The notes under the pieces: generated by a model
What the model was told of the DNA's origin: nothing
Database searches by the model: none
What the model saw: only the letters and a program-made list of their open reading frames with translations
In this document: positions 1 to 60,000 of the stretch, one piece after another
How the letters are laid out: the number at the start of each line of letters is the position of its first letter
Numbering within the stretch: the stretch's first letter is position 1
Translations under genes and position numbers: made by a program
NCBI RefSeq assembly: GCF_037042905.1
Contig: NC_087251.1
Span: 19,098,001 to 19,158,000, forward strand
Source: Lytechinus pictus
Lineage: Eukaryota
Direction of reading: 5' to 3'
DNA length: 60,000 bases

Positions 1-232
1 TGTTGAAAATAATTCAAACAACGTTGTTTACTATGTGAATCGCACAGGAGTTATTTGAACAGTTCAAACAAGTGTTTGAGATCTTAAACAACCATGCTTG
101 AATTATTGATAATTAAATATTTGAATTTAAATTTTGTTTGTTTAAGATTTTAAACACTTGTTTAAAATATGTAAACAACTACTGTGCGATTCACACAGTA
201 AACAGCGTTGTTTAAATTATTTTTAACAGTGT
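1..232. mobile_element. Palindromic MITE (left terminus just outside the window)
   Basis: 1-95 is the imperfect reverse complement of ~135-230; ends ttttaacagtgt. Confidence 0.6.
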
Positions 233-480
233 TCAATTAAATTTCATTCAATTAAACCAAATTAAGATCGAAATTGAATTTAATGAAACTTTATTCTATC
301 CTTTTAAATCAGTTCAGTTCTACTAAGATCAATTCCATTCAATTCAATTTCATTCCATTAAATCAAATAAGATCGAAATTGAATTTAATGAAACCTTATT
401 CATTCAATGTAAATCAGTTCAGTTCTAAATTCAATTCAATTCACTTCAGCTCAGTACATTTCAGTTTAATTAAATTCGGT
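233..480. repeat. Degenerate (AATTC)n low-complexity repeat with an internal ~105-bp duplication
   Basis: aattc/agttc pentamers; taagatcgaaattgaatttaatgaaac occurs at ~263 and ~368. Confidence 0.7.
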
Positions 481-876
481 TGAACGGGTGTATTTGACGT
501 TCACACCTTGAAATATTATGCTTTATCTTGAAAGTACAGACTTGAAAAAATATGACAGGTAGGCCATGTTGATTTTCTTAAAAAAGAAATTTGATTAAGA
601 TTTCTTCGAAAATAGGTATTTTCATTCATTAGTACTGTTTTACAGGTAAGTTTAAAGAAAAGTACATAATCATCAATGAATTATTGGTATATTTTGTTCA
701 CGAAAATGTTTTTTCTCATTGGTCATGAGTTTCAAGCGCCTTGCAAGAGCGGCATGCACTGAAAAGTCAACATGTGCGCTATTAAGTAGCCACTATTCTT
801 ATTGTTATTAATTACGATTGTTGTATATAAAAAGATAATATTGGTGGGACATGGATTTGGGGGAAAATTGACTTAC

Positions 877-991
877 GTTGCATAAGATCCACTGATTGCC
901 ACATTCAATCGTTTGTTGAATGGTTGGGTTAAAATGACAGAAAGTCCGGTCGAATAGCCATACAGATGAGAATTATACTTTCGGAAAATAT
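877..991 (-). CDS. PLB1: PLB1-like paralog A exon 7
   Basis: [38 protein letters not shown]; 115 nt, same as paralog B. Confidence 0.9.
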
Positions 992-3900
992 CTGCGTGAG
1001 AGCGTTAGAAAAGATATAATCATATTAACAATATTTTTTAATTATTTACAGAGGGAGTCCAAGAATATAGGGGAAAATCCAAGATGAAAATCGTATTCTC
1101 TGAATATCTGAGAGAGAAACTTAGAAAAAAAGGAAGTCTGTTTTCATTTTGTCAAAATGTTCCTACGGGGAATAAAGCCGTATTATAACAAATACAAATA
1201 AAGATTCATATCGTTCTCGGCAGGAACTCTAATGAATAAATGAAAAATGTTAACTTTGAACCTTTAAATTGTGCATCACAAAGCCACTCAGGAAGTATAC
1301 TTAAAAGATGCAAAACTTTCTTGCATTGAAGCAAATTTTAAAGATGTAACATTGTTCTTTTCAGAGCATAAACATGAAAGATTACACATGAAGGTGTTCC
1401 CATGTGCCCCCTTGTACCATTATATTCAGAAAAAAAATAATATTGTCAATCTTGCAACCAGGAAAACAAGTTTACCCTTGGCCTGAATAAAGTAATTGTT
1501 TTGAAGTATATAAGAAGCAACTGTTGCTTGCAGTGAAAGAGTTGTTTAGAGTTTTTCGCATTGAATACTTACTCGGAAGTGTAATGATTTCCTCCAACGT
1601 TTTATCGCCTCCAATACTAGAAAGAAGGACAAAGGTATGTTGATATTTAAGCAATATGCTATAAAAAAAAAAAAAAGGGGGGGGGGTCGTATGTGTCTAT
1701 ATTTTTGTTCTTCTTACTATTATTATTATTCTTTTGTCTTCTTCTTCCTCTTCTTCTTCTCCTTCTTCCTTTCCTCCTCCTCTTTCTTCTTATTCTTCTT
1801 CTTCCTTTACTTCTTCTTCTTCTTCCTTCTTCTCTTCTCCCCTTCATCTTCCTCCTCTTTCTTCTTCTTCTTCTTCTTCCCTTCCTCCTCCTCTTTCCTC
1901 TTTTCCTTCTTCTGTTGTTTCTTCTCCTTGTTCTCCTTCTTCTTCGATATTGATGAAATTTTTATTATCACTACTATCATCATCAAACCATAATAAGGCT
2001 TTCGGACTTTGCAGTAACATGGTCCTCGGTTGAATAGTAAAAGTTTTGATTCCAGTAATCACCTTGATGCTTCCCCTGGGTACTCGAACATCACAGGTGA
2101 GAAAGAGTTTGCACCAGCTCCATACGCCGCCTTCATCGTGGAAATTATGACAAAGAAATATGAGATACGATTTACTTCCAGGTTATTTTCCCTATGAAAT
2201 AAATCATCATATTGTACATGATCGAATTGCCTAAAATTGTAATCTAAATTAAAAGGAGCACAGCATGTGATCCTTTAATAGCAGCTATTGCAGACATCAT
2301 GATGAAAAAAGACATAAAAATCATGATTATGAATTTATTCATTAGTTCAAAATTAGTTCATTCTTGAACTATAAAATTGAATATTTGTAATATCATTCGA
2401 CGTATATTAAAAGCAAGCACCCAGGAACGTCACTTCTAGAGCATACTTATTTAATCCCAAACTGAATAATCATATCCGTGTATATATAATTCTATTAGGA
2501 GTATCATCGATAATGAAACAGGCTATATATACATGATCGGGGATGGACCAAGATGGACAAAAATTATCATCATATAATACAAATTTCCACTGTTAATTTA
2601 AAAAACCATCGTTTATCATAGACCTAACATATTTCAATTTTGTTATCCAAAAATGAAAAGTGAACTGCACTGAACATGAGGTGATAATCATAAAGCAAAT
2701 AAAAAAGGATGGTTTTACTGATATACGATGCATCTTACCGTCAACGAGTCACCTAGAGCACCAATAATCCCGATGTCCCCGGGTCGTAATAAATGAACTA
2801 TAAGAACATAGAAAGAAAGCAACATTATTTTTAATCAACTCAGCTAATCAGACTAGCATAAATTCAGCTGAGATCAATTAGGTGGTTTCAGACCGCCTCG
2901 AAGTTCGCCAGTTCCAGGTATTCTCTGATCGGGAAATTTACCCCGATCAGAAAATACCAGGTATTTTGGCGGTGTGAAAGCAAACTACGCGTAATATCCC
3001 CGAAAGAAAATACCCGATAAATAGTAGGTACTTGGCGAAATTACGAGAACTTTCGCGGGGATTTTTCCAAGGTCGTGGGTATTTTGGCGGTCTGAAAGCA
3101 AATTACGGGAACTTTTAGCCCAGCGTGTCGTTGGGTGCGGCGCCGTGCATGGGTTGCTGCTGGGCTAGTAGTTTTGAATCTCGCGCCTTGCCTGCTTATT
3201 AGACCATACTGCGCATGCTCCTAACTTCAGGAATTTATCCCGAAGTGTATGTTGCGGGGCGGTCTGAATGCAGGAATAATTAATGGGTATTTTTTAGCCT
3301 AAAAATGTTCTCGTAATTTAACGGGGATTCTTGTGATCGAGGCGGTTTGAAACTGTGTGTATACTGTTAGATCGATGCGCCTTAAAAAAAATAGAAGAGA
3401 GCAAATAGTTGCGTAGGCATGGTAGGGGAAAACCGAGTCGGGAGCGAGTAAAGATTTACCATAATGCTGTTCTAAGTTTTCTTGCATGTGTTGATGTAAA
3501 AATTACCTAGGGCGGCTCCTGCTCTGATATGTCCATAATAATTATTTGGTATGATTGGTATTACTAGCATCGAGACGAGCTGATGATGACGACGTCAATA
3601 TTAATTTCATGGTAATAACCGATAAATTCATTTCTCGTCTTGTGAATTATTAGACTCATGGTGCATAATTATAATCAGAAATAATATTCATTTTGAAAAA
3701 ATGTATAGATACTTTGGTTACCGTCACCCCCCATATATGTTGCTTCTCTCTCCTAATCCCCTTTTTACCTGATTCTGGAACAGTTGGCGAAACTGATGCT
3801 GGACAATCAAAGTTTGATCCAACCTAATATAAAACCAAAAGACGTACAGGTAACGAAATCTCAAAGTCTGGTGAAAATGGAATTTACAGAAGGGCGCTTT

Positions 3901-6900
3901 TAATAACAACAGCTCTGTCGGATTACAAAGGAACTTTAATTATCTAATCATAACACCAGTCATAACTTTGCATGGTCAAGTCGTGACCTCTCGTAGATGA
4001 AATTAATAATAAGATTCACAATGTCTGACAAAAGGGCAAGTAGCTGTGTTTCTGTTATCATGGTTATTGTCCTCGTTGTTTAACTAAGCCAAAATATAGA
4101 ATTCATGTATAGACCTTAACAGTGATCCGACATTATATAGCTTCTAAAACAATATTGCTCCGGTCATAATATCTCAGAGGACATATAGGGTTAGGGTAAT
4201 GTCATGGAACCACCTTAACAAGCTGAAAAGGGTTTTACTTTTTGAAATAAATCGGCCATACCAAGCAGGTCTGAAAGAAAATACCTTGTCGATGTTTTGA
4301 GCAACGAAGAGTTCATCTTTTAAGCTGATAGAGGAGTTTTCAAATCCATTTTGAATCTTGAGTAAAAAGTCAGCAGCACCTGCATTGAAAAAAAATAATG
4401 CTAAACTAATAATGAAAATTCAACAATCAGGAACGCAATCGATTTCATTTTAGACAACACATCACATACGAAACGCTATACACCCGTCATTCTGAAGGTC
4501 CGTTATTCCGAAACACGCAAATTGCATAATTTATACCGAGCTGTCTTTAGAGTCCGAAAATAAAAAGGGGTTCGCAAATCCTAAAAATGTGGACATGACG
4601 CCAGCCGCGGGTCCATGGATTTTACTTGGCTACCTGGACCAGTCACTGAACTGGTACTATGATTATCTGAACTACATATACGAAAGACACCAATTTTACA
4701 TCAATTATATACTTGTATACAAATCCATAGGGTTACCATACCTTGCAAGATTTTTTTTTTTTAATATCCTTTATCTGATTATGCTATATTTATGAGTTTA
4801 GAATCATGTGAATAAAAATTACACAATCAGCATGATTATGGTGAAGAGTTTTTTGTTCTCTCTCTCTCTCTCTCTCTTTTATAGCTTATTTATGAGGCGC
4901 CGAATGTACCAATATTATATAGAACAATTATTTGTTATATAATCATTATTTATTAAATAATAACTATTATTTATATATAATTTACATTTTATTTGTAAAT
5001 AACTACTATTATATAAAATATCATTTCTAATTATTTATATATAATTCCAAGTAATACTTCATTATTTGTAAATAATAATAGTTCGACATTCCATTATTTA
5101 TAAATAATGATTATTTGTTTTTCATTATTTATAAATAATGATTATTTGTTTTTCATTATTTACAAATAATGATTATTTGTTTTTCATTATTTATAAATAA
5201 TGATTATTTGTTTTTCATTATTTATAAATAATGATAATTGGTTTTTCATTATTTATAAATAATGATTATTTGTTTTTCATTATTTACAAATAATGATTAT
5301 TTGTTTTTCATTATTTATAAATAATGATTATTTGTTTTTCATTATTTATAAATAATTTGTTGAGTTTTCCATTATTTATAAATAATGATTATTTGTTTTT
5401 CATTATTTATAAATAATGATTATTTGTTTTTCATTATTTATAAATAATTTGTTGAGTTTTCCATTATTTATAAATAATGATTATTTGTTAAATAATGAAA
5501 ACGTCTACTTCATTATTTATAAATAATTTTTTCGAGTGCACCATTATTCTCATTATTTATAAATAATCATTATTTAATGTTCGAGTTTTCCATTATTTAT
5601 GAATAAAGATTATTTGTTAAATAATGAAATATCTACTTCATTATTTATAAATAATAATATTGTTTCAATATCCCATTAATCATTATTTATAAACAATTTT
5701 TACAGTTTGCCATTATATACAAATAATCATTATTTATATACAAATAACCATTATTTATTAAATAATGGAAAACTCGCTATAACATGCAAATGTGGGACCG
5801 CCCATGATATGAATATTCATGATGCGATTTCCTTTTTCGTGATTTTTCTTCACAAATTTTTGTCCATTTCCTCTTCATAATGACATTTCTTGAAGCAATT
5901 TTCTAGGGATATGGTCTGATTGTAATATTCTTCATTTTCTATATAACTTCGTCTTCGTAGAAATATCAAAAAGTGTAATTTTATACGATTTTTCCTACAG
6001 TTCACAATCCCCATAGGCGCGCGTGTACGGTAGGGACAACCGGTGAATCGACGGAGTGCTCTTCATCGAAATACTACGTTGGTTGGTCCCCGGAAGTGGC
6101 GGGCGGAATTTAGCCCGAATCCTCGATGGAAGTCGATCAAGTGCATATGAGCTGAGAGAGTGAAATATCAGTGTACTTGTACAGGCCCTTCTACTTTTTA
6201 TAAATATTTCTTGTTGCTTTTTTTGTTAAGTTAATTTTTCCTGGTGTAGAGATAAGTTTCAGTTCTAATAATGCACTTCAAATACATTTTGGAGTGTCTG
6301 TTTGAGGCGTTTGGGGCGATTTCACCCTGGCCCCAAAATGCTCGCAACGACAATACGGGGGCATGATGACCCCTAAATTTTTAAAAACTTATTTTTCTAT
6401 TGAAAATTATCTCAAAATTCACCAAAAGTGTGCACGAAAGCCTTCGTATTTCACTTTTAAAACTCCAAAAAGTGCCCAAATGACAAGCTTGGTCGCTTCG
6501 CTGTGTCGCTTTCAACTTGAGAAAGTTTACGCGTCTGCTTCCCCCCCCCCCCCTCCTCCGAAAGAAATTATGTATACGGCCATGCTCTAAAGAGCCTGGC
6601 ACATTGATTTATGTATACTTACACAGAATTTTTTCCGGGGGGGGGGGGGGGTGGGGGGAGCAGGACGCGCGTAAACTTTCTCATAAAAATCTTGAAAAAG
6701 CGAAGCGACCAAGCTTGTCATTTGAGCTTGGTCGCGTCGCTGTCTCGCTTTCAAGATTTTTTGAGAAACTTTACGCGCGTCCTAGCTGCTCCCCCCCCCC
6801 CCCCGGTAAAAATTCTGTGTAAGGCCATGATGATAATGTGATAAAAATAATGAAAATGAAAAGTACATATAAATCAATGTGCCATATGCTCTTTTGAGCA

Positions 6901-9900
6901 TGGCCGTTCACAGAATTTCTTTCGGGGGGTGGGGGCAGACGCGCGTAAACGTTCTCAAGTTGAAAGCGAGACAGCGAAGCGACCAAGCTTGTCATTTGGG
7001 CTTGGTCCCGTGGCTGTCTCGCTTTCAAGATTTTTTTGAGAAAGTTTACGCGCGTCATGCTCCGGCCCTGGCCCCCCTGGAAAAAATTCTGCGTAAGGCC
7101 ATGTTGATAATGAGATAAAAATAATGAAAATGAAAGTATACATAAATCAATGTGCCAGGCTCTTTAGAGCATGGCCGTATACAGAATTTCTTTCGGAGGA
7201 GGGGGGGGGGGGATATATCGAAGCAGACGCGTAAACGTTCTCAAGTTGAATGCGACACAGCGAAGCGACCAAGCTTGTCATTTGGGCACTTTTTGGAGTT
7301 TTAGAAGTGAAAAACGAAGGCTTTCGTGCACACTTTTGGTGAATTTTGAGATAATTTTCAATAGAAAAATAAGTTTTTAAAAATTTAGGGGTCATCATGC
7401 CCCCGTATTGTCGTTGCGAGCATTTTGGGGCCAGGGTGAAATCGCCCCAAACGCCTCAAACAGACACTCCAAAATGTATTTGAAGTGCATTATTAGAACT
7501 GAAACTTATCTCTACACCAGGAAAAATTAACTTAACAAAAAAAGCAACAAGAAATATTTATAAAAAGTAGAAGAGCCTTTTTCAAGTACACTGATATTTC
7601 ACTCTCTCAGCTCATATGCACTTGATCGACTTCCATCGAGGATTCGGGCTAAATTCCGCCCGCCACTTCCGGGGACCAACCAACGTAGTATTTCGATGAA
7701 GAGCACTCCGTCGATTCACCGGTTGTCCCTACCGTACACGCGCGCCTATGGGGATTGTGAACTGTAGGAAAAATCGTATAAAATTACACTTTTTGATATT
7801 TCTACGAAGACGAAGTTATATAGAAAATGAAGAATATTACAATCAGACCATATCCCTAGAAAATTGCTTCAAGAAATGTCATTATGAAGAGGAAATGGAC
7901 AAAAATTTGTGAAGAAAAATCACGAAAAAGGAAATCGCATCATGAATATTCATATCATGGGCGGTCCCACATTTGCATGTTATAGCGAGTTTTCCATTAT
8001 TTAATAAATAATGGCATTATTTAATAAATAATGGCATTATTTAATAAATAATGGTTATTTGTATATAAATAATGATTATTTGTATATAATGGCAAACTGT
8101 AAAAATTGTTTATAAATAATGATTAATGGGATATTGAAACAAAATTATTATTTATAAATAATGAAGTAGATATTTCATTATTTAACAAATAATCTTTATT
8201 TATAAATAATGGAAAACTCGAACATTAAATAATGATTATTTATAAATAATGAGAATAATGGTGCACTCGAAAAAATTATTTATAAATAATGAAGTAGATG
8301 TTTTCATTATTTAACAAATAATCATTATTTATAAATAATGGAAAACTCAACAAATTATTTATAAATAATGAAAAACAAATAATCATTATTTATAAATAAT
8401 GAAAAACAAATAATCATTATTTGTAAATAATGAAAAACAAATAATCATTATTTATAAATAATGAAAAACCAATTATCATTATTTATAAATAATGAAAAAC
8501 AAATAATCATTATTTATAAATAATGAAAAACAAATAATCATTATTTGTAAATAATGAAAAACAAATAATCATTATTTATAAATAATGAAAAACAAATAAT
8601 CATTATTTATAAATAATGAAAAACAAATAATCATTATTTGTAAATAATGAAAAACAAATAATCATTATTTATAAATAATGAAAAACAAATAATCATTATT
8701 TATAAATAATGGAATGTCGAACTATTATTATTTACAAATAATGAAGTATTACTTGGAATTATATATAAATAATTAGAAATGATATTTTATATAATAGTAG
8801 TTATTTACAAATAAAATGTAAATTATATATAAATAATAGTTATTATTTAATAAATAATGATTATATAACAAATAATTGTTCTATATAATATTGGTACATT
8901 CGGCGCCTCATACTTATTTGACATTGCATTACAGACGCATGTGAATAATATAATAAACAAAACAAAAGCAAACAACCCTGATAAAGAACACGTTCTCAAT
9001 TCAATTCGTTCTATTTGTTTTCCATTTGTGTGTGTGTCCATGGTGTGTCTATGGGGCACATGTCTTCTGGTTCAGCAAGCAAATGGTAATAGGGGGAATT
9101 GCAACGAAGGATGATATTACAATGGTCAGACTTTCATAAAAAAGTATTGATTAATTGCCATCTCCACATCGAGGTCGTTATGCATTGTTGATTTAAACCA
9201 ATGTCTGAATGGGGGCGGATGGTCCTCTCTCGACACCCTACAAGCGCAAGAAAGTTACAAAAAAAACCAAGAAGATTAAACATTGAATCCGATTACATGT
9301 TGTGTGACTTTAAATCAGTTTCAGACTAAATGCAAATTATACGTCACAGTCACTTTATAAAGCATACCTCCTTCTGTGAAAGTATTAAAGCGAAACTTTC
9401 AAACGTCGTATATAACGATTCGTTGCGATCCGAATTTCAAAGAAATTGTAATATTTGATATGAACATTCCAACAAATAATATATCTGGCGATCTTAGTTC
9501 AAAATTTTGGAAAGTTTGCCTCTTTGGAGGAATAAAAGAAAATTAAATTCTAAATCGTAATGACGTCATCATCGCCTGCGGCTTGAAGCCGATTCGGACA
9601 TTACTCCGAACACAGGTCTTGCCGCAAAACAAAATTATGATCTTATTATTCCATTCATAACATTATGCCGAACTCCAAATAAAATCATTTCATGTTCTTG
9701 GAACTCAATGCAAATTGCAATTCATTAAAAAAAATCGAGTCGCAACGCGTCGCATAGTGTGCGCTATATCATCCCTTTAAAAAAAATTTGTGAGGCCGAA
9801 AAATATCAAAATATCCATGTCGGAAATCGCATCCGAAACACCGACAAATAATGCCGGTGCCTTAAACTACTACACCGGAGAGATGGGGGGGGGGGGGTCC

Positions 9901-11484
9901 GTGTTCGATTCCCGGAAGAAAGATTTCGACTTGATCAAAATTTTCAAAATATGCCGGGGGAGAATTCTCTTCCTCTCTCATTCTCTTTTTTTTTTCTCAG
10001 TCTGTAACAAGAGTTAAGGGCTTATGATAAATCAACAAGTATGGAAACTGTACACTCTAACATAATTTACTCATAATGTGACTTTATGAGAAGAGTACTT
10101 AATATAAATTCTATAAAATATAAGAATAGTTTCTTGTCAAAATGAACAAAATTTTTTAAATGACGTAGACCTATTCATTTGACAAGAATTTAAATCCTGT
10201 TTTTAGTAGAAATATTCTATCAAGTGCCCCTACAAAAACGTATCTCTTAATTTGAGAATATTGTTTTTAAGGGCGTGGTGCCTATTAATCTAAACATCTT
10301 GGCATACACCGACCCCAAGACGTTACAGATTATGCCACGAAAATGAATAACTTTTTTTGTGTTAATTGCGTACCAATTTATAATGACAAAGATCTCTATA
10401 GGATTGACATGAAAATGGGTATTACTGGAAAGAGTATAGAGCAAGCATGCGAGGTCAACAACAGATAATGTTTCCGTAATTTTGCCCATTCGTGTCCTGG
10501 GATTGTTAGGGTAAGTAGAGGCAGGTCACATCCCGAGCCTATAATTAGGTTTACGTTCCTGCTGGGTCCAACCCGCATTTCGACATTCCACAGTTAAAAT
10601 TGAGTTGTATTATATTTATGAATCTCAAGAAGAAAAGGGATGTTAAGAATATATATGTGGACCTGTCTCATGAAGTTTTTTTTTATTCAACTAAGAATTT
10701 CGATGTCCAGCATTGTTGTCGGAATTTCTTAAACAAAAACGGGCGGAGGACATTGTGAAAAATTTGAGGAATGAATTTTCTCATTTGATTTTGGTGTGAA
10801 ACAAGACAGGCGCAACGGGGGAGGGGGTGCGGGTGATCACCCCCTATTATTTTCCAAAAAGTGAAAACATGATAAGATAACAAGAAAAAGTCCAATAAAA
10901 AAGAAAAAGGAAAGGAAAAAATAAGAGAGGCATGAGTCGTACTACCCGGGAATTCCGTAGAAAAAAAAAAAAAAAAAAAAACACGACTTCACCCGTTAAG
11001 TCGTTTGCCCCCTTATTAAAATGCCCTGGCGTCGATCGCTCCTGAGTCCTAGTATGAAATGAATTAAATCATAATGTTCATATGAAACAGGCCAAATTAA
11101 TGTGACGAAAACTCATTAATTAAATCGGAATGTCAGGTCGGGTATTCTCACAGCGAAGTCCATATCTCATATCATCCCCATCAACTTAAACGTGAATTAC
11201 TCTCGAATATCTACATGTACGTCTTTCCTTCGAATCATTCTGCCCCCCCTCACTCTCTCGCATCTACTCAATGATCAACTCATAGCTGCTTCCGGGAGCT
11301 ACTATTGTCATTTCAGTTTGGTAAACATGCATTATACGATGTCTCTGAATGATCTAATCATGGAGGTAAAAGAGATATACTTACTATTTGAGAACTTATC
11401 AGTCGTACAATGCACAGGTGGTAGCAAACCAGTAGATGCGAGAAAGCAAAGAACAAGAAAGCAATATTTCGGTGTGTACCCCAT
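877..11484 (-). CDS. PLB1: Phospholipase B1-like GDSL lipase, paralog A (5' part; gene continues beyond window start)
   Basis: Hand-spliced GT-AG exons (plus coordinates): 11385-11484, 4285-4379, 3769-3823, 2739-2797, 2063-2130, 1573-1616, 877-991. Phases join in frame: MGYTPKYCFLVLCFLASTGLLPPVHC...[44 protein letters not shown]...[31 protein letters not shown]...[10 protein letters not shown]. Carries the PLB1 hallmark VHxLRPGDI..GDSL. Confidence 0.9.
1573..1616 (-). CDS. PLB1: PLB1-like paralog A exon 6
   Basis: [15 protein letters not shown]; 44 nt, same as paralog B. Confidence 0.9.
1695..1945. repeat. (CTT)n/(CCT)n microsatellite
   Basis: Seen directly. Confidence 0.9.
2063..2130 (-). 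CDS. PLB1: PLB1-like paralog A exon 5
   Basis: AAYGAGANSFSPVMFEYPGEAS; 68 nt, same as paralog B. Confidence 0.88.
2739..2797 (-). CDS. PLB1: PLB1-like paralog A exon 4 (catalytic Ser, GDSL)
   Basis: [20 protein letters not shown]; 59 nt; canonical splice sites. Confidence 0.92.
2881..3356. mobile_element. MITE, PIF/Harbinger-like
   Basis: TIR ggtttcagaccgcctcga / tcgaggcggtttgaaac; preceded by TTA; right tip degenerate. Confidence 0.6.
3769..3823 (-). CDS. PLB1: PLB1-like paralog A exon 3
   Basis: [18 protein letters not shown]; 55 nt, same length as paralog B exon 3. Confidence 0.88.
4285..4379 (-). CDS. PLB1: PLB1-like paralog A exon 2
   Basis: tttttcaatgcag|GT GCT GCT GAC...GAC AAG|gtattt; 95 nt, phase 1 to 0, as for exon 2 of the plus-strand paralog (98 nt). 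Confidence 0.8.
5090..5770. repeat. 31-bp AT-rich minisatellite in the left arm of the foldback
   Basis: Unit CATTATTTATAAATAATG (18-bp perfect palindrome) + ATTATTTGTTTTT. Confidence 0.9.
7990..8715. repeat. 31-bp AT-rich minisatellite in the right arm (reverse complement)
   Basis: Same unit inverted; copy arrangement differs from the left arm. Confidence 0.9.
11385..11484 (-). CDS. PLB1: PLB1-like paralog A coding exon 1 (signal peptide)
   Basis: ATG at 11484; hydrophobic MGYTPKYCFLVLCFLASTGLLPPVHC; phase-1 donor A|GTAAGT matches the phase of the next exon. Confidence 0.8.
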
Positions 11485-12956
11485 TTTAATATAACTTCAG
11501 TTCCGAAACGTCTGGTCTGGTCACTAACGTGAGTCAATACATGTATACTCTATAATATACTTTCAATTGGCTTGACATGCTTTCTGTTCTCAGTTCAGTG
11601 CACCTGTTACTTATCCAGTTGACATGCGGCTTTGCATAAAAAGAAATTCAATAGAGGTTTACAAAAGCCCTTTCGAATCCATTACTGTATTACGTGGAGG
11701 TCTTGAAAATACTGTACTTTTGCAGTCATATGAGCATTCACTGCCGGTACGAATTCCCATGACTTCATCGGATCAGATATCAGGGAGTTGAGTTTCTCCA
11801 AAGTAGAATGTACAGCTGTGAATCTGATAATAGCTTATGCGGAGTACAGATCGAGCAGGATGAAAAGTGGTGGACGCAGCGCACAGGGACGAGGGTGGGG
11901 TAGTCTGGCGGGAGTGGCGGGGGGGGGGGGCAGTCAAATGTATTGCTGTACACAGGCATGTGTGACCAAATTATTTTCAAACACCCCCTAAACGTTTTTC
12001 TCTGTGTGCAAGGGAAAAGAAGACAATTCGGGGCAAGAAATTTAGATTGGACTCAATTTTCTTCTGGACCTCATTTCTTGACCAATTTGCATAATTATGA
12101 ACTGCATGAAACATAAAAAATAATTAATAAGAATTTGTAAAGGATTTATACTTCCACAAATTTTGATTCTCAATAGACATAACCAGGGGCCGACTTGACA
12201 ATTTTCGATCTTGTTTTCTCGTGTGTTCACTTTCCGGGAAATAGCAAAGTGAACACAAAATGCAAACATGAAACTAAACAATCTCAAAACTCAAAACAAT
12301 AAACCCTAGCAATAAACATAAACTTAACGGTTTTTTTTCAAATACCGAAATTTGGCATGTTTGTATTTGGTTTGGCGCCCTCTCTTGCACGAAAATGGGT
12401 CAACCTGCATGTTTTAACAATCACAAGCACGTATAAAACACATAGTTCAAATAAATTTTGATTTTCGCTGATTTTTGTAGTGCTTCGTTAAGAGAATACA
12501 AACTGCAACCATATCTACCCCAGCTTGCTCGAGGTGCCGCTTCTTCAGCAGTGCTCATGAACATTCAAGGAATTAATCCTACCATTTACATGATTGGTTG
12601 ACTGTATGAATTTTTGTAGGAACAATTATTATTCCCACTACCTGTAGCCGAGTTCACCAAATAGAATTATCTAACTGTTGTATTGTATATTAATGTTAAT
12701 GTCAAAATCTAAAACCCTAAGCATAACCCATGCATGCCTATCATTAAAGTATATGGTGTGACATCATTTGCCCTAAAAATAATTAGGACTGATAACCAAT
12801 TTTTTAAATTTGTGAGTTCTTCTGGGCAAAAATCTGCTTCACTCTCAACCCTCTTCCTCCCTCCAAAATTCACGGACATGTTGTAATATTATCTCTTTTT
12901 CACTGCATCACCCCCCCCCCCCCATTAAGTAGGACAGTGCAATAGGACCTTATTAT

Positions 12957-13414
12957 ATGGATGGTCCGGGCTGTAAATATTTATATCTAAATAAATAGAG
13001 TAAAATTCACAGAGCATGTCTTCATGAATATTTATTAGGTGGGCTGTCGATGTCACATCCCCACTTTCCCTTTTCTTATTGTTTCATTTTTCATAAATGT
13101 GTAAATGATGTGTCTCCATTATGATAAAATAAGTTGCAGCAATAATTAACTAATGCACTTAATCAACAAAATTTAACAATTATGATTTCATGAATTAACA
13201 TAAGAAAATGGAAAGTGGGGATACGACATCATCAGCCCAAGTAATGAATATGAATAAAGACATGCTTAGAACTGTTTAATCGGAATAATGCAAATCTTTA
13301 AAATGCAATAACTTTGTTATTTTTTTTCCGATTGTGATCAAATTTTCAGCATTTTGCTCTGTAAATTTTACTCTATTTATTGAGATATAAATATTTCCAG
13401 CCTGGATCATCCCT
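12957..13414. mobile_element. Kolobok-like MITE (left tip degenerate)
   Basis: ggatggtccgggctg...cagcctggatcatccct|TTAA; body similar to 20084-20656. Confidence 0.7.
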
Positions 13415-14144
13415 TTAAAGGCTTAAACTAAGTAAGTATACTTTGCGCACCGATAATCATACTCGGTTGGTATAGAATGAATTTCTGTTCCACAATTATT
13501 GTGTAGGCATCTACTAATTTTCTGTTGAGACCTGTCAGTTCTGATATTATGCCAATTAACAAACACCCTGTAAAACCCCCTTTTTAAAATCATATTTTAT
13601 TTCTTCCTCATTATACATAACGTGTGAAAATAATGTATAACAAAAAATCATTCACATATACTAAAACAATTTAAAATGATTATTCCAAAAGTAAACTAAA
13701 AATCAATCTGTAATTATGTCTGCATTAGTTTATAATCACAATGGAATAGTAATACAAAATAAAATCTTTTACAAATTTAATATCTCTGAATATAATTATT
13801 AAGGACAAACACACTTATAATCTATAGATATATTTCAAGTTGAACATGATTTGTTTTAATTTACCATACCATTAAATCAAAATTTGAGGAAGTTATAATA
13901 AAAAAAAAAAACACACACAGACACTTCCATATACGATAGTTCGTTCTTGTTTGGTATCAGTCTGGTATCGTTCACCTAGTGTGACGAGGACTGCGTCTCG
14001 CCGCAAAGAATAAGACAAATTAATTTATTGCTATTGAGCAGATCGCTTCGAGAGTTGATCCAGCGAATCACATAAACATTAGTTTCGCTGTCGTGTAATT
14101 GATTTTTGTGGTCAACTCAGTTAAAATAAAGACATTAATTAGAG

Positions 14145-14199
14145 ATGGCTTCTCTCTGGCTGTGGATTCTTATGTCGGCTATTTCAATAGTAAACGGAG
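14145..14199 (+). CDS. PLB1: PLB1-like paralog B exon 1 (signal peptide)
   Basis: gagATGG start; MASLWLWILMSAISIVNG; phase-1 donor G|GTAGGT. Confidence 0.8.
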
Positions 14200-17100
14200 G
14201 TAGGTAATATCCTTCGATAACTTATTCATTATTCTTTTGTACGTACATAGTTTGCTTACCACGATTTTATTATTATGGTTAATCAGGGAGAATCAATCAC
14301 TATATACACATATTCGCCTGGTTAATTGCGATGACAATTTTCCCTGACTGTAATCAAAGACTTGATAAACAAATAATCATAAGTATCCCTGATCATGATC
14401 TTGTTATTCGACATTATGTTTTGGAGGTATAATGCTAGTAAATTTATTTGTTTTGATTTGAGTGAATTCTGTTCCAGGGTTGAAGTCATCATTGGTTATA
14501 TTATACGATATTACGTCGCTTATCAGTTTAACAGTGGGATAAACAATGACATGTGAACATTATTACCATAATAATAATGATGTGTTTGAACACTTGTGTG
14601 ACTTATTTGTTGTACTATCATGTATAGGAATAATAATTGCATTTTCAGGGGAAAAAAGGTGAAAAAGCGTGGCTGAGTACGTATTGAAGAAGAAGAAAAA
14701 GAAGAAAAAGAAGGAGGAGAAGCAGAAGAAGAAGAAGACGAAGAAGAAGAAAAATAATAATAAGAAGAAGAAGAAGGAGGAGGAGGAGGAATAGAAGCTT
14801 ATGCATCAGAAGGTCCGGTTTTATATTCATATTATCGCACGTATATTAATAGTTAAGCTTAAGGTGATATAACATATTTATTTGAAATTATAATATAATT
14901 TGATATTAGCTGAACGAAAAATTGAGATGATACCAAGAGCAAAATTTAATAATTGAAAATAATCGTCAACTCAATGTGAGCAATCTGATAAACTGAAGGA
15001 GACAGCAGTTGATCGAGAATTTTGTAAATGTAGGGGTACCTTTTCAATTTCGTTTGACAAATATTTGAAAATGAACTCGTCATTTTTGCTAAAATACCAA
15101 TCAAAGAAAAGAAAACAACAAGAAGAAATGAAAGCTTCAGATGTTTAAATAAACGAGCGGGGATCCACATCACCCAGTACACTTTCTTCCATAGAAAACA
15201 CATAAGCATCACAAGGAGCAGGGGCCTTCCCCCAGCATGGAATTGGCTTCAATTTGCCTAACTAGCAACACACACACTATACGAATACCTACCATGAATT
15301 ATGATTATAGCTGTGGAATAATATCAGAACTAATAATAAATGTTGTTAATTGAACCTAAAGAATTTATGTACATTTCCATTTGCGTCAGGTTACACTTTC
15401 GTTTTTTGTTTACATTTTTTTCTCCATCCCCTCAAAAGATATCGAAGATGATTTTCGGGGACTTTATGAAGTATATGACGACTATCATCTCTTTCTCGGG
15501 CATGTCAGTGAAACCACGCGGGATGACATTGAATCGGTAAGGTCATAGCTTTAACCTCTTACAGAAATGTTTTTTTTTTTTCATTAATGCCCCTTCCAAT
15601 GGCATTCACCAGTAAGAGGAATTATGATTTTACCTCAACATACATATTTATAAAACTATTTGAAATGTATCTGTAGTCATTAAATTGGATGTTTTGATAA
15701 ATGTTTATATAGGAAAGAAAAACCATCTCTCCCCCATTTTATCTTTTTGTGCTTGTCATTTTTTTTGTTTGAAGACAATTAGATAACTTCATGCCAACGA
15801 AAACTTTAGCGGCCCCAAAGAGGTTTCCCAAACAATACTTACTAGGCCTACTGATAAATGGGGGGGGGGGGGGGGGGTTCTGCCCCCTCCCTTTGATAAA
15901 ATCCTGGATCGGCCAGTCAGCTGTAGATCTGAATATTGTTTTAACTTAAGGGTACCAATCATCTCACTGAAATTGAAGGCTGGTTTGTTTAAAAATTTGG
16001 GAATTTAACATGAGATCTTTCTGCATAATTATGAAAAGTTTTCAAATTATAATCATCATGTCACGCGTAAAATGGAATCCACGTCATCTGGTTCCACCTC
16101 TGTTGATTCTTGTCAAATTGTATTAAATCTTTTTTTAAATGACTTAGTGATAGACATGATTTGTCAAAATAATGCAACGTATTGTAATCTGTAGAGCCTA
16201 ATGTCCCCAAAATAGAACATTAATGGAGGACGTTGTACATGTATACTATATAACATATTTTCATTCTGATTGCCGAAATCAACATTACAGAATCTTAATC
16301 TGAGGAGGGTGATTGATCGAAATATCTTTAGTGATATGATAAGAACAAGTTCAAGACCTAATCAAGTTCACCTGACATAATTATTGAGTGTTTCTAAATT
16401 TGTTTAACGGTTGTGTGATTATAATTATCTCACACTGATAAGTTTAAAGTATGAAACAATGGGCAATTTCAAGTTCGGTGTTGACCTTTTGATGCTGACG
16501 TTAGACCAATCTTTTACATCAGTACAGCACTAAATGAAGTAGGTAAAAATTTAATGTTAAATCCTACTAAATCTCCAACTATCAATAAATGATTTGGATC
16601 ATTTTTTAACTCTCATGGTGCTTGAACTATGGAAGACACTATATGAATAATAACACCGGACTTAAACTTATTGATAGCTTCGTACAAATTGCCTCGAATT
16701 ATATAATAACGTTTTTTCCCGTCACTTTCACCAACGGTATGAGGAAAATGTATGAAACTGTATGAGGAAAGTGTACTGCCATTTGCCATGTTTGCGTTCA
16801 TAATGTATTTCGCCGAAGAAATACCACAAAAAAGGCCTTCATAAATAATGCTATATATTTATGTTCGTCTTCGTTTTTGCATTTTGTGATTAGGGTCTTT
16901 AAAGTAAATGAAAACAAATTTGATGGGTGAGATTGGGTGAGATTACGATATAACTTTGACAAGTTGACAATCTAGGGCATCAGCCGCCTATCAATGAACA
17001 AACATACAAAGATCAAACCTAAAAATATACAATCAGTTCAAGAAGGAATATACAAAATGAGAATCGATATAATAATGAGAAGACGAAGATGGTAATTATG

Positions 17101-20100
17101 ATAATATTGATAATGATGATAATGATAATAACAACAACAACAATATTAATAATAATAATAATTATAATACTAATGATGATGATAATAATAATAATAATAA
17201 TGATAATCAACATCATCATCATAATTACAATAAAAAAAAACATATTATGCTCCATATAACGATATACTGTTTATGCAAACAATGAAAGCAAAGCTTTGTA
17301 ATAAACATAATAAATCAGGCAGCAAAGCCAATAATGCATAAGTTTTCAATGCAAAACTTTCCTGTACGACTTTCTTACTGTTTTTTTCTTCACAATTAGC
17401 TCACGTGATACTTGTTTGTACACACAGGGGTACTGATTAATATGTTTGATATGTGATTTAATTACATAACATGTCAATTAAATCACCAGAAAAACAATTC
17501 TGACAGAGGACACAATCATAAATCTTTACTTTTTCTTTTCCAGTGTTTTCCCCGAAATCAAAGTCTAATAATCGCTCGCATAACCACCTTGTTTTAGATT
17601 TTAAATAGTGTAAACTTTATATTTCAATAAACATGATGAACATTTCTTTTTAAAACAATCATCTTTTATTTCAACCACCCTCGATCTAGCTCTATTTCCT
17701 CTTTACCAGAAACCTCTAGCTCATCCTCTATTGTAAATATGTTTTGGTCGGTTCAGGATAATGAATAAAGAGCCAGTACATTCATATGGATTTTCTATGT
17801 AAAAATATGATAACGTTAAAATAAACTGGAAAAGAGAATTGAATTTAAAAAAAAGAAACATCCTAACATCAGTAATAATATTTGATCTGAATATAGATTT
17901 TTTTTAAACATCTGTTTATTTTGTATGTCTTTACTGTTGTTCACTGACTCGTCTGTTAAAAATTAAACAAAAAAATTAAACTGAAACCAGGTGCAGTATA
18001 TCAGTTAACATTTTTCATGAATAAAAATATCTTCGTAAACACTTAAAAAGTGTCCTTCAGTTATAAAAAGACCCAAAAACATTATGCACTTGAGCCTATG
18101 ATATACATAACCTTATTTTTTCTTCACGATAAGGGAAGAGACAGGAGCACTTGAGCTGATATTATTGTTAGTAGTTGTTTCAAAAGCTATTACTTATGCC
18201 TATTATTCGACGTATTCTGAACGTCATTAGTTTCTAGAGTGAATCGAAACATTTATCGTCATCGTTTAGTATAAACATGTCAAGCGTGCCACCTTTCGAA
18301 AGTTGGTGAGAGATAATTCGGAAAACATCCAATCTCGAGTTCAATTCGAAAAACCCTTAAGATTAATATTTAAGACAAGAAGATGGGTATGTTTTTGAAG
18401 AAAATGGACAAATATCTAGAATACCCGAGGAAATACCCCACGTAAATAGGATATTATTTAACTACAAAAGGCGTGTATAGGAGCTTCGAAACCATGAGGT
18501 CGCACTCGAATATATACAGCAATATAGTTGAGAGCTACTCCCACTCCACCCCTTTATGTTCTGGATGAAAGCTGTTGATATGTCAGGTGAATCTTCCCGA
18601 TATCAATCTTTTAGTTAGGGATAGTTAGTTTGTTGTTTTCTTCCGACGAGACATCAACATTCTTTTTAATGTCGATTAATTTTACTGTTCCTCAACATCA
18701 TAAAAGGTGAACATTGTACGCGACGTGAATAATGTCAATAATCACACTTGCGAGAAGTACTCCAGCGATATATACTCTGACGACAAACAAACTACTGGAC
18801 TACGAGTCCAACGACTATTTCTACAAACACATTATCTGTTTTTTTTCTTTTTTAAAGTTTAATGTCCGAGAAGTACGCCGGAGCTATACGGTCGGATCAA
18901 AGGAATTGTTAATGAGATTCACTGGTCAGAGCATTCTTGGATCGAGTGCAATCGTGTAACAATTCCAGAATAAATCGTCGCTAGATAATTCCTCGGTGAC
19001 CTGTCGAACAATTTATTGTCGTCGTTGCAGTGTGACTGAAGTATCAAAATAAACAATATTCTGCTATGATTGATACATCGAGTGATAAGTAAACAGGAGG
19101 GAGTTATATATAGCATTTTCAATATTTTGGACTTTGGTAGCAACACCCCCAAAACACCTCCAGCATGTCCTGAACACCCGGTACCGAGTTACAATCTTCT
19201 CCCCTTTTCTTGCTATTTGTATTTATCATTAATCGGTTCCTAAGGTTAGCTAATATATGCATTGCTATTTTTCGATGATCTGTCACCTGAAGGGTCTGGG
19301 CTTGATACCCAACAATATGGAGGGCTTAGAAAGCACTGAATTGTCACAATTAATAATTATTACAGGTCAACTTTTTAGTGTTATATACTTGTTGGATTTT
19401 TCTCTTTTTATGGGATGGACTTGTCCTTTAACGGGTAATTCGTGGAATCTTATGAGACGAACAAACTTCGTAATCGTGTCTCTTAAATTTAACATGTCAC
19501 GAAGGAGTTATCTTTGCAGAACTATATGAACACGTAAATGGAATGAAATAAAAGTAAATTGAGTGGTAGATATCACATGACAAAGCGAAGCTAATTCAAC
19601 AGATACAGACAATACTGACCTTAAAAAAAGATAGAATTTGATTTCATTAAACTTTCGGATATCTTAAATATTGGCTGTCGAATTCAAAGATTATGGTAAA
19701 TTTCATATTTCTGTGTGGGGTGGAGTAGGTTTGCGGTGTTCATCTCACAGCTAATAGTGCTTATAATATTGATTCATTATCATAATACAAACTTGAACTT
19801 ACAATTTAATAACGTTCCCAGTAACATGTCATGTCATGTCATGTCCTTCCTGTTGATTCTGTTGACTTTCAGGTAGGAATGGAATTCAACTGTCACTCTT
19901 CTGTTTCACCAGAGAAACCTACATCAGGTTTGTTTTATTAAATATTTAAAATAAAACTAAGAAGTTCGGGCTCATTCTGCTTCACTATGAAAATGGGGCA
20001 TAGACAGGTTGCTACCCTTTAATAACTGAAATACCAAATAATTTTTCTGCATGATCAATGATGTTACAATTCAGAAATATTAAAGGGGGTTCTCTGGACT

Positions 20101-23100
20101 GAAAAATCTATATCTAAATAAATAGAGTATAATTTCCCGAGCAAAATGCTGAAAATTCCATCAAAATCCGATAAAAAATAACGAAATTATTAAACTTTAA
20201 AATTTGGCAATATTTTATGAAAACAGTTATGCATATCGTCATGAATATTGATTTCCCTTTTCTCATGTTATGTTATTATATGAAATCACAATTATTTTCT
20301 TCTTCATACAGGTGTGAATGATAATGTCTCCCTTATGATGAAAACGGTTGCATCAATGAATATCTATTACATGAAATCAGTTGTCAATTCAACTTTGTTA
20401 GTTCTGGGGAAAAACTTTGAATAAACGTTATCTCTTATAATAAAATACAAAATAACAAGTGGGGATATGACATCATCGGTTTGCTCATTGAATATTCATG
20501 AAGACATGTATAGTACTTCACTGAAGTAATGCAAATTTTTAAAATGTCACAACTTTGTTATTCCTTGTCTGATTTTGATCAAATTTTTAGTATTTTGTTT
20601 GAATAATTTTTCTTTATCTGTTCAAATCATTATCATTTTCAGCCTGGAGTACCCCTTTAAGTTATCCTCTTTTTTTTAAATATCATATTCAATTAGTTTT
20701 TTCTTATATATATACACTGAACTAACATGTGCAACATGTGATCAGATTGTTGTTTTAGTGATTTTGTATTGTTAGAAAAATAAATTTGTATTTTATTGTT
20801 ATTGTGTAAATAAATAAGATGTTTATGTCTCGTTTGATACAGTTCACAAGCTCCGACCGGGTGATATTAATGTGGTAGCTGGTATAGGAGATTCTCTTTC
20901 AGTAAGTATATTTAGATAATCATTCAAGTGTACTAATCATGCTAATCACACATTGCTGCTTACATAGATTATTTATGAAACAATACGATAATCAAAAATA
21001 CAAATCATCGTGATGTTCTTTATGATGATGGTAGTGATGATGATGACGACGTCAATGACGACGACGACGACGATGATGATGATGATGGTGATGATGTTGA
21101 TGACGGCGACGACGACGATGATGATAAAGAAGTTGATTTGATAATCATGATGACGATGGTAATGACAGCGGCGACTACGGCCGACGATGACAACGATGAT
21201 GGGTATGATAATGATGAAACGGCTAATGATGATGATGATGATGGTAGTGGTGGTAATGATAACAACGACCAAAACGATGGCGACGGCAACGATGATGATG
21301 ATGATGATAATAATGATTATGACGATGATAATTATGATGATGATGATAATGATGATGATGACGTTTGATAGATACATATCTTGTGTTTTATTTCAGACTG
21401 CATATGCCGCTGGAGCTCCTATATTTTTACCTGTGATGCTTAACTACTGGGGTGTATCAGCGAGGTAGGCCTTTACGTCAACTATCATTTTTTTTGGAAT
21501 TCTTAATGTAAATAAATCATGTTGTTAAGATGATGAAATACGAGAATTTGAAAATTTCTTCCGAATGGTCAATTGAAAGTGAGATTGTTTGTTTATGACT
21601 TATAGTAAAAAAAAAGGGGAAACTTCTGTATTTCGCAACTATCACAACAGTGAACGCAAACGGAAGAAAAATAAAACATCTTTTTTTGTGTGAGGTAGCC
21701 TATTAAAAAAATGGGTTAACATGATTTGATAACTCAGAATAAATGTGGAATTTAACGTTGACATATGCACAGGGACTTTATTTTAATTAGAAATAATTGA
21801 AATAGAATTGAAACATAGATTTGAATTAATATGTTGATACTTGCCTGGTATAACATAGGACAAACATTTACTTTTTGTAATTAATTCCCTGTATACCAAG
21901 TTCACACTGTCACGATTGAAACCGTAGTTAAAGTAATCGTATAAGATCGTATCAAATCATTCGTGACAATCGTATTGATCGTAGAATAAAATTGAAAGGT
22001 TAAACAATTTTCGCGAGGACAGTGGGAACGATCGAGGCAAAAGGCGTTTTGTTTTCGACCATTTAAAACTCCAGTCATAATTAAACTCTCTCTCTCTTTC
22101 TCCCAACCTAGCATTGGGGGTGACAAAAGTTTATCTTCCGTTGGAACACTGCCTAGTAAGTAGCCGAGATCACTTCAAATTGTTTGTTCCACATTATTCA
22201 TGTTAAATAAAAGAACTTATGATTCATTTATTTTGCGATGTTATGTAAATCTACGATTTATTGAAATTGTAGGTAATTTTGGTGGATAATAACGACGTGT
22301 GTCAATCTCATGAAGGTCCTGATCGATATTTCATCTATGATATTCTATCACCGTTTGCCACACACACTAAGGTATACCAGTGACGTAAACAAAAAGTTAT
22401 TCTTTCATAGTTCAACATAATAATACGTAACATGCCCGTCGATTTATTTTTCATTTTTGGTCCAACAATCTTGTCTTTTTACCATCCTGCAGTGTCTGTC
22501 CAGGCGGGTGGATCTCCATAATAAATATTAAACAAACGAGACGTCTCTCCAAAATTAGACCATTGTGAAAAGCAAAACAAATATGAGAGAAAAAATCCGA
22601 TTGACCACTTTCTATATAATTCTAATGCCCCCCCTTCGCTCACTATTTTTCTTCTTATTTTCCACTTTATTTGATTGGGGGCACAAGGAAGGCACGTGTG
22701 CTCCCCCCCCCCCGATTATGCCACTGCATTATTGGGTATACCCCAATTCATTCTTCTTTCTCACACAGGCGGTATTTCTTCACTGTCAAATCAACGTACT
22801 CAACATGCTCAAGATTAAACGTTCTTAATTGGGTTTGTTTGTTCTTCATAGATATCCTGAGGAAATATAATCCTGATATTCTTGGTTATTCTACGGGTGA
22901 AGGAATCGTCTTTACTCAACCCAAGTCAAAATCATTCAACCATGCTGTCGTCGGGGCTAAGGCAAAGTAAATTATCATTACTATTATTAGTAGTATTAAT
23001 AATATTATCATTAGTAGTAGTATTATTGATAATACACTCTAAAGAATATTGGGTAAAAGTGCTATATGAGGGTAATTATGTGTCCAACATCGCATTTCTC

Positions 23101-26100
23101 TTTTCTTTCTTCAGGGGTTTACCGAAGCAGGCACGTAAGCTGATCGACGATCTCCGAGCCCATTCCGACGTCGATATGGAGAATGATTGGAAGTTTATTA
23201 CTCTATTCATCGGAGGTAATGATCTCTGTAGCGGATGCAGCAAAGAAACGTCAGAGCCTCAGGAATATTTAGCTTTCATCGATGAAACACTGCGTATCTT
23301 CCATGATGAGGTATATACAGTTGAATTCATTTTGGAAATGGTATGACGCAGTCTTAGGGGGTGTTGCAAGAAAATATTTGCGATCAATTGCAAATTTTAA
23401 ACTGATAGATCAACGTTAGCTGTAGCAAATTAAATTAAACTTCTTGTTTTTAGGAGCAAATTAGCAATCAATCACTAATTTGCAATTAACTGCAAGACAT
23501 ATGATTGATCTAGGGACCAAAAATTGACTTGCAATTGATCGCAAGTTTCTTGCAACACCCCATTAGTCCGATTAAATATTGAATAGAATAATCAAAATGG
23601 TTTACTGCTGCTTAGAAAGAAAAATGAAAGCAAATCCTTCTACATAATTATCATGATTGATGAAATACTAAGCATAAACTATTTGGATATTATGTATGAA
23701 AATAAATCGTCAATGAATCGTCATTTTATTTTTTGTTGACACAGGTCCCGCGAGCAATAGTGAATCTTGTTGGAGTCCTAAACGCCTATATCTTACCGGA
23801 ATTAGACGGTAGTCTTAAATGTAATCTTGTTCATTCGTAAGTATTCTTATGGTCTCAAAACCTCCCTATTCCCCCTTTTAAAATTTAAGAGGATTAGCAA
23901 CTGATAATGAATAAAGATATTTGGATATTACACGGATAAACTGAGTGCACCTAAATAAAATTTTGCTATAAACAGATTAAAAAAAAAAACAATCCAATCA
24001 TTATCAAGTAAACTATATTACAACAGCAAGGACAGCTTTACAAAAGATGTTTGAAATTGTTTTGAAGAAGACCCTATCGTAACAATATAATTTTAATGAA
24101 TTCTTGAAAAAATATAATAGTAGACCGGCCAAAACGATTTTTTATACTTTGGACGGCAAAATTTGTTAATGCTTGCTAATGCTTGGCATCCCAGCTAATA
24201 GTCTTGCAAAAATACCCAGGAATAGCGTACGGCCGGATGCCAAGCGCAATTTTGCGTGAAACTGTCTTTTTTAGCGTAAAATCTGAAAGAATGTCGAAAA
24301 TCACGCATTTTGATATTTTGACGGATTATTTTAATATTTTTGATTATCTTTGATATGCAATTATTTTTATTCAGAGTTTCAAATTATAAGTCTCATGAAT
24401 ATGCATTTCAAATTTGAATATTACACACATACATATGGCACAGGGAAACATAAAACCGCGATTTCCTCCAAATAAAAGTTTGTGAAAACTATCAATAGTT
24501 TAAAGTTTTTTACGCAACTTAAATTCTTCGATTTAAAAGCGTTTCTCAATCGAATGTATAGTAAATGTCCTAATGCCACAAAAAATAAAAGAATTTTCAA
24601 GTAAGATGGAATATATCTCATTTTATGTTATCCGAAAGGAGACAATGTGCATTTTACCAGGCGCGCATTTTGAAAGAAAAATTTAAAATACCGTACATTA
24701 TGTACATAATTACATGTATCAGTACATACTAAAGCGGGTTTTTAATTACATGTATAAGTACATACTAAAGCGAGTTTTTAATTGAATAGCACAATTTGTC
24801 AATTCTTTGCATCCCAGCTCAAATTCTTGCGGAAATACTGAGGAATAACGTACGGGCGGATGCCAAGTGCACTTTTGCGTGAAAGTATCATTTTTTGCGT
24901 GAAATCTAAAAGAATGTCGAAAATCACGCATTTTGATATTTTGACGGATTATCATCATATTTTTGATTATCTTTGATATGGAATTATTTTTATTCAGAGT
25001 TTTAAATTATAAGTCTAGTAAATATGCATTTCAATTTGGAATATTACACACACATAATGGCAATATGAAATATAAAATCGTGATTTACTAAAAATAATAG
25101 TTTGTGAAAACTATCAATAGTATAATGTTTGCGTTCCGCATCTCAATTTCGTCAATTTTAGCGCTAACCGAATAAATACATAATAATTGTTGTCATGGCA
25201 CATATAGTGAAAACAAATGTTGAAATAAGATGCAAGATATATCATTTTATGTTATATGCGAAAGATAACAATGTACATTTATCGGATGCGCATTTCTGAT
25301 AAAATACAAACAGCGCACAATATTACATCTATATTGCACATACTAATATTAATCAGTGCGATACTCGTCATGATAGTATATAGGATTATGTTTACTTTTG
25401 TAGAGTTCGATCTTCTTGCTATTTCCGCGAATTAATTGGTGCTGAACGTAAAATCTACCTGTGGCGATATTCATAAATAGGTCTGATATTTAATTTGCCG
25501 TTACCGTGGTAATATTAATTTTGTAGGAATATCTATATCCAAAATCATAGAAACAGTAGCGTACCTAGGATTTTCCACAGGGGGGGGGGGCAAAACCGTC
25601 GGCCAAAAAATTTGACGAGCAAAAAAAAGTCTTCAAGCTCGTCAGGGGGGGGGGGGGCAAAAAAGGTCTTCAAGCTCGTCGGGGGGGGGGCATGGATACG
25701 TCTTTTGCATGGGTTGGGACTCGTCAGGGGGGGGGGCAGACTGCCCCCTCTGCCCCCCCCCCGTAGGTACGCTAGTGCATAGAAAATAAACATGTATGAA
25801 TAAAACGATCGAATTAGCATTTTTAAACTACTCTGTCAATCTACATTTTACTTCAATTATTGGATTATCAAATTCTAAAAAAATATGGCCGTTGCCACGG
25901 CAATACCTATTTTATGTCTCGCATGCATGCATAGCAGAGCAGGACTAAAGGAGCCGGGGGGGCAGGGGTACATCTCCTGCATGAGTTGTGACTCGTCGGG
26001 GGGCAGTCTGCCCCCCCCCCCCTTTACGCTAGTGGTATATTATCTTGAAAACGGGACACTTTCAGCTCCATGTAATCCTTTCGGACACTATACATGATCG

Positions 26101-29100
26101 ACCTTAGGCAGCGGGGGGGGGGGAGGGGGGGGGGGAGAGGCAGTTGCGGCCAGCAATTTTGTAACTCGTTTTAAGTATGTACTTATTCATGTAATTATGT
26201 TGATAATTTACAGTATCTTCAATTTTACATTAAAAATGCCCCCCCCCCCCATCCCCGCTAAATTTTGCATGCCCCCTTTCGCAAAATATTTCTTCCATCT
26301 TACTTGAAAATTCTTTTAATATTTGTGACATTAGAAACGATCGATATTCAATAGATGAACCAATTTAAATCGAAGAAAATAACTTGTAAAAAAACTTAGA
26401 ACTATTGATAATGTTCACAAACTTCTATTTTGAGTAAATCACGATTTTTAATGTCATATTGCCATATATGTGTGTGTAATATTCCAAATTGAAATGCATA
26501 TTTAGTAGATTTATAATTTGAAATTATGAATAAAAATAATCCCATATCAAAGATAATCAAAAATATGATGATAATCCGTCAAAATATCAAAATGCGTGAT
26601 TTTCGACATTCTTTCAGATTTCACGCAAAAGTGCACTTGGCATCCGCCCGTACGTTATTCCTCAGTATTTCCGCAAGAATTTGAGCTGGGATGCAAAGAA
26701 TTGACAAATTGTGCTATTCAATTAAAAACTCGCTTTAGTATGTACTTATACATGTAATTAAAAACTCGCTTTAGTATGTAGGCCTACTTATACATGTAAT
26801 TATGTACATAACGTACGGTATTTTCAATTTTTCTTTCAAAATGCGCGCCTGGTAAAATGCACATTGTCTCCTTTCGGATAACATAAAATGAGATATATTC
26901 CATCTTACTTGAAAACTCTTTTAATTTTTGTGACATTAGAACATTTACTATACATTCGATTGAGAAACGCTTTTAAATCGAAGAATTTAAGTTGCGTAAG
27001 AAACTTTAAACTATTGATAGTTTTCACAAACTTTTATTTGGAGGAAATCGCGGTTTTATGTTTCCCTGTGCCATATGTGTGTGTGTAATATTCAAATTTG
27101 AAATGCATATTCATGAGACTTATAATTTGAAACTCTGAATAAAAATAATTGCATATCGAAGATAATCAAAAATATTAAAATAATCCGTCAAAATATCAAA
27201 ATGCGTGATTTTCGACATTCTTTCAGATTTTACGCTAAAAATGACAGTTTCACGCAAAATTGCGCTTGGCATCCGCCCGTACGTTATTCCTCAGGACTTC
27301 CGCAAGACTTTTAGCTGGGATGCAAAGAATTGACAAATTGTGCTATCCAATTAAAAACTCGCTTTAGAATGCACTTATACATGTAATTAAAAACTCGCTT
27401 TAGTATATGTACTTATACATGTAATTATGTACATTATGTACGGTATTTTCAATTTTTCTTTCAAAATGCGCACCTGGTAAAATGCACATTGTCTCCTTTC
27501 GGATAACATAAAGTGATATATCTTCCATCTTACTTGAAAATTCTTTTAATATTTGTGACATTAGGACATTTACTATACATTTGATGGATAAACGCAGTTA
27601 AATCGAAGAATTTAAGCTGCGTAAATAAACTTCAAACTATTGATAGTTTTCACAAACTTTTATTTTGAGGAAATCGCGGTTTTATGTTTCCCTGTGCTAT
27701 ATGTGTGTGTGTAATATTCAAATTTAAAATGCATATTTATGAGACTTATAATTTGAAACTCTGAATAAAAATAATTTCATATCAAAGATAATTAAAAATA
27801 TGATGATAATCCGTCAAAATATCAAAATGCGTGATTTTCGACATTCTTTCAGTTTTTACGCTAAAAATGACACTTTCACGCAAAATTGCGCTTGGCATCC
27901 GGCCGTACGCTATTCCTTGGTATTTTTGCAAGACTTTTAGCTGGGATGCCAAGCATTAACAAATTTTGCCGTCGAATCCTTATCTAGAGCACTTTTTGGC
28001 TTTTGGCCGGTCTACTATAAGGGGTAAACCAACTTTCCTGCGTTTTTTTGAGAAAATCAAAGTAAAAAATATATATATTTTTTTATTCAAATACACTTAA
28101 CAGTTTTGAATAAAATCACAGTTCCCAAAAAGGTGCAAAATATTTTCAACAGAGAAAAGCATTATTTACATAAATTAGATTCAGACATGATCATATTAAT
28201 GTACATCTTAAAGTATTTGAAAAAAAAATGTAAAAAAGAATGATAATTTACATCCAGATTTGAACCGTTTTCAAAATATTAATAATATTTACATTTTAAC
28301 CTCTACTGCTTTGCTGTAATTATTCATCTATTTCACAAGCAATAAGTAGTCTAAAGTTCGAACTAAATTTGTCTCTTTTGGTACAGAATTGTATGCAGTT
28401 GTTTACACAAAGATGGAGGCAAAGAAGCCATATACGAACGAGCAAAAGAATATCAGGTGAAATTATTTTTGTCATTCGTTCAAAGGTATTTTTGCATTTA
28501 TTAGTTGATAAAATGTTATTCATTCATTCATTATTTTTTATTTATAAATTGGTTAATTCTTTTGTTATTTATTTATAAATTCTTTTTATATATCATTGCA
28601 TCTATGTATTTATCTATTTATTCATCATTTAATTCATCCCGTCACGTTTTGTTTACACTTAATCACATTATGTTTATAAAATGAGTTACACATGTATATC
28701 TTCTGCTAATTATTTAATAAATATATTTTCAGTAAAGTGATTCTATACATATTTGTGGCAGTTCCTAAACTACAAACACCATAATATTGATTTAAACTGA
28801 TTTATCCATATTGTGCTGCGCCCGACCCAGGTGAGGTGAATGGAGTACCCGGTATTCTTCCAGCGCTTGAAGCGGAAGCTCGAACAATAGCCATGCTTGT
28901 CGGGGTAATAAAAGATTGCGCTACATTGATAATTATTATCATTTATAATAATGTTAAAATACGTACAGTCAGTCCGCAAGCCCTGAAAAAGTAGCTTCTT
29001 TTATCCAAGTGATATTCATGACTAGAGGGTTTTTGCATAGTTAATGAGCTTGGTGCGAACCAAAACACCTCTTTTTATTCGGCCATTGCTGCTCTAAATA

Positions 29101-32100
29101 TTGACAAAATTTTATGTTTTTGGTATCTTTGTAAAGAAGAAGAATCATTCTTTTAGGTCATGTGTTTGGATTTTTAAAAGAATGTTGTAATATAGAATAA
29201 ACTTTTGATCTAAAACATGAAACAAAATATTTTTTTTCATGCAACAAAAGTTGTTGTTTTCACACTTAAATTCTGTTTGGGAACAAATTATTTTTAAATC
29301 ATGATAAAGCTGAAGATCTAAGCTTTAATATGGTATAATTTTTTTAAGAAGATGTATTTTAGATGGGTCAGCAGCCAGCTTTTCATAGGCCAAGTACATT
29401 TTGCAGCTCAAAAACAAGAATACTGCGCTCTGATTGGTCATATAGACCACACACCCACGCAAATTCCAATGTTCCCCACACTGGGCCTCTGCAAGGTCAC
29501 ACTCACCATGTGGTAATCTCTTCAAATTACCCGCGCCTGTTTGTTTTGAAAACAATATTCAGCCAATCAGAACACTGGATTTTATGTTACTCAGAAATTT
29601 CAGAAATCTCGTCTTGCATCTTGATGGAAAAAGCTGGCTGCTGACCCATCTAAAAGATGCCACATATCAAAAGTGACATTGTAAGAAAGTATAGAGTTTG
29701 AGCTTTCTGATGATATAAAATAATTTTGGTGCCTAAAACACAAAATGTTGCACAATTTGCAAGTGAAAATAAAGGAAGAAAATTCTGCTTGATGCATCTT
29801 TTCAGGTAAAAAATTCACTTATTTATCAAAATATTTCATTCAAAAGAAATGACCAATATAAAAGAGTAACATTTACTCTTGCCCATGGTACAAAAATAAT
29901 CAATATTACTCAAGGAGAAAGTGGTTAAATTCTTTGAGAAAGAAAGTCTCACAGTTCACGAGATTTTGCAGGGACATGAATTCAGCCACGAGAGGACTTG
30001 GATAAATCTTGCTCATTTGCTCATTAACACAGGGGCTCGCGGACTGACATTATTCATACGTTAATATTTTTGTTGTTGTAATTATTCTCTTCTTTATTCT
30101 GAACCAACACCATTTCCACCTATACAGAGGGTGGTACAAGAGCATATTGAAAGTGGAAAGTTTGATGATAAAGATGATTTTACTGTGGTTTATCAGCCTT
30201 TCTTCCATGAGACGAATATCCCCAAACATGCGGTAAGTTACTTTGATTATTCCACTTAGTGCACAAAATAAACAGATAATAAATGAATAAAAGGATGCAA
30301 GATGAATACACAAACGAATGAATTAAGAAATATATGATTGAATAAATAGATAAAATAATCATAATTAATTAATATATAAATAAGTATAGTGATAATGGAA
30401 TGCTCTTTCGTTGTTTGTTGTTTCATAGTTGAATGCTCTTAAAGGAGAATGAAACACTTGGAGCAAGTAAGCTTTTGTGAAAGCAGAAAAATCAAAGAAT
30501 AAGATCAACAAAAGTTTGAGTAAAATAGGACTAGCAATAGAAGAGTTATGAGCATTTGAATGTCGAGATCACTAATGCTATAGAGATCCTCCAATTGGCA
30601 ATGCGACCAAGATCTATGATGTCACAGATGAGCAACTCTCCCCTTTTGGACACTGAAAATATACCCCAAAACATCTCTTTTTGCTCATTCTAATCATATG
30701 ACAAACGATTCATCAATGATATAATGTTGTGAAACCTCTGTACTTGTCCTCTCATAAAGAGAACACCTCACCTTGTGATAGACTCTATAAAAATGAGAAT
30801 ATAAGTGAAATAAGTACTAAAGTAATGAGGGAGTTGTACGTGTGTGACATCACAGATCTTGGTCGCATTGCCAATGGGAGGATCTACATGGCATTAGTGA
30901 TCTCAATATTCAAATGCTCATAACTTTCTTATTATTCATTCAATCTTCCTCAAACTTTCAACAATATGTTTCTTTGATTTTTCTCATTGATATGGATTCA
31001 GCTGGTTTCAAGGGTTTCATTCTCCTTTAAATTGAAAACTCTTTCGTGATTTGTAGTTTCATAGTGTAGCGTAATATAATTTATTTTAAATATTCTCATT
31101 GTAAGCGCTTTGGGCCTTATGTGAAAAGCGCCGTTGAAGTAATAAGCATTATTAAGTATTATTATAAATTAATAAACACATAAATACGAATAACTGAATA
31201 ATGAATAGATAAATGGATAGATGATGGTAATGTAGACAAGAGTGTAAATCTTTGAATTAGATCTTATTCGAATATCATAGTGATTTATATAGGATTTATT
31301 TCACTCAAAACGGAAGAAAAAGGGAAAAACATTACTGACAAGTTGACCAATGAAGTTACAGTTTTTAAACCCATAATTCATTTTTATTTAAAAAGATGGG
31401 AACGATTTTGAAGTCAAAGAGAACATAGATCTTGTAAACAGACTGAAATAAGATTACTTTGTAAATTGGGCATTTACAAATAAATTTCTGAACGGAATTA
31501 CGTTATTATGATGTGGAATTATTGTATTTTTGCCAATGTACCATTGATAAACAATTAACTAATAATCTTGTTTTTGTTTTGTTTGTTTATTGTTTGTCTG
31601 TTTTAGGATGGATCACCGGATAGTTCTTATTTTGCTTCCGATTGTTTTCATCTCAGTCAAAAGGGACAGGCTGCACAGGCTACAGCTAATTGGAATGGAC
31701 TGGTAAGTAGATTGCTATGTAGATGGGTTCGGCTCAAGAATGAATGCGGGAAAGGGGAGAACAGCCATCGAGAAAAAAATATCGCAGAAGCGAGCCAGTT
31801 ATTATTATTCATTCTTATCCCGCTAAAATTGTTTTATTACACCAATTATTCTAATGGGAAACGAAGCAAGACAAGGTAACAACAACGGCAATGCAAGAAA
31901 AAAATGAAAGAAAAATAGACAAACATCAGGAAAGCGATATCATCATTAGAACAGAAATGCGCGATTGAATGTATCAGTTTGTTCAAACTATAATGTTTTG
32001 AACATAGATGGCGCTATATGACTTTCAATTCTCAAAATGTTTATAATGGTTTAATTTTTAATAAAAAGGAAATGATGTCGCAGCCACCATTAAAAAAAAT

Positions 32101-35100
32101 CAAGAAAATTGATTTCTGTAATACCATACATTCTATTTAATGGCGATTGAGACTTTCGTTATGTAAGGTTTTTAAATTTTATTTTGGCAACTATAATGTT
32201 TACAACTACAGTTGGCGCTATGCTTGTTTCGAGTACAGGACTGAGCCGTTTTATTGTATTGCGCATATCAGAGGGACAACTGTCTCTTAACGCGGCTCAT
32301 TATTATTATTGTTATTTATGCAGTCATCAGATCCTAGCTTGACTGCACAATACGTTCTTTCTCCACTCCCTGTGTAATATTACAGAAAGGTTCACCATGC
32401 TCATTTACCCCATTACTCTTACAAAGTTTCTCACGACGAAGCGAGAGTCTGTGGAAAGCCAGACGAGAGCAAAGATTAAATCTCATTAATACAAACATTA
32501 CAGGATGTTTTTATGTCTTACTTCTCAGGATCTTATGAATTAAGTTTGTTCACATACATAATTGAATGGTGCTCTTTTTAAAATTTCTTTAATTCTCTCT
32601 CTCTCTTTCTCTAGTATTTAATTTCCATTTATTTTTCTTTGTACTAAGTTTATTCCTCGATAATAATTCATACTACACGTCAAGTGTTATCTAGAAGACC
32701 AATATATCTGAAGGCAATTGTAGATGATTTTTATTCTTGTCATTACTATCTTCCATTCTTGAGCCGAAAATAATTTTGCTAAAGGGCGAATCACTAATCA
32801 TTCAGGTTTGTCGTGCAATGTTTATTCATCAAAAAAAGAGAAAAGAAAACAAAAAATAATTTTCTAGATAGGCCTACCTGCAAACTTTTAAGTAGATTGT
32901 AATATTTTTATTTTTCTTTTATTCAATATTTATTGATTGACCTGATGGTGAACATGTCAAAGTCAGCGAGATCTTGAGTGGGTTTTAAGAATATACTCAG
33001 AAGAATATATTAATTTATTCACGCATGGGATGAATGCAAGCCAGCGAAAAGGATAAATAAAATCAACATTTATCTTTAGCTTTTAACATTATTTCGAAGA
33101 CTTCAATAATGAGCAGGGTAAAAACAAACAAAGAAATAAGTTCTCAATGTAAACCAAATCCTCAAATCATAAGAATGTAAAAGGTTTGATAGCGAAAATT
33201 TTCAAGGATTATAATGTGATTGAACGGCATGTCTAACCTTTAATATTTTTAAACTATAGATGGCGCTATACAGCTTTTGAATTGAGCATTAAAAGAAACA
33301 AACTTCATAGCTTACCAGAAACGTGAAGAAGTTTACCAAATATACAAAAACAAGCTTACAAACGTATTTTTAATGATTTGTTTGCTCTTTTCGACAGAAT
33401 TGAAACATGGATTAAAGTATGGAGATTCATTAAAAATTGTAAATCGAATATAATGTTTCTAACTAGAGATGGCGCTAGACAGGTTTTTATACCTTTTATA
33501 CACCTTGCAGAACAACGATGATTACATATAGCATAGCAGAATATGAATTCAACATTAATATTTTTCATTGAAATGCTGAAATAACAAGGAAAATTTTGAC
33601 AGCAAAAAAAAACCTATCTTACAGAACGTGACATCTAAAAAGAATTTAAGTTAAATGTGGATTTGACATGATATCACTTCAATTGAAATAATAAATTAAT
33701 ATGGATTGAGTTTTGAAATTAGGAAAAAAAAATGACTCTTTTTTATAAGTATCAATAACTTTTCATGTTTTCATTTTGGTTGTTGTTTTTCACTGTCAAT
33801 GAAATCCATGAAACAAAATTACGTTGGTGTAGTGACTGATTAAATAAAAAAACAAAATGGAAGAAAAGAATAACTTCTCCTCTTATTTTCTAAATCTATA
33901 ACTCTTATGATTTTTGTAGATGGAAATAATGTTTGGTCGTTAGAGATCCCTTGAAGGCGGTTATTCATTGGACTTTTCCTTCGAATTATCAAAATAGTAA
34001 TCTCATCTAACGAATCTTCTTTCAACATTTACCGGGAAGTACTATCACGACGCCTAGGAGAAAAAAGGAACTAAATTAAACATTTAACTAATCTTAGTCA
34101 TGATTTTCTTTGAGAAAGTGCTATAGCGCTATTTCTAGTTACAAACATTATATTGTTTTAATAAACTAGATCGAAAGTGCCATTTCAAACTGAAAATGTT
34201 TTTCTCAATATGAAAGATTACATTAATAATGCAAAATAAGGTGATTTAACTCTTTTGTACCTTTGCTAGATTATTCCATTGTATTTCGCAGTAAATATCA
34301 AAATTATAAAAATAAAATCAATCAAGGTTTGTGAAAAGAAATTACCTGTTTATGATTGCACTCCTTTTGAATAGAAACCACGGTTCGTTTTAGGGCTTCA
34401 CCCATTTTAAATTACAGAAATGTTTCTGGGTGAAGTCTACTTTGATTTTATTGTATAAAATGAAAATCTTTAAAATGCTGGGTGAAGGCGGTTGTTTATT
34501 GTACCTTTCCTTCTAATTATCAGAAAAATAATCTCATCTGACGAATCTTTATTCAACATTTACCGGGAAGTACTATCACAACGCCTAGGAGAAAGGGATA
34601 AACTAAATTAACCATTTAACCAATCTTAGTCATGTATTTCATTGAGAAAGTGGTCTAGCGCCATCTCTTGTCACAAACATTATATTGTTTCAATAAACAA
34701 TATTCAAAGTGTGTTTTCTTCTAAATGTTACTTCCCACGTTTCGAAGAATGAATTAAATAATTAAAATAAAGACAGTTTTTTTCATACCCTTGTCATATT
34801 TAAAAATTGTTCTTTAGATTGTTAAAGCTTGAATTTTCATTTACTGAAATAAAAAAGCGGAATAGCGCCAGCTACAGTCCAAAAATGTATGGTAATGTAA
34901 AGTTCGTATGAAAAGGATAGTTTGAATTTAGAGGGTGGCTATTCAATTATTTAATCTTAAATTTAAATTGCTTAAAATACATAAGCATCTCCTTAGCTTT
35001 ATGTTGCTATCTTACTCGTACATATATCAAACATGACCAAATGAAAGTACGAAATTTATTTTTTGAAAATTATTTTGGCAATTTGTCATTATCAGCGACA

Positions 35101-35247
35101 CATTCCCATGAATGAATTCAAATTATGTAGCAAAAATAAAAATGCATATTTGATATCATTTCAACCGACTTTGAATTACCTTTCCACTTAATGATGTGTG
35201 TAAGTATTTATTCAATCTAATTGCTTTAAAATTATTCTACACATTGA

Positions 35248-35282
<35 letters not shown>

Positions 35283-38234
35283 CAAAGAAAAAAATTACAA
35301 TGAACATCAAAATATTTTTAAGAATTACAATAAAACCTATAAAATGAAACTACTAAGTAAAAAAATTAAGTTGAATATTGTTTTCAATCAAGCTTTGTGG
35401 AAATAAAAAAAAATTGTTCTGTCGTTGCGTTCTTCTTGAATACTAACCACTGTCCTTTTGAAAATCCATCAACACTTTTTTTTTCAAGAATTGATTCGGG
35501 ATCGAATCCTATTTAATTATTTATTTCATCGGATAAAAAGGGCTTTGACATGTTGGGTGAAGATGGTTGTCAATTGTACTGTTTAAATTATTGAAATGAT
35601 AACTTCATCCGACAAATCTTCGTTCAACATTTAGTATTGTCACCACGCCTTGGAGAAAGGAAAAACGGAATTCTCATTCTAATTTTATTCACTCTCTCTG
35701 TGAGAAAGTGGTATAGCGCCATCTCTAGTTACAAACATTATATTGTTTCAATGCACAATATCAAAAGGGTTATTTTTCAATGAAAATAGTTTTCTTAAGA
35801 TTAAAAAAGGGAAGTAAATGACGAAAATTATGCGATTTAGCTATCTCATAGCTTTGTTATATTTTCAAATCGTTCATTTAGTAATTTCTGCTTTAATTTA
35901 CATTAACTGAAACTTAAAAGTAGTATAGCGCCAGCTATAGTCCAAAATTGTATAGTTATGTAAAGTTCGTATGAAAAGGATATTTTGGATTTAGAGGGAA
36001 GCTCTTCAGAGATTATTTAATCTCACAATTTGAAATTACCTGAAATACATTAGATTTGCGTTTACGTTGATGTTGTCACACATGACCAAATGAATAGATA
36101 CGAAATTGAATAGGTACGGAATTGATTTTTAAATGATTATTTTTGTAATTTATGATTTTTAGCAACACATTCCCGAGAATAAATGTTACATAAGATAATG
36201 TAGCCAAAATGAAAATGCATATTTGACATCATTTCTGTCGATTTGAAAGCACCGTTTCACATTATACGTTTTTATGATTTATTATATCTAACTTTTTAGA
36301 ATCTCATTTTAGATATTTTCAATTATTTTTTAGTCATTTTTTTCACGTTGGGGATCAAACTCTTAAAAAAACCATTCAGACCGGTCATTTATTTGAGAGA
36401 ACCTGAAAAATAACGACCCTCTTTTAATCAAGGTTTGTAAATAGAGAAGTATTGTTTTTTCGTAGCACTCACATGAATTGAAACCAGTGCCACATATGAA
36501 GTCCATTGACTTTTTACCCTTAGGAACACATTCAGGATCGAATATTAATTTCGAAGGTATAACCATAGATTTTGCAATCATTGCATTAATTTGGCAGGAC
36601 GAAGGACGCTTTTTTTGTTTTGAAATTGTTACCTTTATTTTACCCGCTTTAAAAAAAAAATTATTGCATATACAGTATATTTGAACTCGTCTAAATTAAA
36701 TCAAAACATTCAACCATTCTGAGTAACACTCTATTACTAAATTGGTATAGCGCCATCTCTGTTACATACATTATATTGTTTAATTGAGCAATATCAGAAG
36801 TGCTATTTTTTAATTATGAGAGCAATCTTTATGTGAAATAGTGAAGTAGGAGTCGGAAATAGAATAAGGTAGCTGTTCTGTACCTTTGTAATATTTTTTT
36901 AACTGTTCTGTTGGTCAATTAAACTTAAATATATGTTACTGAAGATTTAAAGAGGTATAGCGCCATCTATAGTTTGAAACGTTAAAGTAATGCAATGTTC
37001 GGAAAAACAGGATAGCTCAGACTTAGATGGATAGTATTCATAAATTATTAAAATCTGTCATTTCAACTGACCGCAATATCAATGAGCAACTGCTTAGCTT
37101 TTCATTGATATCCAAATTGAACCTTATTGAATTATCTCATATCATAATAATAATAAAAAAACTATTATAAATAGATAAATTCAGTATAAATTCTATGTTA
37201 CAATCAATAAGGCATTCATGCCCACATGGGTGTCGATCGGGGGGGGGGGGGAGATATGGAGAGATAATATACCCCACCAATATTTCAATGGGGGATGAGC
37301 TTTAGTATCACCACCAGTAATTTACAGTAGAACATTTTTATCATTATGATGAATCAAATGACAAGTATGATAAAATAGGAGTCAAAGTCGATTATCATGT
37401 CATCATTTTTATTATTAGAAAAAAATATCGAGCAAAATATGCATATAAAGCGGTGGCTTTGTTTTTTAAATTTCAGTTTGAACCGGTTGGAAGCAAACGC
37501 TTAGAATGGGTTCCAGGTGAAAAACTGAACTGCCCCTCTGAGGTGAGTAATCACTTTCCTTGATCCCGTTTCTTAACCTATTGCATACTGGAACCAGTCG
37601 ATCCCTGTACAAAACCTATGAAAATTACATGATTCAGTTGTGAACAGATTAAGAATTAACGAGGGGTCTTAAGTTATTTCTTATTTATATTTATAATACA
37701 TTTCATAATGAACCAAAGAAATCTATTTTTTAATTTAACAAAATTTAGGAAATAATGTTTTTTTTTTGTGAGAGCCTCTCCATGGAAAAACATAAAGAGG
37801 CAGACCCAGGAGGACGTAATTGATTCTCTACAAACAGACACTAGTCTCCATGAAATACAAGAAATAATCAATTCAATAAAGAATGGAGGCCTCTTGAGAA
37901 AACTTGTCCTCGGATCTTGAGAATACACCCGACCTGATTGATAATTTTTTTTTATATCGATACCTGATATTTATGTTTGTATTTTAAAAAAATTTCCTTT
38001 CAGGAATTTCCGTACATTTACACAAATGTCAATAGCAAGTCCGATGGCCTACAACACGGTTACTACCAGTCTGATGTCAATGAAAACCCAAACCAAAAGC
38101 TCTCGAAACAAACTTTCATCATCGTCGGAGTCATAGGCGGGGTCATGTTGGTCATCATCATCGCTGCCATTGTAGTTCGTATCTCGAAGAAACCTAATCG
38201 ATTGTCTTTAAATGGCTCCTACCAACGTCTGTGA
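14145..38234 (+). CDS. PLB1: Phospholipase B1-like membrane-anchored GDSL/SGNH lipase, paralog B (complete, 14 exons, 449 aa)
   Basis: Exons 14145-14199, 15439-15536, 19873-19927, 20843-20901, 21397-21464, 22112-22155, 22852-22966, 23115-23310, 23745-23836, 28387-28456, 30128-30232, 31607-31702, 37477-37542, 38004-38234. Total 1350 nt in frame, all GT-AG. Signal peptide MASLWLWILMSAISIVNG; GDSLS; DWKFITLFIGGNDLC; FTVVYQPFF; DCFH catalytic Asp/His; TM helix FIIVGVIGGVMLVIIIAAIVV; tail ends YQRL*. Confidence 0.93.
14686..14795. repeat. (GAA)n microsatellite
   Basis: Seen directly. Confidence 0.85.
15439..15536 (+). CDS. PLB1: PLB1-like paralog B exon 2
   Basis: DIEDDFRGLYEVYDDYHLFLGHVSETTRDDIES; pyrimidine tract + AG, donor GTAAGG; phase 1 to 0. 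Confidence 0.78.
17080..17230. repeat. (AAT/GAT)n microsatellite
   Basis: Seen directly. Confidence 0.85.
19873..19927 (+). CDS. PLB1: PLB1-like paralog B exon 3
   Basis: VGMEFNCHSSVSPEKPTS; homologous to paralog A exon 3. Confidence 0.88.
20084..20656. mobile_element. Kolobok-like MITE
   Basis: TTAA TSD at 20080-20083 and 20657-20660; AGGGG...CCCCT termini; long imperfect inverted arms. Confidence 0.8.
20843..20901 (+). CDS. PLB1: PLB1-like paralog B exon 4 (GDSL)
   Basis: VHKLRPGDINVVAGIGDSLS. Confidence 0.93.
21020..21362. repeat. (GAT/GAC)n microsatellite
   Basis: Seen directly; lies in intron 4 of paralog B. Confidence 0.9.
21397..21464 (+). CDS. PLB1: PLB1-like paralog B exon 5
   Basis: TAYAAGAPIFLPVMLNYWGVSA. 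Confidence 0.88.
22112..22155 (+). CDS. PLB1: PLB1-like paralog B exon 6
   Basis: SIGGDKSLSSVGTLP. Confidence 0.9.
22852..22966 (+). CDS. PLB1: PLB1-like paralog B exon 7
   Basis: NILRKYNPDILGYSTG...FNHAVVGAKA. Confidence 0.92.
23115..23310 (+). CDS. PLB1: PLB1-like paralog B exon 8
   Basis: GLPKQARKLIDDL...DWKFITLFIGGNDLC...FHDE (SGNH block III). Confidence 0.93.
23357..23562. mobile_element. PIF/Harbinger-like MITE
   Basis: TIR ggggtgttgcaagaaa / tttcttgcaacacccc; TTA on both flanks. Confidence 0.75.
23745..23836 (+). CDS. PLB1: PLB1-like paralog B exon 9
   Basis: VPRAIVNLVGVLNAYILPELDGSLKCNLVH. Confidence 0.92.
24118..28017. mobile_element. 3.9-kb non-autonomous foldback element, Academ-like, with arms made of ~625-bp tandem units
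   Basis: TIR TAGTAGACCGGCCAAAA / TTTTGGCCGGTCTACTA; 3-bp TSD TAA at 24115-24117 and 28018-28020. Left arm has ~2 units (24150-25330); right arm has ~3 inverted units (26290-27975). Confidence 0.85.
25554..25777. mobile_element. hAT-like G-rich MITE nested in the foldback centre
   Basis: TIR cagtagcgtaccta / taggtacgctagtg; 8-bp TSD CATAGAAA at 25546-25553 and 25778-25785. Confidence 0.85.
28387..28456 (+). CDS. PLB1: PLB1-like paralog B exon 10
   Basis: IVCSCLHKDGGKEAIYERAKEYQ (CxC motif); phase 2 to 0. Confidence 0.88.
28820..28950 (+). mobile_element. SINE fragment with L2-type 3' tail
   Basis: gacccaggtgaggtgaatggagtaccc core followed by gcgctacat...attattat tail; recognised by resemblance only. 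Confidence 0.45.
28999..30006. mobile_element. Possible ~1-kb non-autonomous DNA element
   Basis: Terminal IR tttatccaagt / acttggataaa, plus an internal ~27-bp IR ttttagatgggtcagcagccagctttt (~29357) / aaaagctggctgctgacccatctaaaa (~29629). Confidence 0.5.
30128..30232 (+). CDS. PLB1: PLB1-like paralog B exon 11
   Basis: RVVQEHIESGKFDDKDDFTVVYQPFFHETNIPKHA. Confidence 0.92.
30443..31026. mobile_element. Kolobok-like MITE
   Basis: TTAA|AGGAGAATGAAAC ... GTTTCATTCTCCT|TTAA; arms inverted over ~200 bp. Confidence 0.85.
31607..31702 (+). CDS. PLB1: PLB1-like paralog B exon 12 (catalytic DxxH)
   Basis: DGSPDSSYFASDCFHLSQKGQAAQATANWNGL. Confidence 0.93.
31985..37090. repeat. Degenerate long-period (~0.5-1.05 kb) repeat region carrying 11 copies of an AGATGGCGCTA motif
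   Basis: Homologous blocks at ~33930-34260, 34480-35200, 35550-36260 and 36700-37090; related copies in opposite orientation at 31985-32230 and 33240-33480. Confidence 0.7.
35246..35283. repeat. (GATT)n microsatellite
   Basis: Seen directly. Confidence 0.85.
37477..37542 (+). CDS. PLB1: PLB1-like paralog B exon 13
   Basis: FEPVGSKRLEWVPGEKLNCPSE. Confidence 0.9.
38004..38234 (+). CDS. PLB1: PLB1-like paralog B exon 14 (TM anchor, stop)
   Basis: EFPYIYTNVNS...TM helix...GSYQRL*; TGA at 38232-38234. Confidence 0.9.
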   Translation, partial: EFPYIYTNVNSKSDGLQHGYYQSDVNENPNQKLSKQTFIIVGVIGGVMLVIIIAAIVVRISKKPNRLSLNGSYQRL

Positions 38235-40526
38235 TAGCTTCTATGGGATGTGCAATTTCAGTTTGATCGGTTCTTCCATAACAACATCGACAACGTCTAG
38301 AGCATCGACGACGGCAACGTGACCTAATCCCCTCTCCCTTTATTCAAGACATTATTATGATAAAAATGTGGAAGTAGATAAGGTGTGGTTAAAGGTTTAT
38401 GTTGGTCAGCATTTGAACCTTTCTATACAAAATCTATAAATCGAGTCTTACGATCATTAAATTGATTTTACATAATTGTATTCATAGGTATTGTGAAGCC
38501 ATAAGACCATAATCCCATACATTCTTCAAAGTAATCAATGATTTGTTGATCGATATGTATACTACCCCCAATAGTTAAAACTTCTTAACAAATTTTATCA
38601 TCATCTTATAGGAGGGTGAAAGAACCTATTATAACCAGGTCAAAATGCATCACAATATATTTCATTTTTATACCGTCCTTAATCATTTTTCACACTCATT
38701 GTTTACTACTTTCATCGTGTAAAACCAAGATAAATTAACATTCCATTATCAGACAGTATTATTTTGTGCAATGGATTATGAGCTAATTGTATCATTGATA
38801 TGTCAATGTTTTTTTTTCTGTTTATTTTTGCAAAAAAATCTATCAAGCATAACACTGATCTATATCTGGCGTAAAATAAGATTTATTGATGTTTTGAAGT
38901 TTTGCTCAATTTTACAAAACAATCTTTGAGCATAACCTAAGTAATATGTATATAAGGAACCCGATAATCACACTCGCTATTTCTTTTGTTTCAAATTTCA
39001 AATTTTGTAACATTTTTATTACATGCTGAAATAATCCATAAACACGCCGTGTATTATGATTCATTTATTATCAAACCTACAAAAATAAGACATTAGATAT
39101 TTTAACTGAAATACAACAGAAAATAGGTAAATTGGCTCTTATATACATTTCACCCAATTAATAATAATAAAAAAATACTCAGCATGAAACCATTTTGTGA
39201 TTCGAGCGAAATGTCACAACTTCCGTCTATCCATACCCCCTCTCCTCTGCCACGGCCCCTCTCTCTCGGCCCTTCCCGAAAGTTCTCCCGCCACTTCTTC
39301 ATTTATGAATATGATGTAACAATGTTTTCATTTGCATTTATGTAAAACATAATGTATTGTATAACGTTTATTTGGAATGCACAGTTTTTGTTATGCTACA
39401 GTTTTATTCATGAAATTAGTTTACAACATATTAAGATGAATAGAATATATTTGTTTATTTATTTATCTGAATATGTTGTAAAATAATTTTCTACATCACC
39501 TATCCATGAAATTATTTGTATATAAGAATATGAGAATATTAAAATAAATTCTGATGGTGAACATAGTTTGTATCAATTTTTCGAAACTGCTTCAATACCA
39601 AATTTGTTGGGGATCGTTTTATTTTATTTTTACATAAGTCCTTACATCAGTCATTAGACCGACAGGATAAAATAAAATTAGTGAGGGTCGATTGGGGGGG
39701 GGACACACAAGTAAACTGGGTTAGATTAAAGAAGGAAAGGAGAAGGGCAAACAGAAATATGTGGAGATCATGAACATTTGAGAGGGAGAGATGATAAGAG
39801 ATGGGATGCTGAGAAGAAAGGAAGAAAAGAGGACTCTCTGGTCAGTGAGAGAAAGAACAGAGAGGAGAGGCCTGGGAGGAAAGTGAGAGAAGAAAGAGAG
39901 AGAGAGAGACAAACAGACGGAGACAGACACATGGAAAGATAATCCGGATTATTACCGAAAGGTTGGAAAATTATTCGTTAAGATTGATTAACACTGATAC
40001 AATATGGCCAATTAGTCAATGATGAGCATGAATTTAGTGATTGGACACTTTATTGGATGAATCATTTTCCCTCTAACGTACATGCCTGTGTCAATTCAAA
40101 GAAATTATCCGATTGCGGATTTTTAACAAGCAAAACAAAGAGCAAGCAAACGTTTTTTTTTTCATGATTTTTCATAACTAGTCCCCCTATTTCCATTTCT
40201 TCAGTCTTCAAAGATACCATAAACGATAACGTGTACAATAACGAGACAGACTAGAAATTTTCAGTACCTACGTGGCAATAGTAGGACGTGCAATTCACTT
40301 TCTCTGAAAAAATCAGGAAAATATCAGGAAAATTCTGTAAATTATACCAATACCGCGTTGTTAGTCTAAATTGTGCATTTGGAACATCGCTATATGGTCA
40401 AGTGACAGGGTAAGCGAACATTTGTGGGCTTTTTAAGCACTTCACACTTACTTTATGTCGCAGGTCGCACCTATATACGCACCGTACTAACATTCAAATT
40501 TCCCGCCCTTTTACCAAAGGCCAATC

Positions 40527-41957
40527 ATGGCGACTGGGCCGGCGGCATCCGAGCCGGACCACACAATAACGAGTACGGATGAAGATAATATTTGGATGAT
40601 ACAAAGACCACGTCGAAAAAAAAGCACTTCGTACCAACCAGAAAAAAGAAAAAGAGAAAAGAGTGACGAGATTACAATTGAAAATATTAATCAAAATGCA
40701 TCGTCAGACTCTGACTCGAATACATCATATCGTACTCCAGGTTTTACTTCGACCAAAAGATTGTCTGATTTCAAGCTATTTATAGCACCTATAGATAGAC
40801 AGAAGAAATTGAATTTAAGGAATATTGATCCCTTAAAAGTTAAAAGAGCGATCAGAGACGTGAGTTCACAACCAGTAGAGTTTATCAAACCAATTAGCAC
40901 TGGGTTGCTGGTAAAGTGTATCAACCTAAAGCAAATGAAATCCATCGCACAGATGCAAAACATTGGTAATATACCAGTAAAGGTCACGGAAAGTAGGTCG
41001 GGAATTAAAGGAGTGATATATGGTGTCCCAACTGAAACATCAGAAGAGGATATTCTTGAAGAATTGAGGGACCAGAAAGTGACAGCAGTAAAAAGAATAG
41101 TAAAGAAATATCAGAGAAACAAAAATGACAAAGAAAGAGAAGATGTTGATATCAATCAGCCTACTTTTATTCCCTTGAGGAGTGTGATTCTTACTTTTAG
41201 TCGGGCAGATCTCCCTCAGAATGTCAATCTAGGCTACCAGATGTTTATAGTAAAACCATATATCCCTCCTGTATTCAGATGTTTTAAGTGTCAAAGGTAT
41301 GGTCACACTGCTGATATATGTAGATCTCAGATTAGATGTGTTAGATGTGGAGATCACCATAATTTTGATCAATGCCCAAAGAAATTGACACCAATATGTG
41401 CCAATTGTGGAGGTGAACACTCCGCTGCATTTAAAGGATGCCAGCAGGCAAAAAAAGCAAAAGAAGTACAAGAAATAAAGATAATAAGAAAGCTAACATA
41501 TGCTGAAGCATCCCAGGTCTGGAAAACACAAAGTGAAAAAAGGGTCACACAGACAGTCACTGAAGATGCTAAAGAATGTTCCCAATCAGTACCTAAGTTA
41601 AGAGAAAAAACCAACTTAACAGATGACCAGAGTAAAGTTACAAATACACAGGTAGAAACAGTTTCAAGTGAACTACCTATGGAGACTAACCTCCCTGTCG
41701 ACACCCAACAAAGGGATACGCCACTGTCTGCAGTTAAAAAACAGGCTACCAGGTCAGCCGGTACATCGGCAAAGAACACCACACCTAATTTCATAAGTCT
41801 AGCTAGTGATGAGCAAATTGTTGTTTTTATATGTCAATTGATTATGTCATTAACTGAAGGGAGAGAAGAAGAAGAAATAAATGCTTTAATTTTAACCGCT
41901 GCAAGAAGATTGCGGCAACAAAAAAAGGAAATCATAACTCAACAACGCAGGAACTAA
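40527..41957 (+). CDS. LINE ORF1, gag-like nucleic-acid-binding protein
   Basis: 476 aa; KGVIYGVP motif; three zinc knuckles CFKCQRYGHTADIC, CVRCGDHHNFDQC, CANCGGEHSAAFKGC. Confidence 0.93.
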   Translation: MATGPAASEPDHTITSTDEDNIWMIQRPRRKKSTSYQPEKRKREKSDEITIENINQNASSDSDSNTSYRTPGFTSTKRLSDFKLFIAPIDRQKKLNLRNIDPLKVKRAIRDVSSQPVEFIKPISTGLLVKCINLKQMKSIAQMQNIGNIPVKVTESRSGIKGVIYGVPTETSEEDILEELRDQKVTAVKRIVKKYQRNKNDKEREDVDINQPTFIPLRSVILTFSRADLPQNVNLGYQMFIVKPYIPPVFRCFKCQRYGHTADICRSQIRCVRCGDHHNFDQCPKKLTPICANCGGEHSAAFKGCQQAKKAKEVQEIKIIRKLTYAEASQVWKTQSEKRVTQTVTEDAKECSQSVPKLREKTNLTDDQSKVTNTQVETVSSELPMETNLPVDTQQRDTPLSAVKKQATRSAGTSAKNTTPNFISLASDEQIVVFICQLIMSLTEGREEEEINALILTAARRLRQQKKEIITQQRRN

Positions 41958-44900
41958 CGCTTTCCTTGCCCTACTTTCCATTCTTCAATGGAATTCTCAG
42001 GGCTTATTAGGGCACGGACAAGAGCTACTTAATCATCTAAAAATAAATAAAGAATATGATTTAATTTGTGTCCAAGAAACGTGGTTTTATGATAATAGTT
42101 CACTTTGTATTCCAAATTATACATGCCTCCCAAGAAATAGGGAAGGTCAACGAAGAGGGGGTTGTGCAATATATATTCATGATAGGATTAAGTACGAAGA
42201 TCCAATCAATGATTCAAGTCTAGAATTACAACATGTGAACATATATGTCACCAATAAAAAAATATCTATCATCAACTTTTATAATCCATGCAAAAAATTA
42301 AACGAATCAATTCTAAACACATTGTTGAAGAATGTTAATGAAACAGATAACCTAATAATCTTAGGTGATTTCAACGCTCATAGTACCCTCTGGGGCAGTG
42401 ACAAAACCGACAGAAATGGACAAGCCATTGAGCAATTTATATATGAGAATAACTTAATAGTATTGAATGATAAAACAGGAACTAGACTTGATCCTTGTAC
42501 TGGAAAGCTTTCGTGCTTAGATCTATGTATGTCCTCCCCATCACTGGCCGGTAAGGCGATATGGAAGGTTATGGAAGATTCCTTTGGGAGCGATCATTTT
42601 CCAATTATTATACAAATAACACTTGGAAAGAAAGGTAAAAATCATGAAAATCTAAGTAATCAGGCCAAAGATAACATGCCTCATGAACATATTTCTTTCA
42701 AGAATGTTAACTGGCCCATATTTGCATACAAATGTGAAAATATCATAAAAAATGAAATAATTAAATCTGAAGATGGTATTAAGAACATTTTTTATTCATT
42801 TATGGAACGCTTGAAGGAATGTATTCATGAAGCAGTCCCGAAAAAAAGAAAGACGGGGAAAAATCCTGTCCCATGGTGGAACAAGGAATGTACTGAAAAG
42901 ATTAAAGAAAGAAATAGAATAAGAAACCACCTATCAAGAAAAATCACACTTGATAGAATTAACGAATACAAAAAAAAGAAGGCAGAAGCCCAACGAGTTC
43001 TCCGGAAAGCGGAAAGAGAATATTGGCAAGCTTTTTGCAGAAGACTAGACAGATTCATGCCAGAGACAAAGATATGGTCATGTATAAAACGTTTAAATGG
43101 TGTACCTGTCAAAAAATCACAAAATATGCCTATTTTGATTGAGAAAGGTAAAGCCATTACGTCCTTAACAGAGAGAGTAGAGATTTTTGGAACTTATTTC
43201 CAATCCTTAGGACAAAAAAATAAAGATTCCAATAAAACATTAACCAAGGAAGTACAAAATTCTTTCTACCAAAATGAACATGTTATTAATGAACCTTTCT
43301 CGATGAATGAATTTGAGAAAGCAGTTATATCTAGTAAATTTGCTGCTCCAGGAAAAGATAATATTCCATACATTGTATACGAAAATATGCCAAAAAGCAC
43401 AAAAGAAATTATGTTGACCATTATTAATAGAATATGGGAATCCGGGGATATCCCGAGTTCTCTAAAACACTCAATTTTAGTACCAATCTTGAAATCTGGT
43501 AAGGACTCAAAAAATGTTATCTCCTATAGACCAATATCACTTACATCTTGTTTTGCCAAAGTTATAGAGCGTATGATAAAAGACAGATTGCAATGGTACA
43601 TGGATAAAAATAACTTATTGCCTAATTTCATCAGTGGTTTTAGAAAAGGTCGTAGTACTACTGACAATATTGTTTTATTAGAAAATGACATTCAAAAATC
43701 TATCAATTGCAGTGAGCACACTCTTGCAGTATTTTTGGATGTCGAAAAGGCTTATGACAGTCTTTGGATTGATGGATTACTGTACAAACTCACTCAATGT
43801 GGTATAGGAGGAAAAATGTTACATTTTTTAGAAAATTATCTAACAGAACGTACCTTTCAGGTAAGAGTTACAAATACTGAATCCAGAACATTTCAAATCC
43901 ATAACGGACTCCCCCAGGGGAGTGTTCTGAGTCCCCTTCTATATAATGTCATGATGAGAGATATTCCAATTGATCCTGAAGTGACATTATCCATATATGC
44001 TGATGATTGTGCAGTATGGTTTTCTGGAAAAAATGTAGAGAATATTAGATTAAGGATACAAACTTATCTAGATGTATTATGTACCTGGTTTAAAGACTGG
44101 GGCTTCAATTTTTCTATTGAGAAGACTGTTCCGGTATTTTTTACTAAGCTTTCAAACGTTACCCCTCCAACAATCAAGTTTGAAGGGAGTATACTCACTT
44201 ATAAAAATAATCACCGTTTCCTTGGAATGATATTTGATAGTAAATTGTCTTGGCATCCCCATATAGAGAACGTAGTTTCAAGAAGTAAAAGGAAATTAAA
44301 TATATTGCGAAGTTTAACAGGAACTAAATGGGGAAGTTCATCTAAGTCCTTACTTATGGTTTACAGGGCAATTATTAGATCAATTTTTGATTATGGTTGT
44401 CAAGCTTATGATAGTGCTCCAGTAACTACAAAAAAATTGTTAGACTCGGTGCAATATCAGGCACTCAGAATATGTGCTGGTGGGCTGCCATTAACATCGT
44501 TAGTTTCACTGCAGGTGGAAATGGGAGAACCCCCTTTAGATTTAAGAAGGCAAATGTTATCAAGCAAGTATAGACAAAATATAGAAAGACATAATAATCA
44601 CCCATTAATAACACGAATCAAACCATGCTGGCAGTTCGATTATCTTAAAGGTAAGAATGTTAGTAAACCGTTTGGTTACAGGCTCCAATCCAAGATAGGA
44701 AAAGAAATTAGTGTCGAAAATATTATTTCTCCATCCTTTCCACCTTGGTTATTTTGTCCACCAGTTGTATCTACTGAATTGAGTTCACAAATCAAGAAAT
44801 CGGATCATCCAATACAATTACAACAATTGAGTTTGGAATTGATACATACAAAATGGTCACACCAACTCCATATATACACTGATGGATCCAAAGCCCCTGA

Positions 44901-45702
44901 AAAGGGGATTAGCTCAGCTGCTTTTTATGTACCTTATTTTTCCTGTTACCAAGGCAAAAGACTATCGAATTTCACGTCCTCCTATAGGGCTGAATTAATT
45001 GCGATTGTTCTCGCACTGGAATGGATAGAATATTTAGATATATATACAGGTGTTGTTATTTTCAGTGATTCATTAAGTGCACTTTTATCTTTACAGAATC
45101 GGAAAGACGATCCTATCATTACAGAAATTCTAACTATTAGTACAAGACTCAAATATAAAGGTATAGAGGTATACCTGGAGTGGATCCCTGGTCACTGTGG
45201 AATAAAAGGAAATGAAATAGCAGACTCCTGCGCAAAAAAAGCTTTATCAAACAAAATAGAAATTCATAATCAAATAACATTATCAGAAATTATGCAACTT
45301 ATTTCAAAAAGTTGTAAGATAATTTGGCAAGAAAGATGGAATAAAACTAACTCAGCACTGAAAGAATTGCAACCATCAGTGCTATCCACATATAAATGTA
45401 ATCTAGGAAGACAGGAAACTGTACTCCATCGTCTCCGTTTTGGAGTCGCTGGTCTTAACCAAGATCTACTAAGATTAGGGATCCATCCAACAGGGTTTTG
45501 TGATAGATGTCCTGAGGTAGAAACTGTCAGACATTATCTTTTACATTGTCCAAAATATATAATTGAAAGATCAATGCTCCTTGTAGAATTGAATGAATCA
45601 CAGCCAGGACAAATAATGGAGTATTTAAAAAAAGATGACCCAGGGATACAGAAAGCATTTTTACGTTTCGTTTCAAGAACGAAACGTTTTAGTAAGGAGT
45701 GA
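41938..45702 (+). CDS. LINE ORF2: apurinic-like endonuclease + reverse transcriptase + RNase H + CCHC finger
   Basis: Frame is open from 41938 (after TAA 41935-41937), well upstream of the track's GTG at 42235. APE motifs SILQWNSQG, ICVQETW, LGDFNAH, SDHFPI; RT motifs YRPISLTS, PQGSVLSP, YADD; RNase H YTDGS, AELIAI, SDSLS, WIPGHCGIKGNEIAD; C-terminal CDRC...HYLLHC. Confidence 0.93.
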   Translation, partial: LNNAGTNAFLALLSILQWNSQGLLGHGQELLNHLKINKEYDLICVQETWFYDNSSLCIPNYTCLPRNREGQRRGGCAIYIHDRIKYEDPINDSSLELQHVNIYVTNKKISIINFYNPCKKLNESILNTLLKNVNETDNLIILGDFNAHSTLWGSDKTDRNGQAIEQFIYENNLIVLNDKTGTRLDPCTGKLSCLDLCMSSPSLAGKAIWKVMEDSFGSDHFPIIIQITLGKKGKNHENLSNQAKDNMPHEHISFKNVNWPIFAYKCENIIKNEIIKSEDGIKNIFYSFMERLKECIHEAVPKKRKTGKNPVPWWNKECTEKIKERNRIRNHLSRKITLDRINEYKKKKAEAQRVLRKAEREYWQAFCRRLDRFMPETKIWSCIKRLNGVPVKKSQNMPILIEKGKAITSLTERVEIFGTYFQSLGQKNKDSNKTLTKEVQNSFYQNEHVINEPFSMNEFEKAVISSKFAAPGKDNIPYIVYENMPKSTKEIMLTIINRIWESGDIPSSLKHSILVPILKSGKDSKNVISYRPISLTSCFAKVIERMIKDRLQWYMDKNNLLPNFISGFRKGRSTTDNIVLLENDIQKSINCSEHTLAVFLDVEKAYDSLWIDGLLYKLTQCGIGGKMLHFLENYLTERTFQVRVTNTESRTFQIHNGLPQGSVLSPLLYNVMMRDIPIDPEVTLSIYADDCAVWFSGKNVENIRLRIQTYLDVLCTWFKDWGFNFSIEKTVPVFFTKLSNVTPPTIKFEGSILTYKNNHRFLGMIFDSKLSWHPHIENVVSRSKRKLNILRSLTGTKWGSSSKSLLMVYRAIIRSIFDYGCQAYDSAPVTTKKLLDSVQYQALRICAGGLPLTSLVSLQVEMGEPPLDLRRQMLSSKYRQNIERHNNHPLITRIKPCWQFDYLKGKNVSKPFGYRLQSKIGKEISVENIISPSFPPWLFCPPVVSTELSSQIKKSDHPIQLQQLSLELIHTKWSHQLHIYTDGSKAPEKGISSAAFYVPYFSCYQGKRLSNFTSSYRAELIAIVLALEWIEYLDIYTGVVIFSDSLSALLSLQNRKDDPIITEILTISTRLKYKGIEVYLEWIPGHCGIKGNEIADSCAKKALSNKIEIHNQITLSEIMQLISKSCKIIWQERWNKTNSALKELQPSVLSTYKCNLGRQETVLHRLRFGVAGLNQDLLRLGIHPTGFCDRCPEVETVRHYLLHCPKYIIERSMLLVELNESQPGQIMEYLKKDDPGIQKAFLRFVSRTKRFSKE

Positions 45703-46549
45703 TGTACTATTTTAATATTGTATTGTCTATAAGAAATATGAATGGATATGCTTGTACAAGTCTAATGTGAAAAGAAGAAAAAATATATATATATACATAA
45801 TAATGTATGATATAATATATACAATATGATATATTCTGCACATATAACTAACAAAGCCCACAAGTGTTTTCGCCTTGTTGTTGTTGTTGTTTAAAAAAAA
45901 GAAACAAATTATTTTAATGTTTAACCCATCTGTAAGCACAGGTACACTAGCGCCCCCTCGTCTATGCATGGGTGACCTAGGCATTTATGTCCGAAAAATC
46001 GGCACAATGTACCGTGCTGACCGGTATGATTGCATCTTTGAAAGGGCAGGGCAAGCGCAACTAGTTGGAACTGAGCTGAAGATAGCGGTTTGTTTTTGGT
46101 GAAGTTTTGTTTATATGCCATTTTGACAAGAGTTACTGCAAACTTTTGTACATATCATAATTATCCTCTTTCATATCAGAAGGATACAAAAAAAATATTT
46201 TATATATGTATACATCATATTGGTAATAATATTATTATGTGAGAAGTGAGATTTTTTATTAATAATGTCAATGGCGACAATAGTCAAATATGACTAATCG
46301 CCACTCAAACAAACATAAGAAGAAGAAGAAGATCAAGCCTATTCAATAAGTCAGCTGATCATGCTTTTAATATCCACTCACTCAGTCATCACTGCGCTGT
46401 TGAAATTTACTAAAATTGCCTTCTAATCTGTGTCAAGCCTAAGTTTGCACGATCAGAAATTGTTGCTTTAGATAACTGAAGATTTATCACCATTCACTGA
46501 CGACCAAATCAAGGGCTAAAGCCACCAATGGTTTGTCCATGTTCTTAAT

Positions 46550-46755
46550 TTCCTATGCCGAGCAACCGCAACGTAAATTAGAGTCAAGAGGACGGACTGC
46601 GGCCCGGCCGCGGAGTTGAGGGAGCGCCAAGAAGGGGGTACCGTGCCGATACCGCACCCATAATAGGCCAAGCCTAACGGCTAAGATTTCCAGCACTCGG
46701 ATCTTTAGCCTTTGACGGTCTTTTCAATTTTCTAAGAAAAGAAGAAATCTGTCTG
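46550..46755 (+). promoter_or_regulatory. CpG-rich candidate promoter / non-coding first exon of the mucin-like gene
   Basis: Local GC/CpG enrichment (gcggcccggccgcgg), upstream CCAAT at ~46525, strong donor CTG|GTAAGC at 46755/46756; the link to the 52005 exon is inferred. Confidence 0.4.
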
Positions 46756-47327
46756 GTAAGCTTTTTATGTTATTGAATTTAGCTCATCCTTGGGTCATTG
46801 AACCTTGGCTTAATATTTTTTAGATAGATCTAAAAATTTTAGTAAAAATGATGATGGCAACCGGCCCAAGGCAAGCCAAAGTGAAGGCGAGGCTAGCCAG
46901 GCGGCTTCTTGAGAGTAAAAATCATTTTCTAACGTAGGCTTATTCTCAATGAAGCCAGGGAGTCCTTCCTATTCATCTGCGTGTACCGCAAAAAACCTTG
47001 AAACTTTCGCCCCCGAGATTTCTACTTTCCTTCTAAAAGTAAACAACATCTAGGATTCTAGCCATAAATCTTATAAAACTTCATTTCCGACATTTCTACG
47101 CTCTCGTTGTTATTTTTAAACAAGAATTCATCAAAAAAATGAAAAAATATTGTGAAAAGACGGAAGAGACTTGCCCGATGTTTACGCCGCCATCTTGTTT
47201 CTTATTGTACTTCCCCAACGTTACGCGACGGTTCACTGCAACCATCCTGCCTGTGGGGAATCTACAGGTAGGACTATGGTATTGGAATGCCAATGATGTA
47301 CACATCACACACTTAAAAAATCATTAA

Positions 47328-47893
47328 AGGACAAGTCCACCCCAGGAAAATGCTAACTTGAATAAATAGAGAAAAATCAAACTAGCTACTAGCATAGTGC
47401 TGAAAATTTCATCAAAATCGGATGTAAAATAAGAAAGTTATAACATTTTAAATTTTCGCTTATTTTTCACAAAACTAGGTGAGTCAGTTGATGATGTCCA
47501 TCACTCACTATTTCTTTTGTTTTTTATTGTTTGAATTATACAATATTTCATTATTTATAGATTTGACAATTAGGACCAACTTGAATGAACCATATAGTAT
47601 TAAACAATACTAATTTCACATGTTCAGGGAGGAATTAATCGTTGTATCACTTGACTATGAGGAGAAAATGAGAATATTTCATATTTCAAAGAAATAGTGA
47701 GTGGATGACATCATAGTCTCCTCATTTGCATACCAGCCAGGATGTGCATATAACTGTTTTGTGAAATTAAGCGAAACGTTAAAATGTCATAACTTTCTTA
47801 TTTTACATCCGATTTTGATGAAATTTTCAGCGTTACGCTCGTTGGATTATTCTCTTTATTTAAATCAACTTTTTGTTGGGGTGGACTTGTCCT
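47328..47893. mobile_element. Kolobok-like MITE
   Basis: TTAA|AGGACAAGTCCACCCCA ... TGGGGTGGACTTGTCCT|TTAA; long inverted arms. Confidence 0.85.
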
Positions 47894-50399
47894 TTAAAAT
47901 ATCACTTTTGTGACCAAAATTACTCATTTCCATACAGTTGCAATTTATTTTTCATTAGTAACGTGGGGATAATTTTTGTAATCACCAGAGCGCTCAAAAA
48001 CATGAATTTTGGGCATAATTTTAAGTACGCCCTCTATTGGTGGAAAGTAATATGGCAAGAAAATTTTCATTTTTGATCTCTATTTTTTATTAAGAAAAAA
48101 ATCATTTAAAGAATCAAATTTACTTAAGAGCCAAGTTGTATGACAAATAGGTGTAATGGAAACTGTCTGTGTAAAAAATCAAGCATTTGTCCCAAAGAAT
48201 AAGAGAAAACAAGCCAAACATTGCCACCTTTATTTTGCCACACATGGAGATATAACTGAGTTCATTGAATGAGTGGTCTAAGGTACGATATTTTTCAATT
48301 TTATATATTTTTTCGTAAATTTGATGTAATTATTTTTTCATAATGTGACATTTTATGCACAAAAAAACGATCCGAAAATCGGGTTTCCGCTGAATGTTAG
48401 ATCTAACGTTACTGCTAATACGTTGTCTGTACGTACGGGCCTCCAAGCTCTTCAGTCTATGTATTAGTGAGTGAGCCAACGCAGTTCAGCGGAACAACCA
48501 AAATACAGAGACTGAAGCTCTTAAGGTTATAATATATATGTGGCAGGGGCCTGTTTCATGACGAGATGAGCGATACGTAGGAACATCCTCTAGGACCATT
48601 CTTCCGATATTGGAAGATTGGCGACAAATCAGCGCTTTCCGTTTCACGAAGGCAATTTTGTTTTCCAAGTCTGCAACATCATTTGATATCGATAGTATCG
48701 TAAAAATATTTAGTCTACTCTTCATCGTCCCCTGAACCTATTATTTTGGAATGACGACTTTTCATAAAATCATATATTTCAATAAATGGAGATCAAATAA
48801 TGTTTTATTTATTACTGATTGTAGAATTGATGTATGGAGCTTACTTTATGAGGTAAAAGGAGAAAAAAAACTGTAAAAGTAGTGTAAAGATTCACAAACA
48901 AACTGGATAAAATAGAAATTTTCATTATTTCCCTTATTTAGAACATGGTGTCCGTTTAGAGACACCTTTCATTGATATTTCAACAAAAGAGACCCTTGTC
49001 TGACATAAATATAAGTAATTTTGACATTGTATTAGTTCAATATTCTGAATTTTTATAGAATACTTATTTATAATGATGATTTTGCAAATTGCGTTAAATG
49101 TTATTCGCTGAGGTAAAAAAAGGGTTTGAATGGAGTAAACAAAATCAATGTGTATGATTGTTTGAGACTTAAAAGGAAAATATGAGAGGCTGTGTGTGAA
49201 AAATCTAATTTATTTATTTTATTTGTCAGATATAACGCAAGAAATACCAAAAATGACGACGATCATAAACGTTGGTCATATTCAAAGTTGATAATTTTAT
49301 GGAAGTTTATATAGAATATAAGTATATATGTATATACATGTATATGTTCAACATTTCAAAGTTAAGGAGTCGAGACTACAGTATTGCTTTAACATGACAT
49401 GTATAGGGGCCGATGGGGCCTACCCTACGATTTAAAAATTCGCCTCTTCGTATGAGCTTTCCATAATATTTTCTTTTATTGGTACTTCATTTGGAATGAT
49501 TGTGATGGATTTGTAAGCTACATGTATATGCCTAATCTATATCTTAAATTCAATTAGCTATTTTGTTACTGCAGATTTTGTTGTTGTTTCATTCATCTCA
49601 AGTTAGCACAAATCCATCAATTAATTTTCATTGATTGACATTAATCTCAGCCCTAAAATAACAATTGTAATGAAAATGAAATAAAAATAAATAAATTATT
49701 TAGCATGTTTAGTAACATCTTAGTTTTTTATCGTGTTTTTTTTTTGCTGAACGTTATAGACACGTATTTACCATAATAATTTCTTTTTGAAAATTTGTTC
49801 TCATGTTGTTTTTGTACACAGGAAAAATTGATGATTTTTCTGCTTTACAGATAATGCATTTGAATTCTTTACTTCTCTCACAGTATAGAGAATTCATACA
49901 TGTAGATATCTTTTCCTACTAGCGTGAATTGATAAAATCTACAACTTTGGACTACTTTTTTGCCGTACATGTATTCCCTTCCCCTTATTTGGCGCAGCTT
50001 TCCAATTCTATCTGCAATTAGATTGTATGTAACAACTTTTCCTGACATAGAAATTAAGGCCCAGTAAGAGCCAAATGAAGAAATCACAAAAACCCTAGTG
50101 AAGAGTTGTATGTTTCCATCCATTTGAGCACTGAATAATTTGTCAGTGCCATTTTTCTATGCAAATTGAAAACAAAAATCCAATTCAAAATCAGAAAAAA
50201 AATCTTTTCTACCTGCAAACCTATGGAATCACAACCCTTAATAGTTTTCCTTAGAAGCAAAGTGCTCAGCAGTCAAGTGATGAATAGTATAATTTTAACT
50301 AGATTGTTGTACTATGTAGCTTTTATATTTCCCAATTGTAAATTTCACTTTTAGCTCTGGTCTTGGACTTTAACTCTTTTATTCTGGTAGGTAGTCCAG

Positions 50400-51230
50400 G
50401 GGCTGTATTCTGAGGTCATTTTATCTTTAAAATATTTCATTTTATCTCTTAAAATGAAATTGGTATACTGAGATGACATTTTATCTCTTAGATAAAATTT
50501 AAAATTTTATCTTGTGTATAAATTCTATCTTGCGTATCTATGATGATACGCAACAGAGCAGTGGCTGCGTAGACATACCCATCACGTATCTGGCCATTGC
50601 AACGCGGGTGATGTGCTTGCGCCCAATTAAGTTACTTTGAAGAAAAAATAAAATAAACTTAAAAGAGGGTAGGGGCTATTTTATCTCCGCGATGTTGATT
50701 TGGTCAATATTTCTAGGTGAATTAACTCCAAATGTTGGCATGAAAATTAAGAAAAATTATATATTCATTGAGAACAACATCTTAAAGTTATTCCTGTACA
50801 ATCAGAAAGCATTTCATAAGACTTTTCTTGACTAATATTGTCTTTGAAATGATGCTTGAAAAAATGCGATATAGACTTCGAAAAAAAGATGAGAGTATTG
50901 CCATTTCTGTTAAATAGAAATCTCTGTAAAGACGCGCAAGCGTATAGTGCAAGCGTATTGAAGTCAATAAATTGACGCAATCTCACTCCTTCGCCACACC
51001 TCCTAGCGGAATGGATTTCCATTGGTTGAGTGATATGAGAGAGCTATAAAAGCGCGTTTCTAATTGGATATTGATTAAAAAATAGGTGTGTCTTTCAGAG
51101 ATAAAATGAAGATAAAACTGTTCTCAGAATACCAATTCGGAGAGATTTAAGGGTATTTTATCTCACTGATTTTAACGGAGATACAATATTTTATTTTATC
51201 TGAGATAAAATGGATCTCAGAATACCACCC
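50400..51230. mobile_element. PIF/Harbinger-like MITE
   Basis: TIR gggctgtattctgag / ctcagaataccaccc; CAG on both flanks; subterminal TTTTATCT/AGATAAAA repeats. Confidence 0.75.
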
Positions 51231-52077
51231 CAGTACAGTACATGTAGGTGGACATGTTTTGTTCTTATTGTGTTGAGTGTTATTGTATCAATGTCTTTGG
51301 TTTATTCTTGATTGCTGAAAGAAACAATATGAGCGTAATACCAATAAATTCATAAAGTTTCCAGCCACCTTTGCTTGTAGTTTGAGCCGCATTGAAAGGG
51401 GAACCTAACTTGAGGAAACCCCTCGTTTTGCAATTTTATTTGCTTGCCTTTCATGGATGTATAATTTTGGCAGCCATTTACTTAGCCGTAATGGGAAGAT
51501 ATGTACCCCCTCTAAAACCTTTTAGGTGTAAAAACCCTTAAATTTGATTTTTGATTTGTTTTGATTTCCTATTATTAACAAGAAGTCTTGAGCTGAATTC
51601 AAATGTGGAAGAATTTGTTTCAGTGATTTATTGAACTACCGTATACTTCAGTTCTATGTGCTACACATTGTGTTACTATGATTTTGATTAAGGAAGAGGT
51701 TTCAAAGTGGTTGTAAACCAAATATCACAATTTTCTAGCATTGAAACTATAATGGCTATTTGACTAAAAAAAAAGATAAGTCCCCAGATGTCATTACGAA
51801 AAAATGTACTATTAGAAACTTAATCCTGCTCCATAATTTGATGGAAGAGTCATATTTTGGTATATACAACTTTCCATTTTCAGTTTTATAGATTATAGCT
51901 AGATTGGCCTATGGCTTCCCAAACTGTGTAAAATTTTGTACTGTTGTGTTACATATAAAAGCTGCTTATTTATTTATTTCATGTCCTTCTCCCTATGCTT
52001 GTAGAATCTTCATCCAAACAACAATTGAGACCATCCACCAAACTTCTTTCAATAACGGCTATGCAAGTCTTATGACC

Positions 52078-52290
52078 ATGGAGAGAATACATTGGATCTA
52101 CACACCGTTGCTACTGGCAGCAATATGCACCACACCATGTTATATAACTGGTTTGCCCATCACTACAGAGCCAGGGCCAACTCTACAAACCGACATAACT
52201 GATATCATAACAGATCTCCAAGCAATTGCTGGTAATGAGAGTTCTACATCCAACGCAATGCCACAGTATTCTACAACAATTCCATCTGAG
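52078..52290 (+). CDS. Signal-peptide exon of a Thr/Ser-rich mucin-like glycoprotein
   Basis: Acceptor at 52004; accATGG (alternative in-frame ATG 52072); MERIHWIYTPLLLAAICTTPCYITG signal; donor GAG|GTGAGA, phase 0. Confidence 0.75.
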
Positions 52291-53016
52291 GTGAGACTTA
52301 CTTAGAATCACAGTTAAGGGCTCTGTATTAAACACAGAGAGACACAATGATATTTATTGATTTTAATGTGATTTGCCAAAGACCCAAAGTGTTACAAATT
52401 TTACAATTACATGTACAATCAACATATCGCTCTAACAGCACACAAAGCAAGTGCAAAAATTGTGCTCCTATCAAAATCTGGAAATTGGGCTCCTTCCAAC
52501 TTTTGTTTTGGTGGTTTCTTAGGTGGTACATGTACATCTATGTGAAATAAAACTTTCAAGATTCTTTGTTTTTGGTTCCCCCCTTCAGTTTTGCATTTAT
52601 TGCGCACCCTGAGAGCATTGCCCAATGCTCATGTCGATATGCCACTGGATATCAATCTTATTATTGATGTATCTTGTGTATGTTGCAGGGTCTCGATCAT
52701 GGATCTTTTGAATTGCATTATGTCATATATTCATTTTCACTACGAACTCAGTTCAAACTAGTACATGATTCACTCTGAACATGATGGTTGATATTCTCGT
52801 AACAATTGCACTAAAAGCATATTTTGTGATCAACCTGTTGTCATTTCAATCAGCTTGTATAGATGCATGTACATGTATTTTAATCCTGCTGAGATTAATG
52901 AAAATTGTGCAATGAAATGAGGAGAAAAAGAGTATAATTTCTCACATAATCCAGATAATTTCTAAAATGATGTCGTTATGTTTTACAAGATCAATTGTTT
53001 GTTTCTTTTTTTCTAG

Positions 53017-53482
53017 GTTCCTTCATTACAGCCTGGAGATACTTTAAATACATCTACAGTACAAGAAACATCACCCCAGAATCTAACAACCACATCAGTA
53101 GCCACAACGACAACGTTGAATGTAACATCAACTGAGCCACCTACAACGACAGCATTTGCAGAAACAATAATACCATCTGAAACAGCAACTGCACCATCTA
53201 CATCAACGACCACACCAGTGCAATCATCAACGATGCCAACAACACTTAAAACCACATTGCCAACATCTACCGCTACATCACATCCAACTACAAGTACATC
53301 AAGTTCTACCACGCCCCAAACTTCAACAGTTATTAAAACGTCAACAATGCAGTCAATTATTCCAGTGCACGAAGCAACATTACCAGTAACTACTACACCT
53401 AGAGGGAGTACAACAACACAAGGAGCTCCAACAACAACAAGAGAGTCAACACATATATCAGATAACCTAACAACAAAACATA
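53017..53482 (+). CDS. Thr/Ser/Pro-rich mucin-like exon (gene continues; candidate next exon starts at 59984)
   Basis: Acceptor ttttttctag; in frame with the previous exon; VPSLQPGDTLNTSTVQETSPQNLTTTSVATTTT...DNLTTKH; donor A|GTGAGT, phase 1. The acceptor t(n)acag at 59983 continues in phase as MLKATN. Confidence 0.8.
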
Positions 53483-54525
53483 GTGAGTATATATATTGAA
53501 ACTATCCAACCTACCACTCCTGACGAGATCATGTCACTTTTACGTAAACTCCCTCCCAAGTCATGTCAGTCAGATCCCATTCCCACTAAATTACTTAAGG
53601 ATTGTTCCCCTTCTGTTGCTCCAATTCTCTCTCATCTAATTAATATGAGTATAGAACAGGAATACGTTCCTCCCTCTCTGAAAGTTGCTCTCATTACCCC
53701 ACTGTTAAAAAAACCCTCTCTGGACCAAAACTCCCTCCAAAACTACCGCCCAGTTTCAAACTTACCATTTTTATTCAAGATTCTTGAAAGGATTGTGTTC
53801 TCTCAATTGTCTGAATACCTTTCGGATAATGATTTGCTCGATCCTTTCCAGTCTGGTTATAGGTCTAATCATAGTGTAGAAACACTACTTCTTGACGCGT
53901 CTAATTATATCCTACAAGGCATGGATAAAGGGAACACCACAGCTCTTTTGCTGTTAGACTTGTCCTCCGCCTTCGACACGGTAAATCACACTATCCTTTT
54001 GAACATACTTAGTTCACTCGGTGTTAAGGGTGAGGCTTACAAGTGGTTTGAGTCTTATCTCTCATTCCACTCTCAGATCGTTTGTATTAACGGTTATAAA
54101 TCTGATGCTTTGCCTCTCTCTTGTGGAGTACCTCAGGGTTCTGTGGGCGGGCCAACTCTCTTTTCGATTTATTTATCTGGATTGCGACAAGTTCTGTTGA
54201 AACACGACATAAAATACCATATTTATGCAGACGACATCCAACTCATGATTTCCTTTAATTCGGATCAACTAGCTGCAGAAAGTTCCATCCATCGTCTTGA
54301 ATGTTGCATGGTTGATGTTCACAATTGGCTGACTTATCACTCTCTTAAAGTTGAATCCAGCCAAATGTGAATTTCTTCTTTTTGGCTCCAAGGTACAGCT
54401 AAGTAAAATCCACATCGACTCAATCTCATTTTCTGGCCTCACTGTAAATTTGTCAAGTTCTTGTCGCAATCTCGGTATAGTTTTTGATTCTCACATGACA
54501 ATGTCGAATCACATATCTTTTATTT

Positions 54526-55112
54526 CGCTGATGTGGTTTACGGTACACCATGTGTAGTGTCATAGAAACAGTGGATAGAAGAAGAGAAGAAATGGATAGG
54601 CGAGAAAGTGGAGATTTGAGAGTAGAGTATTCTTTCTTGTAAGTAGTCCTGAAAAGGACTGTAAACCAGGAAAGATTGAAGAGTTGAGAACAGCTTGAGT
54701 AGTAGAGCCGATGAGGAGATGCTGGCTTGAGTAGGCGAGTAGAGATGGTGAGTAGTAGAGAGACTCGACGTTTCGGGCAGGTTGACTGTCCGTCTTCAGG
54801 AGTGAAGACGGACAGTCAACCTGCCCGAAACGTCGAGTCTCTCTACTACTCACCATCTCTACTCGCCTACTCAAGCCAGCATCTCCTCATCGGCTCTACT
54901 ACTCAAGCTGTTCTCAACTCTTCAATCTTTCCTGGTTTACAGTCCTTTTCAGGACTACTTACAAGAAAGAATACTCTACTCTCAAATCTCCACTTTCTCG
55001 CCTATCCATTTCTTCTCTTCTTCTATCCACTGTTTCTATGACACTACACATGGTGTACCGTAAACCACATCAGCGATTGTACATTCCACCATGCAAACCT
55101 TCAAACAACATC
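54526..55112. mobile_element. Penelope-like element pseudo-LTR insertion in head-to-head (hairpin) form
   Basis: 273-bp arms (54526-54798 / 54803-55075) around a GGAG loop, a 37-bp unpaired tail (55076-55112), a 12-bp TSD TATCTTTTATTT (54514-54525, 55113-55124), and a hammerhead motif at the apex. Confidence 0.82.
54763..54803 (-). ncRNA. Minimal type I hammerhead ribozyme (PLE-type)
   Basis: Minus strand reads ACUC-CUGAAGA-C-GGACAG-UCAAC-CUGCCC-GAAA-CGUC|GAGU. Stem I ACUC/GAGU; stem II GGACAG/CUGCCC with one A.C mismatch; 1-bp stem III with palindromic ACGU; predicted GUC cut between 54767 and 54766. Confidence 0.75.
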
Positions 55113-55735
55113 TATCTTTTATTTGTAGATCCGTTCGCTTCCAATTGCGAAATATTGGTTTTATTAGAAAATACTTGTCTCGACCGGCCACAGAAAAATT
55201 GGTTCACGCTTTAATTTCGTCCCGTCTCGATTTTGGAAACTCCCTTTTGTTTAATCTACCACAGAATCTGTTAGTCAAAGTTCAGAAACTTCAAAATGCT
55301 GCCACTCGAATCGTTTCTCTATCCACCAGGCGCACTCACATTACTCCTATTTTAAGATCCTTACATTGGCTCCCTGTAAAACAGCGTATTATGTTCAAGA
55401 TTTTGTTGTTAACTTTTCATTGTGTTCATGGCTCATCTCCCCAGTACCTTATTTCACTTACCAAAAGTTATACCCCTTCAAGATCCTTACGTTCCTCCTT
55501 TTCCAATTCTCTTGTTACCCCCAAAATTTCCAAAACCTGGGGTGAAAGATCATTTGTTTACTCATCCTCTAAGCTATGGAATAGCCTCCCTCAAAACATC
55601 AAACAATGCTTGACTTCTGAAACTTTTAAACATTACCTCAAAACATTTCTGTTCAATTCTTCTTAATTTCTTTTATAATTTCCTAAAAAGCGCCTTGAGC
55701 ACTCTACAGAGTGGATTTGGCGCGATATAAGTCTA

Positions 55736-55767
<32 letters not shown>

Positions 55768-56438
55768 TTTATGTTGTGGTTTGAAAATTGCCAACTTTTT
55801 TAAATTAAAGAGCCAAGTACATGTACAGTGTATCATTTTCCTAAGTTAAAAAAAAATGCAGTCATTAAATTAGAACAGTCAGGTTCACTCCAATGATGAT
55901 TGATTGTGCAATATAGGAATTAAGATAAACACACCATAATTCTATTTCAAGCTTTATTGACTCTCCTTCAGGTTAAATCCAATGTTTGTACTCTCAATAG
56001 TTATAGTATTTGAACAAGATGTGTAAGCCCAAACACATGTCGGTAAATATGATTGAGTAGCCTATTCCGCTTTTACATGGGCCCCTTGACTTGGCTTTGA
56101 ACATGTGTAGCAAGGTGCGCATTAATTCATTGTTGACACTTATCAGATGCAATATGGTGTGGTGCCCTGTGTCTGTCCAGTGCTCCTATCTGAGCAATTA
56201 TGATAAAAAAGGGACACATGCAACCTCCAGAAAATTTGTATCCGCAACAGATATTCTTTAACAAATCCAAATCAAAATGGTGAAAATGCTAATTTTTAGG
56301 CATTTCTTGCAATGGATTCAAAATGTAGACTTGTTTTTGTTTTTGTTTATTATATTGAATGGGTTGGCAGACATATTTGTCTTTCAATCTCAAAATGACA
56401 GACAGGCTGCAGTGTTTTTATGCCCCCTCAGACGAAGT

Positions 56439-56991
56439 CCGGAGGGGGCACTCGACCAAAAAAGTGGTAGGGGTGTGCCGCGGGCGAGGCAAAATACGGG
56501 GGCCTTGGAGCGGGCTTATTGTAAAAAGGAGGGTCCTCGGAACGGGCTTCGGAACTACAAATGTTTGTGAAAACGGGGGTCTTCGGAACGGATCTCCGTA
56601 TCTCTGTGAGTGCGTATGCATCCCTATGGAATGGGCAATCGTGCATGACGCAGCTAGCGCGGCCTTCGCCGGGTGCGCTCGCGCTTAGGCGATGGTCGAA
56701 AAGCGCTCTACGGCCGCTTTTCACCAAAATTGTAGCAGATCAATGCGACCGGAACGGCGTAACGAAAAATATGCGAAGCTTTGGAGCGGATTTAGCTTCG
56801 AGCGGATTTCTTTCTTCTTTTTTCTCGATAAGAAGGAAATGCTATGCCTTGGAGCGGCTTTCTTTGTTCTTTTTCTCAATAAGACAAAAATGCTATGCCT
56901 TGGAACGGAAATTTGAGTGTAAAAATGGGGGTCCCCTCCGCGGCACATACCCACTATGCATTATATACTGAGTGCCCCCCCCCCCCCCGGG
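56439..56991. mobile_element. GC-rich MITE nested in the 5' hairpin of the Helentron-type element
   Basis: TIR ccggagggggcactc / gagtgccc(c)nccgg; internal repeats of tggagcgg / cggaacgg. Confidence 0.65.
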
Positions 56992-57046
56992 GGTGGGGGG
57001 CATTAAGCGTTGCCCCTGTCCGTCCGTCTTTCCATCCATCCCCCAC

Positions 57047-57660
57047 TTGGTTTCTGCGCAATAACTCAAGAAATATTTAACGGATTTTAAAAAATTTTGG
57101 TGTGTAGGTAGATGACACCACTATACAGGCTAAGTTCAAATTCGGAGTCCGCAGGTTAAAGGTCACAGCTCATTAAATATGTGAGTTGGTTTCCGTGCAA
57201 TAACTCGAAAAGTATTCAATGGATTTTAAACATTTGGGGTGTGTAGGTAGATGACACCAAAACACCAAAATACAGGATAAGTTTGAATTCGAAGTCTGCA
57301 GTTCAAAGGTCACAGCTCATTAAATATGTGAGTTGGTTTCCGCGCAATAACTCGAAAAATGTTCAATGGATTTTAAATTTTCGGCATGTAGGTAGATGAC
57401 ACTAAAATAAAGGCTAAGTTCGAATTCGGAGTCCGCAGGTCAAAGGTCACAGCTCATTATAATATGCGAGTTGGTTTCCGTGCAATAACTCGAAAATTAT
57501 TCAATGGATTTTAAAAATTTGGGGTGTGTAGGTATATGACACCAAAATACAGGCCGACTTCGAATTCGGAGTCTGCAGTTCAAAGGTCACAGCTCATTGA
57601 ATATGCGAGTTGGTTTCTAACTTTAAAAATATTCAATGGATCAAAAAAAATTTTTGTGTG
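57047..57660 (+). repeat. ~139-bp tandem repeat (central repeats of the Helentron-type element; resumes at 59045-59210)
   Basis: gcaataactc recurs at ~57058, 57197, 57344, 57482; units contain aaaggtcacagctcatt. Confidence 0.85.
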
Positions 57661-57662
57661 TA

Positions 57663-59044
57663 CGTCACGTACGTGAACCGCCTATAGGATATGTATCAAC
57701 TCAGCGGAGCCAGCCATTATAAAGCCCTCTCGCATTTGAAGAGGGGATACCAAAAAATTATTTGGCGGGGGGTATCTGAATTTCAAAAAGAAAATCACAT
57801 TTTTTGGTATCCTTTCTTTAAATTGTTTTTGCTCACTCATGCGTGAATATGGAATAATCTAAGTAATATCAGATGACAAAGGAGATTCTAAGCTTTACAT
57901 TGGTAGGTCATTTGTCTATTGTATTTGTGATTAAGCTATGATAAATCGTCGCTTAATCTCGGTTTCGTTTTTTCTGGGACGCACTGTATACTGATGACGT
58001 TGGGCAAACTTAACACGATATTTCCTAAACCTTTACAATGTTATCATATTTAACTATATAATACAGTCAATGTTACACATTCTTGACCTAAGTTTGACTT
58101 TTTGTAATTCAGGAAAAAAAAATTACCGAAAATGAAATAACTTATGTGTCAGGTATATTCGGAGCATTTTTAGATATCGGTTAACTATTAATTTCACACA
58201 CTGAGTATCAAAATTAAGCACTAAAAGTGCACAGTGGTCATCGCAAGGGGAAAAAAGTACTTGGAACATACCACCCGACACCAGAATCGGACTGGATAAT
58301 CTGGACGGACAGCGAGGGCGATCAGCCCCGCCTGTGCACGCTAAAATTTATCATTCTGCGGCTCGCGTGCTAAGAATGAACTTGATTTTTCTTTTCATTA
58401 CGAAAGTCATCGTGAAAAATGTTATCCAACATGGATTGCTACACTCCTAAGATTTATTGTTTTGTATCATTTACACAACATTATGAGATGATAACCCTTC
58501 TTCGGGCGAACAATGGTATATTAGTTAGAATCTAACGATTTTCTTTTAGAAATATAAAAAAAATTAATCTGATTTCGACGGCCTGCCATTTCCTTATAAA
58601 GAATGGAGAAAATAGTCTACCAACGTTATCGGTTCGGGAAAATTATAGTAAATGTAATAAGATGTTTTTTAAAACAATAAAAAATTGTGAAGATATTGAA
58701 AATAAGGATTTTAAAATGCTATATAAAATTTACGCTATATTTTCATAAATTTTGGCACTTTGTATCACTCATCAAAATGACTGATAATTCGTAATATTAC
58801 CGACTCTTGCTGGTAAATTTGATAAAGGTTGATACTCTGATGGTCAATGTAAATGATAAACATTCATAGCCTTACTAAATTTTAGCGATTCCATAGTTTT
58901 TCGGATTTTAATATCGCAGACATTTTGGAGAGTGAGCAAGACGATGCTCACAAGCGTCGCTAACAAGATTGCTAGGCGACCTACCGCGAGAGGGCTTTTA
59001 TAATGGCCGGCTCCGCTGAGTTGAGGCGGTTCACATACGTGACG
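57663..59044. mobile_element. TA-flanked non-autonomous DNA transposon (Tc1/mariner-like) nested in the tandem array
   Basis: ~60-70-bp TIR cgtcacgtaYgtgaaccgcct..caactcagcggagcc..ccattataaa(a)gccctctcgc; TA on both sides (57661-57662, 59045-59046). Confidence 0.75.
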
Positions 59045-60000
59045 TAGATGACACCAAAATACAGGCTAAGTTCTAATTCGGAGTCCGCAGGTCAATGGTC
59101 ACAGCTCATTAAATATGAGCTAGGTAGATTACACCAAAATACAGGCTAAGTTCGTATTCAGAGTCCGCAGGTCAAAGGTCAGAAGCTCATTATATGCGAG
59201 TTGGTTCAAAGGTCTAAATATGTTTCATTATATATATGCCTATTACATGTAGTTTCTGCACGATATTAAGTTCAATCATATTGAATGAATTTCTGATCAC
59301 GTTAAGCAGGGGCATCTGTGTCCTTTGGACACATCAAATTTCTAGTTTATTTCTCTTGTGATAATTACTGTATCAGCTGTATGTCTGTTTTTTTATGTTG
59401 GTTCAACCATATTAAAGTAAAAGATGTATAATATCAAATAGTCAACACTTGTTCATCTACATGTAGGTCTACATCTAATGTAGGCCTATATGTACATTGA
59501 ATTTAAACTTTAAAGTGATGCAGGCAAGGTTGCTGTGGTGCCCATTCCATTTGTTTGAGGGGGAACACTGCTAAAAAGTGTACATTCAGAAACTGTCAGA
59601 GAGGACAAACTACTGGTTTTAATACCACCTGTGATCATTGCTTGCTCCCCTTAACCCATTGTGAAAAGCCTATTTGATACTAGTGCATACAGCTTTCATA
59701 CATGTACATGTATGAGAGACGTACTGTACGTACAGTAACACAATTTTGATCTTGGCAACTTCTGAAAAATCTGAATATCATATCAAGGAATTTGATTCTA
59801 CATTTAGGAAAATAATCTGGATCCACATAAAGAGATCTTGAAACAAGAGATCTAGACAGATAGAGAAGGGGCAGGATGTGGGGTAGAAAGAGGGGTGGGG
59901 AGAGAGAAGGGGTGTAGGGAGAGAGAAGGGGTGTAGGGGAGGAGTTGGGGGAGAACGGGTTATTCCTTTTTTTTTTTTTACAGTGCTAAAAGCTACAAAT

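Follow-up and report, generated by a model that had tools for sequence, protein, structure and literature searches.

The palindromic insert at positions 54514-55124 of the window (the whole stretch of 60,000 nucleotides of Lytechinus pictus DNA analyzed here, contig NC_087251.1) is a 5'-truncated, head-to-head product of an autonomous Penelope-like element (PLE) of the Penelope/Poseidon type, which encodes a reverse transcriptase (RT) and a GIY-YIG endonuclease, and it was dead on arrival. Taken as a whole, the observations are probably best explained by the insert being a by-product of this autonomous element that arose through two internal primings of reverse transcription, with the two cDNAs joined at the 5' end of the RNA. 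Inserts of this family have three fixed landmarks, namely a tail that ends at +21, an inverted arm that ends at about -14 and a 5' boundary at about -293 (element positions are numbered from the ATG of the open reading frame (ORF), with a natural copy as the reference).

The insert interrupts a 5'-truncated LINE with a (TTA)n 3' end (53492..55762, plus strand; RVT_1, E 3.7e-33), which we take to be an L2, the label also given in an earlier note made from this sequence. On both sides it is flanked by a 12-bp target-site duplication (TSD; 54514..54525 and 55113..55124, plus strand) that is present as a single copy in the paralogous, empty L2 sites. The left TSD is followed by the inverted arm (54526..54798, minus strand), which corresponds to the 5' UTR of the PLE from -288 to -16/-15 and the outer end of which matches a second, upstream RT start. 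Next comes the loop GGAG (54799..54802, minus strand; -292 to -289), which is sense-continuous with the inverted arm, is the native upstream sequence in read-through copies and is joined to the other arm via microhomology of up to 3 nt. The forward arm (54803..55075, plus strand; -288 to -16) leads into a tail of 37 nt (55076..55112, plus strand; -15 to +21) that ends at the main RT start. The arms (54526-54798 and 54803-55075) are exact complements of 273 bp each, or 274 bp if the final T of the TSD is counted. The earlier note had described a perfect palindrome with 273-bp arms, a 4-nt loop, a 37-nt tail and a 12-bp TSD, all of which is borne out; its statement that the insert has no coding capacity is not entirely accurate, given that the PLE ORF begins in the tail, which holds its ATG at 55091 and its seven initial codons (55091-55112).

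Deletion of 54526-55124 yields the local L2 frame SNHISFICRSVRF, and in all five paralogous L2 copies fetched, the target is present once and lacks the insert (one is exact and four have one base different). Thus, the proposal that removal of the insert restores the L2 frame holds locally, with empty paralogous sites in 5/5 cases, but no intact L2 ORF results because the host carries a separate +1 frameshift near 54350, upstream of the insertion. The forward arm and tail show a single mismatch in 311 nt compared with two other copies, so that the insert is young, as had been claimed; the paralogs of the host LINE are up to 99% identical and, accordingly, this family is young too. Elsewhere in the window, the region 53017-53482 is a probable exon coding for a Thr/Ser-rich, mucin-like stretch, with its splice donor about 10 bases ahead of the LINE; the palindrome would therefore be intronic, giving the pre-mRNA a perfect duplex of 273 bp. 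The window also contains a degenerate array of 137-147 bp repeats (57047-57665 and 59044-59218, with related copies 1.5 kb apart) and a pair of 28-bp inverted repeats (57696-57723 and 58997-59024), possibly a DNA transposon.

Hundreds of related copies are present in the genome from which the window comes (812 Mb, 368 contigs). A family search that returned 1258 candidates gave 56 matches from the 40 that were scored, and the tail motif has 262 exact matches genome-wide; subsequent duplication of entire loci has inflated some of the family counts. Some copies extend past the tail into the RT ORF and others extend upstream into the end of the GIY-YIG domain; both Pfam domains, RVT_1 and GIY-YIG, were found on contiguous copies, with the parent ORF pieced together from several of these. 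The arms of the insert represent the 5' UTR of this parent and the tail represents its ORF start. The arm sequence and the pLTR of copies that carry the ORF are 99-100% identical, and characteristic traits of EN+ PLEs, that is, a pLTR running into the ORF start, a tail and an inverted, 5'-truncated copy, are all present. By the motifs recognized by eye on the translations and the definitions available in PMC8557442, the parent is likely to belong to the EN+ PLEs of the Penelope/Poseidon clade. The PLE origin with an inverted pLTR and a tail that the earlier note had proposed is thus confirmed by copies with RT and GIY-YIG that share the arm and the tail. Its expectation for a genome-wide survey was realized with respect to the hundreds of copies, their common tail end and the adjoining RT/GIY-YIG, but not with respect to the apexes, which vary.

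Several other loci add to the picture of the family. One of these (L009, 1-1639) is an almost perfect palindrome over at least 1.6 kb, and its apex, at -959/-978, falls within the part that codes for the endonuclease. Three loci (L076-L078) represent a sister family of PLEs. Its copies have a minimal hammerhead of their own, in which stem I is weak, share the tail geometry around the ATG and contain an ORF encoding RT and GIY-YIG; the 5' boundary in this family seems to lie further upstream. A variant from the sister family that was initially guessed to be a palindromic apex turned out to be native sequence. In the RNA runs X21-X23 mapped on L019 (position 1536), many reads retain the hammerhead and diverge immediately after it, apparently representing another subfamily with a different 5' UTR.

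For the counts at the level of junctions, 30 of the 262 tail-motif copies were used, namely the first 30 in genome order, for which the 5' end was not a selection criterion (L046 and L047 share flanks). The tail stops at +20/+21 in 29 of these 30 copies; 18 of the 30 have an adjacent inverted arm, the outer end of which is at -10 to -15 in 17 cases. A TSD was found at 42 of the 60 loci with both ends available, with a mode of 12-13 bp including end microhomology. As for the 5' boundary, a probe for -288..-263 has 518 matches genome-wide compared with 56 for -320..-295 and 0 for the controls. Among the 48 arm ends of the 30 tail-sampled loci, 20 are within -285 to -297 and only 3 are beyond; put differently, 23 arm ends extend as far as -285, and 20 of these go no further than -297. 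Solo copies flanked by a TSD start at the -293 boundary as well, which makes this boundary independent of inversion. Stem I of the hammerhead begins with the base at -293, 37 nt upstream of the predicted cut. The 5' fragment of the hammerhead (-293..-257) and the tail (-15..+21) are both 37 nt long, probably by coincidence.

The same positions recur in four raw RNA runs, presumably of this species according to their label, with 635-2148 matching reads each. In all four, loose read ends pile up at -293 and at +21/+22, and in the raw Illumina reads, joints between opposite strands have their start at -293 to -281; because these read ends and joints repeat it, the genomic 5' pattern holds outside the assembly. 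Between 57 and 75% of the matching reads run on into unlike sequence and mostly come from passenger copies; in these four runs, there is no pile of molecule starts or ends at -293 or at -256. One of the runs contains a minor joint of the kind that goes back on itself.

The minus strand of the inverted arm carries a complete minimal type I hammerhead (54763..54803), as identified by inspection, with a predicted cut between 54767 and 54766. It consists of a 4-bp stem I, CUGAAGA, an extra C, a 6-bp stem II with one A-C mismatch, GAAAC and GUC; the pair that is mismatched in the subfamily of the insert is A-U in another subfamily. The cleavage triplet obeys the NUH rule. In three loci (L081, L086 and L089), GUA replaces GUC, which would still fit this rule. 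The core (CUGANGA / GAAA / NUH), the short helix I and the long helix II with an unpaired 5' base are those of the minimal type I hammerheads of PLEs, and a palindromic remnant of helix III is present too. The forward arm contains the same hammerhead without C3 and the 5' strand of stem I, and the predicted cut position would fall before 54835. Both assertions of the earlier note on these structures are supported, namely that the minus arm holds a complete minimal hammerhead, with the features described in PMC4209133, and that the plus arm starts inside the ribozyme, without C3 and the 5' strand of stem I; the inversion point is at the 5' edge of the ribozyme. The proposed check against Rfam models came out negative: no hammerhead in Rfam 15 matched this minimal form without helix III at E<=10, the only matches being miRNA-like hairpins below their gathering scores. 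The monomer fold is no more stable than those of shuffled sequences (z 0.23). Self-cleavage after GUC is a prediction, and genomic 5' ends are in excess at the predicted bond.

The simplest reading of the -293 boundary is that it is the 5' end of the RNA; that it is the transcription start as well is, in our estimate, evenly balanced. An initiator-like motif is centered on -293 and a TATA-like motif is found 32 nt upstream, as judged by what we take to be the respective consensus sequences. The sister family has the same spacing of TATA and initiator and yet lacks a step at the hammerhead edge (43 outside, with a control of 9, vs 47 inside, with a control of 2) as well as apexes at this edge (0), so that the motif argument is uncorroborated. 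A test for a cap-derived G (G 20, A/T 16, C 154) is confounded because the opposite arm ends with GGAG and snap-back inserts also supply G. Priming at the ORF start of the mRNA would yield stubs of the observed kind because the PLE protein needs ORF sequence downstream of the start (PMC11167929), and the read-through copies, about 11% (56 of 518), would stem from priming at a downstream pLTR. In Drosophila, Penelope has an internal promoter (PMC2377424). A stall of reverse transcription at an RNA structure upstream of -293 was considered as the cause of the boundary and rejected, as there is no strong hairpin just upstream of this position.

A different reading, plausible although we rate it well short of even, is that, instead of a transcription start, -293 marks a site where reverse transcription stops or where the RNA was processed, for instance, at a protein-bound hammerhead or a branch point. 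The absence of a step at the equivalent initiator of the sister family, the lack of a start pile in the RNA reads and the spread of the ends over -285 to -297 are all compatible with such an origin, and the bases at -293 fit what we assume to be a branch-point-like motif. Yet the sequence upstream has no stable structure, the read-through fraction is as expected for downstream pLTR priming, and no intron-type joint in the PLE 5' region is among the 15 joints listed of 79 in the RNA runs, which have little depth from source elements. Furthermore, TATA and TCACT are also found in a rotifer pLTR, the inverted copy of which is 37 bp shorter (PMC3846280).

For the origin of the palindrome, we infer the following course of cutting, priming and joining. 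The protein of the element would cleave the two strands of the target at sites about 12 bp apart, and two cDNAs would be primed inside the RNA, one at +21 and the other at about -14, with the interval between the two becoming the tail. With priming at the ORF start of a transcript that has its 5' end at -293, only about 310 nt of the 5' UTR would be copied. Both cDNAs would run through the uncut hammerhead and end at or near the 5' end of the RNA, where their 3' ends would be joined via microhomology of 1-3 nt, at this locus probably by a snap-back of the -14 cDNA. We regard two primings with snap-back joining as the likely scenario. The antisense strand that bears the loop bases is the plus strand, which is attached to the left flank at about -15; because of this attachment, the loop-bearing cDNA must have been primed without the tail, and the tail therefore needs a second priming on the other strand. 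The apex, which the earlier note had placed near the ribozyme-defined end of the RNA, is actually located 32-37 nt upstream of the scissile bond, so that the cDNA of this insert ran through an uncut hammerhead, and the insert belongs to the uncut class.

The earlier note favored a single fold-back, in which one cDNA is primed at the tail, folds back and copies its own strand to about 35 nt before its start, and self-priming has been suggested for such palindromes (PMC3846280). Fold-back also predicts that the two arms share a haplotype, as observed in 30 of 32 pairs that are concordant at all scored diagnostic sites, and is in line with apexes that are often near-symmetric, even the long one at -959/-978 in L009, and with the short, templated snap-back inserts that are common at the junctions (L068, L073 and L053). 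Nevertheless, we consider this mechanism unlikely to have acted alone: the loop at this locus is on the strand primed without the tail, and of the 32 two-armed loci, 13 have an inverted arm that extends further upstream than the tailed one, in 6 cases by more than 25 nt (in L031, the forward arm starts at -256). In several loci, the inverted arm holds up to about 250 nt that are missing from the tailed arm (L033, L038 and L039). Moreover, the fixed end at -14 fits the second RT start of PMC11167929. Recombination between the arms could flip the loop or swap the seemingly longer arm, but a single fold-back would require such later inversion to be frequent. No locus with arms of different subfamilies was detected among the 32 two-armed loci, which does not discriminate between the models. 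All in all, fold-back probably contributes at the junction, after two primings. Six loci (L048, L062, L065, L070, L074 and L075) contain short sense segments, from about -293 to -250/-258, beside the apex; these represent snap-back synthesis that halts near the cut site and could reflect a released 5' fragment.

The assembly contains 68 head-to-head apexes at this edge compared with 0 in a reversed-pattern control, and among the first 50 of these 68, 19 are identical to the apex of this locus. Such identity speaks for a palindromic, retrozyme-like family that is non-autonomous and is copied in trans as one unit, an idea raised in the earlier note. At least two of the loci, L065 and L067, are one old palindromic stub that was duplicated with about 2 kb of flank, probably inside another repeat, and the 19 identical apexes were accordingly no longer taken as a sign of recurrence; the remaining 31 are different from this one. 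An autonomous element has this sequence as its 5' UTR and ORF start, with the near-identity to the pLTR of ORF-bearing copies described above, and the 75 loci mapped, some of them repeats of one place, include no head-to-tail monomer array. The retrozyme-like reading is therefore largely refuted and very improbable. An even smaller, practically negligible probability applies to a fold-back chimera created in assembly. The arms are indeed perfect, and the read evidence pertains to the edge shared by the family rather than to this exact locus; however, the 12-bp TSD is clean and is matched by empty paralogous sites. With 68 apexes against none in the control, and with raw reads that contain opposite-strand joints at this very edge, the palindrome is neither a chance feature nor an artefact.

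A minor class of copies starts at the predicted cut. When copies are counted in which a non-native base directly precedes a chosen position, 17 are obtained at -256, the first base after GUC, compared with 3, 5, 0, 1 and 3 at -254, -255, -257, -258 and -259, respectively. Inspection of the flanks resolves the 17 hits into 12 junctions, 4 point mutants of an intact ribozyme and 1 complex case; for 12 junctions, P is ~6e-5, and for 6 only, it is ~0.04, with control hits that still include mutants. The 8 hits in one of the position counts all have T rather than C at -257, and 5 of these 8 form one cluster. The class amounts to about 5% of the 272 arms that hold the downstream probe, and this minority of templates would have been cut by the hammerhead beforehand. 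We give somewhat better than even credence to this origin of the -256 copies, and the class may be genomic evidence of cleavage in vivo. An appreciable possibility, rated slightly below even, is microhomology-guided joining or deletion at the GAG-T-CTC micro-palindrome, with no ribozyme cleavage: 6 of the 12 true junctions overlap the GAG microhomology of the opposite arm, beside this 7-nt micro-palindrome, and according to the available text of PMC11167929, no RNA reads end at the cut site and cleavage is dispensable. This explanation does not readily account for L090 and L093, which join unrelated DNA at exactly -256, for L083, in which a single base separates two arms that each end at -256, for L096, in which the arms end at -256/-255 with a short spacer, or for the absence of any hit with C17 as the first base.

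Much of the anatomy of the insert, namely the inverted pLTR, the tail, the TSD and the opposite-strand hammerhead pairs, is already published. The EN+ PLEs of the Penelope/Poseidon group (PMC8557442, PMC3846280) share with the parent element a single ORF with RT plus GIY-YIG at the C terminus as well as a pLTR running into the ORF start, and share with the insert a head-to-head inverted copy, a one-sided tail of 30-40 bp (37 nt here), a short TSD and a palindrome at the junction. In the insert, by contrast, just the 5' UTR is left, and neither the boundary at stem I nor the minor peak at the scissile bond is described in the accessible parts of the two reports; formation of the inverted pLTR is called undefined in PMC8557442. 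The Poseidon element of Anolis carolinensis, PAc, has been shown in vitro to have two internal RT starts flanking the tail, which is explained as the interval between them; both target strands are cut and extended, and uncut RNA is the main template (PMC11167929). The RT starts of PAc are located 111-118 nt into the ORF and its hammerhead is over the start codon, whereas in the L. pictus family, the RT starts lie on either side of the ATG, with the hammerhead 256 nt upstream. The available text of PMC11167929 does not deal with 5' junctions. The hammerhead resembles the minimal metazoan PLE hammerheads of PMC4209133 in its 4-bp helix I, the long helix II preceded by an unpaired base, the G10.1-C11.1 pair and the palindromic remnant of helix III; opposite-strand pairs of such hammerheads 100-700 bp apart have been described in the same paper. 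The section of that paper available to us states that there is no evidence of cleavage in vivo, which the -256 class may provide. In animals, non-LTR retrozymes (bioRxiv 10.64898/2026.07.22.740005) also combine a type I hammerhead with sequence related to a PLE pLTR, but consist of head-to-tail tandem monomers in contrast to the head-to-head arrangement of the insert, which, unlike a retrozyme, carries the PLE tail and a TSD and is itself rebuilt at each insertion. No prior report of the 5'-end pattern was found in the literature searched, which excluded most subscription papers, and supplementary figure S2 of PMC11167929 may show the boundary.

The locus itself is ordinary PLE debris, and it is the family that provides a base-level map of the starts and ends of PLE reverse transcription in vivo. 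The role of the minimal hammerhead in vivo is a question raised in PMC4209133 and PMC11167929, and the boundary at stem I together with the peak at the scissile bond make both this role and the origin of the palindromes testable. If the RNA end at -293 is capped, cleavage by the hammerhead would decap the mRNA; in other systems, self-cleavage can promote cap-independent translation (PMC13725137), which is a lead only. As a tentative and rather doubtful synthesis, a capped PLE mRNA might start on the first base of the hammerhead, and the ribozyme might act as a self-decapping switch that removes a 37-nt leader. The hundreds of stubs would then record uncut RNA (-293) in the large majority and cut RNA (-256) in about 5%, such that a metazoan minimal hammerhead would cleave in vivo, and the palindromes would be pairs of independently primed cDNAs joined at the RNA 5' end. 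The family-wide map of 5' ends is a testable lead on two points of PLE biology rather than a demonstration.
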